From positions 1 through 51,795 of the forward strand of contig CAYITO010000002.1 of assembly GCA_964366355.1 (NCBI GenBank): a stretch of DNA of 51,795 nt, given 5' to 3'. The notes beneath the pieces are model-generated. The model was given only the letters and a program-made list of their open reading frames with translations. It was not told the DNA's origin and did no database searches. This DNA is from an uncultured archaeon (lineage in GTDB: Archaea > Aenigmatarchaeota > Aenigmatarchaeia > CG10238-14 > SCSR01). Made by a program: the position numbers and the translations under genes. How positions within the stretch are numbered: position 1 is the stretch's first letter; every line of letters starts with the position of its first letter. Shown here in pieces: positions 1 through 51,795 of this stretch.

Positions 1-1
1 G

Positions 2-496
2 AATTTGATAGTTTTGAAATTAAACGAAATGGGCAAGCCGACGCAAAATCTTTATGTTACAAAAGTTGACGGGGGAGTTCTTGTGCAAGATCACGATATT
101 AAAAATTTGGATGAACTCAAGGTTGTCACAAAATCGCAACCGACGGAAGAGCAAATAGCTGGCATGAGGTTTGCATGGAAAGTTGTGAAGCACGTGAAAT
201 CAAATGCCATAGTCATAGCTAAGGATGAGCAGACTTTTGAAATAGGCATAGGCCAGACTAGCAGAGTTAATGCAGTCAAGATTGCTTTGGATAGAGCTGG
301 TGAAAATGCGAAAGGTGCTGTCTTGGCTTCCGATGGGTTCTTTCCTTTCAGGGATTCTGTTGACTTGGCTGCAAAATACGGCATATCATCAATCATACAA
401 CCAGGCGGCTCTATAAGAGACAAGGAAGTTGTTGATGCTGCAGATGAACACAAAATTTCCATGGTGCTAACAGGCATTAGAGCATTTAAACATTGA
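2..496 (+). CDS. purH: Bifunctional purine biosynthesis protein PurH, C-terminal AICAR transformylase part; the 5' end lies outside the window
   Basis: The translation ends with PurH C-terminal motifs (FFPFRD, QPGGSIRD ... ISMVLTGIRAFKH). The frame stays open to the window edge. Confidence 0.8.
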   Translation, partial: NLIVLKLNEMGKPTQNLYVTKVDGGVLVQDHDIKNLDELKVVTKSQPTEEQIAGMRFAWKVVKHVKSNAIVIAKDEQTFEIGIGQTSRVNAVKIALDRAGENAKGAVLASDGFFPFRDSVDLAAKYGISSIIQPGGSIRDKEVVDAADEHKISMVLTGIRAFKH

Positions 497-511
497 TTTT
501 CAATTGAAATT

Positions 512-1411
512 ATGTCCACGCTGATGGATGCAAAGTCGCTCTTTGAGAAAATCAAGGAAGAAGTAAAAGCAGATGTCGATTCATTAAAGAAGAAGGGCAT
601 TAATCCTGGGTTGGCTGCAGTGGTTGTCAGCGAGGAAGCAATATCGCACACCTATGTTTTTTTCAAGCAAAAAGACTGCAAGGAAGTAGGCATCAATTCC
701 CAAATGATTGACTTGTCGAAAGTCGATCAGAGGAATAGGGAAAATGAAGCACTTAGAGCTATCAAAGATTTGAATGACAGCGATGCCATGCATGGCATAA
801 TCGTCCAGATGCCATTTCCGAATTTTGTAAATGAAGAGAAGATTTTCAATGCATTATCTCCAGACAAGGATGTGGATAGTCTGACGCCTTATAGGTTGGG
901 CAAAATATTGCGGGGGGAGTATACATATAATGATTTGCTGCCATGCACACCCAGAGGTGTTGTCGAACTTTTGAAATATTACAAGGTTGATGTTGCAGGC
1001 AAGGATGTTGCAATTATCGGCAGGAGCGTTCTCGTAAGCAATACTTTGAGAAAGATGTTAGAAGATATGGATGCCACTGCAACTTGTTACCATACAAAAA
1101 GTAAAAATTTAGTTGAAAAAATAAGGCAATCTGATATAATTGTTAGTGCTGCCGGCAGACCTCCGGAAATGTACAAGGGAAATTCATTCAGGCTAACGGG
1201 CAATATGATAAAGAACGGGGCTGTTGTAGTCGGGGTCGGCGTTAGAAAAGATGCAAAAACTGGCAAATTATATTTTGATGTTGATGTCGAGAGCATGAAA
1301 GGCATAGCATCATTTGTTACGCCGAATATTGGCGGTATTGGACTGATGACTCGAGCCATGCTTCTTAAGAATACAATTTTAGCATGCAAAAAACTAAATG
1401 GTATAATATGA
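512..1411 (+). CDS. folD: Methylenetetrahydrofolate dehydrogenase / methenyl-THF cyclohydrolase (FolD)
   Basis: 299 aa with typical FolD length and motifs. It lies in a folate/purine context next to purH. Confidence 0.8.
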   Translation: MSTLMDAKSLFEKIKEEVKADVDSLKKKGINPGLAAVVVSEEAISHTYVFFKQKDCKEVGINSQMIDLSKVDQRNRENEALRAIKDLNDSDAMHGIIVQMPFPNFVNEEKIFNALSPDKDVDSLTPYRLGKILRGEYTYNDLLPCTPRGVVELLKYYKVDVAGKDVAIIGRSVLVSNTLRKMLEDMDATATCYHTKSKNLVEKIRQSDIIVSAAGRPPEMYKGNSFRLTGNMIKNGAVVVGVGVRKDAKTGKLYFDVDVESMKGIASFVTPNIGGIGLMTRAMLLKNTILACKKLNGII

Positions 1412-2028
1412 AGAGAAAGTCAGAAGAAAAGTTCAATAAAAAGAAGGAAAAGAAGGTTACGAAAGAAAGCTTAAGAGCAGAAATTAAAGCCAAGAGAGAA
1501 AAGTTATTAGCAGAAGAAGTCAAGGAGAAAAGCCGACTCATTAAAGAAAAGTTATTTTCCCTGCCGGAATTCAAATCCGCGCATACTGTTGCCTTTTATG
1601 CAGACTTGAAGGAAAGCAAGGAGGTGGAAACCGGGGAGATGATCAAAGAATCCTTGGAGATGGGCAAAAGGGTTTTGATTCCCATAACAGATTTGATAGG
1701 AAAGAAGCTGGTGTTTTCAGAAATAAGGAAACTTGAAGATTTGTCGCCTGGAACTTTTGATATCTTGGAACCCATTCCAGAATTGAGAAAGATATTGCCA
1801 TATGAAGCCATAAGGCTCATAGTAGTGCCGGGGGTTGCATTTGATCTGCACGGACATAGGATTGGTTATGGGCTGGGATTTTATGACAGATGCCTATCTA
1901 AGTTGACAAGATACGTGACTAAAATAGGACTGGCGTTTGAATTGCAAATTGTTGACAAACTGCCTAGAGAAGATCATGATATAAAGTTGAATAAAGTTAT
2001 TACTGAAGAACGAATTATAGAACGCTGA
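1408..2028 (+). CDS. 5-formyltetrahydrofolate cyclo-ligase (MTHFS) with a Lys-rich N-terminal extension
   Basis: Pattern LRAEIKAKREKL ... AFYADLKESKEVETGEMI ... GLGFYDR is typical of the 5-FTHF cyclo-ligase family. The start is ambiguous (1384 or 1408) and overlaps the folD stop. Confidence 0.7.
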   Translation: MKRKSEEKFNKKKEKKVTKESLRAEIKAKREKLLAEEVKEKSRLIKEKLFSLPEFKSAHTVAFYADLKESKEVETGEMIKESLEMGKRVLIPITDLIGKKLVFSEIRKLEDLSPGTFDILEPIPELRKILPYEAIRLIVVPGVAFDLHGHRIGYGLGFYDRCLSKLTRYVTKIGLAFELQIVDKLPREDHDIKLNKVITEERIIER

Positions 2029-2039
2029 TAATCTAATTT

Positions 2040-3107
2040 TTAGATAAGTCTGATTTTATTACCTCTAAAAATTGCAACTAAATTTCTAGAATATGTAATT
2101 CTACCTATAACATCGGCTTCAACTCTATTTCTTTCAAGAAAATCTAATAAATCATCTTTAGAATTTTTAGAAACAATAAAAGAAAAACCCCATCCCAAAT
2201 TGAAAGTTTTTAAGAATTCTTTATCAGTTAATGTTACACCTAAATCTTTAGCTGTATCTTGTACTAATTGAAAGATCGGTTGAGGTTTGAAGTTGTTGAA
2301 CTCAAATCCTATTTTACTATCGTTAAATTTCATCAATTTTCCAAACTTCAAATAAGCATCTCCTGTAATATGAACGGCAGCTTTAATTTTAAATTTTTTA
2401 GCAACTTTTGAAAATGATTCAAAATATACTTTAGTTGGCTTTAAAACTTCGTGGACAAGTTCCGTATCAAAACCATTAGGTATATAAAATGGATTATATT
2501 TACCGCCCCATTTTTTAAACAAAATTCTTCTAACTAATGATATACCATTACTATGCAATCCGGAACTTCTTAATCCTATTATTACGTCATCGATTTCAAG
2601 ATTATTCCCCCAAATTATTTCATTCTCAGTAAGTTCACCCACACAGCTGCAAATTATATGAAAAGGATTTTCAGATACACCATTAATTAATTCCTTTACG
2701 TCAGCAATTTCTCCTCCTACAATTGGAACTCGTGCCTGATTTGCCCCTTTCTTAATACCTTTAACTAATTCTGAAATAATTTTTGGTTCAGATTTATGTA
2801 TATCAATATTATCTGCGAGTGAAACTGGTTTAGCACCAGAACGAATAATATCATTTACAGTCATAGCTACAGCATCAATTCCTATAGTATCAAACTTGTT
2901 TGCCAATTGAGCTATCAGAACTTTCGTACCAACTCCTTCAATTACATGATCTTGATATTTTCCGTTGCCAACAGAATATATAGTATTGTAAGGTAGTTTT
3001 GTCATGGGATATTCATAAGCTTTTTCGAAATCACTAAGATTGGCTTTTGATTCTGCTCTAGAATCTCTATCAACACCTGCATCAGAATAGGTAATTTCTT
3101 TTTCCAT
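2040..3107 (-). CDS. purM: Phosphoribosylformylglycinamidine cyclo-ligase (AIR synthetase, PurM)
   Basis: PurM-like N- and C-domains (DAGVD ... VGGEIADV). The likely start is the internal Met MEKEITY at 3107, not the ORF-track start at 3218. Confidence 0.85.
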   Translation of the reverse strand: MEKEITYSDAGVDRDSRAESKANLSDFEKAYEYPMTKLPYNTIYSVGNGKYQDHVIEGVGTKVLIAQLANKFDTIGIDAVAMTVNDIIRSGAKPVSLADNIDIHKSEPKIISELVKGIKKGANQARVPIVGGEIADVKELINGVSENPFHIICSCVGELTENEIIWGNNLEIDDVIIGLRSSGLHSNGISLVRRILFKKWGGKYNPFYIPNGFDTELVHEVLKPTKVYFESFSKVAKKFKIKAAVHITGDAYLKFGKLMKFNDSKIGFEFNNFKPQPIFQLVQDTAKDLGVTLTDKEFLKTFNLGWGFSFIVSKNSKDDLLDFLERNRVEADVIGRITYSRNLVAIFRGNKIRLI

Positions 3108-3159
3108 ATCTCTACTTTTGACAGTAGAATTTATAAATTGACTGAAAACAAAGTGGATT

Positions 3160-3411
3160 ATGATGTTCTCTCTAGATATATCAGAGGTTGCAGAGAGGAG
3201 ACTAAAGAAATTTGACAAAGAACTTCAAAGAAGGTTCTTCAAGAAAGTAGAAAAGTTGAAAATAAATCCATATCATGGCAAACCTCTACGATACGGCTTA
3301 TCTGGTACGTGGGAACTGTATTTTGAGAAAAGTTTTAGAATTTTGTATTCCATAGATAAGAACAGTAAGAAAGTAACTATTGAATCTATATGGCACAAAG
3401 ACGAATTTTAG
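3160..3411 (+). CDS. RelE/ParE-family type II toxin (mRNA interferase-like)
   Basis: 83 aa. GKPLRYGLSGTWELYFEKSFRILYSIDKNSKKVTIESIWHKDEF is the canonical RelE/ParE C-terminal core. Confidence 0.75.
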   Translation: MMFSLDISEVAERRLKKFDKELQRRFFKKVEKLKINPYHGKPLRYGLSGTWELYFEKSFRILYSIDKNSKKVTIESIWHKDEF

Positions 3412-3617
3412 ATATTAAGCTCTTTTTTGACATCATCTAAGGATCTGACTTTACCTTTTTTAATTGCTTCCTTGCCAGCCATAACCTCTTTCAGCAATTT
3501 TGGATTAGACAAAATCTCCAAGGTATCTGTTAAAGACTCCATCTCCCGTTTAGTTGCCATTCTGTTCTCTATTCTCCTCAATTCCTTGTAGATGTCCTCC
3601 AGCTTTATTTGGGCCAT
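3408..3617 (-). CDS. Small antitoxin-like protein, convergent with the RelE toxin and overlapping it by 4 bp
   Basis: 69 aa. Its C-terminus EILSNPKLLKEVMAGKEAIKKGKVRSLDDVKKEL resembles type II antitoxin C-termini and the antitoxin at 14212. A TATA-like tttataaa lies about 27 bp upstream on the minus strand. Confidence 0.5.
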   Translation of the reverse strand: MAQIKLEDIYKELRRIENRMATKREMESLTDTLEILSNPKLLKEVMAGKEAIKKGKVRSLDDVKKELNI

Positions 3618-3850
3618 AATTAAGAAATATGTATTGTTATTTATAAGTTTTATAAATTGAAGGAAGAAAAGAAAGGGGTTGTTGGGGAATGTTATACCTT
3701 AAGGGCTTTATTTTGAAAGTTTTTTGAATGAACTTCCGTTTTGCCCTTATCCCTTCCTTTCCAACCAAAAGACATTTCTATTCAGGATATAAAAACTTTT
3801 CCCAAAAAAAATATACAAAAATTTAAAAACCACTGCATTTATTTTGTTAA

Positions 3851-4651
3851 TCAAATCTTTTTCCTTACATAATCTACAATCGAATCAAAAATATACTTCC
3901 CGTCACCGTATTCTTCATTGCTGTTAGATGTCCAATCGGGATACTGAAACTTGAAAAAAGAATCTTCTGGATGGGGCATGAATGCCAAAACATTTCCCTC
4001 TGGATTGCATATACCAGCTATGTCATCAACAGAACCATTCGGATTAAACGGATACTCCCCATTGGCTAGTTCACCATCCTGTTTAGCATATCTCAAGACA
4101 ATTTGCTTGTTTTCATCCAATTTTTCCAGGACATCTTTTGGCGCAATAAAACGTCCCTCGCCATGCGCAGTTGGCGCCCTGATGAGCTTACCTATAGGCA
4201 CCGATTCTGTTAACTTGCAGTTGGAGCTTTGATTTTTCATTGTTATCCATCTGCATTCGAATCTTGCCGATGCGTTGTTTGCTAGGACTGCCTCCGGATA
4301 TTCCGACATGCCGTCTATTGCCGGCAGAAATCCCGCTTCAACTAGAATCTGGAAACCGTTGCACATGCCCAATAGCGCTCTACCGCTTCTTACAAACCTC
4401 TCCATCTCATCTCCAATTTTTGTCTTCAATTCCTTTCCGAAAATTGCACCTGAGCGAATGTAATCGCCATAGGAAAAACCGCCAGGTAGAACAACTAAAT
4501 GATAATCCAAAAGGTTTTGTTCTCTAGCAATCCTGTTCAAGTGGCATACATCAGCTTTAACGCCTAGATGATCCAGAACGTTCTTCACATCGCCATCTCT
4601 ATTGGTTCCAGCAACTCTAAGAATGCAAACACGTATATCGTCTGTATTCAT
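3851..4651 (-). CDS. purQ: Phosphoribosylformylglycinamidine synthase I, glutaminase subunit (PurQ)
   Basis: 266 aa class-I glutamine amidotransferase with PurQ-like sequence (LPGGFSYGDY ... GMCNGFQIL ... HPE). Confidence 0.85.
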   Translation of the reverse strand: MNTDDIRVCILRVAGTNRDGDVKNVLDHLGVKADVCHLNRIAREQNLLDYHLVVLPGGFSYGDYIRSGAIFGKELKTKIGDEMERFVRSGRALLGMCNGFQILVEAGFLPAIDGMSEYPEAVLANNASARFECRWITMKNQSSNCKLTESVPIGKLIRAPTAHGEGRFIAPKDVLEKLDENKQIVLRYAKQDGELANGEYPFNPNGSVDDIAGICNPEGNVLAFMPHPEDSFFKFQYPDWTSNSNEEYGDGKYIFDSIVDYVRKKI

Positions 4652-4714
4652 GTTATTTAGTTGTCGACTACATTTTAAAAGCTAATTATTCTAGTCTTAT
4701 ACTGTTTCCACATC

Positions 4715-5551
4715 TCAAGAGAAATACTCTGGAATTCTAATGAAATCATTGGCAAGCTGTTTAAGCGTTTTCCTATTCTCCGGCAAAGAACCTGCAATCA
4801 AATCTCTTCCTAAAGATATGACGAGTTTTAATACACCTGGGTTTAGAAGTAGCTTATCTCTTTTGAGGAGTCTAGATTCAAGAAGCTTAAAAGTATCTCT
4901 CAAATATCCAAATAAGCTGTCGCGCAAGGCAGTGGAATCTGAAAATCTATTGGGATTTATAACATAGTTATCAGAAGACTCTTTAGTTAAGACTCCCTGT
5001 TCCACCAAACTGTCAAAAACAGGTCTATATTCTTCCCTGAGTATATCGGCAGTGGGTCCTGATCTCATTGCCCTAATCCACGTTGGAGTCATGTAATAAT
5101 CAAACACGGGCTTTTCCACCATGTGCGATGCTATAGGAAGCAATAACGGGACTGCTGCATCACTGGCGCGCGTATGATAAGTTGAAAGTGTTATTCTAGT
5201 AAGTTCTTCCTTCGTGCCGAAGGCTAATGCAGCGACGTATTCGTCTTCATCCAGAGGTTGTACTTTAAATGGTAATCCTGTGCGTCGTCTAGTTGAAAAA
5301 CTCTGGAGAGCTTCCCTTGGCATATAGGTTATGTTAACTTGCGTTGGGAAATCATCGGTTCTAACATACTTTAAACCCAAAGTTCCCCGAGTTACGATAA
5401 CCATATCGACATCGGAATCTGGGTTGTGATAACCGTTGAATCGTGAACCTTCGCCATATGCTGCAAAACTATCTGGAGTATATAGTTCACGTGCCAAAAT
5501 TTTCAAGTCGCCGATGTTTAGTCCGCTGCTGACATCCACCGCTCCTTTCAT
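4715..5551 (-). CDS. Pol-beta-superfamily nucleotidyltransferase (KNTase-like), function unknown
   Basis: Carries the nucleotidyltransferase signature GS-x10-DSDVDMVIV. 278 aa with a helical C-terminal half. Confidence 0.5.
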   Translation of the reverse strand: MKGAVDVSSGLNIGDLKILARELYTPDSFAAYGEGSRFNGYHNPDSDVDMVIVTRGTLGLKYVRTDDFPTQVNITYMPREALQSFSTRRRTGLPFKVQPLDEDEYVAALAFGTKEELTRITLSTYHTRASDAAVPLLLPIASHMVEKPVFDYYMTPTWIRAMRSGPTADILREEYRPVFDSLVEQGVLTKESSDNYVINPNRFSDSTALRDSLFGYLRDTFKLLESRLLKRDKLLLNPGVLKLVISLGRDLIAGSLPENRKTLKQLANDFIRIPEYFS

Positions 5552-5716
5552 ATATCATCACCCAAGAGTTTCTTGATAGCGTATTCTACAAAATGGGACC
5601 TGTTCCTGAAAGCAGAGCTTCCCAGTATCGAATCCATATCTTGTAAAGTTTTCTCGTCGAGCGATATGCTTACTTTTTGCTTCATTTTACCACTAAGTAG
5701 TAAGAATTACTACTAT

Positions 5717-5757
5717 TTAAAGATTTCTATATTTCACTATATAATAGTAGTAACTAA
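5717..5757. repeat. 41-bp direct repeat copy A (ttaaagatttctatatttcactatataatagtagtaactaa). It is preceded by an inverted arm, ttactactatt, able to pair with aatagtagtaa
   Basis: Exact 41/41 identity with 6490..6530, read directly from the sequence. Confidence 0.9.
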
Positions 5758-5776
5758 AGAATATCGGTATCATCAA

Positions 5777-6091
5777 TTAAGCTTCTGGAAAGAATTGCTT
5801 AATCTTTTGTAAAATTTCTTGGGAATATCTAGGATTCAAACCCACCTGAACACCGTAATGCGTAGGCTTAGTTAGAATGAGGCCTTCTTTAACAAGTTCT
5901 TTAACTAATTTATCGATTCTACGAAGCCCTTCTTTTCCCAAATCTCTATTGCTCCAACCTTTCTTCAAATTTTCAAATGAAGTATGAGCTCCTCCCCATT
6001 TACCATGTCTAAATAATTTCAAAAGAATTCTGGATACAATTTGTTCGTCTGTAAACATTAGTCCACTTATAATACCTTTGGAAGGTAACAT
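5777..6091 (-). CDS. Hypothetical small protein, probably winged-helix, inside the repeat-bracketed cassette
   Basis: 104 aa ORF. Its start is 15 bp from the start of the divergent gene at 6106. No confident family assignment. Confidence 0.5.
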   Translation of the reverse strand: MLPSKGIISGLMFTDEQIVSRILLKLFRHGKWGGAHTSFENLKKGWSNRDLGKEGLRRIDKLVKELVKEGLILTKPTHYGVQVGLNPRYSQEILQKIKQFFPEA

Positions 6092-6105
6092 TTATATACC
6101 TTTAA

Positions 6106-6459
6106 ATGCTACACTATTCTATGGAAGATAAGACTCTGTTGATCGAAGCTTTAGGAGATAGTCCAACATTGCGCATAATAGATTTTTTTCTAGATAACCG
6201 TAGTGACTATTCCAAAAAGGAAATTATAGAGGCGACGGGTATGTCGAAAACCACTTTCTATAAAATTTGGGGCGCATTGAAGGAATTTTCGGTAGTGAAA
6301 TCCACAAGGAAATATGGAAAAGCACAATTGTTTTCCTTGGATGAAAGTAATGATGTAGTTAAGAAACTAATGGCTTTAGAATTTGCGCTCGGGAAACAGG
6401 CGATGGAAAAGGCAGTTGTAGAAAATAAGATCGCCATAGATGCTAAAAAGAAGCAGTAG
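6106..6459 (+). CDS. Archaeal winged helix-turn-helix transcriptional regulator
   Basis: 117 aa. LRIIDFFLDNRSDYSKKEIIEATGMSKTTFYKIWGALKEFSVV has a wHTH pattern. Confidence 0.6.
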   Translation: MLHYSMEDKTLLIEALGDSPTLRIIDFFLDNRSDYSKKEIIEATGMSKTTFYKIWGALKEFSVVKSTRKYGKAQLFSLDESNDVVKKLMALEFALGKQAMEKAVVENKIAIDAKKKQ

Positions 6460-6489
6460 AAGTGCAAGTGAAGAAATAATTTTCCTAGA

Positions 6490-6530
6490 TTAAAGATTTC
6501 TATATTTCACTATATAATAGTAGTAACTAA
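6490..6530. repeat. 41-bp direct repeat copy B
   Basis: Identical to 5717..5757. This copy lacks the upstream inverted arm. Confidence 0.9.
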
Positions 6531-6559
6531 TGATGGGGAAGGTCCCTAGAAGTACGAAA

Positions 6560-8449
6560 TCAAACAAGAAATGGCGGCAAATCAACTTTCGGTACTGCAA
6601 CAATGTATTCGTTGAATGCCAATATACCCTTATGCAGATTATCGCGCAAATATCCCCAACCATGTATGTAAACTGGATTAAATCCAGCAGGAGTTAAAAA
6701 ATAAATGTGTTCTATTCCTGCTTCTTCTAGTCGTTTATGGAATTCTTTTGTTTCCGTTTCAGACCAAATATCATTTATGCCTACATCTAGGTAAAGTGTC
6801 ATATGATTTATCTGCTCTTTAGGTGGTATTTTAACTTTATTAAAAATTACAAAATCGCCCTTTGTTGTAAAGGATATTGGATCATATAAAACATATCTTT
6901 GATAAAAACCACTATAACCTGCCAAAAACCCAAACAACTCAGGATGCCTAAATCCTATCCAAAAGGCGCCATGCCCACCAATAGAAAAACCCAAAATGCC
7001 CCGTGCTGATTTGTCTGCTATTGTTCTGTATGTGGAATCTATATATGGAATTAAATCCTTCACTATGTAGTCTTCATAATTGCCGCATGAACGGACTTCT
7101 GGATGTTTACTTACTGCAATGAAAGGATTGAACCCGCTACAACCATTTTCCAATCCACTGTCATCTATGTCGGGCATTACGAATATTATTTCTTCAAGAC
7201 CTTCTTTTGTAAGCTTATCCAAAGTTTTATCTATGTCCGCTTTTTTAAGCCAGGCATTATGGTCTTCTGCTGCTCCATGCATGAGATATAAAACTGGATA
7301 GTTTTTTGAACTAGAATAATAACTAGGTGGGAGGTATATGAGGTATTTTCTCTCCTTCTTCAAGGCTGGGCTATAAAAGCTCATCTCTGCAAAAGGTTGG
7401 CAATCCCCTTGCCCAATAGCGCACCAAGAACAAGTTCTACATGCCCAGTCAGAGGATGCAGACTTTATGGGTTTATAACTTCCATCAGAACATTTGTATA
7501 CACCTTGGTATGCTCCGCCACAACCAAGCCCCTGTTGCTGTTCTATTGTACCTTGATCATATTCCCCACATCTAACTCCTATGTATTCGTCACAAGTTAT
7601 TGGCTGAGATTCTATTGGTGATTCACTTCCCTGTGATTGACTTTTCCCAATAAGTGTAGGGGCACAAACACTCTGATAATCAAAATCTTGAGGCGGCTGT
7701 AGAAAGAAATTACAGCAATCACCATAACCTTCACATAAATTATCGCACCAGCATTCTTTACCATCACCGATACCAAATGATTTGCCACACTTATCTTTAG
7801 TACAGATAAGTCCAGCAGATTGTGGAATTCCTGATGATGTAGTAATCGGGGTCGGCGCAGATGATGGTTGCCCTCCGCAAAGCTGCTGATAATCAGAACA
7901 GCAATCTTTGTTACCAGTACAAATTGTATCACAGTAGCACGGCGGTGATGAGCCTAGTACTGGTTTATTATCTTTATTGCAATAGTTTTTACCGTCATCT
8001 GGATCAATATTTGCGCAACCACCAGAAGATTGAGGTGTTGGTTGTGGTGTGGGAGAAGGTGCAGCACCTTTGCAAACACTTTGATAACCTTGAGAGCCTG
8101 TGCAGCAATCACCATAACCTTCACATAAATTATCGCACCAGCATGGCTGAGAAGTAGAGGATACGCCTTCTCCACCGCATTTATTTTGGCAACTGCCTTC
8201 GTATGATGCAGATGGTATCGAAGTAGTGCTTACACACTGTCCATTGCTGCATGTAGTTCCTGAAGGGCATTTGATAAAATTCCAATCCTTGAAGCCATCG
8301 TTATTGATGTCTTTACATTCCCAAAGGAAATCAGTGCCTTGGCATACGGATGCCGTACATGCATCTTGTTGTGCCGTAACTATTAAATTAGATAATAGGA
8401 ATAACAAAGATCCTGTGACTGCAATAAAAAAGAAATATGAAAGTTTCAT
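6560..8449 (-). CDS. Secreted esterase (Esterase-D / putative-esterase fold, GFSIGGHG nucleophile elbow) with an N-terminal signal peptide and three somatomedin-B-like Cys-rich modules
   Basis: Signal peptide MKLSYFFFIAVTGSLLFLLS. The Cys-rich modules are ...CWCDNLCEGYGDCCTGSQGYQSVC, ...CYCDTICTGNKDCCSDYQQLC and ...CWCDNLCEGYGDCC...DYQSVC. The C-terminal half has a G-x-S-x-G esterase motif and a conserved His. Confidence 0.7.
   Translation of the reverse strand: MKLSYFFFIAVTGSLLFLLSNLIVTAQQDACTASVCQGTDFLWECKDINNDGFKDWNFIKCPSGTTCSNGQCVSTTSIPSASYEGSCQNKCGGEGVSSTSQPCWCDNLCEGYGDCCTGSQGYQSVCKGAAPSPTPQPTPQSSGGCANIDPDDGKNYCNKDNKPVLGSSPPCYCDTICTGNKDCCSDYQQLCGGQPSSAPTPITTSSGIPQSAGLICTKDKCGKSFGIGDGKECWCDNLCEGYGDCCNFFLQPPQDFDYQSVCAPTLIGKSQSQGSESPIESQPITCDEYIGVRCGEYDQGTIEQQQGLGCGGAYQGVYKCSDGSYKPIKSASSDWACRTCSWCAIGQGDCQPFAEMSFYSPALKKERKYLIYLPPSYYSSSKNYPVLYLMHGAAEDHNAWLKKADIDKTLDKLTKEGLEEIIFVMPDIDDSGLENGCSGFNPFIAVSKHPEVRSCGNYEDYIVKDLIPYIDSTYRTIADKSARGILGFSIGGHGAFWIGFRHPELFGFLAGYSGFYQRYVLYDPISFTTKGDFVIFNKVKIPPKEQINHMTLYLDVGINDIWSETETKEFHKRLEEAGIEHIYFLTPAGFNPVYIHGWGYLRDNLHKGILAFNEYIVAVPKVDLPPFLV
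7713..7754. repeat. Intragenic 42-nt exact duplication (copy 1) within the SMB-like modules
   Basis: cagcaatcaccataaccttcacataaattatcgcaccagcat is identical to 8103..8144. The offset is 390 nt, which is in frame. Confidence 0.9.
8103..8144. repeat. Intragenic 42-nt exact duplication (copy 2)
   Basis: Identical to 7713..7754. Confidence 0.9.
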
Positions 8450-8489
8450 TAATTAAAATTATGAATTTAACGCCAAATATAAATGTGAT

Positions 8490-10859
8490 TTAACTTAAAG
8501 TTTTCTTCCAAGAATTTCTTAAAGAATTTGCATCTGTGGCAATTATTTTATTGCCATTTAATCCATATACCTCGAAATTATTATTTTCAAGTACTTTTCC
8601 AATTTTTGCATGTGATATCTCTTTTGTCAAATCTTCAAACCTTTCTCTATCAAATTCGTTTACCTCAACTAAAAACCTGCTATTGGATTCTGAAAATAAT
8701 ACAAAATCATCCCTACCAATATTTTCAATTGGAACTTTACTCAAATCCACCTCTACACCATACCTACTGCTAAAAGCCATTTCAGCCAATGCTGCAGCCA
8801 ACCCTCCTTCAGACATATCATGACAAGCTTTCACATAACCAGCATCTATCGCAGCGGTAACTGCATCAAATGTTTTCTTCGCTTCCTCAGCGTTAACTTT
8901 CGGAACAGAATTTCCCAGATGCCCGTTTAACTTATAGTACTCACTACCGCCTAACTCAGGATAAGTCTTACCAACTATGTATAGCAAATTCCCAGGTTTC
9001 TTCAAATCTACTGATACAGCCTTTCTAACATCAGGAATTATGCCTAATGCTGTTATCAATAAAGATGGTGTGACAGCTCCTAAAGGCGATTCATTGTATA
9101 AACTGTCTTTACCAGAAATGAAAGGTGTTTGGCAGACTTTTGCTATGTCGTAACAAGCTTTAGCTGCTCTAACCAACCCACCTAACCTATCTGACTTCTC
9201 AGGATTACCCCAACAGAAATTATCCAATAATGCAATTCTCCTACCGCCTACAGCTACGTTATTTCTTATAGCTTCGTCTATAGCAGACGCTGCCATCCAG
9301 TAAGGATCGATCTTGCCGTAGTTAGGATTCATTCCAGATGATATGACTATTCCCTGCCAACTGTTAGCTAATGGTTTTAACACTGCGGCATCATTTGGGC
9401 CTGAAAATTCTCCATGCAATGGTTTCAATACAGTGTTGCCCTTTACTTCATGATCGTAAGTTCTTATAACAGATTCCTTGCTGGCGATGTTTGGTTGAGC
9501 CAATAGTTTCAAAACAATTTCTGTCAGGTCTTTTGGCATGTCAAATTTTGGTTCGGGATGTTCGGGCTTTTTCCATACAGCTTTTTTTGATGCAATAATT
9601 GGGTTGAAAAGAAATTCCAAATTCATCTCCCCGACCGAAGTTCCTTTGTAATGTATATTGGCCGTCTTGTCTTCAATGAATTTTCCAATCGGAGTCGCCT
9701 CGACATCCTCATCTGCGAATATGCCTAAAACTTTTTGCAAATTCTCATCAGGAACGACCAAAAGCATTCTTTCCTGCGATTCAGAGACAAAAATTTCCCA
9801 AGGATCCAACTTCTCCCTGAGCGGAACGGAATCCAGAAAAACACTCACTCCGACACCGGCTGAATAGGCCAATTCACAGGAACCGCATGATATGCCTCCC
9901 CCGCCAACATCGGTTATTGCCGACGCCAGTTTCCTGTCTCTGATCTCCAAAATTGCCCTTTTCAGTTTTTCCTGCTGTATAGGGTCTGCAATCTGGACTG
10001 CCGGCCTGAAAACTTCGGATTTCTTTGCCAGTTCAACAGACGCAAAAGTAACGCCGTGAATTCCGTCTCGTCCGGTTTTGTTTCCAGCAATCACCAGAAC
10101 ATCGCCAACTTTAATATCCTTTACAAACTTGTCTTTCGGGAGCAAGCCGACACATCCACAATAAACCAAAGGATTGCCCACGTATCCTTCGTCAAAATAA
10201 ATGGCGCCATTAACAGTCGGTATTCCCATTTTGTTTCCATAAGTGCCAACACCTGCGGTCACGCCATTGAAAATAAACTTCGGGTGCTTCATCTCTGCAG
10301 GCAGTTTTTTGTAATCATAATCCAGCGGACCGAAGCAAAGGACATCTGTATTAGCAATTGGCTCTGCCCAAACACCCAGTATATCCCTGATAACACCGCC
10401 GACGCCTGTGGCTGCCCCGCCGAATGGCTCGATTGCTGATGGATGGTTGTGCGTCTCGACTTTTATTGCTACAGCCTGCCCGTCGGCAAAATCAACTATG
10501 CCTGCATTGTCCTTGAATGTCAAGAACAACCACGGTGATTTCAATTCTTCGGTCACTTTGGCTATGTAAGTCTTGAATAGATTTTTTATTGTTCCATCCT
10601 CAGCAATGATTTCTCCTTTGAAGGTTTTGTGGGAGCAATGCTCGCTCCATGTCTGCGCTATGCATTCAATTTCAACATCGGTGGGGTTTCGATTTAGTTT
10701 TTTGTAGTGTTGCTGGATGAATTTCATTTCTTCAAGACTGAATGCTAGTTGATTTTCTTGGCTTAATTGAATTAACGCTTGATCGTCAGCATCCATAATG
10801 TTGATTTCGCATAGTAGAAATGGAAGTTGTTTTTTAATAAATAGTGCATTCATATCCAA
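8490..10859 (-). CDS. purL: Phosphoribosylformylglycinamidine synthase II (PurL)
   Basis: 789 aa with the PurL signature TWSEHCSHKTF and duplicated AIRS/AIRS-C domains. The start may be the internal Met at about 10796. Confidence 0.9.
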   Translation of the reverse strand: MDMNALFIKKQLPFLLCEINIMDADDQALIQLSQENQLAFSLEEMKFIQQHYKKLNRNPTDVEIECIAQTWSEHCSHKTFKGEIIAEDGTIKNLFKTYIAKVTEELKSPWLFLTFKDNAGIVDFADGQAVAIKVETHNHPSAIEPFGGAATGVGGVIRDILGVWAEPIANTDVLCFGPLDYDYKKLPAEMKHPKFIFNGVTAGVGTYGNKMGIPTVNGAIYFDEGYVGNPLVYCGCVGLLPKDKFVKDIKVGDVLVIAGNKTGRDGIHGVTFASVELAKKSEVFRPAVQIADPIQQEKLKRAILEIRDRKLASAITDVGGGGISCGSCELAYSAGVGVSVFLDSVPLREKLDPWEIFVSESQERMLLVVPDENLQKVLGIFADEDVEATPIGKFIEDKTANIHYKGTSVGEMNLEFLFNPIIASKKAVWKKPEHPEPKFDMPKDLTEIVLKLLAQPNIASKESVIRTYDHEVKGNTVLKPLHGEFSGPNDAAVLKPLANSWQGIVISSGMNPNYGKIDPYWMAASAIDEAIRNNVAVGGRRIALLDNFCWGNPEKSDRLGGLVRAAKACYDIAKVCQTPFISGKDSLYNESPLGAVTPSLLITALGIIPDVRKAVSVDLKKPGNLLYIVGKTYPELGGSEYYKLNGHLGNSVPKVNAEEAKKTFDAVTAAIDAGYVKACHDMSEGGLAAALAEMAFSSRYGVEVDLSKVPIENIGRDDFVLFSESNSRFLVEVNEFDRERFEDLTKEISHAKIGKVLENNNFEVYGLNGNKIIATDANSLRNSWKKTLS

Positions 10860-10963
10860 ACAATGTTTTTAGAAATTTATATAATTGAAAATTTTGTAAT
10901 AACACGAAATATTGACTTAAATTAATGAAAGATTTAAATAGTATCAAATGGTAATATGTACAT

Positions 10964-11245
10964 ATGTCACTAAGAGTAGACCTAGACAGAGAATTGGAAA
11001 GAAAATTTAGAGAATTAGCCATGCGCAGATACGGTTTTTCCAAAGGGGCTATTAAGAAGGCTGCTGAAACAGCCATTAAAAAATGGACTTACGAAGAAAA
11101 AATAACTGAGACGATGAAGAAAAAAGGTAAAAGTGGAGTTAATTTGATAGTTGGTGGTCTAGCTCATTTAAGAGGTAAAAAAACGTCTGTTGAGTTGCAA
11201 CACGAGGCAAAAAAATTATGGACAAAAATTGCTGAGGACAAATGA
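10964..11245 (+). CDS. vapB: Ribbon-helix-helix (CopG-like) antitoxin, VapB-type
   Basis: N-terminal strand-helix-helix LRVDLDRELERKFRELAMRRYGFSKGAIKKAAETAIKKW. It overlaps the downstream PIN gene by 4 bp (ATGA). Confidence 0.7.
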   Translation: MSLRVDLDRELERKFRELAMRRYGFSKGAIKKAAETAIKKWTYEEKITETMKKKGKSGVNLIVGGLAHLRGKKTSVELQHEAKKLWTKIAEDK

Positions 11246-11649
11246 CATATTTCATAGATTCTAACATTTTTCTAGAACTTGAACTTGAAGATGAACGAAA
11301 AGACGAATGTGAGCAATTTCTAACAAAAATAGTCGAAGGGACAGAAGGCGGTATAATTTCTGACTTTATAGTATATTCGATACTTATAGAACTTACACAA
11401 AAATCTACACTTACTGTAGCTAAAAATTTTCTAAATTTTCTCGAGCAAACAACAAATATTACGATATTTGTTCCAAATACACAAATTTTATCAAATACAT
11501 TTAACTTCATTAAAAAATATAAATTAGATTTTGATGACGCATTGGTTGTATCTTGCATGATGGCCAATAAAATTAAGAGGTTAGTTTCTTTTGACAAAGA
11601 TTTTGATAAGGTAAATGAAATAAAAAGAATAGAACCAAATCAAATTTAA
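11242..11649 (+). CDS. vapC: PIN-domain toxin VapC
   Basis: FIDSNIF near the N-terminus and DFDDALVVSCMMANKIKRLVSFDKDF at the C-terminus, giving the PIN acidic residues. Confidence 0.8.
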   Translation: MTYFIDSNIFLELELEDERKDECEQFLTKIVEGTEGGIISDFIVYSILIELTQKSTLTVAKNFLNFLEQTTNITIFVPNTQILSNTFNFIKKYKLDFDDALVVSCMMANKIKRLVSFDKDFDKVNEIKRIEPNQI

Positions 11650-11665
11650 CTGCAATTTATCAGAG

Positions 11666-11706
11666 CCAAAGGATGCATTTGGAAATTTAAATAACTTTAA
11701 TCTATT
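11666..11706. repeat. About 41-bp motif downstream of VapC-1 (ccaaaggatgcatttggaaatttaaataactttaatctatt), copy 1
   Basis: About 90% identical to 12455..12496. It contains the short inverted repeat ccaaa / tttgg. Confidence 0.8.
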
Positions 11707-11774
11707 TTGGTGGTCGCTATGCAATTGACTAGTTTAAAGTAAGACTTAAATATAAGTACTACGTACTACTATTC

Positions 11775-12011
11775 ATGAGAGAGGTAAAGGTAACTAGAAA
11801 ATACCAGATTACAATACCCGAGGATATACGTAAGGTACTTCAAATAACTATAGGTGAAAAGCTTCCTGTGGAGAGGAAAGGTAGGAACATAGTCATCGAA
11901 GCCAAAAAATCTATTGAAAAACCTTCCGACTATCTTTGGGGGATTTCCAAGAGGTCTACGAAAGTTGATGTTGTCGGACTGGTCAAGGGCTCTAGAAGAA
12001 AGATGAGATGA
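11775..12011 (+). CDS. vapB: AbrB/MazE/SpoVT-fold antitoxin, VapB-type
   Basis: KVTRKYQITIPEDIRKVLQITIGEKL is a swapped-hairpin motif. It overlaps the downstream PIN gene by 4 bp. Confidence 0.7.
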   Translation: MREVKVTRKYQITIPEDIRKVLQITIGEKLPVERKGRNIVIEAKKSIEKPSDYLWGISKRSTKVDVVGLVKGSRRKMR

Positions 12012-12442
12012 TGCAAAAGGCTTACATCGACACGAATATTTTTGATTATGTTGTATTAAGACATGAAATTTATGGCAAAGCTTGTAAAGAAATTTTGGAT
12101 GACATTGGAAGTGAATTGAATGCGTATTGCTCGTTTCTTGTACCTATAGAGATACTAGGCTCTCTGTCGGAAATTGAGATTGATATGGCATTTAAAGCAC
12201 TATCAACGTTTTTTGCATTTAAATTAACTCTTATAGAAATAGGTTCGAATCTTCTTTTAGAATCTAGTAAAATTATGAAAAGTACAAAGATAAATGGATA
12301 TGATGCTGTACATGTCGCAGCTATGAAAAGAGAAAATATCCATACTATAATCACTGAAAATTATAAAGATTTCAAAAAAATTCCTAGAATAAATATTGTT
12401 AGGCCTTTAAACTATAAAAAATGGAAAGAAAATTTAAAATAG
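12008..12442 (+). CDS. vapC: PIN-domain toxin VapC (second copy)
   Basis: YIDTNIF ... GYDAVHVAAMKRENIHTIITENYKDF. Confidence 0.8.
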   Translation: MMQKAYIDTNIFDYVVLRHEIYGKACKEILDDIGSELNAYCSFLVPIEILGSLSEIEIDMAFKALSTFFAFKLTLIEIGSNLLLESSKIMKSTKINGYDAVHVAAMKRENIHTIITENYKDFKKIPRINIVRPLNYKKWKENLK

Positions 12443-12454
12443 AGTATTCATATC

Positions 12455-12496
12455 CAAAAGGATGCGTTTGGAAATTTAAATACGTTTAATTTATTC
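12455..12496. repeat. About 41-bp motif downstream of VapC-2, copy 2
   Basis: ccaaaaggatgcgtttggaaatttaaatacgtttaatttatt, with 1 indel and 4 substitutions relative to copy 1. Confidence 0.8.
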
Positions 12497-13123
12497 ATAC
12501 TGCGATTTAGTTCTACGTAATTGCTGGCTTACAGTTCCTGGGTTTCTTACAGTTCTTCCTTCATGGAAAATCCTGTTCAACACAGTGGCAATTTCTGTAA
12601 CTTTCACCCCTCTACCTCTTCGTGCTTTATATGCTGGCAATCTAGCTAGGTCATGTGCTACCGTAGTTTCGTCTTCAGTCCAAAGTTTATAGCCTAATTT
12701 TTCTATTAGCGATATAGCGCTGCTTTTTCCTACAACTCTTTTTTGTTCTTCTGTCATCCCAAAAATACCCGATTTCCTCTGTTTTGTAAGTGTTCCTATT
12801 CTGCTACCGTGTTCAGAACGACGCTTTGCATACAACTCCTGTAATTCTTCTTTCCCAATCAGACCTGCATATGCACCCACTCTAAACCTACCATCATGTC
12901 CCGCAATAGCTGCATGTACTGCTAGCTTTGCAACACTTTCGCTAACGTCATATAATTCTCCAATATTGTAACCTTCAGATATTTCGGCTTGAGTTTGACC
13001 GTCTCTATAAGCGTCAGCTATTTGAGGCATATCATATTGAAGTCGCCTACCCAAATTTGTAGATTGCACTATTCCGCCAATCATCTTAGGTGTATAAATT
13101 CTGTTTGGTCCTACATTGCTCAT
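12491..13123 (-). CDS. Hypothetical protein with a possible HTH (TQAEISEGYNIGELYDVSESV). Its GC content looks somewhat higher than its neighbours
   Basis: 210 aa ORF with no recognisable catalytic motifs. Composition in sampled stretches is about 40-45% GC, against a visibly more AT-rich surround. Confidence 0.4.
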   Translation of the reverse strand: MSNVGPNRIYTPKMIGGIVQSTNLGRRLQYDMPQIADAYRDGQTQAEISEGYNIGELYDVSESVAKLAVHAAIAGHDGRFRVGAYAGLIGKEELQELYAKRRSEHGSRIGTLTKQRKSGIFGMTEEQKRVVGKSSAISLIEKLGYKLWTEDETTVAHDLARLPAYKARRGRGVKVTEIATVLNRIFHEGRTVRNPGTVSQQLRRTKSQYE

Positions 13124-13170
13124 GAATACTCACATTGTGTAGAGTACTTGAAATTATTTAAAGGAACTTC

Positions 13171-13806
13171 TCATTTAATTTTTAAAATCTTAGTAATACC
13201 ATAACCAAAAACAAATCCGCCAACATGCGCCCAAAATGCTATTCCACTTCCCACGCCACCGAGCAAACTGGCAGCACCGAAAAATATTTGCAACAAGAAC
13301 CAGCCGCCAATTACAACGAATGCAGGCATTTGGGTTAACATATACCCGAAACTTACAGTAACCCCGCCTTTTGGAAACAAAGCCAAATAAGCGCCGAGTA
13401 TTCCTGATATAGCACCTGATGCGCCTATCGCAGGTATACTAGAACCTATATTGGTTATGAAGTGTGTGAAAGTTGCGGCGATTCCTGAAAGAAAATATAA
13501 GACAATGAATCCGAATTTTCCATACTTGTCCTCCACATTATCCCCGAATATCCAAAGGTACCACATATTGCCGAATATGTGATCAAATCCTCCGTGCAGG
13601 AACATTGAAGTGAAAATTGTTACTAAAGAAAGTTGAGCTGGAATAAAACCATAATTGAAAACAACGTCATCTCTAGGTCCTAAAGTTGCAAAATCCAGAC
13701 TCCATAAGAATATAATCACATTTACTGCTATTAGAGAAATTGTAAGTATAGGAAATTTTTTGGTTCTAATTACATCGCCCACAGGAAAGAAAAATCCTTT
13801 ACTCAT
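13171..13806 (-). CDS. Rhomboid-family intramembrane serine protease
   Basis: Multi-TM protein with GASGAISGILGAY (GxSG) and a later His in a TM helix (HVGGFVFG). Confidence 0.8.
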   Translation of the reverse strand: MSKGFFFPVGDVIRTKKFPILTISLIAVNVIIFLWSLDFATLGPRDDVVFNYGFIPAQLSLVTIFTSMFLHGGFDHIFGNMWYLWIFGDNVEDKYGKFGFIVLYFLSGIAATFTHFITNIGSSIPAIGASGAISGILGAYLALFPKGGVTVSFGYMLTQMPAFVVIGGWFLLQIFFGAASLLGGVGSGIAFWAHVGGFVFGYGITKILKIK

Positions 13807-14054
13807 TTTATTTCCTCTATAGTTATCGCGTAATCATCTTTGTTTGGATTTGCCAAAAGTTTTTTGCACATCTCTTCAGCCTTTGCATGCGCATCATCTT
13901 TTGAATTGGCATCGAAAATCAAATTGTAGACTTTGCTTAACTTCACGCCCTCTACAGGAAATCTCAAACTTTGCAAGGATTTTTTAGTAGCCTCCCCCTC
14001 AGGATCAAACAAACCTTTCCTGAACCTTACTTCTATCTTCGCCGAATATTTCAT
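13803..14054 (-). CDS. purS: Phosphoribosylformylglycinamidine synthase subunit PurS
   Basis: 83 aa: KIEVRFRKGLFDPEGEATKKSLQSLRFP ... EEMCKKLLANPNKDDYAITIEE. It overlaps the rhomboid start by 4 bp. Confidence 0.8.
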   Translation of the reverse strand: MKYSAKIEVRFRKGLFDPEGEATKKSLQSLRFPVEGVKLSKVYNLIFDANSKDDAHAKAEEMCKKLLANPNKDDYAITIEEIK

Positions 14055-14211
14055 AATCTAATTGATTGCATTGATAAGGATAAAAATATACATTAACTAA
14101 ATAACTTGTTTAATTCTGGACTTTCAGTCATTAATTAATCACGAAGTATTACAGCTATCAGCTTCAAAATCAGATATAATCTTTATAAATGCATGGTGAC
14201 AATAACCAAAT

Positions 14212-14397
14212 ATGGTAAAGCTTGAAACATTGCATGCAGAACTAGATGAAATAAAAGGCAATGTGCAGAAGATACTCTTTATTCTAGAGAATGAAGGTGA
14301 AGTTAGAGAAGAAGTGTTGAAAGAATTGGAAGAAGCCAGAAATGCACCTAAAGAAAAATACATTTCTCATGAAAAGGTAAAGAAACTGATGAAATGA
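14212..14397 (+). CDS. Small antitoxin partner of the frameshifted RelE
   Basis: 61 aa acidic coiled protein ending ...YISHEKVKKLMK. Its stop overlaps the start of the RelE-like ORF (ATGA). Confidence 0.5.
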   Translation: MVKLETLHAELDEIKGNVQKILFILENEGEVREEVLKELEEARNAPKEKYISHEKVKKLMK

Positions 14398-14640
14398 ACT
14401 GGCAAGTAGAATGGTATGACAAAGCTCTTAAGAATCTTAATGCTCTTCATGTAGGAATTCGCGAAAGAGTCATAAAGCGTATTGACAAAGTTAAAGAGAA
14501 TCCCTTCCATTTTCTCGAGCATTTTGAGAGAAAAGGCTTTTACAAGCTGAGAATGGGCGATTGTATCTATTGATTTCCAAAATAAAATCATAAAGATTCA
14601 GGTCTTTGATCATAGAAGCAGAATATATGAAAGACTTTAA
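14394..14640 (+). pseudogene. RelE/ParE-family toxin gene disrupted by a frameshift
   Basis: Frame 1 gives MNWQVEWYDKALKNLNALHVGIRERVIKRIDKVKENPFHFLEHFERKGFYKLRMGDCIY* (stop at 14571-14573). The -1 frame from 14569 continues IDFQNKIIKIQVFDHRSRIYERL*, which is the canonical RelE C-terminal strand. The lesion lies within gattgtatctattgatt. Confidence 0.7.
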
Positions 14641-14819
14641 TAAAAATATTTTCTATCGTTACACTTCAATTTTGCCCACTCGGATATATAAATTCCCATT
14701 TTGAAATCTAGTTTTATAATTTTCAATGATGGCAACTCATATTTTTATTTCCAGCCATAGGCAATATTTCATAATCTTATATGAAATGCAATTTTTATTA
14801 ATTTATATTAAAACAGCAA

Positions 14820-15752
14820 CTATTGTTTCTTTTTATCATTGTTCACAGATCTAGACAAGGCCGTTCCGCTAACTACTGTATCTAAACCTAAATTTGTCGG
14901 GTAGAAAACTATTGTATTGCTTTGATCTTGGCTCACATCTGAAATTGTGGCAAGCTCTCTCAGCCTAACGGCAACCTGCCCTTTGCTTTTCATGAGAGTA
15001 TCAGCGGCTATTAATAAATTTTTCGAGGCCTCAACTTCACCTTCTGATGCAATTATAACTCCTCTTTTCTCTCTTTCAGCTTCGGCCTGTCTTGCCATTA
15101 TCCTTTTCATGTCCTCAGGCAACTCTATATTCTGCAACTCTATTCTTAGAATATCCACACCCCATTTGTCTGCCTCCTCATCAACTATTTTCTTGATTGA
15201 TTTAGCTATGTCTTCTCTCTTCTCCAAAAGTTCGTCTAAATTCCTTTGCCCTATGACATTCCTCAATGTCGTTTGGGAATACTGCTTAACGGAAAATAAA
15301 AAGTCCTGTATGTTAACTATGCTCTTCTTCGCATCTACAACCTGCATGAAAACTACGGCATCCACATCAACAGAAATGTTATCTCTGGTTATGCACTCCT
15401 GCCTTGGTATATCTGTCGTCCTGATTCTAAGATCCCGTGATATCGCCTCCTCGATAAATGGTATGAGAAAGAATATTCCGGGACCAGTTGTTCTAGAATA
15501 TTTTCCTAATCTCAAGACAATTGATTGTTCCCACTGGTTGTTTATCCTGACTGCCGAGAACCCTGCGTATGCAAAGAAAAATGCTGGGGCAAACCACAAA
15601 TATTGGCCTGTAGTCAAGCCAAGATAGCCGAAAATTGTCAAAGGAATTAATGCAATAATTATGGAAATTGCCCCTCTGCCAGTACCGCCGACTTCTTCGC
15701 TCGTCATGGTGGGTTCTGGCTCCTGCTCATCCCCGATGTTTATATGCACCAT
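14820..15752 (-). CDS. SPFH/Band-7 (stomatin/prohibitin-like) membrane protein
   Basis: N-terminal TM followed by an SPFH domain (IVLRLGKYSRTTGPGIFFLIPFIE ... ITRDNISVDVDAVVFMQV ...) and a coiled-coil tail. Confidence 0.85.
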   Translation of the reverse strand: MVHINIGDEQEPEPTMTSEEVGGTGRGAISIIIALIPLTIFGYLGLTTGQYLWFAPAFFFAYAGFSAVRINNQWEQSIVLRLGKYSRTTGPGIFFLIPFIEEAISRDLRIRTTDIPRQECITRDNISVDVDAVVFMQVVDAKKSIVNIQDFLFSVKQYSQTTLRNVIGQRNLDELLEKREDIAKSIKKIVDEEADKWGVDILRIELQNIELPEDMKRIMARQAEAEREKRGVIIASEGEVEASKNLLIAADTLMKSKGQVAVRLRELATISDVSQDQSNTIVFYPTNLGLDTVVSGTALSRSVNNDKKKQ

Positions 15753-15806
15753 TTAATCTAAGATAAGGCACTGCAAGTTTTTAAACTTGTCTTTTATATT
15801 ATTTTT

Positions 15807-16205
15807 ATGAAAGTCTTAATTGTATGCGGCAGCAAATCTGATGAACATATAGCACAAAAGGCCATGGATGTGCTAAAAGAAAATAACATTCCACATGAAT
15901 TTCATGTATCATCCGCCCATCGGGAGCCTGAAAAGACAAGTGAATTGATAAAAAATTCTGATGCTGACGTGTTTATTGCTGTAGCTGGATTGTCTGCTGC
16001 GTTGCCGGGATTTGTCGCGTCTTTGACAGACAAGCCTGTAATTGGAGTTCCAGTCAATGTAAAATTGGATGGGTTGGATGCATTACTATCAACTATGCAG
16101 GTTCCTCCAGGTGTGCCTGTAGCAACAGTTGGCATAGATAACGGGAAGAATGCGGCTTTGCTTGCAATTAGAATTTTAAAACTAAAGTACCATGACTTAA
16201 AGTAA
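15807..16205 (+). CDS. purE: N5-carboxyaminoimidazole ribonucleotide mutase (PurE)
   Basis: 132 aa: [10 protein letters not shown] ... SAHREPEKT ... [10 protein letters not shown]. Confidence 0.85.
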
Positions 16206-17321
16206 ATTTTCCATATTCTCATATTCCATTCCAAAAGCTTCAGCCACGCCTTTGTTGGTCAATTTCCCCTGGTAAGTATTCACGCCTTTCATCAATGCTT
16301 TATCGGACTTAACCGCTTTTTCAAATCCCATGTTGACAATCTTCAAGACGTATGGGAAAGTAGCGTTTGTTAATGCAAATGTTGAGGTGTTGGGAACTGC
16401 TCCAGGCATGTTTGGAACGCAATAATGAATCACACCTTCTTCGACGTATGTTGGATTTTGGTGAGACGTTGCCCGTGCAGTTTCTATACAACCCCCCTGA
16501 TCAATAGACACATCGATTACAACAGAACCTTTCTTCATTTTCATCACCATCTCGCGCGTAACCAATTTTGGCGCCTTATATCCTGTTATCGCAACTCCAC
16601 CTATCACCAAATCGGATTCTACAACAGATTTTTCTATGTTCGTTGGGTTTGACATGAGTGTTTTTATTCTACCTTGAGAAACATCGTCGATATACCTAAG
16701 CTGATTCAAGCTCCTGCCTATAATCGTGACGGCAGCACCCATCCCGCTCGCGACCTTTGCAGCACTCATGCCAACTACGCCGGTGCCTATCACAGTTATT
16801 TTTGCTGGTGCAACACCTGGCACACCGCCAAGCAATTTCCCAGAACCGCCATTTGTTTTTTCCAAATAATGCGCTCCGACTTGTACAGCCATCTTGCCAG
16901 CAACCTCGCTCATAGGTGTTAACAATGGCAAGAAATTGTCATCTAATTCAACAGTCTCGTAGGCTATGGAGGTAACTTTCCTATCCAACAATTCTTTGGT
17001 CAATCTCTCTTCTGCAGCCAAATGCAAATATGTGAAAAGTATCAACCCTTCACGTAAAAATGCAAATTCCGCTTCTAAAGGCTCTTTAACCTTAACGATC
17101 ATGTCGCACTTGTCCCAAATCTCTTTGGCCGAACTTACCATCGTTGCGCCTGATTTTTGGTATTCCTCATCCAAGAAATTGCTATTCACTCCAGCGCTTC
17201 TCTCAACCAAGACTTTATGTCCGTTAAGAACTAACTGATTAATTCCATGTGGAGTCAGTCCAACCCTGTTTTCCCCAGTTTTAATCTCTTTTGTGGTTCC
17301 AACTATCATCCGAATCTTCAT
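16197..17321 (-). CDS. ald: Alanine dehydrogenase
   Basis: 374 aa AlaDH/PNT family with an N-terminal substrate domain and a Rossmann GxGxxG ([12 protein letters not shown]). Confidence 0.8.
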
Positions 17322-17372
17322 TTTATGTAGTAGATTAAAGGATAAATAAATTCTATATACATATTAAACTAA

Positions 17373-18512
<1,140 letters not shown>

Positions 18513-18518
18513 TAACAC

Positions 18519-18986
18519 TTATCTAAGGCTCATTTTATAATCTAGTACAGAATCATAATCGAAACTACCTTTTTGCAAATCAAGAACCAATTCACAGTTG
18601 TTATCATCAGGTGCCCGTCTGAATATTATCCGTCTCCTTTCGAAATAATTTAGCAATGTATTTTTTACGTAAATTCTATTACATTTCTGATATTCTCTCA
18701 AACTTCTATCAATAGTATCTGCGTTTGATAATGAATTTCCACCAACTCGAACTCTCAATCCATCCATACCACCGTAATCTGCTTCTATTGTTCTAAGAAA
18801 TTCCATAAGGTAATTGGTTGTTTGAGGATCAGCTTCGTGCAACATGTATCCACTTCTATCACTGGGGTTGTAAACTCCAATGGCTATACATGGACCTAAG
18901 CCACCTGACTTTAAAACATCAGGGCAGGTTGCCTTTCTAAACTCATCGATACCGACAACAATTTCTCTCTGTTCTACCTTTCTCAT
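18519..18986 (-). CDS. CheD-like (chemoreceptor glutamine deamidase fold) protein, stand-alone
   Basis: EIVVGIDEFRKATCPDVLKSGGLGPCIAIGVYNPSDRSGYMLH ... GGMDGLRVRVGGNS matches the CheD family pattern (conserved Cys, then later His/Gly-rich segments). No che genes are visible in the window. Confidence 0.5.
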   Translation of the reverse strand: MRKVEQREIVVGIDEFRKATCPDVLKSGGLGPCIAIGVYNPSDRSGYMLHEADPQTTNYLMEFLRTIEADYGGMDGLRVRVGGNSLSNADTIDRSLREYQKCNRIYVKNTLLNYFERRRIIFRRAPDDNNCELVLDLQKGSFDYDSVLDYKMSLR

Positions 18987-19050
18987 ACTTCATCTTCCGC
19001 ATTTTTTAATTACTTAATAGCTATAAATCTTTCTTATTTGTAAGATTATT

Positions 19051-19090
19051 ATGCAGCTGATAAGAAGGGGTAAAGTTAAAGACGTATATT
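19051..19090. repeat. Decayed duplicate of the purC 5' end (atgcagctgataagaaggggtaaagttaaagacgtatatt), encoding MQLIRRGKVKDVYSLVPS*
   Basis: 35/40 identical to 19456..19495, the true purC start, and in the same orientation. Confidence 0.8.
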
Positions 19091-19455
19091 CTCTGGTCCC
19101 CAGCTAGGAGAAGGTGGCAATGGTGATCGAGCAAAATCATAACCTCCTCTCTCTCTAATTTTTCATGTATTTCTCTACCCCTTTCTTGACCAACCGTTTC
19201 AATATCACTTAATTATGTAGATTTTACAGATACAGAAAAAAGCAGCGCGGCAAAAAGATTAGCACTTCCTGAACCCAAAGACATTTGATATAAGAAATTC
19301 TATAGAGAGGTTCTTTAGAACCATGAAAGAAACAACCAAATCATTCTACAATAACTTTCCTTACAAGGATATTATTGCAGGCATTAAAGTTGACAGTATG
19401 TTATGGACTTAAGAAACAAGATTTATAACTAAATACTAAATTATTGCAGGGTTAT

Positions 19456-20286
19456 ATGCAATTAATAAGAAAAGGCAAAGTTAAAGACGTATATGATTAC
19501 GGCAATAGTAAATTACTTTTTGATTTTTCCAACCGTGTTTCTGCATTTGATGTTATACTGCCTTCGGAAATACCTAAGAAAGGCGAAGTCTTATGTAGGC
19601 TTGGTGAATTTTTCTTCAAAACACTTGATGTGCCAAACCATATGCTGGAAGTCATCAGACCGAACAAAATGATTGTGAAAAAACTTGATTTGATACCTAT
19701 AGAATGTGTTGTTAGAGGTTATTTGTACGGAAGTTTATATGAAAGAGTAAAAAACAGTGAAGTAAAACTTGATGGTGAGCCGATTTTAGCCAGCAAATTG
19801 CCAGAGCCTATGTTCGATCCTACTACAAAATTTGAGGAAAAGGATAGACCAATAACAAAAGATGAAATTACAAATGATAAGAAGTGGTTGACAGAAGAAG
19901 AATACGAATGGTTGAAGAACAAAAGTATCGAGCTATACAAGAAAATTTCACAAATTGCTGATAAGGCTGGATTTATCGTCGCCGATATCAAGTTTGAATT
20001 TGGCAAAGATGGAGAGGGCAATATACTTTTAGCTGATTCTATCGGACCTGACGAGTTTAGAATGTGGGATAAGAATAAATATGAAGTTGGTAAATCACAG
20101 GAGGCTTTTGACAAGCAGTTGGTTAGGGATTGGTTGATTGTTGCTGGCTATAAAAACGAGTTGGATAAAGCTAGAAAAGAAGGAAAAGGTATACCTAAAC
20201 CCCCTCTATTATCTGACGATATTGTCAGGAAAGTTACTGAAACTTACATTTATGTTTTTGAGAAGCTAACTGGGGAGAAATTTTAG
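19456..20286 (+). CDS. purC: SAICAR synthetase (PurC)
   Basis: MQLIRKGKVKDVYDY ... archaeal/bacterial PurC. The ORF-track start at 19444 is probably 4 codons too long. Confidence 0.85.
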   Translation: MQLIRKGKVKDVYDYGNSKLLFDFSNRVSAFDVILPSEIPKKGEVLCRLGEFFFKTLDVPNHMLEVIRPNKMIVKKLDLIPIECVVRGYLYGSLYERVKNSEVKLDGEPILASKLPEPMFDPTTKFEEKDRPITKDEITNDKKWLTEEEYEWLKNKSIELYKKISQIADKAGFIVADIKFEFGKDGEGNILLADSIGPDEFRMWDKNKYEVGKSQEAFDKQLVRDWLIVAGYKNELDKARKEGKGIPKPPLLSDDIVRKVTETYIYVFEKLTGEKF

Positions 20287-20398
20287 TTTTTTATATTTCA
20301 TTCTACACTAAACCAAAATTCAGCCATACAAATCCCTTTGTAAAGTAAAGAAATAAGCTCTATCTTTTAATTCCTTAAGTCGTTGGAAACTCTTTAAA

Positions 20399-20905
20399 TC
20401 AAATCTTTGAGAAAGATGACGATTTAGGGCTAATGCAAGTTCTCTTGGTATTTCCGTTTTCAGTTAATAAAGCCATTCTCATATGAAGTGCAGCATACAA
20501 AGGATTTTCAAATGGTGCAAATACTAACTCATCGCCATCGTGTAAATTTATTTCATACATAGTTGAATTAGTTTGAATTATTCTCGCTCCAATTTGCTGC
20601 AATCTTCTTAATTTATTGTCAGATTCGTTTCTGACCTGAGTAAGTCTTCTTTCGCTAGTAGTTTCCTGTCTTTCCAGAGCATTTTGTAAATTAGCCATCA
20701 TTTGCCCTTGTTCTTCATAAGCATTTTGCTTACTTGATAAATCCCATTTTAATCTTCGGTTATCTTTTTCCAATCCTTTTAACTGTCCTGATAAATCGTA
20801 TACTTCATGTCTTAACTGTACTGCTTCTGCTACAGCACTCCTTCTTCTCTCTTTTTCACGCTTTAATGCCCATTTTCTACCAAATAGAAAATCGAGTAAA
20901 TTCAT
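20399..20905 (-). CDS. Coiled-coil protein of unknown function. Its N-terminus MNLLDFLFGRK is reminiscent of ESCRT-III/PspA-type N-termini, which is speculative
   Basis: Heptad-rich and charged throughout. The start is assigned to an ATG 4 codons inside the ORF-track TTG start. Confidence 0.4.
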   Translation of the reverse strand: MNLLDFLFGRKWALKREKERRRSAVAEAVQLRHEVYDLSGQLKGLEKDNRRLKWDLSSKQNAYEEQGQMMANLQNALERQETTSERRLTQVRNESDNKLRRLQQIGARIIQTNSTMYEINLHDGDELVFAPFENPLYAALHMRMALLTENGNTKRTCISPKSSSFSKI

Positions 20906-20957
20906 AATCTTTCTCAATGTAGTGAAGTATTTAAGTTTATTTTCTAATCATCGCTTT

Positions 20958-21392
20958 ATGGTAACTAATATTGAACAAAAGCATAGTGTAAGGCTTGGAC
21001 CTTATCACAGAGTCATAGACGAACGCGGTAGAATAGCATTTAGAGGTACTGCTAATGTGGATAAAATAAGCCAAGCATATATTTATTGCGATGGATATTG
21101 GCCAATTTTAGTATCGCAGTCACCACCAGATGGAGATTTTCAATTTAATTATCTCGCACGATTAGACGGACAGGGGCGCATTCAATTGCCCGCAGAGATT
21201 AGAAATGCGTTAGGTATAAAGTTACCAACCACAGTTATTGTAAATGAGATGATAGTCCATGGAAATGGGCTAGATAGATATGAAGTACACTATGGACATG
21301 GAGGATACAAACCTACCAAAACTGAACCAAGAGGAGTTCTCCAACGCTTATCTGGGTTATTTTCCCGCCTAACGTCCTCTTTGTATCATTAA
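20958..21392 (+). CDS. Tandem AbrB/SpoVT-like (MraZ-like) double swapped-hairpin DNA-binding protein
   Basis: Two D-x-x-GRI motifs (DERGRIAFRG and DGQGRIQLPAEIRNALGI). An alternative GTG start lies at 20922. Confidence 0.45.
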   Translation: MVTNIEQKHSVRLGPYHRVIDERGRIAFRGTANVDKISQAYIYCDGYWPILVSQSPPDGDFQFNYLARLDGQGRIQLPAEIRNALGIKLPTTVIVNEMIVHGNGLDRYEVHYGHGGYKPTKTEPRGVLQRLSGLFSRLTSSLYH

Positions 21393-21446
21393 CCAATACA
21401 CAACTTTTAAACCTTATCTACAAATCTATATTTACCCTGTGGTAAC

Positions 21447-22787
21447 ATGTCAGTCCATCCAATAGAATACCGCTACTTCTATCCAGAAATGAAGAAACTA
21501 TGGACTGAAGAAAATAAACTTGAAACTTGGTTGAAAGTTGAGGCTACATTGGTAAAAGTTCATGCAAAACTCGGAACTATACCTCAATCTGCTGCAGATG
21601 AGATAGTAAAAAAGGCAAATTTGAATTTCGTAAAATTGGATAGAGTCAAGGAAATTGAAGAGGAAATACAGCACGATTTGATGGCCATGGTTAATGCATT
21701 AACCGAGGTCTGCGATGGGGAAGCTAAAAATTATGTCCATCTGGGAGCCACTTCTTATGACATAGAGGATACTGCGCTTGCACTGCAATTAAGAGATTCG
21801 GTGAAAATAATAGAAAATGACTTGAACGAATTAAAAGGTGGTTTGCTAAATTTAGCAAGTATCCACAAAGAAACCATCTGTATCGGAAGAACCCACGGAC
21901 AGCATGCATTGCCCACAACTTACGGAATGAAATTTGCACTCTGGGCAACGGAAATGAAAAGGCATATGGAAAGGCTTGATGATGTCAAGAAAAGAATTTT
22001 GGTAGGAAAGATGAGTGGAGCAGTTGGAACTAGCGCAAGCCATGGTGAAAAAGCTGAAGAAATAAACAAACTAGTGATGCAAGAGTTGAATTTAGGACAA
22101 GTGTTAATAACAACACAAGTTATTCAAAGGGACAGACATGCCGAATTACTAATGGATTTAGCATTAATAGCTGCAACTTTGGATAAGATTGCAAAAGAAA
22201 TTAGAAACCTACAGCGGACGGAGATAGCCGAGGTCATGGAGCCTGTAAAAGCCAAGCAGGTAGGCTCATCGGCTATGCCCCACAAAAGAAATCCGCACAA
22301 AAGCGAAAGGATATGCGGATTGGCCAGAATTATAAAATCGTTTGCACTTACTTCCTTGGAGAATGTATCTTTGGAACATGAAAGAGACCTAACCAACTCG
22401 GCTCCAGAAAGAATAATTTACCCAGAAACGTTCATTCTTCTCGACTATATGCTTAGACAGATGTCGCAGATAATGAATGGGTTGGAATTCAATTATGGCA
22501 ATATCAAAAGGAATTTGGAAATGACAAAAGGATTGATAATGACTGAGCATGTGATGAACGGTCTGGTGAAAAGGGGTATGGGGAGGCAGGAAGCCCATGA
22601 ATTTCTAAGAAACTGCTCTTCAGAGGTAATCAAAACTGGCAAAAGTCTAAAGGAAGTTCTGTTTGAGAAAGGCATATCCCAATATTTTACAGAAGAGGAA
22701 TTGGATTGGTACTTAGAACCTAAGAACTATATTGGTAACTCAATTGGATTGGTTGAAAATGTGATAAGAACTTTGGGCAAGTCCTAA
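21447..22787 (+). CDS. purB: Adenylosuccinate lyase (PurB)
   Basis: 446 aa fumarate-lyase superfamily with the signature region GSSAMPHKRNP. Confidence 0.9.
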   Translation: MSVHPIEYRYFYPEMKKLWTEENKLETWLKVEATLVKVHAKLGTIPQSAADEIVKKANLNFVKLDRVKEIEEEIQHDLMAMVNALTEVCDGEAKNYVHLGATSYDIEDTALALQLRDSVKIIENDLNELKGGLLNLASIHKETICIGRTHGQHALPTTYGMKFALWATEMKRHMERLDDVKKRILVGKMSGAVGTSASHGEKAEEINKLVMQELNLGQVLITTQVIQRDRHAELLMDLALIAATLDKIAKEIRNLQRTEIAEVMEPVKAKQVGSSAMPHKRNPHKSERICGLARIIKSFALTSLENVSLEHERDLTNSAPERIIYPETFILLDYMLRQMSQIMNGLEFNYGNIKRNLEMTKGLIMTEHVMNGLVKRGMGRQEAHEFLRNCSSEVIKTGKSLKEVLFEKGISQYFTEEELDWYLEPKNYIGNSIGLVENVIRTLGKS

Positions 22788-22829
22788 ACTACAGACAAAG
22801 CTTAATAAATTACGCTGTTATAATAAAAT

Positions 22830-23975
22830 ATGCTGGAAAGGAAAGAATTACAGGAAATTGCTTCGAATTATTCTAATGTAACTATCGGTGTTTTGGGCTC
22901 TCATTCTGCCGAGGAAGTTGGAATTGCCGCCAGGATATTTGGCTTTCCTACAGTTATCATATGCCAGAAAGGCAGGGATGATCTGTATGCCAAACACAAC
23001 AGACATCTATTCGATACTTTTATCACGCTGGACAAATTTTCAGACATGCTCAAAGACAATGTTCAGGAGAGATTGCGAGAATTAAACACGGTCTTCATAC
23101 CAAATCGCTCGTTTTCGGTGTATGTGGGCTATGATGGCATAGAAAATTCATTCAAAGTCCCTTTGTACGGCAACAGATTCCTTTTAAGGACGGAAGAGAG
23201 AACAGAATCAAAAAATCAATATTGGCTGCTTGAGAAGGCTGGAATAAGAATCCCGAAAAAGTTCAGTTCGCAAGATGAAATTGATAGGCTGGTAATAGTT
23301 AAAGTTCAGCAAAAACACAGGCCTAATGAAAGGGCGTTTTTCTACTGCAGCTCCAGCGAAGAGTTTGAAAAGAGATCAAATGAACTGCTAGGGAAAGACA
23401 TGATAACCAAAAATGATTTAGAGAAGGCGAGAATAGAGGAATTTGTCCTCGGTCAGAAATTCAATGCAAATTTCCACGGCTGGATAACAAAAGAAATTGG
23501 TGATTTTGATTTTGTTGGTTTTGACGAAAGAAAGCAAACCAACTTGCATGGAATATTGTCTTTGCCTGCAAAGGAGCAAATATCTGTAGATGTGCCGATA
23601 GTGAATGAGGAGGTTGGCCATTCAGGATTGACAATGAGGGAATCTCAAAAACCTTTAGTTTATGAGGCGGCTGAGAAATTTAGGAAAGTATGTGAAAAAG
23701 AGTTTGTACCCGGAATATTCGGATTGTTTGCCTTGCAGGGAGCATTGGCTTATGATAACAATAAACTGGAATTTTTTGTGTTTGATGTCAGTCCAAGAGT
23801 TCCCGGAGCGCCTGCAGTCGGTCCGACTTCGCCGGAAATGAGAAGACTTACGCTGAAATATGGAAATTTGCTGTCGCAATTCAATATGCCAAAAATTGAA
23901 TCGCCGATGGACTTATCTATGCTTGAAATAAAGTATGCTATTAAAAACAAGAGGCTTGATGATGTGGTTACATGA
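22830..23975 (+). CDS. purP: FAICAR synthetase PurP (ATP-grasp, formate-dependent), paralog 1
   Basis: IGVLGSHSAEEVG ... VPLYGNRFLLRTEER matches the archaeal PurP (MJ0136-like) family. Confidence 0.75.
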   Translation: MLERKELQEIASNYSNVTIGVLGSHSAEEVGIAARIFGFPTVIICQKGRDDLYAKHNRHLFDTFITLDKFSDMLKDNVQERLRELNTVFIPNRSFSVYVGYDGIENSFKVPLYGNRFLLRTEERTESKNQYWLLEKAGIRIPKKFSSQDEIDRLVIVKVQQKHRPNERAFFYCSSSEEFEKRSNELLGKDMITKNDLEKARIEEFVLGQKFNANFHGWITKEIGDFDFVGFDERKQTNLHGILSLPAKEQISVDVPIVNEEVGHSGLTMRESQKPLVYEAAEKFRKVCEKEFVPGIFGLFALQGALAYDNNKLEFFVFDVSPRVPGAPAVGPTSPEMRRLTLKYGNLLSQFNMPKIESPMDLSMLEIKYAIKNKRLDDVVT

Positions 23976-25120
23976 TTACAAAAGAAAAAATCAATGAAAC
24001 CCTGGAGAAGTTCGACAAGAATAAGATTACTATAGCCACAATCTGCTCCCATTCTGCTCTGCAAATATTTTTTGGCGCCAAACAGGAAGGTTTCAGGACT
24101 TTGGGAATTTGCAGCAGTGATACGCAGAAAAAATCCTATCAGGCATTTCAGTCATCCGCCCCTGATGAATTCCTGAAAGTTGAAAGCTGGAAGGATATTT
24201 TAGACGAGGGCTTCCAAGAGGAATTGATCAAGAAAAATGCTGTAATTGTTCCACACGGCTCGTTCGTAGAATACGTGGGCACAGATAATTTGTTGAACAA
24301 TCTTAAGGTTCCGATGTTCGGGAACAGACAAAGCCTAGAGTGGGAATCTGACAGGAACAAACAGAGGGAATGGCTTGAGAAGAACGCTGGACTTGAGATG
24401 CCAAAAGAATACAATAGAAATGAAGTGCAGCAGGGCAAACTTTATTTTGTCAAGTTCGGCGGGGCAAAGGGAGGAAAGGGCTTTTTCAAAATCAGATCGG
24501 CTGAACAGATTGACGAGGAAATAGAAAAGATGGTTAAGATAAAAATGTTATCGAAAGAGGATGTAAAATCAATCACTATTCAAGATTATATTCCTGGCAG
24601 CAGATATTATCATCACTTTTTCTTTTCCCCATTATCGAACAATGGCTGGGAGATTAATTACAATAGTCGGCCAGTTGGCGGAGTGACTTTGATGGGAATT
24701 GACAGAAGGGATGAAACTAACATCGATGATCTGCATAGAACAGGATTGAATCCAAGCGAGATGAGGGAAATTGGTATCATGCCGAGCTACAGCGTTGCTG
24801 GAAATACGCCGTTGATTGCAAGGGAATCCCAGTTGCCCAAAATTTTTGAACTGGCTGACAAATCTGTTAAAGCATCCATTAAATTGTTCCCTCCTGGAAT
24901 GGTGGGTCCATTTTGCATAGAAACGTTCTTCACACCTGAAATGAAATACATAGCATTTGAAGTATCTTGCAGGATTGTCGCGGGAACTAACCTGTATCCA
25001 TCCGGCTCGCCATATACAGTTTATGCATTCGGCGATGCTGCTATATCCACCGGCAGAAGAATCGCCCAGGAAGTCAAAACTGCAGTAAAAACTAATCAAC
25101 TAGAAAAAGTAATTTATTAA
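23972..25120 (+). CDS. purP: FAICAR synthetase PurP, paralog 2
   Basis: KITIATICSHSALQIFFGAKQEGFRTLGI ... VPHGSFVEYVG ... VPMFGNRQSLEWESDRNKQREWLEKNAGLEMPKEY is a close match to archaeal PurP. It overlaps paralog 1 by 4 bp. Confidence 0.85.
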   Translation: MITKEKINETLEKFDKNKITIATICSHSALQIFFGAKQEGFRTLGICSSDTQKKSYQAFQSSAPDEFLKVESWKDILDEGFQEELIKKNAVIVPHGSFVEYVGTDNLLNNLKVPMFGNRQSLEWESDRNKQREWLEKNAGLEMPKEYNRNEVQQGKLYFVKFGGAKGGKGFFKIRSAEQIDEEIEKMVKIKMLSKEDVKSITIQDYIPGSRYYHHFFFSPLSNNGWEINYNSRPVGGVTLMGIDRRDETNIDDLHRTGLNPSEMREIGIMPSYSVAGNTPLIARESQLPKIFELADKSVKASIKLFPPGMVGPFCIETFFTPEMKYIAFEVSCRIVAGTNLYPSGSPYTVYAFGDAAISTGRRIAQEVKTAVKTNQLEKVIY

Positions 25121-25122
25121 TT

Positions 25123-25617
25123 ATGAACAAAAAGGCCCTGCTTGAATCTGCTTTATTTGTTTCTGACAAGCCGTTGAGCCTGCAAAGACTGTCGGGCTTG
25201 GTTGGTGTTGGTTCTCAAGAGGAAATCAAGGAACTCGTAGAAGAGATGCAGCAAGATTTGGAGAAAGTCGACAGGGGTTTGGAACTGATTGAAACGCCTG
25301 AAGGCTATGAATTAAGAGTAAAGACGGAATATAGAGACCGCGTTGCCAGGCTTGCACCATTCTCGGATTTATCGGATGGCATGATGAGGACTCTGGCGAT
25401 AGTTGCAGTGAAGCAGCCAGTCAAACAATCGGTCATCGTCAGGTATCAGGGAAATAAGGCATATGGTTACATAGCTGAATTGGAAAAGAAGGGCCTGGTG
25501 AAGACGGAAAAGTACAGCAGGACCAAGCTGGTAAGCACAACACCAGATTTTGACAAATATTTTGGGAAGAGCAGCGTCGAGATCAAGAATATTCTGAAAG
25601 AGGAAGCCAAATCCTAA
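25123..25617 (+). CDS. scpB: Segregation and condensation protein B (ScpB)
   Basis: ESALFVSDKPLSLQRLSGL ... two winged-helix repeats. Confidence 0.75.
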   Translation: MNKKALLESALFVSDKPLSLQRLSGLVGVGSQEEIKELVEEMQQDLEKVDRGLELIETPEGYELRVKTEYRDRVARLAPFSDLSDGMMRTLAIVAVKQPVKQSVIVRYQGNKAYGYIAELEKKGLVKTEKYSRTKLVSTTPDFDKYFGKSSVEIKNILKEEAKS

Positions 25618-25648
25618 TTTATATATCTAGATTGCCAATAAAATTTCT

Positions 25649-26113
25649 ATGCCAAGGCCAAATTGGGATGAATATTTTATGGAGATGGCACACGTTGCCA
25701 AAAAGCGTTCTACATGCCTCTCTAGGCAAGCTGGCGCGGCCTTGGTGAAAGACAATCGGGTTATAGCAACTGGCTATAACGGAACCCCATCAAAGACAAA
25801 ACACTGCAACGAAGGTGGCTGTCAAAGGTGCAAGAACAAGATGGATGGAATCACGCCATCAGGGTCTGATTTAAGCAATTGTGCATGCTGCCATGCCGAG
25901 GAAAATGCAATAGTTCAAGCCGCTCTGCATGGTGTAAGTACGAAGGATACAACATTATATACAACATTCACTCCCTGCACACTGTGCTCGAAGATGATAA
26001 TCAATGCTCAGATAAAAAGAGTTGTTGCTGGCGAGGAATATAGTGACGACTTGGGCACGAAACTTCTAAGAGAAGCTAGTGTTCAATTGGATTTGTTCGA
26101 TTCTAAGAATTAA
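25649..26113 (+). CDS. dCMP/CMP deaminase (zinc-dependent cytidine deaminase family)
   Basis: HAEENAI ... PCTLCSKMII zinc-binding motifs. Confidence 0.8.
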   Translation: MPRPNWDEYFMEMAHVAKKRSTCLSRQAGAALVKDNRVIATGYNGTPSKTKHCNEGGCQRCKNKMDGITPSGSDLSNCACCHAEENAIVQAALHGVSTKDTTLYTTFTPCTLCSKMIINAQIKRVVAGEEYSDDLGTKLLREASVQLDLFDSKN

Positions 26114-26126
26114 AAGCTAAAAAAGT

Positions 26127-28001
26127 TTAAATCACGCCTGCTCTGACCAAAACCACTGCTATGATTATCACTACAACTACTATTGCGATTATAGGCAGTA
26201 CATCACCGCCTGCGCCTGGCACTGTTGGTGTTGGGGTTGGAGCTGGTGTTGGTGTGGGTTTCGGAGTTGGAGTCGGGGCTGGAACAGTACTGGGTACACT
26301 TGGAGCGGCCTCTTCAAATGAAATTGCAAATACTGAAAATCCAGGTGTCTCGGCTTCATAAGTTATGATGTCCGTGCCCTCCAAAACTTTGGTTGTGCTT
26401 AACCTGTTCCATACGCTATTTGCGAATCTGTTCAAATACATCTTGTCTGCATTTGCATTATTTGCAGTAATCCATTGCTTCTCTACTTTGAATTTGATTT
26501 TAGCCTTGTCTATAGAGCTTTCAGGCAGTCCAGATGGTTTTATATCCAAGTATCTGAATATTTTTCCTGGAGCTTCTGTCACATCTGCAGGCTTTGCATC
26601 CAGCTTATTTACAGTAACATAAACAGAAGTGACATCATTCTTTACAGTAATCGATATAGATGCTACATCACCTGTTTTGATTTCTGCTATCGCCTCTTTG
26701 CCTGCCGACACCTTTGCAATAAATACCTGTGTCTTTCCTTCTGATGGTGTTGAGACAACTGGCACTGATATGGTGGATGTTGTTCCAGGTCCTCCTGGTG
26801 CTGACGGCAGAAGCGTAATGGAGAACTTGACCTTCGATTCTGCTTTGTTGCTTGATGGGTCTGTACATTGCACCGTAATTGTGTGATCCCCGCTATTCAA
26901 ATCGCTAAGGGTAATATCTACACCTTGGCTTAGGGTCTTGAAGTTTCCGGTATTAATCTTATAATCACAACCTGTTGTGCCTGCCACGTTATCGCCAGCA
27001 TTGGCCTTAAATATGACTGTTGCTTCTGTGAATGCACTGCCGCCTGTAGGTTTAAGTATGTTAACATTTGGGTTTTCATTGTCGTTGGCAGTTATAATTA
27101 CTGTCACATTGGAAGCTGTGAAGTTTACATTCCCAGGGTTCAAAAATACTGTTGCGTTGTATGACCTGTTTGATAGCTGGGGTATAGAAGTAATGTTCAA
27201 GCCACTATCTCCTTGTATGTTCGTGAAGTTGAGCATTTTCCATCCAGAGATGTTGGTGTTCAGGCCAATGTATATAATTTCTCTGGTGGCGTTAGTAGTT
27301 ACACGGGAGTTGGTTGCATTGCTAAGGGTACTTGTTCTATTTTCATGGGCGGATATGTTGAATATCATATTTTCATTATTGACAAAATTATAGGTTCTGT
27401 TTCCGTTTGTTCCATTGAGCATGATAGATAGGTTTATCGGATGCTGTGGCACATAGAAGGTAACAGTTGTGGAGTTACCGAGTCCTCCTCCTACCGCAAG
27501 TGCATCTGTAGTATTGTAGGTACGTATTGTCAAGTTCCAGTTCCCAGCTGCTCCCAACTCTGTCTGGCTTATGTTAATCCACCACATGCCCCCTGTATCG
27601 TTGCCCATAAATGTGACATTAGTTCCTGAACCGTTCAACAGTCTGCCACTTGAATAAAATGTGAAGTTCAAGCTGCGGTTGTATGTTCCATCGCTGTTAT
27701 TTGCAGTGAGATTTTGATAAGCAAAAGTCCAAGTAACATTTGAAATGTTATAAAAATCAGTGGTCGCTGCAGTTGCATTATGTGTTATGTTTATAGCAAA
27801 ACTGTATATGTTAGAAGCGTTATATGTCTGGTTCCCTAAGTTCTTTATAGTGACATAAGACTCGTTTGTAGATAGATATGAGAAGTTTCCTCCAGTCATT
27901 TTAAACTGTGGAGTTGCCAACGCAGAAATCGACATTACTGATAAAGAAACCAAAGCTGTAAGAAAAACTAGCAATAATTTCGTTTGTGGTCTGTCAACCA
28001 T
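26127..28001 (-). CDS. Secreted cell-surface (S-layer-like) glycoprotein with an N-terminal signal peptide, dozens of N-x-S/T sequons, a Pro/Thr linker and a C-terminal TM anchor
   Basis: Signal peptide MVDRPQTKLLLVFLTALVSLSVMSISALA. More than 30 N-x-S/T sequons by eye. The C-terminus is PSTVPAPTPTPKPTPTPAPTPTPTVPGAGGDVLPIIAIVVVVIIIAVVLVRAGVI. Confidence 0.7.
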   Translation of the reverse strand: MVDRPQTKLLLVFLTALVSLSVMSISALATPQFKMTGGNFSYLSTNESYVTIKNLGNQTYNASNIYSFAINITHNATAATTDFYNISNVTWTFAYQNLTANNSDGTYNRSLNFTFYSSGRLLNGSGTNVTFMGNDTGGMWWINISQTELGAAGNWNLTIRTYNTTDALAVGGGLGNSTTVTFYVPQHPINLSIMLNGTNGNRTYNFVNNENMIFNISAHENRTSTLSNATNSRVTTNATREIIYIGLNTNISGWKMLNFTNIQGDSGLNITSIPQLSNRSYNATVFLNPGNVNFTASNVTVIITANDNENPNVNILKPTGGSAFTEATVIFKANAGDNVAGTTGCDYKINTGNFKTLSQGVDITLSDLNSGDHTITVQCTDPSSNKAESKVKFSITLLPSAPGGPGTTSTISVPVVSTPSEGKTQVFIAKVSAGKEAIAEIKTGDVASISITVKNDVTSVYVTVNKLDAKPADVTEAPGKIFRYLDIKPSGLPESSIDKAKIKFKVEKQWITANNANADKMYLNRFANSVWNRLSTTKVLEGTDIITYEAETPGFSVFAISFEEAAPSVPSTVPAPTPTPKPTPTPAPTPTPTVPGAGGDVLPIIAIVVVVIIIAVVLVRAGVI

Positions 28002-28206
28002 AATAATCTTTATTTTTCCTTATTTATAAATATTTGTTTAAGCGAATCAGCCTCGCTTTCGTTTGTTATATTATTGTGAAACTCTTATATAAACCTGCTT
28101 TTTTACCATTTCACTATGTTATAATAGTTAATTATTGTTAGGCTATAGAAGGCCTTTCTGAAGTTTTAGCTTTATTTTCTGCTCTATTCGGCTTCGTTTT
28201 TTTATT

Positions 28207-28884
28207 CTACTGACGCTTTGCCACAAGAACAAACTGATACGCAAATATGGTGGGGAAAAGGACTGCCAAAAGATACAGGAAATTATAGATAATGCCGAAT
28301 TTGGACAATGACGGATAAACAAGCTGTATTGGTATGGGGGTAAATTTTATCCTCTCAATCTCAAATCTTCTCAACAGTTGAGTTGCAGACTTCAAGGTAA
28401 AAAATCTCAAATGGGTTCTATCTAAAATGCCTTTGTCTTGGTATCCAAACCTGCCGAATAACAGGTTTAACCGCATATATATATTGGCAACATTGGGCAA
28501 GGAAACTATAATTCTTCCGCCTTTTTTTAAAAATTTGGAAAAAAGGGCTAAAACTGCATCCGGATTCCTTAAATGCTCTAGTACATCTGCGAAGACGATA
28601 TAATCAAACCTCTCCTTTATCTTTGGAACAGATGCTTCCAAATCTAATGTGAAAACCCGTTTGTAGGCGCCCCTGCACCTTCTTGCAGCTTCCTTGTCTT
28701 TATCTATCCCAAAAACTGTACAACCTTTGTTCCTTATTAGTCTTCCAATTATGCCATCATAGCACCCGACATCCAAAACTTGAGTATTGGACTGGATTAA
28801 TTTTGCAATTTGGTTATGACTGCTAAACCGGTCATCTTTATAGGCGTATTTTTTTATCATAATATCACAAAGAATTAATTTCAT
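28207..28884 (-). CDS. Class I SAM-dependent methyltransferase
   Basis: VLDVGCYDGIIG (motif I) ... DYIVFADVLEHL. Confidence 0.75.
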   Translation of the reverse strand: MKLILCDIMIKKYAYKDDRFSSHNQIAKLIQSNTQVLDVGCYDGIIGRLIRNKGCTVFGIDKDKEAARRCRGAYKRVFTLDLEASVPKIKERFDYIVFADVLEHLRNPDAVLALFSKFLKKGGRIIVSLPNVANIYMRLNLLFGRFGYQDKGILDRTHLRFFTLKSATQLLRRFEIERIKFTPIPIQLVYPSLSKFGIIYNFLYLLAVLFPTIFAYQFVLVAKRQ

Positions 28885-28933
28885 TTATGGAGTATCTATA
28901 AGTTATTGATAAAATGGCACATGGTGTAGGAAT

Positions 28934-29683
28934 GTGGTTGAAAAGCCGAAAATAATCGTGGTAATTCTTGCGCAGAATTCTGAGAAGACTATTGGAAAAA
29001 CTTATCAAGACATTCCACATGGGTTAGTGAAGAAAATAATTATACATGACGATGCCAGCAAGGATCGGACAGTTTATATTGCCAAAAGACTTGGTTTAGA
29101 GACAATTGTACAAAAAATATCTAAAGGTTATGGCGGATCGCAAAAGGCTGCCTATACAGAAGCACTGAAGCAGAATGCCGATGTCATAGTAATGTTGCAT
29201 GCTGATTATCAATATGATCCAAAGAAAATTCCGGAATTAGTAAGACCTCTGATTGAAGGAAAGCGTGATATAATGCTCGGTTCTAGGATGATTGGCAAAG
29301 GTGCATTGAGAGGCAGAATGCCTTTGTGGAGATATGTGGGAAATAAGGTTCTCACCAAGATTGAAAACATAGTTCTAGGATTGGATTTATCGGAATTTCA
29401 CACCGGACTTAGGGCTTATAACAGAAACTTCCTTCAAACCATCCCATTTAAACTTAATTCGGACGATTTCGTTTTTGATCAGCAGGTTCTGATACAGGCT
29501 GTAGTTTTTGGCTTTAAAGAAAGGATTGGTGAAATTGGCATTCCCACCCGGTATTTCAAAGAAGGCTCAAGCATAAGTCTTAAAAATTCATTGATATACA
29601 CATTAGACACGGTTAAAAGTCTCTTAATATATATTCTACACAAATACAGAATTAAAACTTCTAAAAATTTGATTAGAAAGTGA
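28934..29683 (+). CDS. Family-2 glycosyltransferase (dolichyl-phosphate sugar synthase-like)
   Basis: IIVVILAQNSEKTIGKT ... IIHDDASKDRT ... GT-A fold DxD region. Confidence 0.75.
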   Translation: MVEKPKIIVVILAQNSEKTIGKTYQDIPHGLVKKIIIHDDASKDRTVYIAKRLGLETIVQKISKGYGGSQKAAYTEALKQNADVIVMLHADYQYDPKKIPELVRPLIEGKRDIMLGSRMIGKGALRGRMPLWRYVGNKVLTKIENIVLGLDLSEFHTGLRAYNRNFLQTIPFKLNSDDFVFDQQVLIQAVVFGFKERIGEIGIPTRYFKEGSSISLKNSLIYTLDTVKSLLIYILHKYRIKTSKNLIRK

Positions 29684-29733
29684 ATTGCCTGCATTTTTAT
29701 TTTATAAAGTGTCTATTCTAACTAACGTTAGAC

Positions 29734-30849
29734 ATGCGCATCGCAATAACGAAACCGCATATATCTACTAGAAATAAGATATTGATTCTGCTGATTTTAG
29801 GCATTATTGTTAGATTGTTATTTTGGTCTTCCAAATTGTCATTTGTTGACAACGAAAGCATTTCGCATTTAAGATATGCTGAAAGTATAATGAATTTGGA
29901 GATTCCTAAAACCCAGTGGATAGGCACAAAAGACGGTTTTTATTCTTATGAATCTTACCCACCTAGCCTATATTTAATTACAGCTTCTTTTGGAATTTTT
30001 GCATCTAATATTTTTTCATTCACTCTCTTGGCAAAAATCGTTAGCCTAATTTTTTCTTTATTGACTCTTGCAGTTAGTGCAATCTATTCGCTTAAAATGA
30101 AAAATCATTATGTAATAGCATTAGTTGCCCTGATTCCCTTAGAGTGGTTCGAATCCTTACCGAGGTTTAATAACGACATTGTAGTGGCGTTTTTCGCTTC
30201 TTTGGTATTCCTGGTTGCATTAAAGGAGATTAATGCCAAAAATATGATTATTCTCGCTTTGTTTACTTCGCTGGCTCTACTTTCAAAATTTACTGCCATA
30301 TTGCTATTGATACCCATGCTACTCTACATTTGGTTTAATTCAAAAAATCTCAAATTCATTTTAATTTTCCTGGCCATCACGGCTTTTATTGCAGGTCCAT
30401 GGTATTTGAGAAATCTATTGCTTTATGGAGATCCCTTATTTGTTCCTTACACAGAAGCCGAACAGGCGGGCCCTAAAAGTCTTGCCTTCTTTATGGAGGG
30501 CTATGTATTCGGATTCTTCCCTTTTTGCACACTTGGTTACATTGAGGACATAGTAATTTTAGGCGTATCTGTTTTTCTCATATATACCATAATGAGAGGC
30601 TTGGAGGAAAGGTTTAGGCATATGGCATCTTCCAAGATTGTTGATCCGGCCGCCTTGTTTCTCCCATTGATATTTGTTGTTTGGATAGCCGTTAAATATG
30701 TATTTCCAAGTGGATCTGCTAAATATCTCCTTCCAGCTCTATTGCCTCTGGCGGTTATTTCTAGTTCCGGAACTAAAAACAAGTATATCGTTTGGTTTGT
30801 TAGCATTAGTTTTGCCTATCTGTTTATCAAAGTTTTATTAACATGCTGA
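29734..30849 (+). CDS. Polytopic membrane protein, probably a GT-C-type glycosyltransferase (ArnT/PMT-like), paralog 1
   Basis: 371 aa with about 10 predicted TM helices. It sits in a glycosylation gene context. The fold assignment is inference. Confidence 0.45.
   Translation: MRIAITKPHISTRNKILILLILGIIVRLLFWSSKLSFVDNESISHLRYAESIMNLEIPKTQWIGTKDGFYSYESYPPSLYLITASFGIFASNIFSFTLLAKIVSLIFSLLTLAVSAIYSLKMKNHYVIALVALIPLEWFESLPRFNNDIVVAFFASLVFLVALKEINAKNMIILALFTSLALLSKFTAILLLIPMLLYIWFNSKNLKFILIFLAITAFIAGPWYLRNLLLYGDPLFVPYTEAEQAGPKSLAFFMEGYVFGFFPFCTLGYIEDIVILGVSVFLIYTIMRGLEERFRHMASSKIVDPAALFLPLIFVVWIAVKYVFPSGSAKYLLPALLPLAVISSSGTKNKYIVWFVSISFAYLFIKVLLTC
29864..30260. repeat. About 400-bp near-identical segment (copy 1) shared by the two membrane-protein paralogs
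   Basis: agcatttcgcatttaagatatgctgaaagtataatgaatttggag ... ggagattaat is matched almost base-for-base at 31584..31980. The first clear mismatches fall near 30233 and 30237. Confidence 0.85.
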
Positions 30850-30861
30850 TAAAGTTTTAGT

Positions 30862-31416
30862 ATGAATGTCATTTTAAAGATTCTATTTAAGTTTCGTGCC
30901 AAATACTATGCGAAACATCTTTTTCCATATTTAAAGGGAACTGACAAGGTTTTGGATATTGGTGCTGGAAGTGGCTTTATCTCTGAACATTTGGCAGAAA
31001 AATGCTCAATGGAATTGGTTGATGTTAAGGATTACAACCAAACCTCACTTCCTTTGAAGATATTTGATGGCGAACATTTGCCTTATAGAAATAGCTCATT
31101 CGATAAATGCATTCTTGTAACTGTACTGCATCATGCTAGCTTGCCAAGGCAAATAAAATTATTAAAAGAAGCCAAAAGAGTTGGCAAAAAAGTTATAATC
31201 ATCGAGGCATTGTATTATAATTCTATTCAAAGCGTGTGGTTAAAATTCTACGATTTATTTTTAAATTTTATAGCAGGTGTTCCCGTAAAATGGACTTTCC
31301 ACGATGACAAGACTTGGAAACAGTTGTTTGGAAAAGTTGGCTTGAAATTGAAATCGGAAAAAGAATTCCCAGGAGCTATCGGATTGATAAAATTAAAGCT
31401 ATATGAGTTAGCATGA
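30862..31416 (+). CDS. Class I SAM-dependent methyltransferase
   Basis: VLDIGAGSGFISEHL (motif I) ... ILVTVLHH. Confidence 0.7.
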   Translation: MNVILKILFKFRAKYYAKHLFPYLKGTDKVLDIGAGSGFISEHLAEKCSMELVDVKDYNQTSLPLKIFDGEHLPYRNSSFDKCILVTVLHHASLPRQIKLLKEAKRVGKKVIIIEALYYNSIQSVWLKFYDLFLNFIAGVPVKWTFHDDKTWKQLFGKVGLKLKSEKEFPGAIGLIKLKLYELA

Positions 31417-31583
31417 TATTTCTTTAGTTGACTATCATTTACTTAATACGTTATAATTTAATTAAAAGGTGATACGGGATAAAAGGTTTAATATCACTTC
31501 CTATAAAGCATAAGATAATTCTCTTATTAGGTATAGGTATTATACTTCAAATTGTATATTGGAGTACTCGAATAAATATTTTT

Positions 31584-31980
31584 GACCACGATAGCATTTC
31601 GCATTTAAGATATGCTGAAAGTATAATGAATTTGGAGATTCCTAAAACCCAGTGGATAGGCACAAAAGACGGTTTTTATTCTTATGAATCTTACCCACCT
31701 AGCCTATATTTAATTACAGCTTCTTTTGGAATTTTTGCATCTAATATTTTTTCATTCACTCTCTTGGCAAAAATCGTTAGCCTAATTTTTTCTTTATTGA
31801 CTCTTGCAGTTAGTGCAATCTATTCGCTTAAAATGAAAAATCATTATGTAATAGCATTAGTTGCCCTGATTCCCTTAGAGTGGTTCGAATCCTTACCGAG
31901 GTTTAATAACGACATTGTAGTGGCGTTTTTCGCTTCTTTGGTATTCCTGGTTGCATTAAAGGAGATTAATACCAAAAATG
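31584..31980. repeat. About 400-bp near-identical segment (copy 2)
   Basis: See 29864..30260. The 3' parts of the two genes are much more diverged, which indicates gene conversion or a recent partial duplication. Confidence 0.85.
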
Positions 31981-32597
31981 TGATTATTCTCGCTTTGTTT
32001 ACATCTTTTGCGCTGTTATCAAATTATAATGCATTGGTGCTCGCCTTAGTTACTTTATTTTACATTAAAAACAATTCCAAGAACAGAAAATTAGTTATAA
32101 TGTTTATAGCTATAGTAGCTTTGCTTGCAGGTCCATGGTATTTGAGAAATCTATTGCTTTATGGAGATCCCTTATATGTGCCTTCGCTGATTCATACTGA
32201 AGATTATAAGCCTGCCAGAGGAGCAGGAATATTTTTTGAAAATTATTTTTTAGGGTTCTTTCCTAGTTGTATTGTTGGGCTTCACTTAAATTACATAACC
32301 CTGTTTTTAACAATTCTTATTATATTTTTTACAATGAGAAATTTAGAGGACAGATTTAAACACATGTTATCTCTCAAGATTGTTGATCCGATTGCGTTAT
32401 TTCTTCCACTTTTGTTGATTAGCTGGATTTTATTTGGTTATACTTATTCTGATTTATTTTCGCCACGTTATTTAATTTCAGGCATTTTGCCGTTATCTGT
32501 TGTCGCTTCTTCTAGCATTAAATCTAAATACGGATTTTGGATCATTTACATTGGATTTATGTATTTCTTTTTTCATAATTTCATAAATTGTTTGTAG
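31626..32597 (+). CDS. Polytopic membrane protein paralog 2. No canonical start codon lies upstream, although about 50 homologous in-frame codons are present
   Basis: The in-frame upstream translation YGIKGLISLPIKHKIILLLGIGIILQIVYWSTRINIFDHDSISHLRYAESI aligns to paralog 1 residues 10-50. It contains no ATG/GTG/TTG back to the stop at 31470-31472. Confidence 0.55.
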   Translation: MNLEIPKTQWIGTKDGFYSYESYPPSLYLITASFGIFASNIFSFTLLAKIVSLIFSLLTLAVSAIYSLKMKNHYVIALVALIPLEWFESLPRFNNDIVVAFFASLVFLVALKEINTKNVIILALFTSFALLSNYNALVLALVTLFYIKNNSKNRKLVIMFIAIVALLAGPWYLRNLLLYGDPLYVPSLIHTEDYKPARGAGIFFENYFLGFFPSCIVGLHLNYITLFLTILIIFFTMRNLEDRFKHMLSLKIVDPIALFLPLLLISWILFGYTYSDLFSPRYLISGILPLSVVASSSIKSKYGFWIIYIGFMYFFFHNFINCL

Positions 32598-32606
32598 TGT
32601 ATGTGC

Positions 32607-32636
32607 ATGGTAAACGTAATCAAAGCCGACGGCAAG
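32607..32636. repeat. Decayed duplicate of the 5' end of the ATP-cone gene (atggtaaacgtaatcaaagccgacggcaag, giving MVNVIKADGKL*)
   Basis: 27/30 identical, apart from a 3-nt indel, to 33180..33212 (atggtggacgtaataaaagccgacggcagcaag). Confidence 0.8.
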
Positions 32637-32669
32637 CTTTAATAGAATGCCAGCGTATCTTTATTTTGT

Positions 32670-32912
32670 ATGACCATGAAATCTGCAACAAACGAGGAAA
32701 GACTGTTAAGGCACTTGGAACCGAAGATAAGGAGAATAGTGCATGAAACTCTAAAGGAGGCCTTACCCAACGAAATATATTATCCTCCAGAATATAAGCT
32801 GAAAAAGAGCTTTGTAAAAAGGGTGTTGGAAGCTCAAAGAAGAGTTAAAGAAGGCAATGGAAAGACCTACACTTACGAAGAATTTAAAAGGAAGTTTCTA
32901 AAAGGTTTGTAG
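32670..32912 (+). CDS. Antitoxin partner of the RelE-like toxin (family unassigned)
   Basis: 80 aa, directly upstream of and abutting the toxin gene. Confidence 0.45.
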   Translation: MTMKSATNEERLLRHLEPKIRRIVHETLKEALPNEIYYPPEYKLKKSFVKRVLEAQRRVKEGNGKTYTYEEFKRKFLKGL

Positions 32913-33179
32913 ATGGAAAATCCTTATGATATTAAGATTGAATCCAAACTTGAAAAGTTGCTTAACAAGATAAAAAAGAAGGATAGGATTTTATACGAAA
33001 GGATTATTAAACAGATGCTAAAATTGGCTGAAACTCCTAAGCAAGGAAAACCATTGAGAAACATTCTAAAAGGTAAATGGAGAGTGCAAATTGGTCCTTT
33101 CGTATTGGTTTATGCAATTGACGAGAATCAACATAAAGTAGTATTTTTAGAGTTTGAACACCATGACAGGGTGTATTGA
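32913..33179 (+). CDS. RelE/ParE-family type II toxin
   Basis: GKPLRNILKGKWRVQIGPFVLVYAIDENQHKVVFLEFEHHDRVY. Its stop TGA is immediately followed by the ATG of the next gene. Confidence 0.75.
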   Translation: MENPYDIKIESKLEKLLNKIKKKDRILYERIIKQMLKLAETPKQGKPLRNILKGKWRVQIGPFVLVYAIDENQHKVVFLEFEHHDRVY

Positions 33180-33992
33180 ATGGTGGACGTAATAAAAGCC
33201 GACGGCAGCAAGCAGCCTTTCGAAAAATATAAAGTGGTTAGAACCTGCCTTAGAATGAAGGTAGATAGGGATGCTGCAGAGGGGATAGCAAACAGTATAG
33301 AAAAGAAGCTGTATGAAGGAATTGCAACCAAGCAAATCCTAAAGATGATCTTCAGTTACATAAGTGTATACAAGCCCCAAATGAAGCACCAAATAGATTT
33401 GCGGGAGGCTGTATGCCTATTAAGACCGAAACCTGATTTTGAACATTTCGTTGGGATGCTTCTAAAGGCTGAAGGATATGAAGTCAAAACAAACAAAATC
33501 GTCGCAGGAAGATGTGTAGAACATGAAATTGACGCTATTGCTAACAAGAGGAATGAAGCTTTGTATGTGGAAGCAAAACATCACTACAAGCCGCACTCTT
33601 ATACAGGCCTTGATGTTTTCCTTGAAACTCAGGCTACTTTTGAGGACTTGATAGAAGGCAAGAACAATTTTTCAAAGGCAGTTGTAATAACAAATGCCAA
33701 ACTGTCTGAACATGCCAAAAGATATGCGGAATGCAAGAATATTTCGGCCATAGGCTGGAGATATCCGAATGAAAATGGATTGGAATCTATGATAGAAAAG
33801 AATAGATTGTATCCGGTCACATTACTCAAAGGTTTGGATGTTAACATGCAAGCAAGACTGGCAGATAAGGGGATTATTTTGTTGAGCCAGCTTGCTGAAT
33901 ATAATGCGGAAAAATTGAACAAGATGGCGAAGATTGGCAAATCTAAAGCTAATCAAATCTTAAGGAAAGCCCATGAAATTTTAGGAAGCTGA
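33180..33992 (+). CDS. ATP-cone domain fused to an Mrr-like (PD-(D/E)xK) restriction-endonuclease domain and a C-terminal helix-hairpin-helix
   Basis: N-terminus VIKADGSKQPFEKYKVVRTCLRMKVDRDAAEGIANSIEKKL is an ATP-cone. The middle, FEHFVGMLLKAEGYEV ... HEIDAIA ... YVEAKHH ... AVVITNAKLSEHAKRYAECKNISAIGW, is Mrr_cat-like. The C-terminus, LLKGLDVNMQARLADKGIILLSQLAEYNAEKLNKMAKIGKSKANQIL, is an HhH. Confidence 0.6.
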   Translation: MVDVIKADGSKQPFEKYKVVRTCLRMKVDRDAAEGIANSIEKKLYEGIATKQILKMIFSYISVYKPQMKHQIDLREAVCLLRPKPDFEHFVGMLLKAEGYEVKTNKIVAGRCVEHEIDAIANKRNEALYVEAKHHYKPHSYTGLDVFLETQATFEDLIEGKNNFSKAVVITNAKLSEHAKRYAECKNISAIGWRYPNENGLESMIEKNRLYPVTLLKGLDVNMQARLADKGIILLSQLAEYNAEKLNKMAKIGKSKANQILRKAHEILGS

Positions 33993-34027
33993 ACCCACTT
34001 CAAAAGTTGTTGACGCCCAACTAAATT

Positions 34028-34714
34028 TTACGATTCGCAACCTATTCCATTTTTATTTCCATCAAATCGATGTGGATCTGGTGGCAAAACACGGAATTTT
34101 TTATACGATATATCCTTACAGTCCAAATCGGGCGGTGGCGGCGGGATACAAACATCGGGATAAGAAGGATCGCAGTTTTCTTTAGATTCGACGGTAGTAG
34201 ATTGTTGCCCTGACTGTGTACTATTTTGCTGAGTTTCTGTGGCGGCTTGTTGTGGCTGTTCACAATCGCTTGGACAAAGTTCGTAACTTTCGTCGGCATC
34301 GCATTTGCCATTTCCGCAGCATGTTGAAGAGTAGATAAGTGTGCAACTCCCAGAAACGCAAGAATTTTTATAACAACTATTCTTTTCCATTCCTTTGCAT
34401 CCCTCAACTTCACCTTTCAATACAGTATATTTGCATTTGAAGTCTGTTGTCTTGTTGCAATATTCATAGGTGCATGGGTTGCCGTCATTGCACGACTCTT
34501 TGCAACTTTCTTCAACCTTAACACTTTCTGCAGTCGCGGAAGATTTAGTTTCAGTTGGTTCTGGCTCATTGTCTATTTCAACAGCTGTAGTTTCCGATGT
34601 TATAATATATTTATCATTGTTAATGGAATTTTGAAAGCTGAAATTGGTTATAACATAAGTAGTTAGTGAAGAAATTGCCACGGCCAAAACAAGGTAGATT
34701 GCAAGCTTATCCAT
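34028..34714 (-). CDS. Secreted Cys-rich protein with a C-terminal Excalibur (extracellular Ca-binding) domain
   Basis: Signal/TM segment MDKLAIYLVLAVAISSLTTYVI. About 24 Cys. The C-terminal DCKDISYKKFRVLPPDPHRFDGNKNGIGCE matches the Excalibur DxDxDGxxCE pattern. Confidence 0.6.
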   Translation of the reverse strand: MDKLAIYLVLAVAISSLTTYVITNFSFQNSINNDKYIITSETTAVEIDNEPEPTETKSSATAESVKVEESCKESCNDGNPCTYEYCNKTTDFKCKYTVLKGEVEGCKGMEKNSCYKNSCVSGSCTLIYSSTCCGNGKCDADESYELCPSDCEQPQQAATETQQNSTQSGQQSTTVESKENCDPSYPDVCIPPPPPDLDCKDISYKKFRVLPPDPHRFDGNKNGIGCES

Positions 34715-34746
34715 AGATTTAATTGTTTTAGATAAAATATATTTAA

Positions 34747-35592
34747 TTAAGAAATCCTTTTTGACAGAAAATCCTTAGCCACCTTCTCGTAATCTTCAGG
34801 CATGCCTATATCAGCCCAATACCCGTTGTAAACAAATCCGTACAGATTTTCCTTCTTCACCAGCTCTGCAAATATATCGTTCTCAAGCGAGACCATCTTG
34901 TTCTTGGCAATGAACCTGAATATCTCCGGCTCCAGAACACACAAGCCTGCATTGATCAATCCCGATGTCGCGTACTTTGGCTTTTCTGTGAAATCAACTA
35001 TCCTTCCTTCATCATTAATTTCAACCAGCCCGAATCTTCTTGCATCCTTCGCCTTCCAGAGAACTAGCGTGCCTAAAGCCTGTTTCTCCTTGTGGAATTT
35101 CATGATTTCCTTGAGGTCAATGTTCCCAAACAAGACATCCCCGTATGTGAAGAAGAAGGGTGAGTTGACCAAATTCTCAGCATTCTTCAAAGCCCCTCCT
35201 GTGCCAAGTGGGTTTTTCTCCGGGGCGTATTGTATGTTGATTCCCAGTGACGAGCCGTCTCCAAAATATTTTACAATATGCTCGGCCATATAGCCTATTG
35301 ACAAAACAAAATTATTGAAGCCTTGGCTGCTGTAGAATTGCAATGTATGTTCTAGAATCGGCTTATATCCCAAAGGCAGCATTGACTTGGGTATTGATAG
35401 CGTCAGGGGCCTCATTCTGCTCCCCTCACCGCCGCACAAGATGACTACTTTGGTTGCTTCCCTTGCGAGCTTCTCTTTCACAGATTCGATGATAAATGTC
35501 CCCTTTTTCCTTTCAGGAACCTTCGCTGAAAGCTCCTTCCACAAATCCGGAGGGAATTCAATTGACGTCCTGTGCTTGAACATGCCAATCAC
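34747..35592 (-). CDS. Sugar-phosphate nucleotidyltransferase (RmlA/ManC-like) with a ribbon-helix-helix-like N-terminal extension
   Basis: VVILCGGEGSRMRPLT ... GTGGAL is the NTP-transferase core. The 45 aa N-terminal extension SIEFPPDLWKELSAKVPERKKGTFIIESVKEKLARE has an RHH pattern, with no internal Met. Confidence 0.65.
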   Translation of the reverse strand: MIGMFKHRTSIEFPPDLWKELSAKVPERKKGTFIIESVKEKLAREATKVVILCGGEGSRMRPLTLSIPKSMLPLGYKPILEHTLQFYSSQGFNNFVLSIGYMAEHIVKYFGDGSSLGINIQYAPEKNPLGTGGALKNAENLVNSPFFFTYGDVLFGNIDLKEIMKFHKEKQALGTLVLWKAKDARRFGLVEINDEGRIVDFTEKPKYATSGLINAGLCVLEPEIFRFIAKNKMVSLENDIFAELVKKENLYGFVYNGYWADIGMPEDYEKVAKDFLSKRIS

Positions 35593-35665
35593 TAATATGT
35601 GAAATTTGTTTATATATAAACTTTATGTACATAGAACTTATATGGTTAAATATAGCGTATAACTA

Positions 35666-36880
35666 TTGTCTTTTATGCCTACAAAGCCTGCAGACCTAAG
35701 CAATTCTATAGTTTTCTTGCGTGTGGATATGAATTCCCCGATGGATCCTTCCGGGAAATTTTTGGACGAACACAGGGTAATAGACGGTGTGAATGCGATA
35801 AAATGGTGCTTTTCCAATGATGCTGATGTTGTTGTAGTGATATCTCACCAAGGCAGGAAGAAGGAGGAGACATTAAAACCGCATTTTAAAATAGTCAACA
35901 AGCACTTTCCGAATAGGGCTAAATTTATTGACAACATTTCTGATTTACCAAAAGAAGCTGAGGCTGCAAAAAAGGATAGTATACTCCTATTGGAAAATAT
36001 CAGAAGTTTGGACCAAGAGAAAAAGTATGATGATGTAACCAAGACTGCACTCTATAATGCCTTCAAGGAGACAGAAAAATTAACCGGTAAAAGAATCATC
36101 TATGCCAAGGACGACTTGTCTGTTTGCCACAGGAAGGATTTGAGCGTGTATGGGCTGCCGATGCAACTGAAATCCGAAGGGCATGAAGTAGTTGCAGGCC
36201 AGCTGCTTAGAAATGAATTGGATAGGGTAAAGATAACCAAGGAAAAGATATCGCATGGAAATGTAATCTGCCTCTGGGGCGGGGGAAAGTTTGAAGATTA
36301 TCTGCATTTGTTTGAACCATTTTTGACAAAATACAAAAACGCTATTGTTTTGACCGCGGGCCCATTGGCATTGCTGATGTCTAAAGCAAGCGGGAAGGAC
36401 ATAGGCGAAAATGAAAAGATGTTTAATATCAATGGGGATGTTGTTGAAAGGGCCAATAAAATAATGGAAAAATATGGCAACAGGATACTTGTGCCGAAGG
36501 ATTTCTATGTAGAAAATTCCAATGGAAAGGAACTTGTGGATAATGGGAATTTAAATGGATTGATTGTTGACATTGGACCTAAGACCGTCAGGCTTTACAA
36601 GAGCATCGTAGCGAAAAATAAACATTCAACTATAATAGGGAATGGTCCGTTGGGGGAGTATGAGAAACTGCCGAATGCCAAAGGGACCATACAAGTTTAC
36701 ACAGAAGTATTCAGCCCCTTGAGAAAACATTTTGTTATAGGCGGCGGTGGGGATTTCAACACCATGATGGATATCCTTGGATTTGTGCCGAATATGCGTA
36801 GCAGCGGTGGGAAGGCTTTTCTTGAACTTTTGGCGTTCGGAACATTGCCTGGTTTAGAGCCTCTAGAACTTCGTAGATGA
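35666..36880 (+). CDS. pgk: Phosphoglycerate kinase (archaeal type)
   Basis: 404 aa: FLRVDMNSP ... archaeal PGK pattern. It is first in a pgk-gap-tpiA cluster. Confidence 0.85.
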   Translation: MSFMPTKPADLSNSIVFLRVDMNSPMDPSGKFLDEHRVIDGVNAIKWCFSNDADVVVVISHQGRKKEETLKPHFKIVNKHFPNRAKFIDNISDLPKEAEAAKKDSILLLENIRSLDQEKKYDDVTKTALYNAFKETEKLTGKRIIYAKDDLSVCHRKDLSVYGLPMQLKSEGHEVVAGQLLRNELDRVKITKEKISHGNVICLWGGGKFEDYLHLFEPFLTKYKNAIVLTAGPLALLMSKASGKDIGENEKMFNINGDVVERANKIMEKYGNRILVPKDFYVENSNGKELVDNGNLNGLIVDIGPKTVRLYKSIVAKNKHSTIIGNGPLGEYEKLPNAKGTIQVYTEVFSPLRKHFVIGGGGDFNTMMDILGFVPNMRSSGGKAFLELLAFGTLPGLEPLELRR

Positions 36881-36884
36881 TTTT

Positions 36885-37913
36885 ATGGTAGAAGTTTCTG
36901 TTAACGGATATGGAACTATAGGGAAGAGGGTGGCTGAAGCTGTAACAAAGCATCCCAAACTAAAGTTGGTTGGTGTTTCCAAGTATACGCCCGATCAAGA
37001 TGCTAAACTTGCAATATCCTGCGGATTGAATGTTTTTGTCCCGAAGGATTCTGTCAAAAGTTTTGAATCCAAAGGGATTGGTGTTGCTGGCTCTGTTGAT
37101 GACATGATAACTAGAAGCGAGATTGTTGTTGATGCATCGGGCGATAAAAAAGGTGTTCTAAACAAGCAAGCCGTATATAAGCCGCAAAACAAAAAAGCGA
37201 TATTCCAGGGTGGGGAGGAGGCTGATGTTGCAGATGTCAGCTTCAATGCGCGAAGCAATTTCGAACAAGCAAAAGGAAAGCAATTTGTTAGGGTGGTTAG
37301 CTGCAATACAACTGCTTATTGCAGATTACTAAAACCTTTGATTGAAAATTATAAAATAAAATACATAAACGCGTTTCTTATAAGAAGAGGTGCTGACTTA
37401 AGCGATGCGAAGGGTTCTGCACTGAATGCTGTGGAGTGGAAAGCACATTCGCACCATGCACATGACGTCCAGACTGTTTTGGGAAATATTCCAATCTCAA
37501 GCGTTGCGTTTAAAGTTCCCCACACGCATTCGCACATAAATTCAATGAGCATTATCTTCGAAAACGGAACCCCAAGCAAAGATGATTTGATAGATATCTA
37601 TTCAAAAGAAAGCAGGGTTGCAGTGCTGAACAACGCCAGCACCAGTGCGCAGATTGTGGAAGCGGCAAGGGATTTGGAATTGCCAAGGAATGACACGTAT
37701 GTTGCAGCGATGCTTGCAAACACTGTGGAAATAAATGATGGCGGGGTTTTCTTCAGCTTCTCAGTTCCCCAGGAATCTATAGTAGTCCCAGAAAATGTCG
37801 ACGCAATAATATCTCAAGCTGGCCTGATGCCTAAGGAAGAATCTATTAAACTTTCGAACGAAATTTTAAACATACCAAAAATAAAATCAAGTTTGGAAAA
37901 AATATTTGCTTGA
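36885..37913 (+). CDS. gap: Glyceraldehyde-3-phosphate dehydrogenase, archaeal type II
   Basis: VSVNGYGTIGKRVAEAV ... SCNTTA ... archaeal GAPDH. Confidence 0.85.
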   Translation: MVEVSVNGYGTIGKRVAEAVTKHPKLKLVGVSKYTPDQDAKLAISCGLNVFVPKDSVKSFESKGIGVAGSVDDMITRSEIVVDASGDKKGVLNKQAVYKPQNKKAIFQGGEEADVADVSFNARSNFEQAKGKQFVRVVSCNTTAYCRLLKPLIENYKIKYINAFLIRRGADLSDAKGSALNAVEWKAHSHHAHDVQTVLGNIPISSVAFKVPHTHSHINSMSIIFENGTPSKDDLIDIYSKESRVAVLNNASTSAQIVEAARDLELPRNDTYVAAMLANTVEINDGGVFFSFSVPQESIVVPENVDAIISQAGLMPKEESIKLSNEILNIPKIKSSLEKIFA

Positions 37914-37924
37914 ATTGATTTGTC

Positions 37925-38605
37925 ATGAAAATTAGAACCCCTCTTCTATTGCTGAATCTAAAAGTTTATGACGAGGCTATAGAAAATTATTTGGGAATAG
38001 CAAAGGTTGCAAAAAAGGTTTCTGACGACTTGGGTGTTAGTATTGCTATCGCCCCTTCACATCTGACTTTGAAAGAAGTGTCGAAGATTTTGCCAACATT
38101 TGCACAAAATATAGAGCCATTCGAACCAGGTGCGCATACTGGCAGCGTGCTTGCAGAAGAGGTGAGGAAATCTGGAGCTGTTGGTTCATTAATCAATCAT
38201 TCGGAAAAAAGATTGAATCCAACTGATGTGAAAACTTGTATTGATAGATGCAGGCAAAATGAACTCATTTCAGTTGTTTGTGTTGCCAATGTAAGCGAAG
38301 CAAAGGAATATGCAAAGTTTCATCCTGATTTTATTGCAATCGAACCACCAGAACTTATAGGGGGCAAAGTTTCTGTTTCTACGGCAAATCCTAAGATTGT
38401 AACAGATAGTGTAACCGCGGTAAAAAATGTCTCTAAGAATGTGGAGGTTCTATGCGGAGCTGGTATAAAGACTAGAGAAGATATAGAGAAAGCATTGGAG
38501 TTGGGAGTAGTTGGTGTGTTGGTTAGCTCTGGAATTGTGAAAGACAGGAATGTGGAAAATGCTATTCGTGATGCAGCTAATAGTTTGAAATCAAAGAAAT
38601 ATTAA
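37925..38605 (+). CDS. tpiA: Triosephosphate isomerase (short archaeal form)
   Basis: 226 aa: LNLKVYDE ... INHSEKRL ... IAIEPPELIGG. Confidence 0.85.
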   Translation: MKIRTPLLLLNLKVYDEAIENYLGIAKVAKKVSDDLGVSIAIAPSHLTLKEVSKILPTFAQNIEPFEPGAHTGSVLAEEVRKSGAVGSLINHSEKRLNPTDVKTCIDRCRQNELISVVCVANVSEAKEYAKFHPDFIAIEPPELIGGKVSVSTANPKIVTDSVTAVKNVSKNVEVLCGAGIKTREDIEKALELGVVGVLVSSGIVKDRNVENAIRDAANSLKSKKY

Positions 38606-38650
38606 AACTAAGTTAACGCTGCTTTATTTTTTGTTCTATAAGTGTAAAAT

Positions 38651-39283
38651 CTACCGTGGTTTCAGATTCTTATTTTCATAAGGGCATAGCTTTTCTACAG
38701 GGCAAGCATAACATTTGGGAATTGGAGCTTTGCATATTTCTCTTCCGAATTGGACTAGTAATTGATTGACTATTGCCCTATTTTTAGGAATCAGCTTATG
38801 CAGTTTTTCTCTAATAATTTCAGGCCTATCTTTTTTATAAGCCATATGCCAACGCTTAGAAATTGTAGCAACGTGCGTGTCTACAGGAATTACATCCTTC
38901 CCATATGCAAACAATAAGATGATATCACTTGTCTTCTCTCCGACTCCGGGCAGTTTCATTAAATCTTCCTTTGTTCTCGGTACTTCTCCATGATATTTTT
39001 CTACAAGCATCCTGCATGTCTTAAGGATATTTTTAGACTTTTGCCTGTAAAATCCAACCGGATATACCAATTTTTGTATCTCTTTTGGTGACAATTTTAG
39101 CATTTTCTTTGGAGTATTTGCAATTTTCAACAATCTCTCTTGGGCAGGAAATGTAGTTTCATCTTTGGTCCTATGTGAAAGCATTCCATGAATCAAAACT
39201 TCGAATGGTTCTTCTTTCCTAACTTCTACAGGATAAAGCTTATTAAGAATGCTGATTATTTTAATTAGAGTCGCCCTTTTCAT
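38651..39283 (-). CDS. nth: Endonuclease III family DNA glycosylase (HhH-GPD, [4Fe-4S])
   Basis: LPGVGEKTSDIIL ... VDTHV and a C-terminal Cys cluster (CKAPIPKCYACPVEKLC). Confidence 0.8.
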   Translation of the reverse strand: MKRATLIKIISILNKLYPVEVRKEEPFEVLIHGMLSHRTKDETTFPAQERLLKIANTPKKMLKLSPKEIQKLVYPVGFYRQKSKNILKTCRMLVEKYHGEVPRTKEDLMKLPGVGEKTSDIILLFAYGKDVIPVDTHVATISKRWHMAYKKDRPEIIREKLHKLIPKNRAIVNQLLVQFGREICKAPIPKCYACPVEKLCPYENKNLKPR

Positions 39284-39333
39284 TATTCCACTTATGCGAC
39301 TGAAAGGTATAATATATATTCCTGCCTTGTTTA

Positions 39334-39957
39334 GTGGTGAGACTATTGATTAAAGCTGTAATCTTCGATTATTATGGCGTAATGTGCCCTAGGATTGCAC
39401 CGATCCTAGCTAGAGAAACGGCCAAACAATTCAAAGTGAGCTATTCTAAAATGACGCCGAAGATGGATAAGCTGCTGGATTTGATGGATGATAGAAGCAT
39501 TAACTTTTACGAGTATTGGGATAAATTGAAAAAAATATTCAAAAACAAAAATGCAAAATTATCAGAGCACAGCAAAATCTGGAGAGATGTTTCATTGGGA
39601 TTGAACTTAAATCCAAAAATGATAGATTTGGTGATAAAACTTAGGAAATTGGGTTACAAGGTTCCTGTGCTTACAAATGTTGCCAATAAAATGGCTGATT
39701 ATAACAAGATTAAAGGAAGATACAAGATATTCAAACCTGTTTTTCTATCTTACAAAATCGGACTGAAGAAACCCTCTCCAAAAATATTTCTGCATGCAGT
39801 AAAGAAATTGAAACTGAAACCAGATGAATGCATCTTTATTGACGACAAGAAAAATTATCTTGCGGGGGCAAGAGCTGTTGGTATCAAAACTATCCTTTTT
39901 GAAAATTCCACCCAACTCAAAAAAGAATTGAAAAGATTTGGTATCAATGGTGTTTGA
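39334..39957 (+). CDS. HAD-superfamily hydrolase
   Basis: AVIFDYYGVM (motif I DxD-like) ... IFIDDKKNYLAGARAVGIKTILF (motifs III/IV). Confidence 0.6.
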   Translation: MVRLLIKAVIFDYYGVMCPRIAPILARETAKQFKVSYSKMTPKMDKLLDLMDDRSINFYEYWDKLKKIFKNKNAKLSEHSKIWRDVSLGLNLNPKMIDLVIKLRKLGYKVPVLTNVANKMADYNKIKGRYKIFKPVFLSYKIGLKKPSPKIFLHAVKKLKLKPDECIFIDDKKNYLAGARAVGIKTILFENSTQLKKELKRFGINGV

Positions 39958-42748
39958 GACTCTCAGCAAAGGATTGCAGAAAGTAATACAAAAGAGATTC
40001 AAGGAGCCCACACTCCCTCAGAAATTGGCCATTCCATCTATAGCATCTGGTTTGAATACTCTTGTGATCGCTCCCACTGGATCTGGCAAGACAGAAGCGG
40101 CGCTGCTTAAAATTTTTGACAAAATCATAACAGAAAAACCAAAGGCTATCAGCGCGCTTTATGTCACTCCCATGCGAGCGCTCAACAGGGATATGCTGGA
40201 TAGAATTCTGTGGTGGGCAAAGGAATTGGAGCTCGAGGTATCGGTCAGGCATGGCGATACATCTCCCCATGAAAGGCGATTGCATGTTGAATTTCCCCCA
40301 GACATCATGATAACAACACTGGAACAATTGCAACCGATGCTGACAGGCAAGAGGATAAGAGAGCTTCTCAGGAATGTTAAATATGTGATTCTAGATGAAG
40401 TACACGAGGCTGTGGATTCAAAGCGCGGGGTGCAACTCACAATTGCATTAGAACGGATAAGGGAGTTGTGCGGAGATTTTCAGCTGATAATGCTGTCCGC
40501 TACTGTGGCAAACCCGGAAGAGGTCGGCGCGTTCTTTTCGGGAGGTAGGGTTGTAAAATTAGTGAAAGCTGATACTGTAAAGCAAGTTGATATAAAAGTT
40601 ATAAGTCCAAGGCCCAAGCCGGAAGATAATAAGATAGCCGGCAAGATATTTTCGTCCAAGGAAACCTCGGCAAGATTGAGAACTATAATGGAGTTAATCA
40701 AAGAATCAAAAGCGACATTGGTATTTACAAATACAAGGGATTTTGCAGAAATACTTGCGAGTCGAATAAAAGCTCTTGATAAAAAGTTCCCAGTGGAAAT
40801 TCATCACAGCTCCTTGAGCAAGGAAGTAAGAATTAAGGCTGAAAAGGATTTTAAACAGGAGAAGACAAAATCCTTGATTGCAACCAGCAGCCTACAGCTC
40901 GGAATTGACATAGGAGCGGTAGATTTGGTTTTGCAGTATATGTCGCCACGCCAGGTGACGCAATTGATACAAAGGGTTGGGAGATCCGGCCATGAACTTT
41001 CCAGAATAAGCAAAGGGATTGTGATCGCAGCTGACGAAGACGATATTTTTGAATCGGCGGTCATAGCCCGAAAGGCTTTGAATAGTGAATTGGAGCCGTT
41101 GGTTTTGCATGAAAACTCGTATGACGTTTTGGCGCATCAATTGATAGGCCTGACTTTTGACTTTGGCACTGTTGAATTGGAAAAGGCTTACACAATCATA
41201 AAGCGTGCATATCCGTACAGAAACTTGACATACGCGGAATTTTTGGAAGTCTGCAAGCAGTTGGATAGATTGGGATTGATTTTTCTGAATGGCTACATAA
41301 GGAAAAAGACAAGAGGATTTAGCTATTATTTTGAAAACCTTTCAACCATACCAACATTAAAGCAGTACAGAATTTTCAACATCATCGACAACTCATTCGT
41401 CGGTGTTTTGGACGAGGAATTCATTGCACTGCACGGAGACCCAAACACCACATTCATAGTGAAAGGCCAGCCTTGGAAGATAATTACCGTAGAAGGTGAC
41501 AAGGTCATGGTCGAGCCTGTCGAGGACATAGAAGCAGCCATACCAGGATGGGAGGGTGAATTAATTTCTGTTTTATATGATGTGTCGCAGGAAGTTGGCA
41601 GGTTAAGGGGTTTGATTAAGAACATGTTGAGGAGCAAAAGTGAAAATGAAACTATCCATGAAATAATGGGCCTTTATCCTGTTGACGAGAATTGTGCAAA
41701 GGACATGTTAAAATTAGTAAAAAACCAGGCCAAGTTTGGAATTGTTCCTGACGACAAGACAATTTTGGTAGAGGATTTCGAGAATTTAGTTGTCATAAAT
41801 TCATGTTTCGGAACAAATGTCAATGAAACTCTGGGAAGGTTTATTGTTGCATTGCTGACTAGCAGGGTTGGTTCAGTCGGATTGAAAACTGACCCTTACA
41901 GAATCATGATCCAATTCCAGCAGAAGAATGTAAGCCTGATTAAAGATATTCTGTTGAACACGAAACCGGAGCATCTGCAAAGCTATCTTGAGATGAGTTT
42001 AAGCAAAAGTGAATTGTTCCAATGGAAATTTGTGCATGTGGCGAAAAGGTTCGGCGCCATATCAAGAGATGCAGAATTTGGCAAAGTTAAAATGCAGAGA
42101 ATAATCGACGATTTTGCGGGCACGCCGATATTCAAAGAAACACTGAAAGAATTGGAGACTGAGAAGCTTGACATTGAAAAGGCCATTGATATTTTGAGGG
42201 AAATACAAAACAAGGAAATTTCTGTAATCTTCAAACCTGGGTTGTCTCCAATTGGCAAAATAGGGGTGCAGCACAAATATGCAGAAGTTATAGGTCCTGA
42301 GAAGCCTGAGCGTGAGATTTTTGAATTGTTCAAGCAAAGATTGCTCAATACAAAAATTAGGTTGGTGTGCGTTAATTGCGGCAATTGGGATCAAGTTATC
42401 GCTGTAAAAGACGTCGATAATAATGTGAAATGCAAAAAATGCGATGCAAGATTGCTTGCAGTATTGAAGGAAAGGTGGACGGGCGCTACAAAAATCATCA
42501 AGAAAGTCCTGAGAAAATCGCCATTAACTCAAGAAGAACGGATGAAACATGAAAGAGCTAAACAAAGGGCAGAACTTTTCATAGTCTACAGACGCAAGGC
42601 TGCATTAGCAATGGCCGGAAGAGGAATAGGGGCAACTACCGCCAAAAGAATTTTGGGCAAATACCACAAAGATGAAGATGATTTGATGAGAGCTATTCTA
42701 CAGGCAGAAAGGATTTTTATTAAAAATAGGCGTTTCTGGAGCGTCTGA
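39938..42748 (+). CDS. Lhr-like superfamily-2 ATP-dependent helicase with a C-terminal zinc ribbon
   Basis: APTGSGKTEAAL (motif I), DEVHE (II), SAT (III), QRVGRSGH (VI). The C-terminus has CVNCGNW ... CKKCDARL. Confidence 0.75.
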   Translation: MVSMVFETLSKGLQKVIQKRFKEPTLPQKLAIPSIASGLNTLVIAPTGSGKTEAALLKIFDKIITEKPKAISALYVTPMRALNRDMLDRILWWAKELELEVSVRHGDTSPHERRLHVEFPPDIMITTLEQLQPMLTGKRIRELLRNVKYVILDEVHEAVDSKRGVQLTIALERIRELCGDFQLIMLSATVANPEEVGAFFSGGRVVKLVKADTVKQVDIKVISPRPKPEDNKIAGKIFSSKETSARLRTIMELIKESKATLVFTNTRDFAEILASRIKALDKKFPVEIHHSSLSKEVRIKAEKDFKQEKTKSLIATSSLQLGIDIGAVDLVLQYMSPRQVTQLIQRVGRSGHELSRISKGIVIAADEDDIFESAVIARKALNSELEPLVLHENSYDVLAHQLIGLTFDFGTVELEKAYTIIKRAYPYRNLTYAEFLEVCKQLDRLGLIFLNGYIRKKTRGFSYYFENLSTIPTLKQYRIFNIIDNSFVGVLDEEFIALHGDPNTTFIVKGQPWKIITVEGDKVMVEPVEDIEAAIPGWEGELISVLYDVSQEVGRLRGLIKNMLRSKSENETIHEIMGLYPVDENCAKDMLKLVKNQAKFGIVPDDKTILVEDFENLVVINSCFGTNVNETLGRFIVALLTSRVGSVGLKTDPYRIMIQFQQKNVSLIKDILLNTKPEHLQSYLEMSLSKSELFQWKFVHVAKRFGAISRDAEFGKVKMQRIIDDFAGTPIFKETLKELETEKLDIEKAIDILREIQNKEISVIFKPGLSPIGKIGVQHKYAEVIGPEKPEREIFELFKQRLLNTKIRLVCVNCGNWDQVIAVKDVDNNVKCKKCDARLLAVLKERWTGATKIIKKVLRKSPLTQEERMKHERAKQRAELFIVYRRKAALAMAGRGIGATTAKRILGKYHKDEDDLMRAILQAERIFIKNRRFWSV

Positions 42749-43195
42749 TCATCTAAGTGAATTCTCAAATTTTCTAAATTTCAAAATGGTAAAAACCAAA
42801 ACAGCTGATACTGTAGCTAAAATATAACTTCCGGCACCCGCAGCTAGTCCTATGCCCGCAACAGTCCATAAGCTGGCTGCAGTAGTTATTCCTTGCACAT
42901 GCCCTCTGCTACCAATAATGCTACCCGCACCAATGAAACCTATTCCAGTAACTATGGCTGCTGCAATTCTTGCAGGGTCTAAGCTGAATTCAAAAATTGA
43001 AATCACTGTGAACAAACATGCCCCAAGCGAAACAAGCATGTGCGTTCTTAAGCCGGCTGGTTTGTGGGACACTTGCCTTTCCCATCCAACTACTGCCCCC
43101 AACAATACAGAAAGTATCAATCTAAAAACGGGTTCGACAACAGACGATTGACCAACAAAAAATTCCGCAGTAGTACCAACCAAGTCCAGCGTCAT
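42749..43195 (-). CDS. mgtC: MgtC/SapB-family membrane protein
   Basis: RLILSVLLGAVVGWERQ ... is a typical MgtC N-terminal region. Four TM helices. Confidence 0.75.
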   Translation of the reverse strand: MTLDLVGTTAEFFVGQSSVVEPVFRLILSVLLGAVVGWERQVSHKPAGLRTHMLVSLGACLFTVISIFEFSLDPARIAAAIVTGIGFIGAGSIIGSRGHVQGITTAASLWTVAGIGLAAGAGSYILATVSAVLVFTILKFRKFENSLR

Positions 43196-43247
43196 AATAA
43201 AATTTTATTGAAGTTAGTTTAAATAAATAGCATTCGATATTTTCACT

Positions 43248-43841
43248 ATGCGCGGCAAGTTTGTCGTCATATACGGAATTAACAACATTGGAAAAACAAC
43301 TCAGGCCAAGCTTGTGGTTCAATATTTTCTAGGCAAAGGTTTGAAGGCGGATTATATGAAGTATCCGATATATGATATGAAACCTTCCGGTCCATTTTTG
43401 GATGGTGTCTTGAGAAGCGGCAAGCAGGAAATTTCCGAGGAAGAGTTGCAGATGTGGTTTACTGTTAACAGATTGCAATTCCAGCCTATTTTGAAAAAGA
43501 AACTTAATCATGAAATAAACATTGTTGCTGAGGATTACATAGGAACTGGACTGGCATGGGGCTCGGCGAAAGGTGCGGACTATAATTGGTTGAAGTCAAT
43601 TAACTCAACATTGATGAAAGAGGATATGGGGATTCTGCTTGATGGCGAAAGGTTTGTATTCGCAAAAGAAGATCGACACATTCATGAAATTGATGCGAAG
43701 CTTATGGAAAAAGTGAGAAAAAGGTTCATTGACATAGGAAGGGAATTTGACTGGCACATAGTAAATGCGAATCAGGGCAATGAAAAAGTTTTTTCAGACA
43801 TATTGTCCATCTTGCGAGAAAATAGGATTTTTGAATTTTAG
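43248..43841 (+). CDS. tmk: Thymidylate kinase-family P-loop kinase
   Basis: MRGKFVVIYGINNIGKTTQAKLV is the Tmk-like N-terminus. It has a DRH/DYIGTG region and a lid. Confidence 0.6.
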   Translation: MRGKFVVIYGINNIGKTTQAKLVVQYFLGKGLKADYMKYPIYDMKPSGPFLDGVLRSGKQEISEEELQMWFTVNRLQFQPILKKKLNHEINIVAEDYIGTGLAWGSAKGADYNWLKSINSTLMKEDMGILLDGERFVFAKEDRHIHEIDAKLMEKVRKRFIDIGREFDWHIVNANQGNEKVFSDILSILRENRIFEF

Positions 43842-43885
43842 GATAATATAATTCCTTTGTTGATGTAGTGAAAAGTTTATATTAA

Positions 43886-43901
43886 TGTGATACGTATCAC
43901 A
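43886..43901. promoter_or_regulatory. 16-bp perfect palindrome tgtgatacgtatcaca between a TATA-like box (tttatatta, about 43876) and the ATG at 43906
   Basis: Read directly. The palindrome ends 4 nt before the start codon, implying a leaderless mRNA with an operator over the TSS. Confidence 0.6.
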
Positions 43902-43905
43902 TAGT

Positions 43906-44115
43906 ATGAAAGAGTTTGTCTTGCTTTTTGACATACCTAGAGAAGAGCACAAAGTTGAAGTTAAAGCTTGGAGAGATTTGCACAGAATGGGTGCTAGGAT
44001 GATACAACATTCAGTTTGGAAGTCAGATAAACTTCAAAATTTGATAGATGTAGCGATATTCATTAAAAAATCCGGCGGTATGGCAAGAATCCTAGAAGAA
44101 AGGTTTGTATTTTGA
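43906..44115 (+). CDS. Small Cas2-like protein, solitary (no cas1 and no CRISPR array in the window)
   Basis: FVLLFDIPREEHKVEVKAWRDLHRMGARMIQHSVWKSD parallels the Cas2 N-terminus (hhhhYDI ... RR.KV.K.L...G.RvQ.SVFEC). 69 aa, shorter than typical Cas2. Family assignment is tentative. Confidence 0.4.
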   Translation: MKEFVLLFDIPREEHKVEVKAWRDLHRMGARMIQHSVWKSDKLQNLIDVAIFIKKSGGMARILEERFVF

Positions 44116-44213
44116 TGGGTCTGCCCGGATTCGAACCGGGGTTTACGCGATTTTGAAAGTTTCGTCAACGCGCCGTCCTTTGCGGATTTTTTAAACCGCT
44201 AGACTACAAACCC
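44116..44213 (-). tRNA. tRNA-Val (anticodon GAC) with a 12-nt intron at 37/38 and a possible second insertion in the D-loop
   Basis: Minus-strand sequence GGGTTTG TA GTCT [AGCGGTTTAAAAAATCCGCAAA] GGAC G GCGCG TTGACG[AAACTTTCAAAA]T CGCGT AAAC CCCGG TTCGAAT CCGGG CAGACCC A. The acceptor and T arms are perfect. U33 and purine-37 are present. Confidence 0.65.
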
Positions 44214-44249
44214 ATTAATCAAATTAATATAAATAGTTTAAATAATTAT

Positions 44250-44966
44250 ATGGATTTTTTCAGCCATCTGGATTTGCCCCATGTAAAGTACGCATTCTAT
44301 GACCTATTATTGAACAACAAGGGAATTGCAGAAGACATACAAAAAGAAATAAAACCGTTATCGGCACAGAATTTGTTGGTAATAGGAAATGTGGGAGTGG
44401 CTAGGGAGTTGATGAATAAAGGGTTTTTTGTGACAATCTTTGCCATGTCAGATGAGATGAAGAATTATGCGAGAAAGCAGTTGCCAACTGCGAATGTAAT
44501 TGTTGGGGATGTCAAAAATTCTAATTTTAGGGAAAAATTCGATTCAATAATTTGTTTGGGAGATACTTTATCCCACATTGTAGATGATAGAGATGTTCAT
44601 ATGGCATTGGCAAATTTTCATAAGATGCTGAAATATGGCGGTGTAATTTTGCTTGAAAATTTGACAGCATCAAAAGTTTTGGAGAATACCAGTGAAAATA
44701 TCATAACTAAGGTTGAAAACAACGATGTTAAAATTAAAAGGACTTCTTCGCTGAAGATTGTGGGCGAGAAGCCACCAACTGCACTTTGGAAAGTTACCTA
44801 TGAATTGATGCAGAATGGTCAGAGAAATATTTATGAAGAAAATTTTAGGATAAGAGGTTTTACTGAAAATGAAATCGAGAGATTTTTGAAAGCAACAAAT
44901 TTTGAATTGGTAAAGTTCTTGACCAGCCAAAAGGGCAATAATTTTGTGACTATTGCTAGAAAATAA
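44250..44966 (+). CDS. Class I SAM-dependent methyltransferase
   Basis: LLVIGNVGVARELMNKG (motif I) ... IICLGDTLSHI. Confidence 0.65.
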   Translation: MDFFSHLDLPHVKYAFYDLLLNNKGIAEDIQKEIKPLSAQNLLVIGNVGVARELMNKGFFVTIFAMSDEMKNYARKQLPTANVIVGDVKNSNFREKFDSIICLGDTLSHIVDDRDVHMALANFHKMLKYGGVILLENLTASKVLENTSENIITKVENNDVKIKRTSSLKIVGEKPPTALWKVTYELMQNGQRNIYEENFRIRGFTENEIERFLKATNFELVKFLTSQKGNNFVTIARK

Positions 44967-44977
44967 AATTATTTTAT

Positions 44978-45601
44978 TTAAATGCCATCCGCGTCTAATT
45001 CTCCGAAAAGTTCTCTAAAGGCAGGTGGAATTTCAATTTTCTTTCTTGGTTCCATTTTTAAAACTTGAACTATTTCATCAACAGTGCTGACATCTTCGGG
45101 TTTCGTATCGAGAAATAATCCTACAAAGGCTGTATCCTCAGCTTGCGTACTATCATAACCCATAATTAAATAAGGTGTTTGCTCCAAGCCAGATTGTCTC
45201 TCTAAAAGACCTACGCCACCTCCTGTGTACAACTTAGTTTTGACAACTACACATCCCAATGATCTATTTTCAATTCTAAGTTGAATACTACTTAATCCAT
45301 ACCCATCTGAACGTAAGCTGTCTGCTAAATTTTCCGCTTTACCAACATCGTATCCTTCTGCTCGCCTACCAAAGACCACTGCAGTTAATTTAGAAGGCAA
45401 CCAATCAATTGAGGCAATACCAAACAAATTGTAACCATATTTATCTGCAACTTCTGTAAGAATAGAGTAACTCTGTTGTGATCCACTATTTTCTATAACT
45501 GCTCTATTAGCACGTAAGTCATTCAAAACTTGAAGAACACTAATTCCTTCATACATAATAATGACATTATTTATCGTTGAATATTTTAAAGTTGAGCTCA
45601 A
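44978..45601 (-). CDS. Hypothetical protein (no recognised family)
   Basis: 207 aa ORF with ordinary codon usage. It overlaps the start of the downstream methyltransferase gene by 4 bp. Confidence 0.4.
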   Translation of the reverse strand: MSSTLKYSTINNVIIMYEGISVLQVLNDLRANRAVIENSGSQQSYSILTEVADKYGYNLFGIASIDWLPSKLTAVVFGRRAEGYDVGKAENLADSLRSDGYGLSSIQLRIENRSLGCVVVKTKLYTGGGVGLLERQSGLEQTPYLIMGYDSTQAEDTAFVGLFLDTKPEDVSTVDEIVQVLKMEPRKKIEIPPAFRELFGELDADGI

Positions 45602-46113
45602 GTTATCTTATACAAATAAGTATAAAAATGGCCTGTTTTAATTTTACTAACTTCATTCCAACCTTTGAAGATATGAGATGCAGAAATTATTCTAGTACCT
45701 TTTTTTAATTCCCTCTTCAGTTTTGGCTTCAACTTTTCGTTCAATCTTGGAGTAAGATATATGATAACAACGCTAGCTCCGGACAAATTTTGCTTGAACA
45801 AATCACCTTTGATTAAATTCACTTTATTGGAAACATTGTGTTTTTTAACATTCCATTTAGACAGTTCATGAAGCAAAAAATTTTTCTCTATTCCAACGCA
45901 TCTAGCCCCATACTCCTTAGCTGCTGCAATGAGCACTCTGCCATCACCAGAACCTAGATCGTATACAACATCATTTTTCTTGACTTTGGCCAATTTCAAA
46001 ATTTTTCTAACAGTTTCCATAGGCAGTGGCACGAAAAACCCCGATTGTGTGGCGATGGAAATTATCCCCAAAACCAGCGGTATTTCAAAGAGCAACAGCC
46101 ATTCATTTGCCAT
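45598..46113 (-). CDS. Membrane-anchored class I SAM-dependent methyltransferase
   Basis: N-terminal TM helix, then VYDLGSGDGRVLIAAA (motif I) ... VVIIYL. Confidence 0.65.
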   Translation of the reverse strand: MANEWLLLFEIPLVLGIISIATQSGFFVPLPMETVRKILKLAKVKKNDVVYDLGSGDGRVLIAAAKEYGARCVGIEKNFLLHELSKWNVKKHNVSNKVNLIKGDLFKQNLSGASVVIIYLTPRLNEKLKPKLKRELKKGTRIISASHIFKGWNEVSKIKTGHFYTYLYKIT

Positions 46114-46148
46114 TTAATAATATTCTATTTTCTAGAATTTAGAAGCAG

Positions 46149-46245
46149 CGCCTAGGGCGAGATTTGAACTCGCAAGGTCTTTCGACCGCTGGTTACTCGC
46201 CAAAGGATAGCAAACCAGTGCCATACCAGGTTAGGCGACCTAGGC
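46149..46245 (-). tRNA. tRNA-Ser (anticodon GCU), class II with a long variable arm and a 13-nt intron at 37/38
   Basis: Minus strand: GCCTAGG TC GCC TAACCTGGTAT GGC A CTGGT TTGCTA[TCCTTTGGCGAGT]A ACCAG CGGTCGAAAGACCTT GCGAG TTCAAAT CTCGC CCTAGGC G. All stems are perfect and the total is 97 nt. Confidence 0.85.
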
Positions 46246-46294
46246 ATCAATTAATAATCTAAACCCTTATATATTTGATTTTGTTTTTTATAAT

Positions 46295-47839
46295 ATGAAG
46301 CCTGATACCATCCTTGTACTGGATTTTGGGGGGCAATACGCTCATCTGATCGGTAGAAGAATTAGGGAAAATGGCGTCTATTCAGAAGTTGTTTCTTCCA
46401 ATATTTCTGCAGTAGATTTAGCAAACTTGTCAGCAAAATTCAATATCAAAGGCTTAATCCTATCAGGAGGGCCAGCGAGCGTTTACGATTTGGGCTCTCC
46501 TAAGATAAGCAGAACAATTGTAGATTCTAGACTGCCTCTGCTTGGACTGTGTTATGGACATCAATTGTTATCGCATGTTTTTGGCGGTAATGTAAAGAAA
46601 GCCGAGAGGAAAGAATTTGGTCATACACTCGCCCAAGTAACAAAACCAGTCTCTATCTTAAACAAGTTAAACAGGACCGAAAAAGTCTGGATGAGCCATG
46701 GCGATACTGTTTTCAGCATGCCTTCCGAGTTTGAAACCTTGGCATCAACCCCAAATTGCCCTGTAGCAGCATTCAGGCATAAGGTAAAACCCATCTTCGG
46801 AATACAATGGCATCCTGAAGTCATCCACACAGTAAATGGAGACGTGATATTCAGAAATTTCATTTTTGATATTTGCAAATGTGAAAGCAATTGGCAGCCT
46901 GTGAATTTCATCAAAAGTGCCATAAATGAGATCAAACAAGATGTTGGAAATGAAAAGGCGATAATTGCATTGAGCGGTGGTATAGACTCTTCTACTGCCG
47001 CATTGCTTGCCTCAAAAGCGCTTGGCAAGAATCTAGTTGCTGTTTTTGTTGACCATGGATTCATGAGAGAAGGTGAGACTGAAGAAATAAAAAGAATTTT
47101 CAAGAATTCAGGAATCAACTTGGTAACAGTTGATGCAAAGAAGCAATTTCTAAACAAATTGAAAGGAGTGATAGATCCTGAAGAGAAAAGAAAAATTATT
47201 GGCAATGAATTCATCAAAGTGTTTGAAAAATTTGCTGAGAAAGTTAAAGCTACCTACTTGCTACAAGGAACCATTTACCCTGATAGAATTGAATCCGGTT
47301 CTACAAAGCATTCAGACAGGATAAAAACGCATCACAATGTTGGCGGAGTGCCGGGTAAAATAAAATTCAAAAAAATTGTCGAACCTTTGAGAGATTTGTA
47401 TAAGGATGAAGTTAGGAAAATTGCTGAAGAACTGAGTATGCCGATAAACATAGTTAGAAGACAGCCGTTTCCAGGGCCTGCTTTGGCAGTCAGAATAATT
47501 GGCGAAGTTGATGAAAAGAAAATTGATATTGTGAGGAAAGCTGACAGGATTGTTACAGATGAGTTAGAAAGAAGTAATTTCCATGACAAATTATGGCAAT
47601 ATTTTGCAATTTTGACTGATACAAAAACCACGGGTGTTAAAGGCGACGCTAGAGCTTATGGGTATACGGTTGCGATAAGGGCTGTTGAAAGTAAAGAGGC
47701 TATGACTGCCAATTTTGCGAAACTGCCTTATGAAGTTCTGGAGAAAATTTCTACAAGGATAACAAATGAAGTGCCGGAAGTATCGAGAGTTGTGTATGAC
47801 ATAACTCACAAGCCCCCATCAACGATAGAATGGGAATGA
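46295..47839 (+). CDS. guaA: GMP synthase, fused glutamine amidotransferase + ATP-pyrophosphatase form (GuaA)
   Basis: N-terminal GATase (LGLCYGHQLL ... HPE) and C-terminal SGGIDSST PP-loop in a single 514-aa ORF. Confidence 0.9.
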   Translation: MKPDTILVLDFGGQYAHLIGRRIRENGVYSEVVSSNISAVDLANLSAKFNIKGLILSGGPASVYDLGSPKISRTIVDSRLPLLGLCYGHQLLSHVFGGNVKKAERKEFGHTLAQVTKPVSILNKLNRTEKVWMSHGDTVFSMPSEFETLASTPNCPVAAFRHKVKPIFGIQWHPEVIHTVNGDVIFRNFIFDICKCESNWQPVNFIKSAINEIKQDVGNEKAIIALSGGIDSSTAALLASKALGKNLVAVFVDHGFMREGETEEIKRIFKNSGINLVTVDAKKQFLNKLKGVIDPEEKRKIIGNEFIKVFEKFAEKVKATYLLQGTIYPDRIESGSTKHSDRIKTHHNVGGVPGKIKFKKIVEPLRDLYKDEVRKIAEELSMPINIVRRQPFPGPALAVRIIGEVDEKKIDIVRKADRIVTDELERSNFHDKLWQYFAILTDTKTTGVKGDARAYGYTVAIRAVESKEAMTANFAKLPYEVLEKISTRITNEVPEVSRVVYDITHKPPSTIEWE

Positions 47840-47907
47840 AACCATTATTATGCCAGTGCTTGTAAACTTTATTAATTTGTTTCAACAATTATTGATAGGA
47901 GGATGGT

Positions 47908-48207
47908 ATGACAATAGCAGTAAAAGATATTCAAGAGATGTTCAACAAGGATGTCTTCACAAGCAAAGGCGTATATTGCGGCAGGATAACTGACATGGAA
48001 CTTGATCTTTCAAGGTTCAAAGTTCGTTCGTTGGTCATCGAAGCTGCCAAAAATTCAAGTTTGGGTAAATTGGTCGGCGGCAAGAAAGGAATAATTGTTC
48101 CTTATCCTGTAGTCCAAGCGGTCGGAGATGTCGTGCTGGTAAACCACAAGATTCTATCCGGCATGTCCGAGGAACCAGGCACTGAAGCCCAGCCGGTTGA
48201 AGCTTGA
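47908..48207 (+). CDS. PRC-barrel domain protein
   Basis: 99 aa: VKDIQEMFNKDVFTSKGVYCGRITDMELDLSRFKVRSLVIE ... IIVPYPVVQAVGDVVLV. A Shine-Dalgarno-like GGAGGA lies 5 nt upstream of the start. Confidence 0.6.
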   Translation: MTIAVKDIQEMFNKDVFTSKGVYCGRITDMELDLSRFKVRSLVIEAAKNSSLGKLVGGKKGIIVPYPVVQAVGDVVLVNHKILSGMSEEPGTEAQPVEA

Positions 48208-48478
48208 TCTCATGGAAGAAGACAAAATCCCAGTGAAGACGAAAGAAGTTCCCTGGTCTAAGACTGGCGAGGCCTATATACTTACTGATACAGAGACCAA
48301 GAAGAATTATACTCTAGATCCTATTTCTTTTCTTGTGTGGGTCCAATGCGATGGCAAGACTCAAGTAGATAAGATAGTAGACATCTTTGCAGTTAATGGG
48401 AATAGGGACATAGTCAAGGCTGCCGTTTCTGGTGTGCTGGATAAGCTGGCTAATAGTGGGCTTATAAAATGGTTATAG
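48197..48478 (+). CDS. PqqD-like (RiPP-recognition-element fold) small protein
   Basis: NYTLDPISFLVWVQCDGKTQVDKIVDIFA ... DIVKAAVSGVLDKLANSGLI matches the PqqD family pattern. It overlaps the PRC-barrel gene by 11 nt. Confidence 0.55.
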   Translation: MKLDLMEEDKIPVKTKEVPWSKTGEAYILTDTETKKNYTLDPISFLVWVQCDGKTQVDKIVDIFAVNGNRDIVKAAVSGVLDKLANSGLIKWL

Positions 48479-48667
48479 CTTTCCTAGTCTAGAATTCTTT
48501 CGTATAATAAATAAATAAAAATCAAAGAAAATCAAATTTCATTCCTATATTCCCAAGCTTTCTTCTTCGTCTTCCCAATCCTCGAACGGATCGAATACAT
48601 CGTCTTTCATTGCCAACCCTCCTGAAGTTTAATTCCCCCACAAAAAAAGGAAAAGTGGGGAAGGATT

Positions 48668-49813
48668 TCATCGTATGATGTCAATCCCCAAAGTACTGCT
48701 AAGCTCTCTTACAACAGGCCTGTCGTAGCTTACTGGGCCTAGAATGTAAGGTGATTTTACTCCAGTAATTATCGCGATTACTTGGATCTTGCCCTTGAAT
48801 TCAGGCAAAATTCTTGCTCCCCAGAACACTGTTGCTGAGGGGTCCAAGTGCTGCGCTACTGTTTCACCGATGAGATTAACCTCTTCGAGCCTCATGTCTT
48901 CTCCTCCGGTGATGTGCACAAGTGCACCTGCTGAACCTGCGTAATCTACTTCCAACAACGGATTCATCAATGCTTTTGTGATTGAATCTCGTGCCCGGTC
49001 GCTGCTGTTGGATTCACCCACTCCTATTGCCGCCACCCCGCCTGCACTCATTACCGACTTTATGTCTGCGTAATCGAGGTTTACCAAGCTAGGCAGTGTT
49101 ATAGTTTCTGTGATTCCTTTTACCATGCTGGCAACGAGTTCGTCTGCTATTGCAAACGCCTGCTGGACTGATAGATTGCCTGCATATTTCAGCAGTTTGT
49201 CATTTTCAATGACTATTACTGTGTCTGTCACCTGTCTAAGGGCTGCCAAGCCGTCTTCGGCCTTGTTTATTCTTGCACCTTCGACCTTGAAAGGCATAGT
49301 TACTACTGCGATTACGATAGCTCCCGTTGACTTTGCCATCTCGCAAACCACCGGAATGCTACCTGTTCCTGTTCCTTTGCCCAAACCGGCAATGGCGAAC
49401 AGCAAATCTACACCATCGAGAACCTCTTTGATTTCATTTCTGTTCTCTTCGGCCGATTTCCTGCCTATTTCAGGATGCCCGCCGCAACCCAACCCGCGTG
49501 TCAATTCTCTACCGATGAGAATCTTCTTGTCAGCTTTACCCACGGCCAAGTGTTTCGCATCTGTATTCAAAGAAACAGTTACGGCACCTTCGACTCCCAT
49601 CTCGGTGAGTCTTGTTACAGTGTTCTGTCCTGCTCCTCCACAACCTACAACAGCGATTTGGGCCTTCTTTATTTGAAAGCCGAACTCTTGTTCTGCTAGT
49701 TTATAGTAATCAACGTTGGCAAATGTTGCACCTGAGGTTGATTCCAATTTGAACCTTGTTGTAGGAGATTCTTCGTTAGGCTTTCCTAGCGCGCTTCTTA
49801 CTATTGATTCCAT
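48668..49813 (-). CDS. ftsZ: Cell division GTPase FtsZ
   Basis: GCGGAGQN ... GLGKGTGTGS tubulin/FtsZ signature. The real start is likely the ATG at 49813, preceded by AGGAGG (49821-49826, minus strand), rather than the TTG at 49837. Confidence 0.9.
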   Translation of the reverse strand: MESIVRSALGKPNEESPTTRFKLESTSGATFANVDYYKLAEQEFGFQIKKAQIAVVGCGGAGQNTVTRLTEMGVEGAVTVSLNTDAKHLAVGKADKKILIGRELTRGLGCGGHPEIGRKSAEENRNEIKEVLDGVDLLFAIAGLGKGTGTGSIPVVCEMAKSTGAIVIAVVTMPFKVEGARINKAEDGLAALRQVTDTVIVIENDKLLKYAGNLSVQQAFAIADELVASMVKGITETITLPSLVNLDYADIKSVMSAGGVAAIGVGESNSSDRARDSITKALMNPLLEVDYAGSAGALVHITGGEDMRLEEVNLIGETVAQHLDPSATVFWGARILPEFKGKIQVIAIITGVKSPYILGPVSYDRPVVRELSSTLGIDIIR

Positions 49814-49939
49814 TTTTTCTCCTCCTATTCTCTTCAAAATATATTTTGTATCATCGAAAACCCCTTTATAAGGTTTCGATAAACTACTTTTACGAGGATT
49901 AGTCGATTATAAAAACTAGTGACTAAGACCATTCGTTAC

Positions 49940-49997
49940 AAACCCGTAGTTAAGTTCGACGTGAATTTTAAAGTTCGTTTAAACCCGTAGTTAAGTT
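49940..49997. promoter_or_regulatory. Two exact 17-bp direct repeats (aaacccgtagttaagtt at 49940-49956 and 49981-49997) upstream of ftsZ
   Basis: Read directly. The repeats are spaced 41 bp apart and lie about 125-185 bp upstream of the ftsZ start. Confidence 0.6.
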
Positions 49998-50151
49998 GAT
50001 ATCAGTAAAACTAATTTCTAGTGGGAATATTTAAAGGATTTCTAATTTATAATGTATATCTTGCAGTAGATAATTGCGGGAATTTGGAAAATTTTCGGAA
50101 AAAACACAATTAATTGTATAAAGAATTTGCTTGGATACTAGCTGTAGTTTG

Positions 50152-50184
50152 CAACACGTGTTACATTATTTGTCGCACGTGCGA
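50152..50184. promoter_or_regulatory. Tandem palindromes sharing a CACGTG core: aacacgtgtt (50152-50161) and gtcgcacgtgcgac (50171-50184)
   Basis: Read directly. They lie at the 3' boundary of the truncated PEPC ORF, in the region upstream of ftsZ. Confidence 0.5.
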
Positions 50185-50189
50185 CATCA

Positions 50190-50711
50190 TTAAAATTTTC
50201 TATATAAAAATTTTGTGCTTAACCCAAAAAACCCCTTACAGAACCCGCTCTTACAATATTTTCTTCCAGACTTGTAAAATTCCGTCACCCTAATCAACGA
50301 GTTTACTGATGTGACCATTGGTAAAGCCACTTCAAAGATAGGTGATATACCATCATTATAGAATTCCTTTGCGGCATCAAAGCTCCTTGGAATGGATTCC
50401 AAAGTTTCTATGAGAATCTTCGCCTCATTCTTCTCCACATCAGGATTAGGCACTCTGAGTGTTAGGAAGAAATCTTTACCAAGCACATTTCTTGAAAAGA
50501 AGGGCTCGTATCTGGTGAAAAGCTTCTTGACAACATAATTGTCCACTTCCTTGCCTTCGCAGTCCCATAATTGCTCCTGGCATTTCAAGTGTGAATAGGC
50601 ATAAAAGGCTTCCTTTATCTCATCCTCTCCTTCTAGTATAGAATTTGTAGCAAAGAATGGTGTACGCACATTATCGGGATGTTGTGTTGACATTGTTCTT
50701 GGTATCTGCAT
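50190..50711 (-). pseudogene. Archaeal-type phosphoenolpyruvate carboxylase, N-terminal remnant (about 150 of roughly 500 aa)
   Basis: IPRTMSTQHPDN ... EAFYAYSHLKCQEQLWDCEGKEVDNYVVKKLF ... LRVPNPDVEKNEAKILIETLESIPRSFD matches the archaeal PEPC N-terminus. Similarity is lost near the 3' end, and no continuation ORF exists before ftsZ. Confidence 0.55.
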
Positions 50712-50766
50712 TAGGTAAAATTGTGTGGAAATTTCTATTAATAGTTTAGATTTTCTATATGATTTT

Positions 50767-51057
50767 ATGCCAGACTACTGGAAGATTGACAAAGAATTGG
50801 TAAAGCGTGTTGCCGAAAATTCGAAACTAAAACTGACAGATGAAGAGATGGAAAAATTTACCAAACAACTATCAGATGTGCTCACTACTTTCAGAAAACT
50901 TGACGAAGTTGACACCAAAGATGTAAAGGCGTCCTTCCATCCGCAGGAGATGAAAAATGTCTTTAGAGATGACAAGGCAGTGGATTGGAAGTGGCAGCCT
51001 CTAGCCAACACCAAGCACAAGGAAGGAAAGCATTTCAAAGGACCGAAGATCGTATGA
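50767..51057 (+). CDS. gatC: Glu/Asp-tRNA amidotransferase subunit C (GatC)
   Basis: IDKELVKRVAENSKLKLTDEEMEKFTKQLSDVLTTFRKLDEVDTKDV ... is the GatC pattern. The start is assumed to be the Met at 50767. Confidence 0.7.
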   Translation: MPDYWKIDKELVKRVAENSKLKLTDEEMEKFTKQLSDVLTTFRKLDEVDTKDVKASFHPQEMKNVFRDDKAVDWKWQPLANTKHKEGKHFKGPKIV

Positions 51058-51795
51058 AGTCTGTTTCTGTAAAGCAGTTTCTACAAGATACGAGAGATGG
51101 TAATATAGATTTGGGAGACTTTTTCTCCAAAGTCATTGAGAAAAACGAAGTCATCCAGGAGAAATATGGTGCATTTATCACATTTTTACAGAAGCTTGAG
51201 GCGCCAAGGAAGAAAGGCGTTTTATACGGATTGCCTCTATCAGTAAAAGACAACATCTGCACTAGGAACATTCAAACAACTGCGGGCAGCAGGATACTTG
51301 AAGGGTACATGCCTCCGTTCGATGCTACGGCTGTTGATTGGACAAAGAATGAAGGGGCTGTAGTCATAGGCAAGACTGTGATGGATGAGTTTGGTTTTGG
51401 TACTTTTTCTGTCAATTCTGCCTACGGCATCCCCAAAAATCCGTTGGATGCAGACAGGACATGTGGTGGCAGCAGCGGTGGGGCATCCTGTTTGACATTA
51501 GCCGCCGACTTTCCGCATGTTGCTTTAGCCGAATCTACCGGTGGGAGCATATCATGCCCGGCAGCATTTACTGGCACTGTAGGATTGACCCCTACATACG
51601 GATTGGTTTCACGTTGGGGTTTGATTGATTATGCCAACAGTCTTGATAAGATCGGCTGCATAGGTAAGGCTGTTTATGATGTAGCGCTACTGTTGTCTGC
51701 CATAGCTGGCAGCGATGCGCAAGATTCTACCTCATTAACCACATCCAAACAAGACTATACAAAATATCTTGTAAAAAATGTCAAAGGTATGAAGA
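51054..51795 (+). CDS. gatA: Glu/Asp-tRNA amidotransferase subunit A (GatA, amidase signature), 3' end outside the window
   Basis: Its ATG overlaps the gatC stop (ATGA). It contains the amidase signature GGSSGGASCL ... and runs to the window edge. Confidence 0.8.
   Translation, partial: MKSVSVKQFLQDTRDGNIDLGDFFSKVIEKNEVIQEKYGAFITFLQKLEAPRKKGVLYGLPLSVKDNICTRNIQTTAGSRILEGYMPPFDATAVDWTKNEGAVVIGKTVMDEFGFGTFSVNSAYGIPKNPLDADRTCGGSSGGASCLTLAADFPHVALAESTGGSISCPAAFTGTVGLTPTYGLVSRWGLIDYANSLDKIGCIGKAVYDVALLLSAIAGSDAQDSTSLTTSKQDYTKYLVKNVKGMK

What the first reader, a model, noticed from the sequence alone, without database searches (positions are those of the whole stretch)
43842..44216. Solitary Cas2-like ORF with a 16-bp palindromic operator, abutting a doubly interrupted tRNA-Val
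- Protein: the 69-aa protein parallels the Cas2 N-terminal pattern (hhhh-D-I ... K-V-x-V-K ... G-A-R-M-I-Q-H-S-V-W). No cas1 or CRISPR repeats are nearby.
- Operator: the ATG is preceded, 4 nt upstream, by the perfect palindrome tgtgatacgtatcaca, downstream of a TATA-like box. This suggests an autoregulated leaderless gene.
- tRNA junction: the stop codon is 1 nt from the 3' end of the minus-strand tRNA-Val(GAC) at 44116-44213. tRNA 3' ends are a classic integration hotspot.
- tRNA structure: that tRNA appears to carry a canonical 12-nt intron, plus extra sequence forming a hairpin in the D-loop.
Basis: partly seen in the sequence, partly recalled or inferred. Interest (0 to 1): 0.6.

Follow-up and report, generated by a model that had tools for sequence, protein, structure and literature searches.

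The report
Mini Cas2-fold autorepressor beside two-intron tRNA
A 69-residue archaeal protein with the Cas2 shape is most likely a tiny DNA-binding repressor of its own gene rather than a CRISPR part; it belongs to a multi-copy family in DPANN archaea in which each copy has its own matching palindromic DNA site, and the neighbouring tRNA-Val has two ordinary archaeal introns.

Summary
The ORF 43906-44115 encodes a real, conserved 69-aa protein. Its predicted fold (pLDDT 93) matches Cas2 best. By profile comparison it is homologous to the N-terminal domain of the chromate repressor ChrB (hhalign 98.2%, E 4.6e-14). It misses the curated Cas2 cut-offs, and no CRISPR array was found.

The palindrome (18 bp, 43885-43902) is not remarkable within the window alone. 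Comparison makes it remarkable. About 45 homologues in Aenigmatarchaeota genomes, often 3-5 per genome, each have a perfect dyad (A)TGT-NNN-A-C|G-T-NNN-ACA(T) directly after a BRE/TATA box. There are 21 different versions. All keep exact symmetry and none shows G-T wobble.

Operator divergence tracks helix α1 (residues 12-22) and not the rest of the protein. The pairing follows chemical logic: basic residues at positions 12, 18 and 19 go with G:C pairs. ChrB residues R18 and R23, which are needed for repression, fall in this same helix.

Best reading: a stand-alone ChrB-N/Cas2-fold dimeric autorepressor of a leaderless gene. This would be a lineage-specific transcription-factor family with re-programmable specificity.

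The tRNA-Val(GAC) has a canonical 12-nt intron and a 14-nt D-loop intron. A syntenic relative with identical exons lacks the D-loop intron, which confirms it. The idea of integration at the tRNA is not supported.

The parts
43870..43883 (+). Putative archaeal promoter: purine-rich BRE-like gaaaag (43870-43875) plus TATA box TTTATATT (43876-43883).
   Evidence: Read directly. The motif aGAAAAGTTTATAt is conserved at the same place upstream of the dyad in most of the ~45 homologous loci. The TATA box starts 13-18 nt 5' of the dyad centre. Promoter function is inferred, not measured.
43885..43902 (.). Operator: perfect 18-bp dyad ATGTGATAC|GTATCACAT, with its centre between 43893 and 43894. It lies between the TATA box and the start codon, at about -21 to -4 of the predicted transcription start.
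   Evidence: The same architecture, with 21 different inner sequences, occurs at 47 loci. Core columns 5-12 are symmetric in all 45 distinct sequences but one. Columns 8-10 use all four Watson-Crick pairs and show no G-T. The covariation score is 0.491 against 0.122 for shuffles, reached by 0 of 500 shuffles.
43906..44115 (+). Gene for a 69-aa stand-alone ChrB-N-like / Cas2-fold protein. Predicted elements: β1 4-9, α1 12-27, β2 31-34, β3 37-40, α2 43-55, β4 59-64. The ATG lies 12 nt from the dyad centre and has no Shine-Dalgarno sequence, so the mRNA is predicted to be leaderless.
   Evidence: 14 homologues; pLDDT 93.4; hhalign to the ChrB N-terminus 98.2%; 96 clusters in 1.84 billion proteins.
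44116..44213 (-). Pre-tRNA-Val(GAC) gene, 98 nt. The anticodon is at 44164-44166. The mature length is 72 nt, and CCA is not encoded. The gene is convergent with the ORF, and its 3' end touches the ORF's stop codon.
   Evidence: Rfam scores 45.7 bits. The minimum-free-energy fold is the cloverleaf with both intron helices: -35.5 kcal/mol, z = -2.98. An orthologue in L061 has identical exons.
44180..44193 (-). Non-canonical 14-nt intron (UAAAAAAUCCGCAA) in the D-loop, between U20a and A21 by my numbering. It forms a relaxed bulge-helix motif: a 4-bp helix GCGG/CCGC, a 3' bulge AAA, and the 5' splice site 2 nt after the helix. The mature D-loop is AGCGGUUA.
   Evidence: Splice sites predicted from the BHB rule coincide exactly with the only possible indel placement against the intron-less allele in L061, GTAGTCTAGCGGTT-AGGAC. 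The helix and bulge appear in the MFE fold. A precedent is the D-loop 20b/21 intron beside a canonical intron in M. kandleri tRNA-Glu (PMC5829648).
44151..44162 (-). Canonical 12-nt intron (AAACUUUCAAAA) at position 37/38. The helix is UUGA/UCAA and the 3' bulge is A-A-U38.
   Evidence: L061 has a 13-nt intron at the same position.

Best explanation
The 69-aa protein is a stand-alone version of the DNA-binding N-terminal domain of ChrB-type repressors, which has the Cas2 (ferredoxin-like) fold.

Proposed mechanism (inferred):
- The protein acts as a symmetric dimer.
- Helix α1 (residues 12-23) of each subunit reads one half of the 18-bp dyad ATGTGATAC|GTATCACAT.
- The dyad sits between the TATA box and the transcription start of the protein's own leaderless gene.
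- Occupying it blocks recruitment of RNA polymerase, which gives negative autoregulation.

The gene is one member of a multi-copy family restricted to Aenigmatarchaeota (DPANN). In that family a few α1 residues (12, 15/16, 18, 19, 20, 22) and the inner base pairs of the operator have changed together. As a result the paralogues in one genome have mostly different, non-cross-reacting sites. Operator-type dyads at other promoters suggest that the proteins also regulate further genes.

Shown here: the fold, the homology to ChrB-N, the conservation and symmetry of the dyad, its fixed position relative to the TATA box, and the α1-operator covariation.

Inferred only: dimerisation, direct binding, repression, and the leaderless transcription start.

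The adjacent tRNA-Val is an unrelated, ordinary two-intron archaeal tRNA gene.
For: Fold and family:
- The AF2 model has pLDDT 93.4 with topology β-α-β-β-α-β.
- hhalign of the family profile against ChrB N-termini gives 98.2%, E 4.6e-14, over 67 columns. Window residues 1-67 align with ChrB residues 1-70.
- Distant family members pass the Pfam thresholds for ChrB_N and for PaaX_M, the 'central Cas2-like domain'.

Operator:
- 47 loci carry the dyad directly 3' of a conserved BRE/TATA box.
- There are 21 distinct 16-mers.
- Core symmetry is essentially perfect, all four Watson-Crick pairs occur at three positions, and there is no G-T wobble. This points to DNA-level recognition rather than an RNA hairpin.
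- Across 737 kb there are 70 perfect palindromes of 16 bp or more, against 20.5 expected.
- The dyad's position is fixed relative to the TATA box, while the start codon lies either at +10 to +18 (leaderless) or at +23 to +31, where a GGTG Shine-Dalgarno motif is often present.

Co-evolution:
- Operator distance correlates with distance in residues 12-22 (r = 0.60).
- The partial Mantel coefficient, controlling for residues 30-69, is 0.596 (p = 5e-4). The reverse test gives -0.08, not significant.
- R/K at residue 19 goes with C at column 8 in 18/18 cases and 0/25 otherwise.
- R/K at residue 12 goes with a central C|G in 36/36 cases and 0/7 otherwise.
- K/R at residue 18 goes with C at column 10 in 13/14 cases.
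- Parsimony gives at least 8 co-switches for the column 8 / residue 19 pair.
- Paralogues within one genome mostly have different half-sites.

Experimental anchor (ChrB):
- ChrB is a dimeric autorepressor that binds a promoter with an inverted repeat at -37 to -4 of its own ATG.
- The R18A and R23A mutants lose repression (PMC3817168).
- The paper's mutagenic primers give V-R18-Q-R-T-W22-R23-A-L. That is the same helix and the same numbering as the family's W22-R23, where R23 is invariant.
- In E. coli Cas1-Cas2, residues N10, R14 and R16 of Cas2 contact the duplex (PMC6395717). By their numbering I place them at the β1/α1 junction.
Against: - There is no binding, footprint or expression data for any family member, and no dimer or DNA-complex model could be made with these tools.
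- The protein has no sensor domain, so it is unclear what would modulate it.
- D9, at the Cas2 catalytic position, is invariant in the family but is T/S/N in ChrB. A nuclease activity therefore cannot be excluded.
- The α1-operator correlation could be inflated by mosaic recombination that moves the 5' end of the gene together with the operator. The parsimony counts also rest on a tree built from 58 residues.
- None of the orphan dyads could be matched to a paralogue with the same half-site in the same, incomplete, genome.
- One distant stand-alone ChrB_N protein (P0076) has no dyad upstream.
Confidence: 0.62

Rival explanations
1. The protein is a solitary Cas2/VapD-type nuclease, such as a toxin or an RNA-processing enzyme. 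The promoter palindrome would then be bound by some other regulator.
For: The best structural matches are Cas2 and then VapD. TIGR01573/PADLOC Cas2 gives a sub-threshold hit, E 3.6e-4 to 1.4e-3. D9, equivalent to the metal-binding Asp of Cas2, is invariant. Multi-copy small genes with palindromic promoters resemble toxin-antitoxin loci.
Against: No conserved partner (antitoxin) gene lies next to the family genes. Neighbours differ from locus to locus, and the window gene is monocistronic. Each paralogue would need its own separate regulator with matching specificity, yet the covariation is with the protein's own helix α1. Homology to the ChrB DNA-binding domain is far stronger than to Cas2.
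Confidence: 0.13
2. The gene is a relic or outpost of a CRISPR adaptation module: a true Cas2 that works with a cas1 gene and an array elsewhere in the genome.
For: The Cas2 fold and the hhhh-D-x-P...Q-x-S-V-W pattern are present.
Against: It falls below the curated Cas2 cut-offs. There is no CRISPR-like array in the window or in any of the 54 sequences, 737 kb in total. There are 3-5 diverged copies per small genome, each with a private promoter dyad, which is not how cas2 behaves. The closest family is ChrB_N.
Confidence: 0.03
3. The palindrome is a structural nucleic-acid element rather than a protein operator. Candidates are an RNA hairpin in a 5' leader, a DNA cruciform or recombination site, or a terminator of the upstream gene.
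For: Perfect dyads with compensatory changes are also what a conserved hairpin would show.
Against: There is no G-T/G-U wobble in 360 core cells. The stem would have no loop. The element sits 0-4 nt after the TATA box and so lies upstream of the expected transcription start. No T-run follows it. The inner bases co-vary with amino acids of helix α1 in a chemically sensible way, with Arg/Lys opposite G, which a pure nucleic-acid structure does not explain.
Confidence: 0.05
4. The family members are DNA-binding proteins whose main role is not autorepression. They might be activators or architectural factors at divergent promoters such as that of the 2-oxoacid dehydrogenase E2 gene, or partners of a separate sensor protein.
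For: In 8 loci the gene is divergent from the E2 gene, with the dyad in the roughly 65-nt shared intergenic region. Orphan dyads lie 44-56 nt upstream of E1α, ParA/MinD-like and retropepsin-like genes.
Against: The one constant target is the protein's own promoter. The site position between the TATA box and the start is the classical archaeal repressor position (established knowledge). The window gene has no divergent partner.
Confidence: 0.12

Closest known systems
ChrB N-terminal domain (Pfam PF20229), from the chromate-responsive repressor ChrB of Ochrobactrum tritici and Cupriavidus
   Same: It is homologous over the whole 69 residues: hhalign 98.2%, E 4.6e-14. It shares the P11...W22-R23...G29-A30...GGxA signature. 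ChrB is a dimeric autorepressor with an inverted repeat just upstream of its own ATG. R18 and R23 in helix α1 are needed for repression (PMC3817168).
   Different: ChrB is about 310-325 aa, bacterial, and carries a helical extension plus a C-terminal chromate-sensing domain. The window protein is the bare 69-aa domain and is archaeal. Its own Pfam score is below threshold (13.6 bits against 23). It has D9 where ChrB has T/S/N. It belongs to a multi-copy family with diversified perfect dyads.
Cas2 (CRISPR adaptation protein; TIGR01573 / PF09827)
   Same: The fold and strand order are the same. It shares the Asp at the end of β1 and a Q-x-S-V-aromatic β2 motif. The Cas2 dimer also contacts duplex DNA through N10, R14 and R16 (PMC6395717), which by their numbering I place at the β1/α1 junction.
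   Different: It is below the curated thresholds. It lacks the C-terminal β5/tail of Cas2, being 69 aa against about 90-110. It has no cas1 or array context. Cas2 binds DNA without sequence specificity.
PaaX central Cas2-like domain (PF20803), from the phenylacetyl-CoA-responsive repressor
   Different: From general knowledge, PaaX binds DNA through a separate N-terminal winged helix. The Cas2-like domain is internal and is not known to read DNA.
VapD (the toxin of VapXD; Cas2-related RNase)
   Same: It shares the fold and is a lower-ranked Foldseek hit (6zi1, 3ui3). It is a solitary small gene outside CRISPR loci.
   Different: VapD has a partner antitoxin, VapX. No partner is seen here, and there is no evidence of RNase function.
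Papillomavirus E2 / EBNA1 DNA-binding domains, and small dimeric autorepressors such as Arc, MetJ and CopG (functional analogues, from general knowledge)
   Same: These are small dimers that read short palindromes with one element per half-site. E2 uses a recognition helix presented by a β-α-β-β-α-β domain. They autoregulate at their own promoters.
   Different: No homology was shown. The dimer geometry of the present family is unknown.
Archaeal pre-tRNAs with a canonical intron plus a non-canonical D-loop intron, for example M. kandleri tRNA-Glu(UUC) at 20b/21
   Same: The canonical 37/38 intron and the relaxed bulge-helix intron in the D-loop are of the same kind (PMC5829648). tRNA gene disruption is common in DPANN lineages (same paper).
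   Different: The tRNA species (Val-GAC) and the lineage differ. Splicing has not been tested here.

Membership tests
Cas2 (CRISPR-associated) | Ferredoxin-like β1-α1-β2-β3-α2-β4 Cas2 fold | tested here: met
Cas2 (CRISPR-associated) | Score above the curated family cut-off (TIGR01573 24.5 bits; PF09827 23.8 bits) | tested here: not met
   TIGR01573 gives 18.9 bits, E 0.0014. There is no PF09827 hit at E <= 10. The family profile against PDB Cas2 gives E 0.057-0.19.
Cas2 (CRISPR-associated) | Genomic association with cas1 and a CRISPR array | tested here: not met
   There is no array in the window or in 737 kb of 54 related sequences. No Cas1 appeared among the 25 (of 72) PADLOC families listed for the window ORFs. 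Whole genomes could not be scanned.
Cas2 (CRISPR-associated) | Conserved acidic residue at the end of β1 | tested here: met
   D9 is invariant in 14 homologues and in all 48 locus-encoded copies.
ChrB N-terminal domain (PF20229) | Sequence homology to ChrB_N | tested here: met
   hhalign gives 98.2%, E 4.6e-14, over 67 columns. Distant family members P0099, P0105, P0098 and P0076 pass the Pfam threshold. The window protein itself scores only 13.6 bits against a cut-off of 23.
ChrB N-terminal domain (PF20229) | α1 W22-R23 motif and a basic position 18, the residues shown to be needed for repression in ChrB | tested here: met
   W22-R23 is present and R23 is invariant. Position 18 is variable and co-varies with operator column 10. 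The ChrB numbering was taken from the paper's primers.
ChrB N-terminal domain (PF20229) | Full ChrB architecture: helical extension plus the C-terminal Chrome_Resist sensor domain, next to chrA | tested here: not met
   The protein ends at residue 69. There is no chrA among the called neighbours of the gene in L003 (about window 36.6-49.8 kb).
ChrB N-terminal domain (PF20229) | Binds an inverted repeat in its own promoter and represses it | not testable with these tools
   Only the sequence-level correlate is shown: a perfect dyad between the TATA box and the ATG, conserved and co-varying.
Archaeal intron-containing tRNA | Cloverleaf that scores as a tRNA once the inserts are allowed | tested here: met
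   RF00005 scores 45.7 bits against a gathering score of 29. The MFE fold is the cloverleaf.
Archaeal intron-containing tRNA | Bulge-helix-bulge or relaxed motif at each exon-intron junction | tested here: met
   There is a 4-bp helix UUGA/UCAA with a 3-nt bulge at 37/38. There is a 4-bp helix GCGG/CCGC with a 3-nt bulge AAA in the D-loop. In both cases the 5' site lies in a loop, which is the relaxed form (and direct reading).
Archaeal intron-containing tRNA | The insert is a discrete unit that is absent from an otherwise identical gene | tested here: met
   The tRNA-Val(GAC) in L061 has identical exons and lacks exactly TAAAAAATCCGCAA.
Archaeal intron-containing tRNA | The introns are removed in vivo | not testable with these tools
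   This needs small-RNA sequencing.

The most novel reading that the evidence does not exclude
The Cas2 fold, in its minimal 69-residue form, is a self-sufficient sequence-specific DNA-reading module. Aenigmatarchaeota have expanded it into their own family of orthogonal transcription factors. A simple residue-to-base code in helix α1 (positions 12, 18, 19, 20 and 22 against the centre and three inner base pairs of each half-site) has been rewritten many times together with the operator. This would make it a new class of archaeal transcription factor. It would also hint that Cas2, ChrB and PaaX descend from a small dimeric DNA-binding protein.
Probability: 0.45. Interest if true: 0.75.

Novelty: new variant of a known kind. 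Interest (0 to 1): 0.62.

Why it matters
Known archaeal transcription factors are almost all helix-turn-helix, ribbon-helix-helix or AbrB-type proteins. DPANN archaea have very few recognisable regulators.

A stand-alone Cas2-fold repressor family, with 3-5 copies in genomes of about 0.8 Mb, would fill part of that gap. It would also give a function to a set of unannotated 'hypothetical' mini-genes.

Each copy carries its own perfect operator, and operator and helix α1 change together. The family is therefore a natural experiment in how DNA-binding specificity is re-programmed. The predicted code can be tested directly with short oligonucleotides and point mutants.

The result also locates the DNA-binding surface of ChrB-type metal regulators, for which there is no structural explanation yet. 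It links that surface to the DNA-contacting edge of Cas2.

The tRNA part is ordinary. It is a clean worked example of a D-loop intron that default tRNA finders miss.

Tried and rejected
- ARAGORN in default mode found no tRNA. With introns allowed it forced a single 22-nt intron and called the gene tRNA-Leu(CAA) with poor stems. I rejected that call in favour of the Rfam/BHB solution, which the intron-less allele confirms.
- Pfam on the window protein gave nothing significant. phmmer against PDB gave nothing.
- The afdb50 fold library was unavailable.
- Searching the window for further copies of the GATA-type operator, allowing up to 3 mismatches, found only the operator itself.
- tblastn with 110 family proteins found a single copy in the window and no hidden gene behind the orphan dyads.
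- An IMG/VR scan found no viral relatives.
- I looked for a conserved neighbour, such as an antitoxin or sensor. There is none. The only recurrent context is the 2-oxoacid dehydrogenase operon, in 8 loci.
- I tested whether abutting a tRNA is a family trait. It holds for only 3 of about 48 loci, each with a different tRNA.
- I looked for the dyad in a distant stand-alone ChrB_N protein (P0076). It is absent.
- Literature searches for Cas2-like + ChrB, Cas2-like + PaaX, and PaaX + Cas2 gave no paper; a search for Aenigmarchaeota + transcription factor + palindrome returned 8 papers, and none of the six listed looked relevant by title or abstract.
- The protein sources give no name for these proteins.
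Full report
OBSERVATION.

The ORF at 43906-44115 (+) encodes 69 aa. The 16-bp palindrome tgtgatacgtatcaca lies at 43886-43901. It extends to a perfect 18-mer at 43885-43902. It is preceded by gaaaag-TTTATATT (43870-43883) and followed 3 nt later by the ATG.

Within the window alone this is not statistically special. There are five perfect palindromes of 16 bp or more, against 1.2 expected. An 18-mer turns up in about a fifth of simulated windows.

Rfam finds a tRNA at 44116-44213 (-) at 45.7 bits, with inserts in the D-loop and the anticodon loop. It finds a second tRNA at 46149-46245. ARAGORN in default mode sees neither. The ORF's stop codon (44113-44115) touches the tRNA's discriminator base (44116). 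No CRISPR-like repeats occur in the window.

THE PROTEIN.

It is a real gene. Fourteen homologues at 60-100% identity were found in 5.8 billion sequences. An exhaustive profile search of 1.84 billion representatives found only 96 clusters. None of them carries a name.

Invariant residues include D9, R23, Q34, S36, W38, K54-K55, G57-G58 and I62-L-E-E65.

At the sequence level, the family profile's four best PDB matches are all Cas2, in one register (E 0.057-0.19). TIGR01573 scores 18.9 bits, below its 24.5 cut-off.

The more distant members of the family give the better address. P0099, P0105, P0098 and P0076 pass Pfam's threshold for ChrB_N (PF20229). P0099 and P0105 also pass for PaaX_M, the 'PaaX central Cas2-like domain'. 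Plasmid records annotate the P0099-type proteins as ChrB.

A profile-profile comparison of the family with five ChrB N-termini gives 98.2% probability and E 4.6e-14. All of residues 1-67 are aligned, with a single 4-residue gap.

THE OPERATOR.

A scan of one genome per GTDB species returned 52 loci. All those that carry a taxon name are Candidatus Aenigmatarchaeota (kingdom Nanobdellati, DPANN). Several loci often come from one genome. For example, four lie on the 786-kb contig JACPJU010000001.1 and five come from binchicken_co21_401.

Nearly every copy has a perfect 16-22-bp palindrome of the form (A)TGT-NNN-A-C|G-T-NNN-ACA(T), directly 3' of a conserved aGAAAAGTTTATAt. Forty-seven loci carry 21 different 16-mers.

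I treated the two arms as 'pairs' in an ungapped alignment. Columns 5-12 are complementary in all 45 distinct sequences but one. Columns 8, 9 and 10 each use all four Watson-Crick pairs. Not one G-T occurs. The covariation score is 0.491 against 0.122 for shuffles (0 of 500 reach it), and about 0.06-0.10 when the partner columns are slid. The lack of wobble argues for symmetry read on DNA, not for an RNA hairpin.

Across the 737 kb in hand there are 70 perfect palindromes of 16 bp or more, against 20.5 expected. The excess is this class, sitting in front of family genes.

The dyad keeps its distance from the TATA box, which starts 13-18 nt 5' of the dyad centre. The start codon falls into two classes. 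In one it lies +10 to +18 from the centre with no Shine-Dalgarno sequence; the window gene is at +12. In the other it lies at +23 to +31, where a GGTG motif is often present. Archaeal transcription usually starts about 25 nt downstream of the TATA centre (established knowledge). The window's mRNA should therefore start at or next to the ATG, and the dyad would occupy about -21 to -4. That is the classical position of an archaeal repressor. This part is inference.

WHO BINDS IT.

Paralogues in one genome mostly carry different half-sites:
- JACPJU01: AGATA, AACA, CCCA, CCGA.
- JAHLMT01: AAAA, CCGA, CCAA, GTATAC.
- CAYRSM01: AAAA, AGAA, CATA, AATA.
- One exception: JAGHAA01 has CTCA twice.

A separate regulator for each copy would require a second, equally expanded family. 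The simpler reading is that each protein reads its own site.

Three results support this.

First, operator divergence correlates with divergence of residues 12-22, the N-terminal half of helix α1 (r = 0.60). It correlates only weakly with residues 30-69 (r = 0.15). The partial Mantel coefficient controlling for residues 30-69 is 0.596 (p = 5e-4). The converse is -0.08.

Second, the strongest residue-base associations run in order along the helix. Residues 12 and 35 go with the central step. Residues 18, 15 and 17 go with column 10. Residues 19, 20, 22 and 16 go with columns 9 and 8. The associations also make chemical sense:
- R/K19 occurs in all 18 proteins whose operator has C at column 8 (G on the other strand), and in none of the other 25.
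- R/K12 occurs in all 36 with a central C|G, and in none of the 7 with T|A or G|C.
- K/R18 occurs in 13 of 14 with C at column 10.
- Q20 goes with a pyrimidine at column 9 in 9 of 10 cases.

On a tree built from the other residues, the column 8 / residue 19 pair switches at least 8 times, always together. That tree rests on 58 residues and is weak.

Third, there is an experimental anchor. ChrB of O. tritici is a dimeric repressor of its own operon. It binds a promoter whose inverted repeat lies at -37 to -4 of the chrB ATG, and the R18A and R23A mutants are constitutive (PMC3817168). The paper's mutagenic primers read ...E-N-A-T-V-R18-Q-R-T-W22-R23-A-L-K-A-S-G. A Klebsiella plasmid ChrB reads L-P11-T-E-Q-A-T-L-R18-M-R-V-W22-R23. 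With the hhalign register, ChrB R23 is the family's invariant R23. ChrB R18 is the family's variable 'specificity' position 18.

In bona fide E. coli Cas2, N10, R14 and R16 contact the protospacer duplex, and R14A/R16A abolishes spacer uptake (PMC6395717). By their numbering I place these residues at the β1/α1 junction. The same edge of the fold would therefore touch DNA in all three families.

CONTEXT AND POSSIBLE TARGETS.

Only one family gene lies in the window, and its GATA-type dyad does not recur there. There is no conserved partner gene.

In eight loci (L007, L008, L011, L012, L013, L022, L032, L050) the gene is divergent from the E2 gene of a 2-oxoacid dehydrogenase operon. The dyad lies in the roughly 65-nt shared intergenic region. 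At this orthologous position the dyads differ: GATA, AGATA, AAGA, AAAA, CACA.

Dyads of the same architecture, but without a family gene behind them, lie in four places:
- 56 nt upstream of E1α (L007).
- 44 nt upstream of a ParA/MinD-like gene (L039).
- 47 nt upstream of a retropepsin-like gene (L009).
- In the window at 50150-50165 and 50171-50186, upstream of ftsZ.

None could be matched to a paralogue in the same, incomplete, genome. A wider regulon is therefore only a lead. Several decayed copies keep their dyad (L052, L055, L057). No relative occurs in IMG/VR.

THE tRNA.

The 98-nt gene folds, by minimum free energy, into a cloverleaf (-35.5 kcal/mol, z = -2.98).

The anticodon stem is extended by a 4-bp helix UUGA/UCAA with a 3-nt bulge A-A-U38. 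This places a 12-nt intron (AAACUUUCAAAA, 44151-44162) at the canonical 37/38 position.

Inside the D-stem, a 4-bp helix GCGG/CCGC with a 3-nt bulge AAA predicts a 14-nt intron (UAAAAAAUCCGCAA, 44180-44193). Removing it leaves the standard D-loop AGCGGUUA and a 72-nt tRNA-Val(GAC).

A metagenome scan with the D-arm and anticodon-stem exons found L061. This contig is syntenic with window 38036-46124 at about 75% nucleotide identity. Its tRNA-Val(GAC) has the same exons apart from one compensatory T-stem pair. It has a 13-nt anticodon intron and no D-loop insert. The only possible placement of the indel equals the BHB-predicted intron.

A canonical intron plus a relaxed D-loop intron (20b/21) is already known from M. 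kandleri tRNA-Glu. DPANN lineages are noted for disrupted tRNA genes (PMC5829648). This part of the finding is correct but ordinary.

THE JUNCTION.

Convergent tRNAs abut the stop codon in the window (Val), L020 (Lys) and L049 (Arg), but not in the other roughly 45 loci. The closest orthologues with the same GATA dyad sit elsewhere, in the dehydrogenase operon.

In L061 the slot between tmk and tRNA-Val holds 590 nt of unrelated, frameshifted sequence instead of the family gene. The slot is therefore variable. I saw no integrase, no duplicated tRNA end and no element borders. Integration at the tRNA is not supported.

VERDICT.

The best explanation, at about 0.6 confidence, is a stand-alone ChrB-N/Cas2-fold dimeric autorepressor of a leaderless gene. 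It belongs to an Aenigmatarchaeota-specific, multi-copy family whose helix α1 and operator co-evolve.

The rivals are less likely for the reasons given under each:
- a Cas2/VapD-type nuclease regulated by something else;
- a CRISPR relic;
- a nucleic-acid structure;
- a regulator whose main role is not autorepression.

Limits: there are no binding or expression data, no dimer model and no complete-genome regulon. Recombination may confound the covariation.

I found no description of such stand-alone proteins in the searchable literature. I rate it a new variant of a known kind, the ChrB_N / Cas2-like domain.

Noticed in passing
window 50150-50165 and 50171-50186: Two adjacent operator-type dyads: TGCAACACGTGTTACA with one asymmetric pair, and TGTCGCACGTGCGACA, which is perfect. 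Their specificity classes differ from that of the window's own gene. No family gene lies behind them. They sit about 315-335 nt upstream of ftsZ (48668-49837, -). They could be the relic promoter of a lost copy, or a target of paralogues encoded elsewhere.
   Followed up: partly
window 50190-50711 (-): A truncated archaeal-type PEP carboxylase. The 173-aa ORF matches only positions 1-147 of the 493-position PEPcase_2 model. The orphan dyads begin 4 nt after its stop, so they lie at the breakpoint of a pseudogene.
   Followed up: partly
window 49940-49956 and 49981-49997: A 17-nt direct repeat, aaacccgtagttaagtt, occurs twice, 41 nt apart. It lies in the 350-nt non-coding stretch between the orphan dyads and ftsZ. 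Rfam has no match there at gathering score.
   Followed up: no
window 46149-46245 (-): A second tRNA, Ser(GCU), with a long variable arm and a canonical 13-nt intron. ARAGORN in default mode also misses it.
   Followed up: partly
L061 5820-6409: In a syntenic relative (about 75% nucleotide identity), the slot between tmk and tRNA-Val holds 590 nt of different sequence with two short frameshifted ORFs and no Pfam hit. The family gene is absent there.
   Followed up: partly
L007, L008, L011, L012, L013, L022, L032, L050 (around the family gene): The family gene sits inside a 2-oxoacid dehydrogenase operon, divergent from the E2 gene and between E2 and E1β/E1α. In L007 a second dyad of another class (TGTAATACGTATTACA, 6376-6391) lies 56 nt upstream of E1α.
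   Followed up: partly
L052, L055, L056, L057, L058; L011 10001: Decayed family copies occur: internal deletions, or C-terminal fragments of 18-40 residues. L052, L055 and L057 still have a dyad upstream. In L011 the codon at the expected start position is ACG instead of ATG. This suggests active birth and death of copies.
   Followed up: no
protein P0095 (376 aa): The family domain (residues 7-70) is fused in one gene call to a complete Cbf5 pseudouridine synthase. This could be a real fusion or a read-through of two adjacent genes.
   Followed up: no
L020 2201-2295 (-) and L049 10212-10284 (-): Two other paralogues also end 1 nt from the 3' end of a convergent tRNA: Lys(CUU) and Arg(GCG) by ARAGORN. 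Together with the window's gene, that makes three different tRNAs in three different specificity classes.
   Followed up: partly
L039 13973-14392 (+): A HEPN-domain ORF ends 2 nt before an orphan dyad (TGTTATACGTATAACA). That dyad precedes a ParA/MinD-like gene.
   Followed up: no

Follow-up and report, generated by a model that had tools for sequence, protein, structure and literature searches.

A conserved acidic micropeptide gene behind ftsZ and a neighbouring CdpB1-type/RRE-fold gene pair in Aenigmarchaeota

Results

We identified three small genes beside ftsZ in a 51,795-nt stretch of an Aenigmarchaeota (DPANN) contig, hereafter the window: a PRC-barrel gene (47908-48207, plus strand), a PqqD-like gene with an RRE fold (48212-48478, plus strand) and, convergent to this pair, a gene for an acidic micropeptide (48545-48610, minus strand). 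All three ORFs are real genes, and within Aenigmarchaeota they and ftsZ are best read as a lineage-specific cell-division neighbourhood. Comparative evidence alone makes them new candidates for components of the archaeal divisome. The recognised neighbours in the window are GuaA, methyltransferases, thymidylate kinase, MgtC, an Lhr-type helicase, FtsZ and GatC; no sepF was identified in the window. We drew on two seed sets for comparison, one comprising loci found with the PqqD-like protein as query (35 loci scored for the order of the PRC and PqqD-like genes) and the other an independent sample of 80 metagenome loci found with ftsZ as query. The micropeptide set comprised 44 loci (the window and 43 others), representing 38 distinct DNA versions, and 37 distinct peptides were aligned.

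The preliminary description of this DNA had placed a micro-ORF downstream of ftsZ, on the ftsZ strand and convergent to the PRC-PqqD pair, and the ORF is indeed there, encoding 21 amino acids plus a stop codon, MKDDVFDPFEDWEDEEESLGI, from an ATG at 48610 (net charge -9.5, a single Lys). As second cistron behind ftsZ it begins 57 nt past the ftsZ stop codon (48668-48670), and in the window it lies 66 nt from the PqqD-like gene. The sequence upstream reads as a Shine-Dalgarno-like GGAGGG (48617..48622, minus strand), 6 nt 5' of the micropeptide ATG. Conservation in relatives was borne out, with the same type of ORF occupying the same slot, directly 3' of ftsZ on the ftsZ strand, at the 43 other loci. 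Most of the 38 distinct micro-ORFs have a purine-rich site (GGAGG, GAGGTG, GGGGCG or GGTGA) at a comparable distance, as judged by eye rather than counted. The gene is too small for most gene callers, and the public annotation of the identical contig lacks it.

The peptides of this family are 17–32 aa long and share an N-terminal motif, [DE][DE]D-x-[WYF]-D-P-[LF], followed by a poly-acidic middle. The C-terminal residue is W, F, I or L in 28 of the 37 peptides; the ends are mostly EFW, EEF or DIF, with LGI or LGF limited to the window clade, L058 and L093. One sub-group has Pro at the aromatic position (DIPDPL). Across the 37 peptides, Asp and Glu make up 55% of residues and Ser and Thr 4%, and Cys is absent.

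Base variation in the micro-ORF indicates purifying selection at the protein level. The minority-base fraction is 0.52 at third codon positions versus 0.20 at first and 0.13 at second positions; the invariant Asp is encoded by GAT (22) or GAC (16), and the Pro by CCG (16), CCT (10), CCA (9) or CCC (2). A six-frame translation of about 700 kb served as background for the motif and gave zero matches elsewhere. The micro-ORF is therefore more than a chance ORF, given its recurrence in the same slot at 43 loci, the lack of occurrences elsewhere in about 700 kb and the signature of purifying selection. Comparative sequence analysis thus confirms a conserved, previously unannotated micropeptide gene. 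Its frame relative to ftsZ varies between loci (in the window the two share a frame), and the spacer cannot be aligned between lineages while the peptide motif persists.

The upstream gene encodes a 381-aa FtsZ (48668..49813, minus strand; ATG at 49813 as in the public call, with a TTG at 49837 as a possible alternative start). The protein matches TIGR00065 (E = 9e-118, 393.5 bits against a cut-off of 295) and the Pfam domains Tubulin and FtsZ_C. Its tubulin signature loop is unusual, reading GKGTGTG versus GGGTGTG, and it retains its own C-terminal tail, ...TLGIDIIR, with the GID motif described for archaeal FtsZ (PMC8178401). The tail through which archaeal FtsZ binds SepF is an acidic and hydrophobic peptide, in M. 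smithii NEDQLDDFIDGIF (PMC8178401), and the general character of the micropeptide, acidic with a hydrophobic end, resembles it. Eighteen FtsZ positions distinguish the clade carrying the micropeptide from the sister clade. K154 alone among them is a derived state of the micropeptide clade, and K361 is ancestral. A search for a docking site on FtsZ by charge was abandoned: the K154 change is one event on one branch and therefore gives no evidence of co-evolution.

The spacer between ftsZ and the micro-ORF contains a potential hairpin (48635..48660, minus strand) of CCCCAC, a U-rich loop and GUGGGG, which includes the tract UUUUCCUUUUUUU. The stem shows compensatory changes in L003 and L004. The folding energy of the window hairpin is no better than that of shuffled sequence (z = +0.62), so evidence for a function is weak; the hairpin might partly terminate or attenuate transcription. 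In related loci the spacer does contain an element resembling structured RNA, for which an Rfam search returned tRNAs only.

We then compared the distribution of the micropeptide with those of ftsZ and the PRC-PqqD pair. Among the PqqD-seeded loci, ftsZ is convergent to the pair in 19, and all 19 carry the micropeptide, as does L020, where the contig ends before ftsZ. Among the ftsZ-seeded loci, 24 of 80 carry it, always directly 3' of ftsZ on the same strand and 8 to ~350 nt away. It is confined to one FtsZ clade, within which four nested loci lack it (L044, L049, L051 and L059). The motif is intact in four loci where no PqqD gene stands behind PRC (L040, L046, L058 and L073) and in two where neither PRC nor PqqD lies within ~4 kb (L061 and L076). 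Conversely, genome GCA_001784635.1 and contig Ga0315280_10000036 have the PRC-PqqD pair but lack the micropeptide both around ftsZ and around the pair. Across these loci the constant partner of the micropeptide is ftsZ, not the PqqD-like gene. In the sister clade, the same slot holds a 65-aa ORF with no Pfam match and no relation to the PqqD-like family; descent of the micropeptide from it by truncation was rejected, as hhalign found no relation (probability 0.15%).

The PRC-barrel gene (47908..48207, plus strand; 99 aa) is preceded by a Shine-Dalgarno-like GGAGG (47898..47902, plus strand), read from the sequence 5 nt 5' of its ATG. An identical protein is encoded on Hain_H51_01um, a contig of the Hainich groundwater sample ERZ1292643. 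Its assignment, already proposed, holds: the ORF matches PF05239 with 33.7 bits against a cut-off of 21.2 (E = 3.6e-8). The barrel spans approximately residues 7-80, and residues 84-99 form an acidic tail predicted to be disordered. A phmmer search of the PDB returned 8qzo and 8onw, structures of the Archaeoglobus fulgidus CdpB1/CdpB2 complex (E = 5e-11 to 4e-10), and also MTH1859 (1pm3); the second PRC domain of 8qzo_A reached merely 4 bits. The AF2 model is moderately confident (pLDDT 67), and its best Foldseek matches are 8onw_A/D/F (PRC1, 33–34% identity), with 8onw_C/E (PRC2) below at 14–15%. Equating PRC1 with CdpB1, as drawn from the PDB entry titles and the accompanying paper, the window protein appears closest by sequence and model to CdpB1, and not to CdpB2 or the photosynthetic H subunit.

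The link between PRC barrels and archaeal cell division that had been invoked for this locus is well founded in published work: PRC barrels act in FtsZ-based division in Haloferax and Archaeoglobus, where proteins of the CdpB1 type bind SepF, the FtsZ anchor, and organise the ring. Zhao et al. noted that PRC genes often adjoin translation and RNA-processing genes, and in just one of the 524 genomes they surveyed did a PRC gene lie close to ftsZ and sepF. Among the 24 ftsZ-seeded loci with the micropeptide, 12 have PRC no more than 4 kb from ftsZ. Three arrangements occur: PRC is convergent to ftsZ, either with PqqD or without it, or stands 5' of ftsZ in the same orientation. The tie to the division locus suggested earlier is conserved synteny and not a one-off.

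The second cistron of the PRC operon (48212..48478, plus strand) encodes the PqqD-like protein of 88 aa. A longer TTG-started ORF, 48197-48478, exists, and start at 48197 is unlikely. The start is most likely the ATG at 48212, since the identical protein is annotated publicly with 88 aa and the homologues, mostly 85–88 aa, have N-termini that line up with MEEDKIP. It follows that PRC and PqqD are separated by a 4-nt gap and not, as first described, by an 11-nt overlap. The bicistron itself stands: of 40 loci, 37 space the two genes by -11 to +13 nt and 15 show a 4-nt ATGA/GTGA overlap, and PRC lies directly 5' of the PqqD-like gene in 35/35 PqqD-seeded loci.

The proposal of a PqqD-like protein with an RRE fold was upheld by both profile and structure. 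The protein matches PF05402 with 33.1 bits against a cut-off of 23.4 (E = 7e-8), and its AF2 model shows a confident RRE fold (pLDDT 91) with strands at 15-18, 21-26 and 31-35, helices at 37-44, 52-59 and 65-81, and extra short strands at 7-9 and 85-87. The best Foldseek matches are TbiB1 with leader peptide (5v1u, 5v1v), lasso B1 (6jx3) and PqqD (5sxy), at TM 0.71–0.73. The link to RREs came from this fold search only; a PDB sequence search with the PqqD-like profile gave no significant match. Scores for the NCBIfam RiPP-chaperone equivalogs fall far below their cut-offs (TIGR03859 (PqqD), 13.3 versus 46; TIGR04248, 24.6 versus 100; TIGR04302, 19.7 versus 100), and by these models the protein is no orthologue of genuine PqqD or of any named RiPP chaperone. 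It has 270 close homologues, 54–95% identical among the matches listed, and the named ones are Aenigmarchaeota. The family is isolated, with just four cluster representatives of 1.84 billion below 1e-10, and its most conserved segments are beta3-alpha1 and alpha3. In the data compared, this narrow and strongly conserved family occurs nowhere but immediately 3' of this PRC gene. Because no RiPP enzymes lie nearby, we suggest that the RRE-fold protein is probably a peptide-binding winged-helix domain co-opted to serve as an adaptor alongside the PRC barrel.

In nine PqqD-seeded loci the PRC-PqqD pair stands beside aIF5A, a histone gene and (mostly) TFB instead of ftsZ, and ribosomal protein S2 and aIF2-alpha are nearby in such loci. 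This setting beside translation genes, in line with the published remark on PRC genes, means that the pair may not be division-specific. The recognised neighbours of related loci are NUDIX, MazG-like, HDAC-like, AsnRS, aIF5A, histone and TFB proteins; aIF5A, histone and a cupin were confirmed with Pfam, and the rest were named by eye from sequence.

Discussion

We lean, by a small measure, towards a reading in which the ftsZ-linked micropeptide is a free tail that binds the division scaffold and for which the RRE-fold protein may be an accessory receptor. The micropeptide would be translated from the ftsZ message and its supply would follow FtsZ synthesis, which the spacer hairpin or U-tract may damp in some lineages. 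Being disordered, as we suppose, it would act as a free-standing "tail", a short linear motif that could dock in a basic/hydrophobic groove of FtsZ, SepF or the CdpB1-type barrel and so tune ring assembly. Where the RRE-fold protein exists, its beta3/alpha3 cleft is a plausible additional receptor. Against this reading, transcription could often end at the U-tract behind ftsZ, short of the micro-ORF; FtsZ keeps its GID tail, and there is therefore no missing tail to supply; and either of the two, micropeptide or PqqD-like gene, can be present where the other is absent. A more ambitious combination, in which the micropeptide is an acidic tail supplied in trans to FtsZ, the RRE was recruited as a reader bridging it to CdpB1-SepF, and the Gly-to-Lys change specific to this clade in the FtsZ signature loop (GKGTGTG) belongs to the same innovation, is decidedly improbable.

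The RRE-fold protein could instead be the dedicated receptor, holding the W/Y/F-D-P-L/F core as a beta-strand in its beta3/alpha3 cleft and forming one module with PRC. Discrete RREs of the PqqD and lasso type recognise a W/Y/L-x-x-P/L/I motif bound in this cleft (PMC12710340), a class that the micropeptide core fits, and the confidently modelled fold has as its nearest structures discrete RREs with leader peptides bound. The genes are convergent neighbours here and neighbours in 19/19 other PqqD-seeded loci showing ftsZ, and the best-conserved parts of the family are beta3-alpha1 and alpha3. Such a recognition motif is short and degenerate, however, and one peptide sub-group replaces its aromatic residue with Pro; moreover, the motif stays intact in the loci lacking PqqD behind PRC or lacking both genes within ~4 kb, and two PRC-PqqD loci have no micropeptide. 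We regard a dedicated receptor as possible but unlikely. The PqqD-peptide module put forward in the preliminary description therefore survives in the fit of the core to the RRE recognition class, and fails as an obligatory pairing. The adjacency might also be merely historical, with an ftsZ-specific micropeptide beside a PRC-PqqD pair that serves another housekeeping role in translation or RNA metabolism. The nine loci with the pair beside aIF5A, histone and mostly TFB genes, with S2 and aIF2-alpha nearby, would fit, as would the survey of Zhao et al., and small DPANN genomes may keep gene order without a functional link. Yet the closest solved relative of the window PRC protein is CdpB1, a proven division protein, and the occurrence of PRC within 4 kb of ftsZ in three arrangements points to more than frozen synteny; we consider a purely historical association rather improbable.

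The RiPP-like module raised for this locus found no such footing. It would make the micropeptide a precursor presented by the RRE to modifying enzymes encoded elsewhere in the genome, and it draws on the RRE-fold protein lying beside a small peptide gene and on the layout of the peptides, in which a conserved N-terminal motif recalls a leader and the rest varies more. The strong reduction of DPANN genomes counts against it. No radical-SAM, YcaO, lanthipeptide, lasso B2/C or ATP-grasp gene is present in the window, in agreement with the earlier statement that it holds no modifying enzyme, and none was recognised by eye among the ORFs of the few related loci scanned. Because the surroundings hold no recognised modifying enzyme and the peptides lack Cys and are poor in Ser and Thr (55% of residues being Asp or Glu), a RiPP precursor is unsupported; the independent occurrence of micropeptide and RRE and the low chaperone-equivalog scores also speak against it, and we hold it to be very improbable. 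Lastly, the micro-ORF might be untranslated, marking a conserved RNA element such as a terminator or ftsZ 3' UTR, or might be a read-through extension of FtsZ. The 3' region does have hairpins and U-tracts, the spacer of related loci contains a structured RNA-like element, and in the window the micro-ORF is in the ftsZ frame. Two stop codons nevertheless separate the two ORFs in the window, and the frame differs among loci. Variation is concentrated at third positions, with Asp and Pro kept invariant through synonymous codons, and the motif persists across spacers that cannot be aligned. An untranslated micro-ORF is barely credible on this evidence, and we rejected read-through or frameshift extension of FtsZ in view of the two stops, the varying frame, and the micro-ORF's own Shine-Dalgarno-like site and start codon.

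The PRC protein is a single-domain barrel of ~100 aa, like CdpB1/B2/B3 of Haloferax volcanii and A. fulgidus (8ONW, 8QZO). The A. fulgidus PRC1 (CdpB1) chain is its best match by sequence and fold (33–36% identity in fold alignments), and in both settings the host archaeon uses FtsZ for division. Unlike in the CdpB systems, the window gene adjoins ftsZ, which occurred once in the 524-genome survey, and is translationally coupled to an RRE-fold gene. The RRE-fold protein shares its fold with discrete RREs (PqqD; lasso B1 TbiB1, 5V1U/5V1V, and 6JX3), but no PqqE/PqqB/PqqC or lasso B2/C genes lie near it, the fixed partner of its family is a PRC barrel, and, unlike PqqD and lasso B1, the family is an isolated, highly conserved cluster. 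We found no paper in the literature searched that names an RRE-fold gene together with PRC barrels.

The micropeptide may be likened to the FtsZ C-terminal GID tail and the acidic tails of tubulins in being short, presumably disordered and acidic, with hydrophobic anchors and a tie to FtsZ or tubulin. In the window clade it ends in ...SLGI and the window FtsZ in ...TLGIDIIR; the LGI ending occurs in few sub-clades only, and homology is not demonstrable and has no alignment support. Unlike these tails, the micropeptide is a separate gene, and FtsZ keeps its own tail. Bacteria have small-protein modulators of FtsZ and the divisome, including MciZ, SulA, Kil and SidA. These are likewise small gene products, and the micropeptide is presumed to act, as they do, directly on the division ring. 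It differs from them in having no sequence similarity, in its extremely acidic composition, its length of 17–32 aa and its archaeal origin. They are stress-, phage- or sporulation-induced, whereas the micropeptide, judged from gene order, would be constitutively linked to ftsZ in an operon-like arrangement. In haloarchaea, cdrS is co-transcribed with ftsZ2. The cdrS-ftsZ2 locus is comparable as a small gene beside an archaeal ftsZ that is tied to division control (PMC8406309), but CdrS is a folded ribbon-helix-helix transcription regulator of ~60 aa encoded upstream of ftsZ2, and the micropeptide is presumably disordered, acidic and encoded downstream of ftsZ.

Conclusions

The known parts of archaeal division are few (FtsZ1/2, SepF, CdpA, CdpB1-3 and a few recent additions) and almost all haloarchaeal. 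The candidates described here belong to a DPANN phylum not amenable to culture; they are a conserved micropeptide gene behind ftsZ, an ftsZ-linked gene of the CdpB1 type and an RRE-fold protein outside a RiPP context. The micropeptide is short enough to synthesise, which makes it cheap to test. For genome mining, the locus is a caution that this PqqD/RRE match beside a small ORF is no marker of a RiPP cluster. If the more ambitious combination is true, the RRE, a fold otherwise tied to natural-product biosynthesis, would have been taken into an archaeal divisome, and a "tail" function of the tubulin family would be supplied in trans by a peptide of ~20 residues from the same message.

Micropeptide conservation downstream of ftsZ

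The ftsZ gene of the window is unambiguous (48668-49813, minus strand; TIGR00065, E = 9e-118). Just downstream of it, as the preliminary description had reported, lies a 21-codon micro-ORF (48545-48610, minus strand; MKDDVFDPFEDWEDEEESLGI), which opens with ATG 57 nt past the ftsZ stop and is preceded by GGAGGG 6 nt upstream. Comparison of 38 distinct DNA versions gave a minority-base fraction of 0.52 at codon position 3 versus 0.20 and 0.13 at positions 1 and 2. Synonymous codons alternate at the conserved residues: GAT (22 times) and GAC (16 times) for the invariant Asp, and all four Pro codons for the near-invariant Pro. By eye, a purine-rich Shine-Dalgarno-like site could be recognised 5-10 nt upstream in most versions. 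Based on the third-position variation, the synonymous codons and the Shine-Dalgarno-like sites, we predict with high confidence that the micro-ORF is coding. All three stop codons are used in the family. An extension of FtsZ was rejected, since the frame relative to ftsZ varies among loci and two stops intervene in the window. The 37 distinct micropeptides in our alignment (A3) are 17-32 aa long, with 55% Asp/Glu, 1% Lys/Arg, no Cys and 4% Ser/Thr. Their consensus, M-x-E-D-x-W-D-P-L-x-D, leads into an acidic run, and 28 of the 37 end in W, F, I or L.

The sole constant partner of the micropeptide is ftsZ. We collected 35 related loci (L-numbers) from species-representative genomes by seeding on the PqqD-like protein, and a PRC-barrel gene lies directly upstream of the PqqD-like gene in all 35. 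A convergent ftsZ follows downstream in 19 loci, every one of which has an acidic micropeptide ORF in between, on the ftsZ strand; in L020, the micropeptide is present and the contig stops short of ftsZ. Another 12 loci have enough flank and no ftsZ, and none of them has a micropeptide within 5 kb. In nine of the 12 (L017, L024, L025, L026, L028, L029, L031, L032, L033), aIF5A comes after the PRC-PqqD pair, mostly together with a histone gene and TFB. An independent sample of 80 metagenome loci was seeded on ftsZ (FtsZ 51-83% identical to that of the window) and scanned in six frames over 452 kb using a relaxed motif and an acidity filter. This yielded 24 micropeptides, each immediately behind ftsZ and in its orientation, and zero outside that slot. 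Conservation of the micro-ORF, proposed earlier as a check, is thus found in the 19 PqqD-seeded ftsZ loci, L020 and 24 ftsZ-seeded loci.

Only 12 of these 24 loci have a PRC gene within 4 kb, and six have a PqqD-like gene within that distance. L040, L046, L052, L058 and L073 have the orthologous PRC gene facing ftsZ and the micropeptide in convergent orientation and lack a PqqD gene, for which there would be no space. Of the five micropeptides, that of L052 has a degenerate DxWDPL motif and the other four an intact one. In L061 and L076, neither gene occurs in the roughly 4 kb on each side. In L043 and L053, the PRC gene shares the strand of ftsZ and lies 2-3.6 kb upstream of it. Conversely, the genome GCA_001784635.1 carries the pair beside aIF5A (L032), and its ftsZ (L118), with the canonical GGGTGTG, is followed by a 65-aa ORF and no micropeptide. 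On contig Ga0315280_10000036, the pair lies about 13 kb from ftsZ, with no micropeptide in 16 kb around the pair or 9 kb around ftsZ. Because the pair occurs in these two cases without the micropeptide, the PqqD-like protein cannot depend on it; because the motif is intact where the PqqD gene is missing, its constraint cannot come from the PqqD-like protein alone. The pairing of PqqD-like protein and peptide suggested by the preliminary description is therefore not obligatory: the two are neighbours in 19/19 PqqD-seeded ftsZ loci, but each also occurs without the other.

In a neighbour-joining tree of FtsZ, the micropeptide is restricted to one clade, in which four loci without the peptide are nested (L044, L049, L051, L059). 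The slot in L044 holds a 140-aa ORF (3636-4058, plus strand) starting with MDENIQRNPFEDSQTFE and continuing with a predicted transmembrane segment; this ORF may descend from the micropeptide gene by fusion or neofunctionalisation. The sister Aenigmarchaeota clade has, in the same slot, an unrelated, conserved ORF of about 65 aa (L060, L064, L065, L067, L068, L070, L071, L077 and L118; e.g. L118:6263-6460, plus strand) with consensus M..EDVVFNLIK.EN..NGMVYEPRI.KMATLLNIHPD.YERIKERLIERGKI.K.G.KLFLP. It has no Pfam match, no relation to either the micropeptide or the PqqD-like family could be detected, and its putative product may be a small winged-helix protein. FtsZ loci further away in the tree lack both ORFs. 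Nearly all FtsZ of the micropeptide clade carry GKGTGTG in place of the tubulin/FtsZ signature GGGTGTG; in the window, K154 (from the TTG start; 49376-49378, minus strand) sits in GLGKGTGTG. GGG is retained by the sister clade, by every outgroup FtsZ sampled and by L022, where the micropeptide is present. A Lys in the phosphate-binding T4 loop of FtsZ is unusual.

PRC-barrel and RRE-fold proteins

HMM searches placed both members of the pair above the Pfam thresholds for the families to which they had been assigned, PRC-barrel (47908-48207, plus strand) and PqqD (ORF ending at 48478, plus strand). The best PDB sequence matches of the PRC protein are A. fulgidus PRC1/PRC2 (CdpB1/CdpB2; 8ONW, 8QZO; E = 5e-11 to 4e-10), together with MTH1859. 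Its AF2 model (28 homologues), of only moderate confidence (pLDDT 67) and with a disordered tail at residues 84-99, ranks PRC1 chains (33-34% identity) above PRC2 chains (14-15%) and photosynthetic H subunits. As PRC1 chains are the top fold match, we read the protein as CdpB1-type by sequence and fold; among the paralogues, it is CdpB1 that binds SepF directly, and the window protein may do so too. Several lineages, including GC-richer ones, retain a CdpB1-type PRC gene near ftsZ with no PqqD-like gene.

The public gene call of the identical PqqD-like protein is 88 aa, and its homologues, mostly 85-88 aa, align from MEEDKIP, so the start is most likely the ATG at 48212. The PRC stop and this ATG are then 4 nt apart, in place of the 11-nt overlap described previously. 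The genes remain tightly coupled despite this correction, with a spacing of -11 to +13 nt in 37/40 loci and a 4-nt start/stop overlap in 15. Every PqqD-like gene found has a PRC gene before it; the converse fails, as not all PRC genes precede a PqqD-like gene. This invariant coupling suggests that the two proteins form a complex.

The proposed RiPP recognition element (RRE) fold was borne out by an AF2 model of the PqqD-like protein (30-sequence alignment; pLDDT 91.3, pTM 0.81), in which strands 15-18, 21-26 and 31-35 lead into helices 37-44, 52-59 and 65-81, with a short extra strand at each end. Its nearest Foldseek matches in the PDB are discrete RREs (TbiB1 with leader peptide, lasso B1, PqqD; TM 0.71-0.73), followed by RRE domains of heterocyclases and sactipeptide synthases. 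A true PqqD is ruled out, with every NCBIfam equivalog far under its cut-off. The protein has 270 close homologues (54-95% identity), and only four of 1.84 billion cluster representatives scored below 1e-10 in a profile search, ahead of generic PqqD-like noise; the family is isolated.

The spacer between ftsZ and the micro-ORF

The distance from ftsZ to the micropeptide ranges from 8 to about 350 nt. Nothing terminator-like separates them in L022 and L018; other lineages have a hairpin or U-tract. On these grounds, the micropeptide would be a second cistron of the ftsZ unit, its output possibly attenuated. The sole hairpin-type element of the window spacer is short (48635-48660, minus strand). 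In the minimum-energy fold of 48611-48667 (minus strand), CCUUCC right after the ftsZ stop pairs with the GGAGGG ribosome-binding site of the micropeptide. Such pairing would couple micropeptide translation to ribosomes ending ftsZ, and is only a lead; shuffled sequences fold just as stably (z = +0.62).

A longer conserved element resembling a structured RNA, absent from the window, occupies the spacer in L008, L010, L012, L013, L020, L041, L043, L053, L056, L057, L075, L078 and L116, with a variant in L006, L044 and L051. Its closing stem, CCACACUUC...GAAGAAAUGUGG, shows compensatory changes in 4/10 pairs and encloses a nearly invariant CACACUCUGGAC. It has no match in Rfam, and could control micropeptide output through processing, stability or protein binding.

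Host and genomic surroundings

The window is a contig from an uncultured archaeon of the Aenigmarchaeota (DPANN). A protein identical to the window PRC occurs on contig Hain_H51_01um (ENA sample ERZ1292643), apparently from Hainich groundwater, and source-named homologues are Candidatus Aenigmarchaeota or Aenigmatarchaeota. Two Rfam tRNA genes of 97-98 nt (44116-44213 and 46149-46245, minus strand), probably with introns, agree with an archaeal host; ARAGORN reported none. Upstream of ftsZ, separated by about 350 nt of non-coding sequence, an archaeal-type PEP carboxylase ORF (50190-50711, minus strand) matches the 493-position Pfam profile at positions 1-147 only and is either truncated, a pseudogene or the product of an assembly join. 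The same organism's contig in another assembly stops at about window position 49854. A 69-aa ORF (43906-44115, plus strand), beginning MKEFVLLFDIPREEHKVEVKAWRDLHRMGARMIQHSVWKS, has no Pfam match above noise; its N-terminal pattern may resemble that of Cas2-like small nucleases.

Candidate roles of the micropeptide

The RiPP-like module raised in the preliminary description is not supported. As that description stated, the window encodes no modifying enzyme; the neighbours are GuaA, two methyltransferases, thymidylate kinase, MgtC, an Lhr-type helicase, the PEP-carboxylase fragment and GatC. None was recognised among the ORFs listed for related loci, most named by eye and few scanned against Pfam. 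The micropeptide composition excludes Cys/Ser/Thr-based classes.

The micropeptide is built like a tail-type short linear motif: it is acidic and disordered, carries a single conserved aromatic-Asp-Pro-Leu anchor and in most cases ends in a hydrophobic residue. The SepF-binding archaeal FtsZ tail NEDQLDDFIDGIF, which uses ion pairs and a hydrophobic pocket (PMC8178401), is of the same kind, acidic with hydrophobic anchors. On the best-supported reading, the micropeptide would act in trans as a ligand of the division scaffold. Since FtsZ retains its own GID tail, the micropeptide is less likely to replace that tail than to act as a competitor or modulator. The RRE-fold protein is plausibly an accessory receptor, because the W-x-x-L core of the micropeptide agrees with the W/Y/L-x-x-P/L/I class recognised by PqqD- and lasso-type RREs (PMC12710340) and because the most conserved parts of the PqqD-like family are its cleft-forming segments. 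From the distribution data, it is non-essential for the micropeptide. We infer both functions from synteny, fold and composition.

A published PRC neighbourhood survey of 524 genomes had PRC beside sepF and ftsZ in one genome. Our literature search did not find "PqqD" and "PRC barrel" together, and returned nothing relevant on DPANN division micropeptides or small ORFs downstream of ftsZ. The locus would combine a division module of the CdpB type with two accessory parts not described before, including a new micropeptide family.
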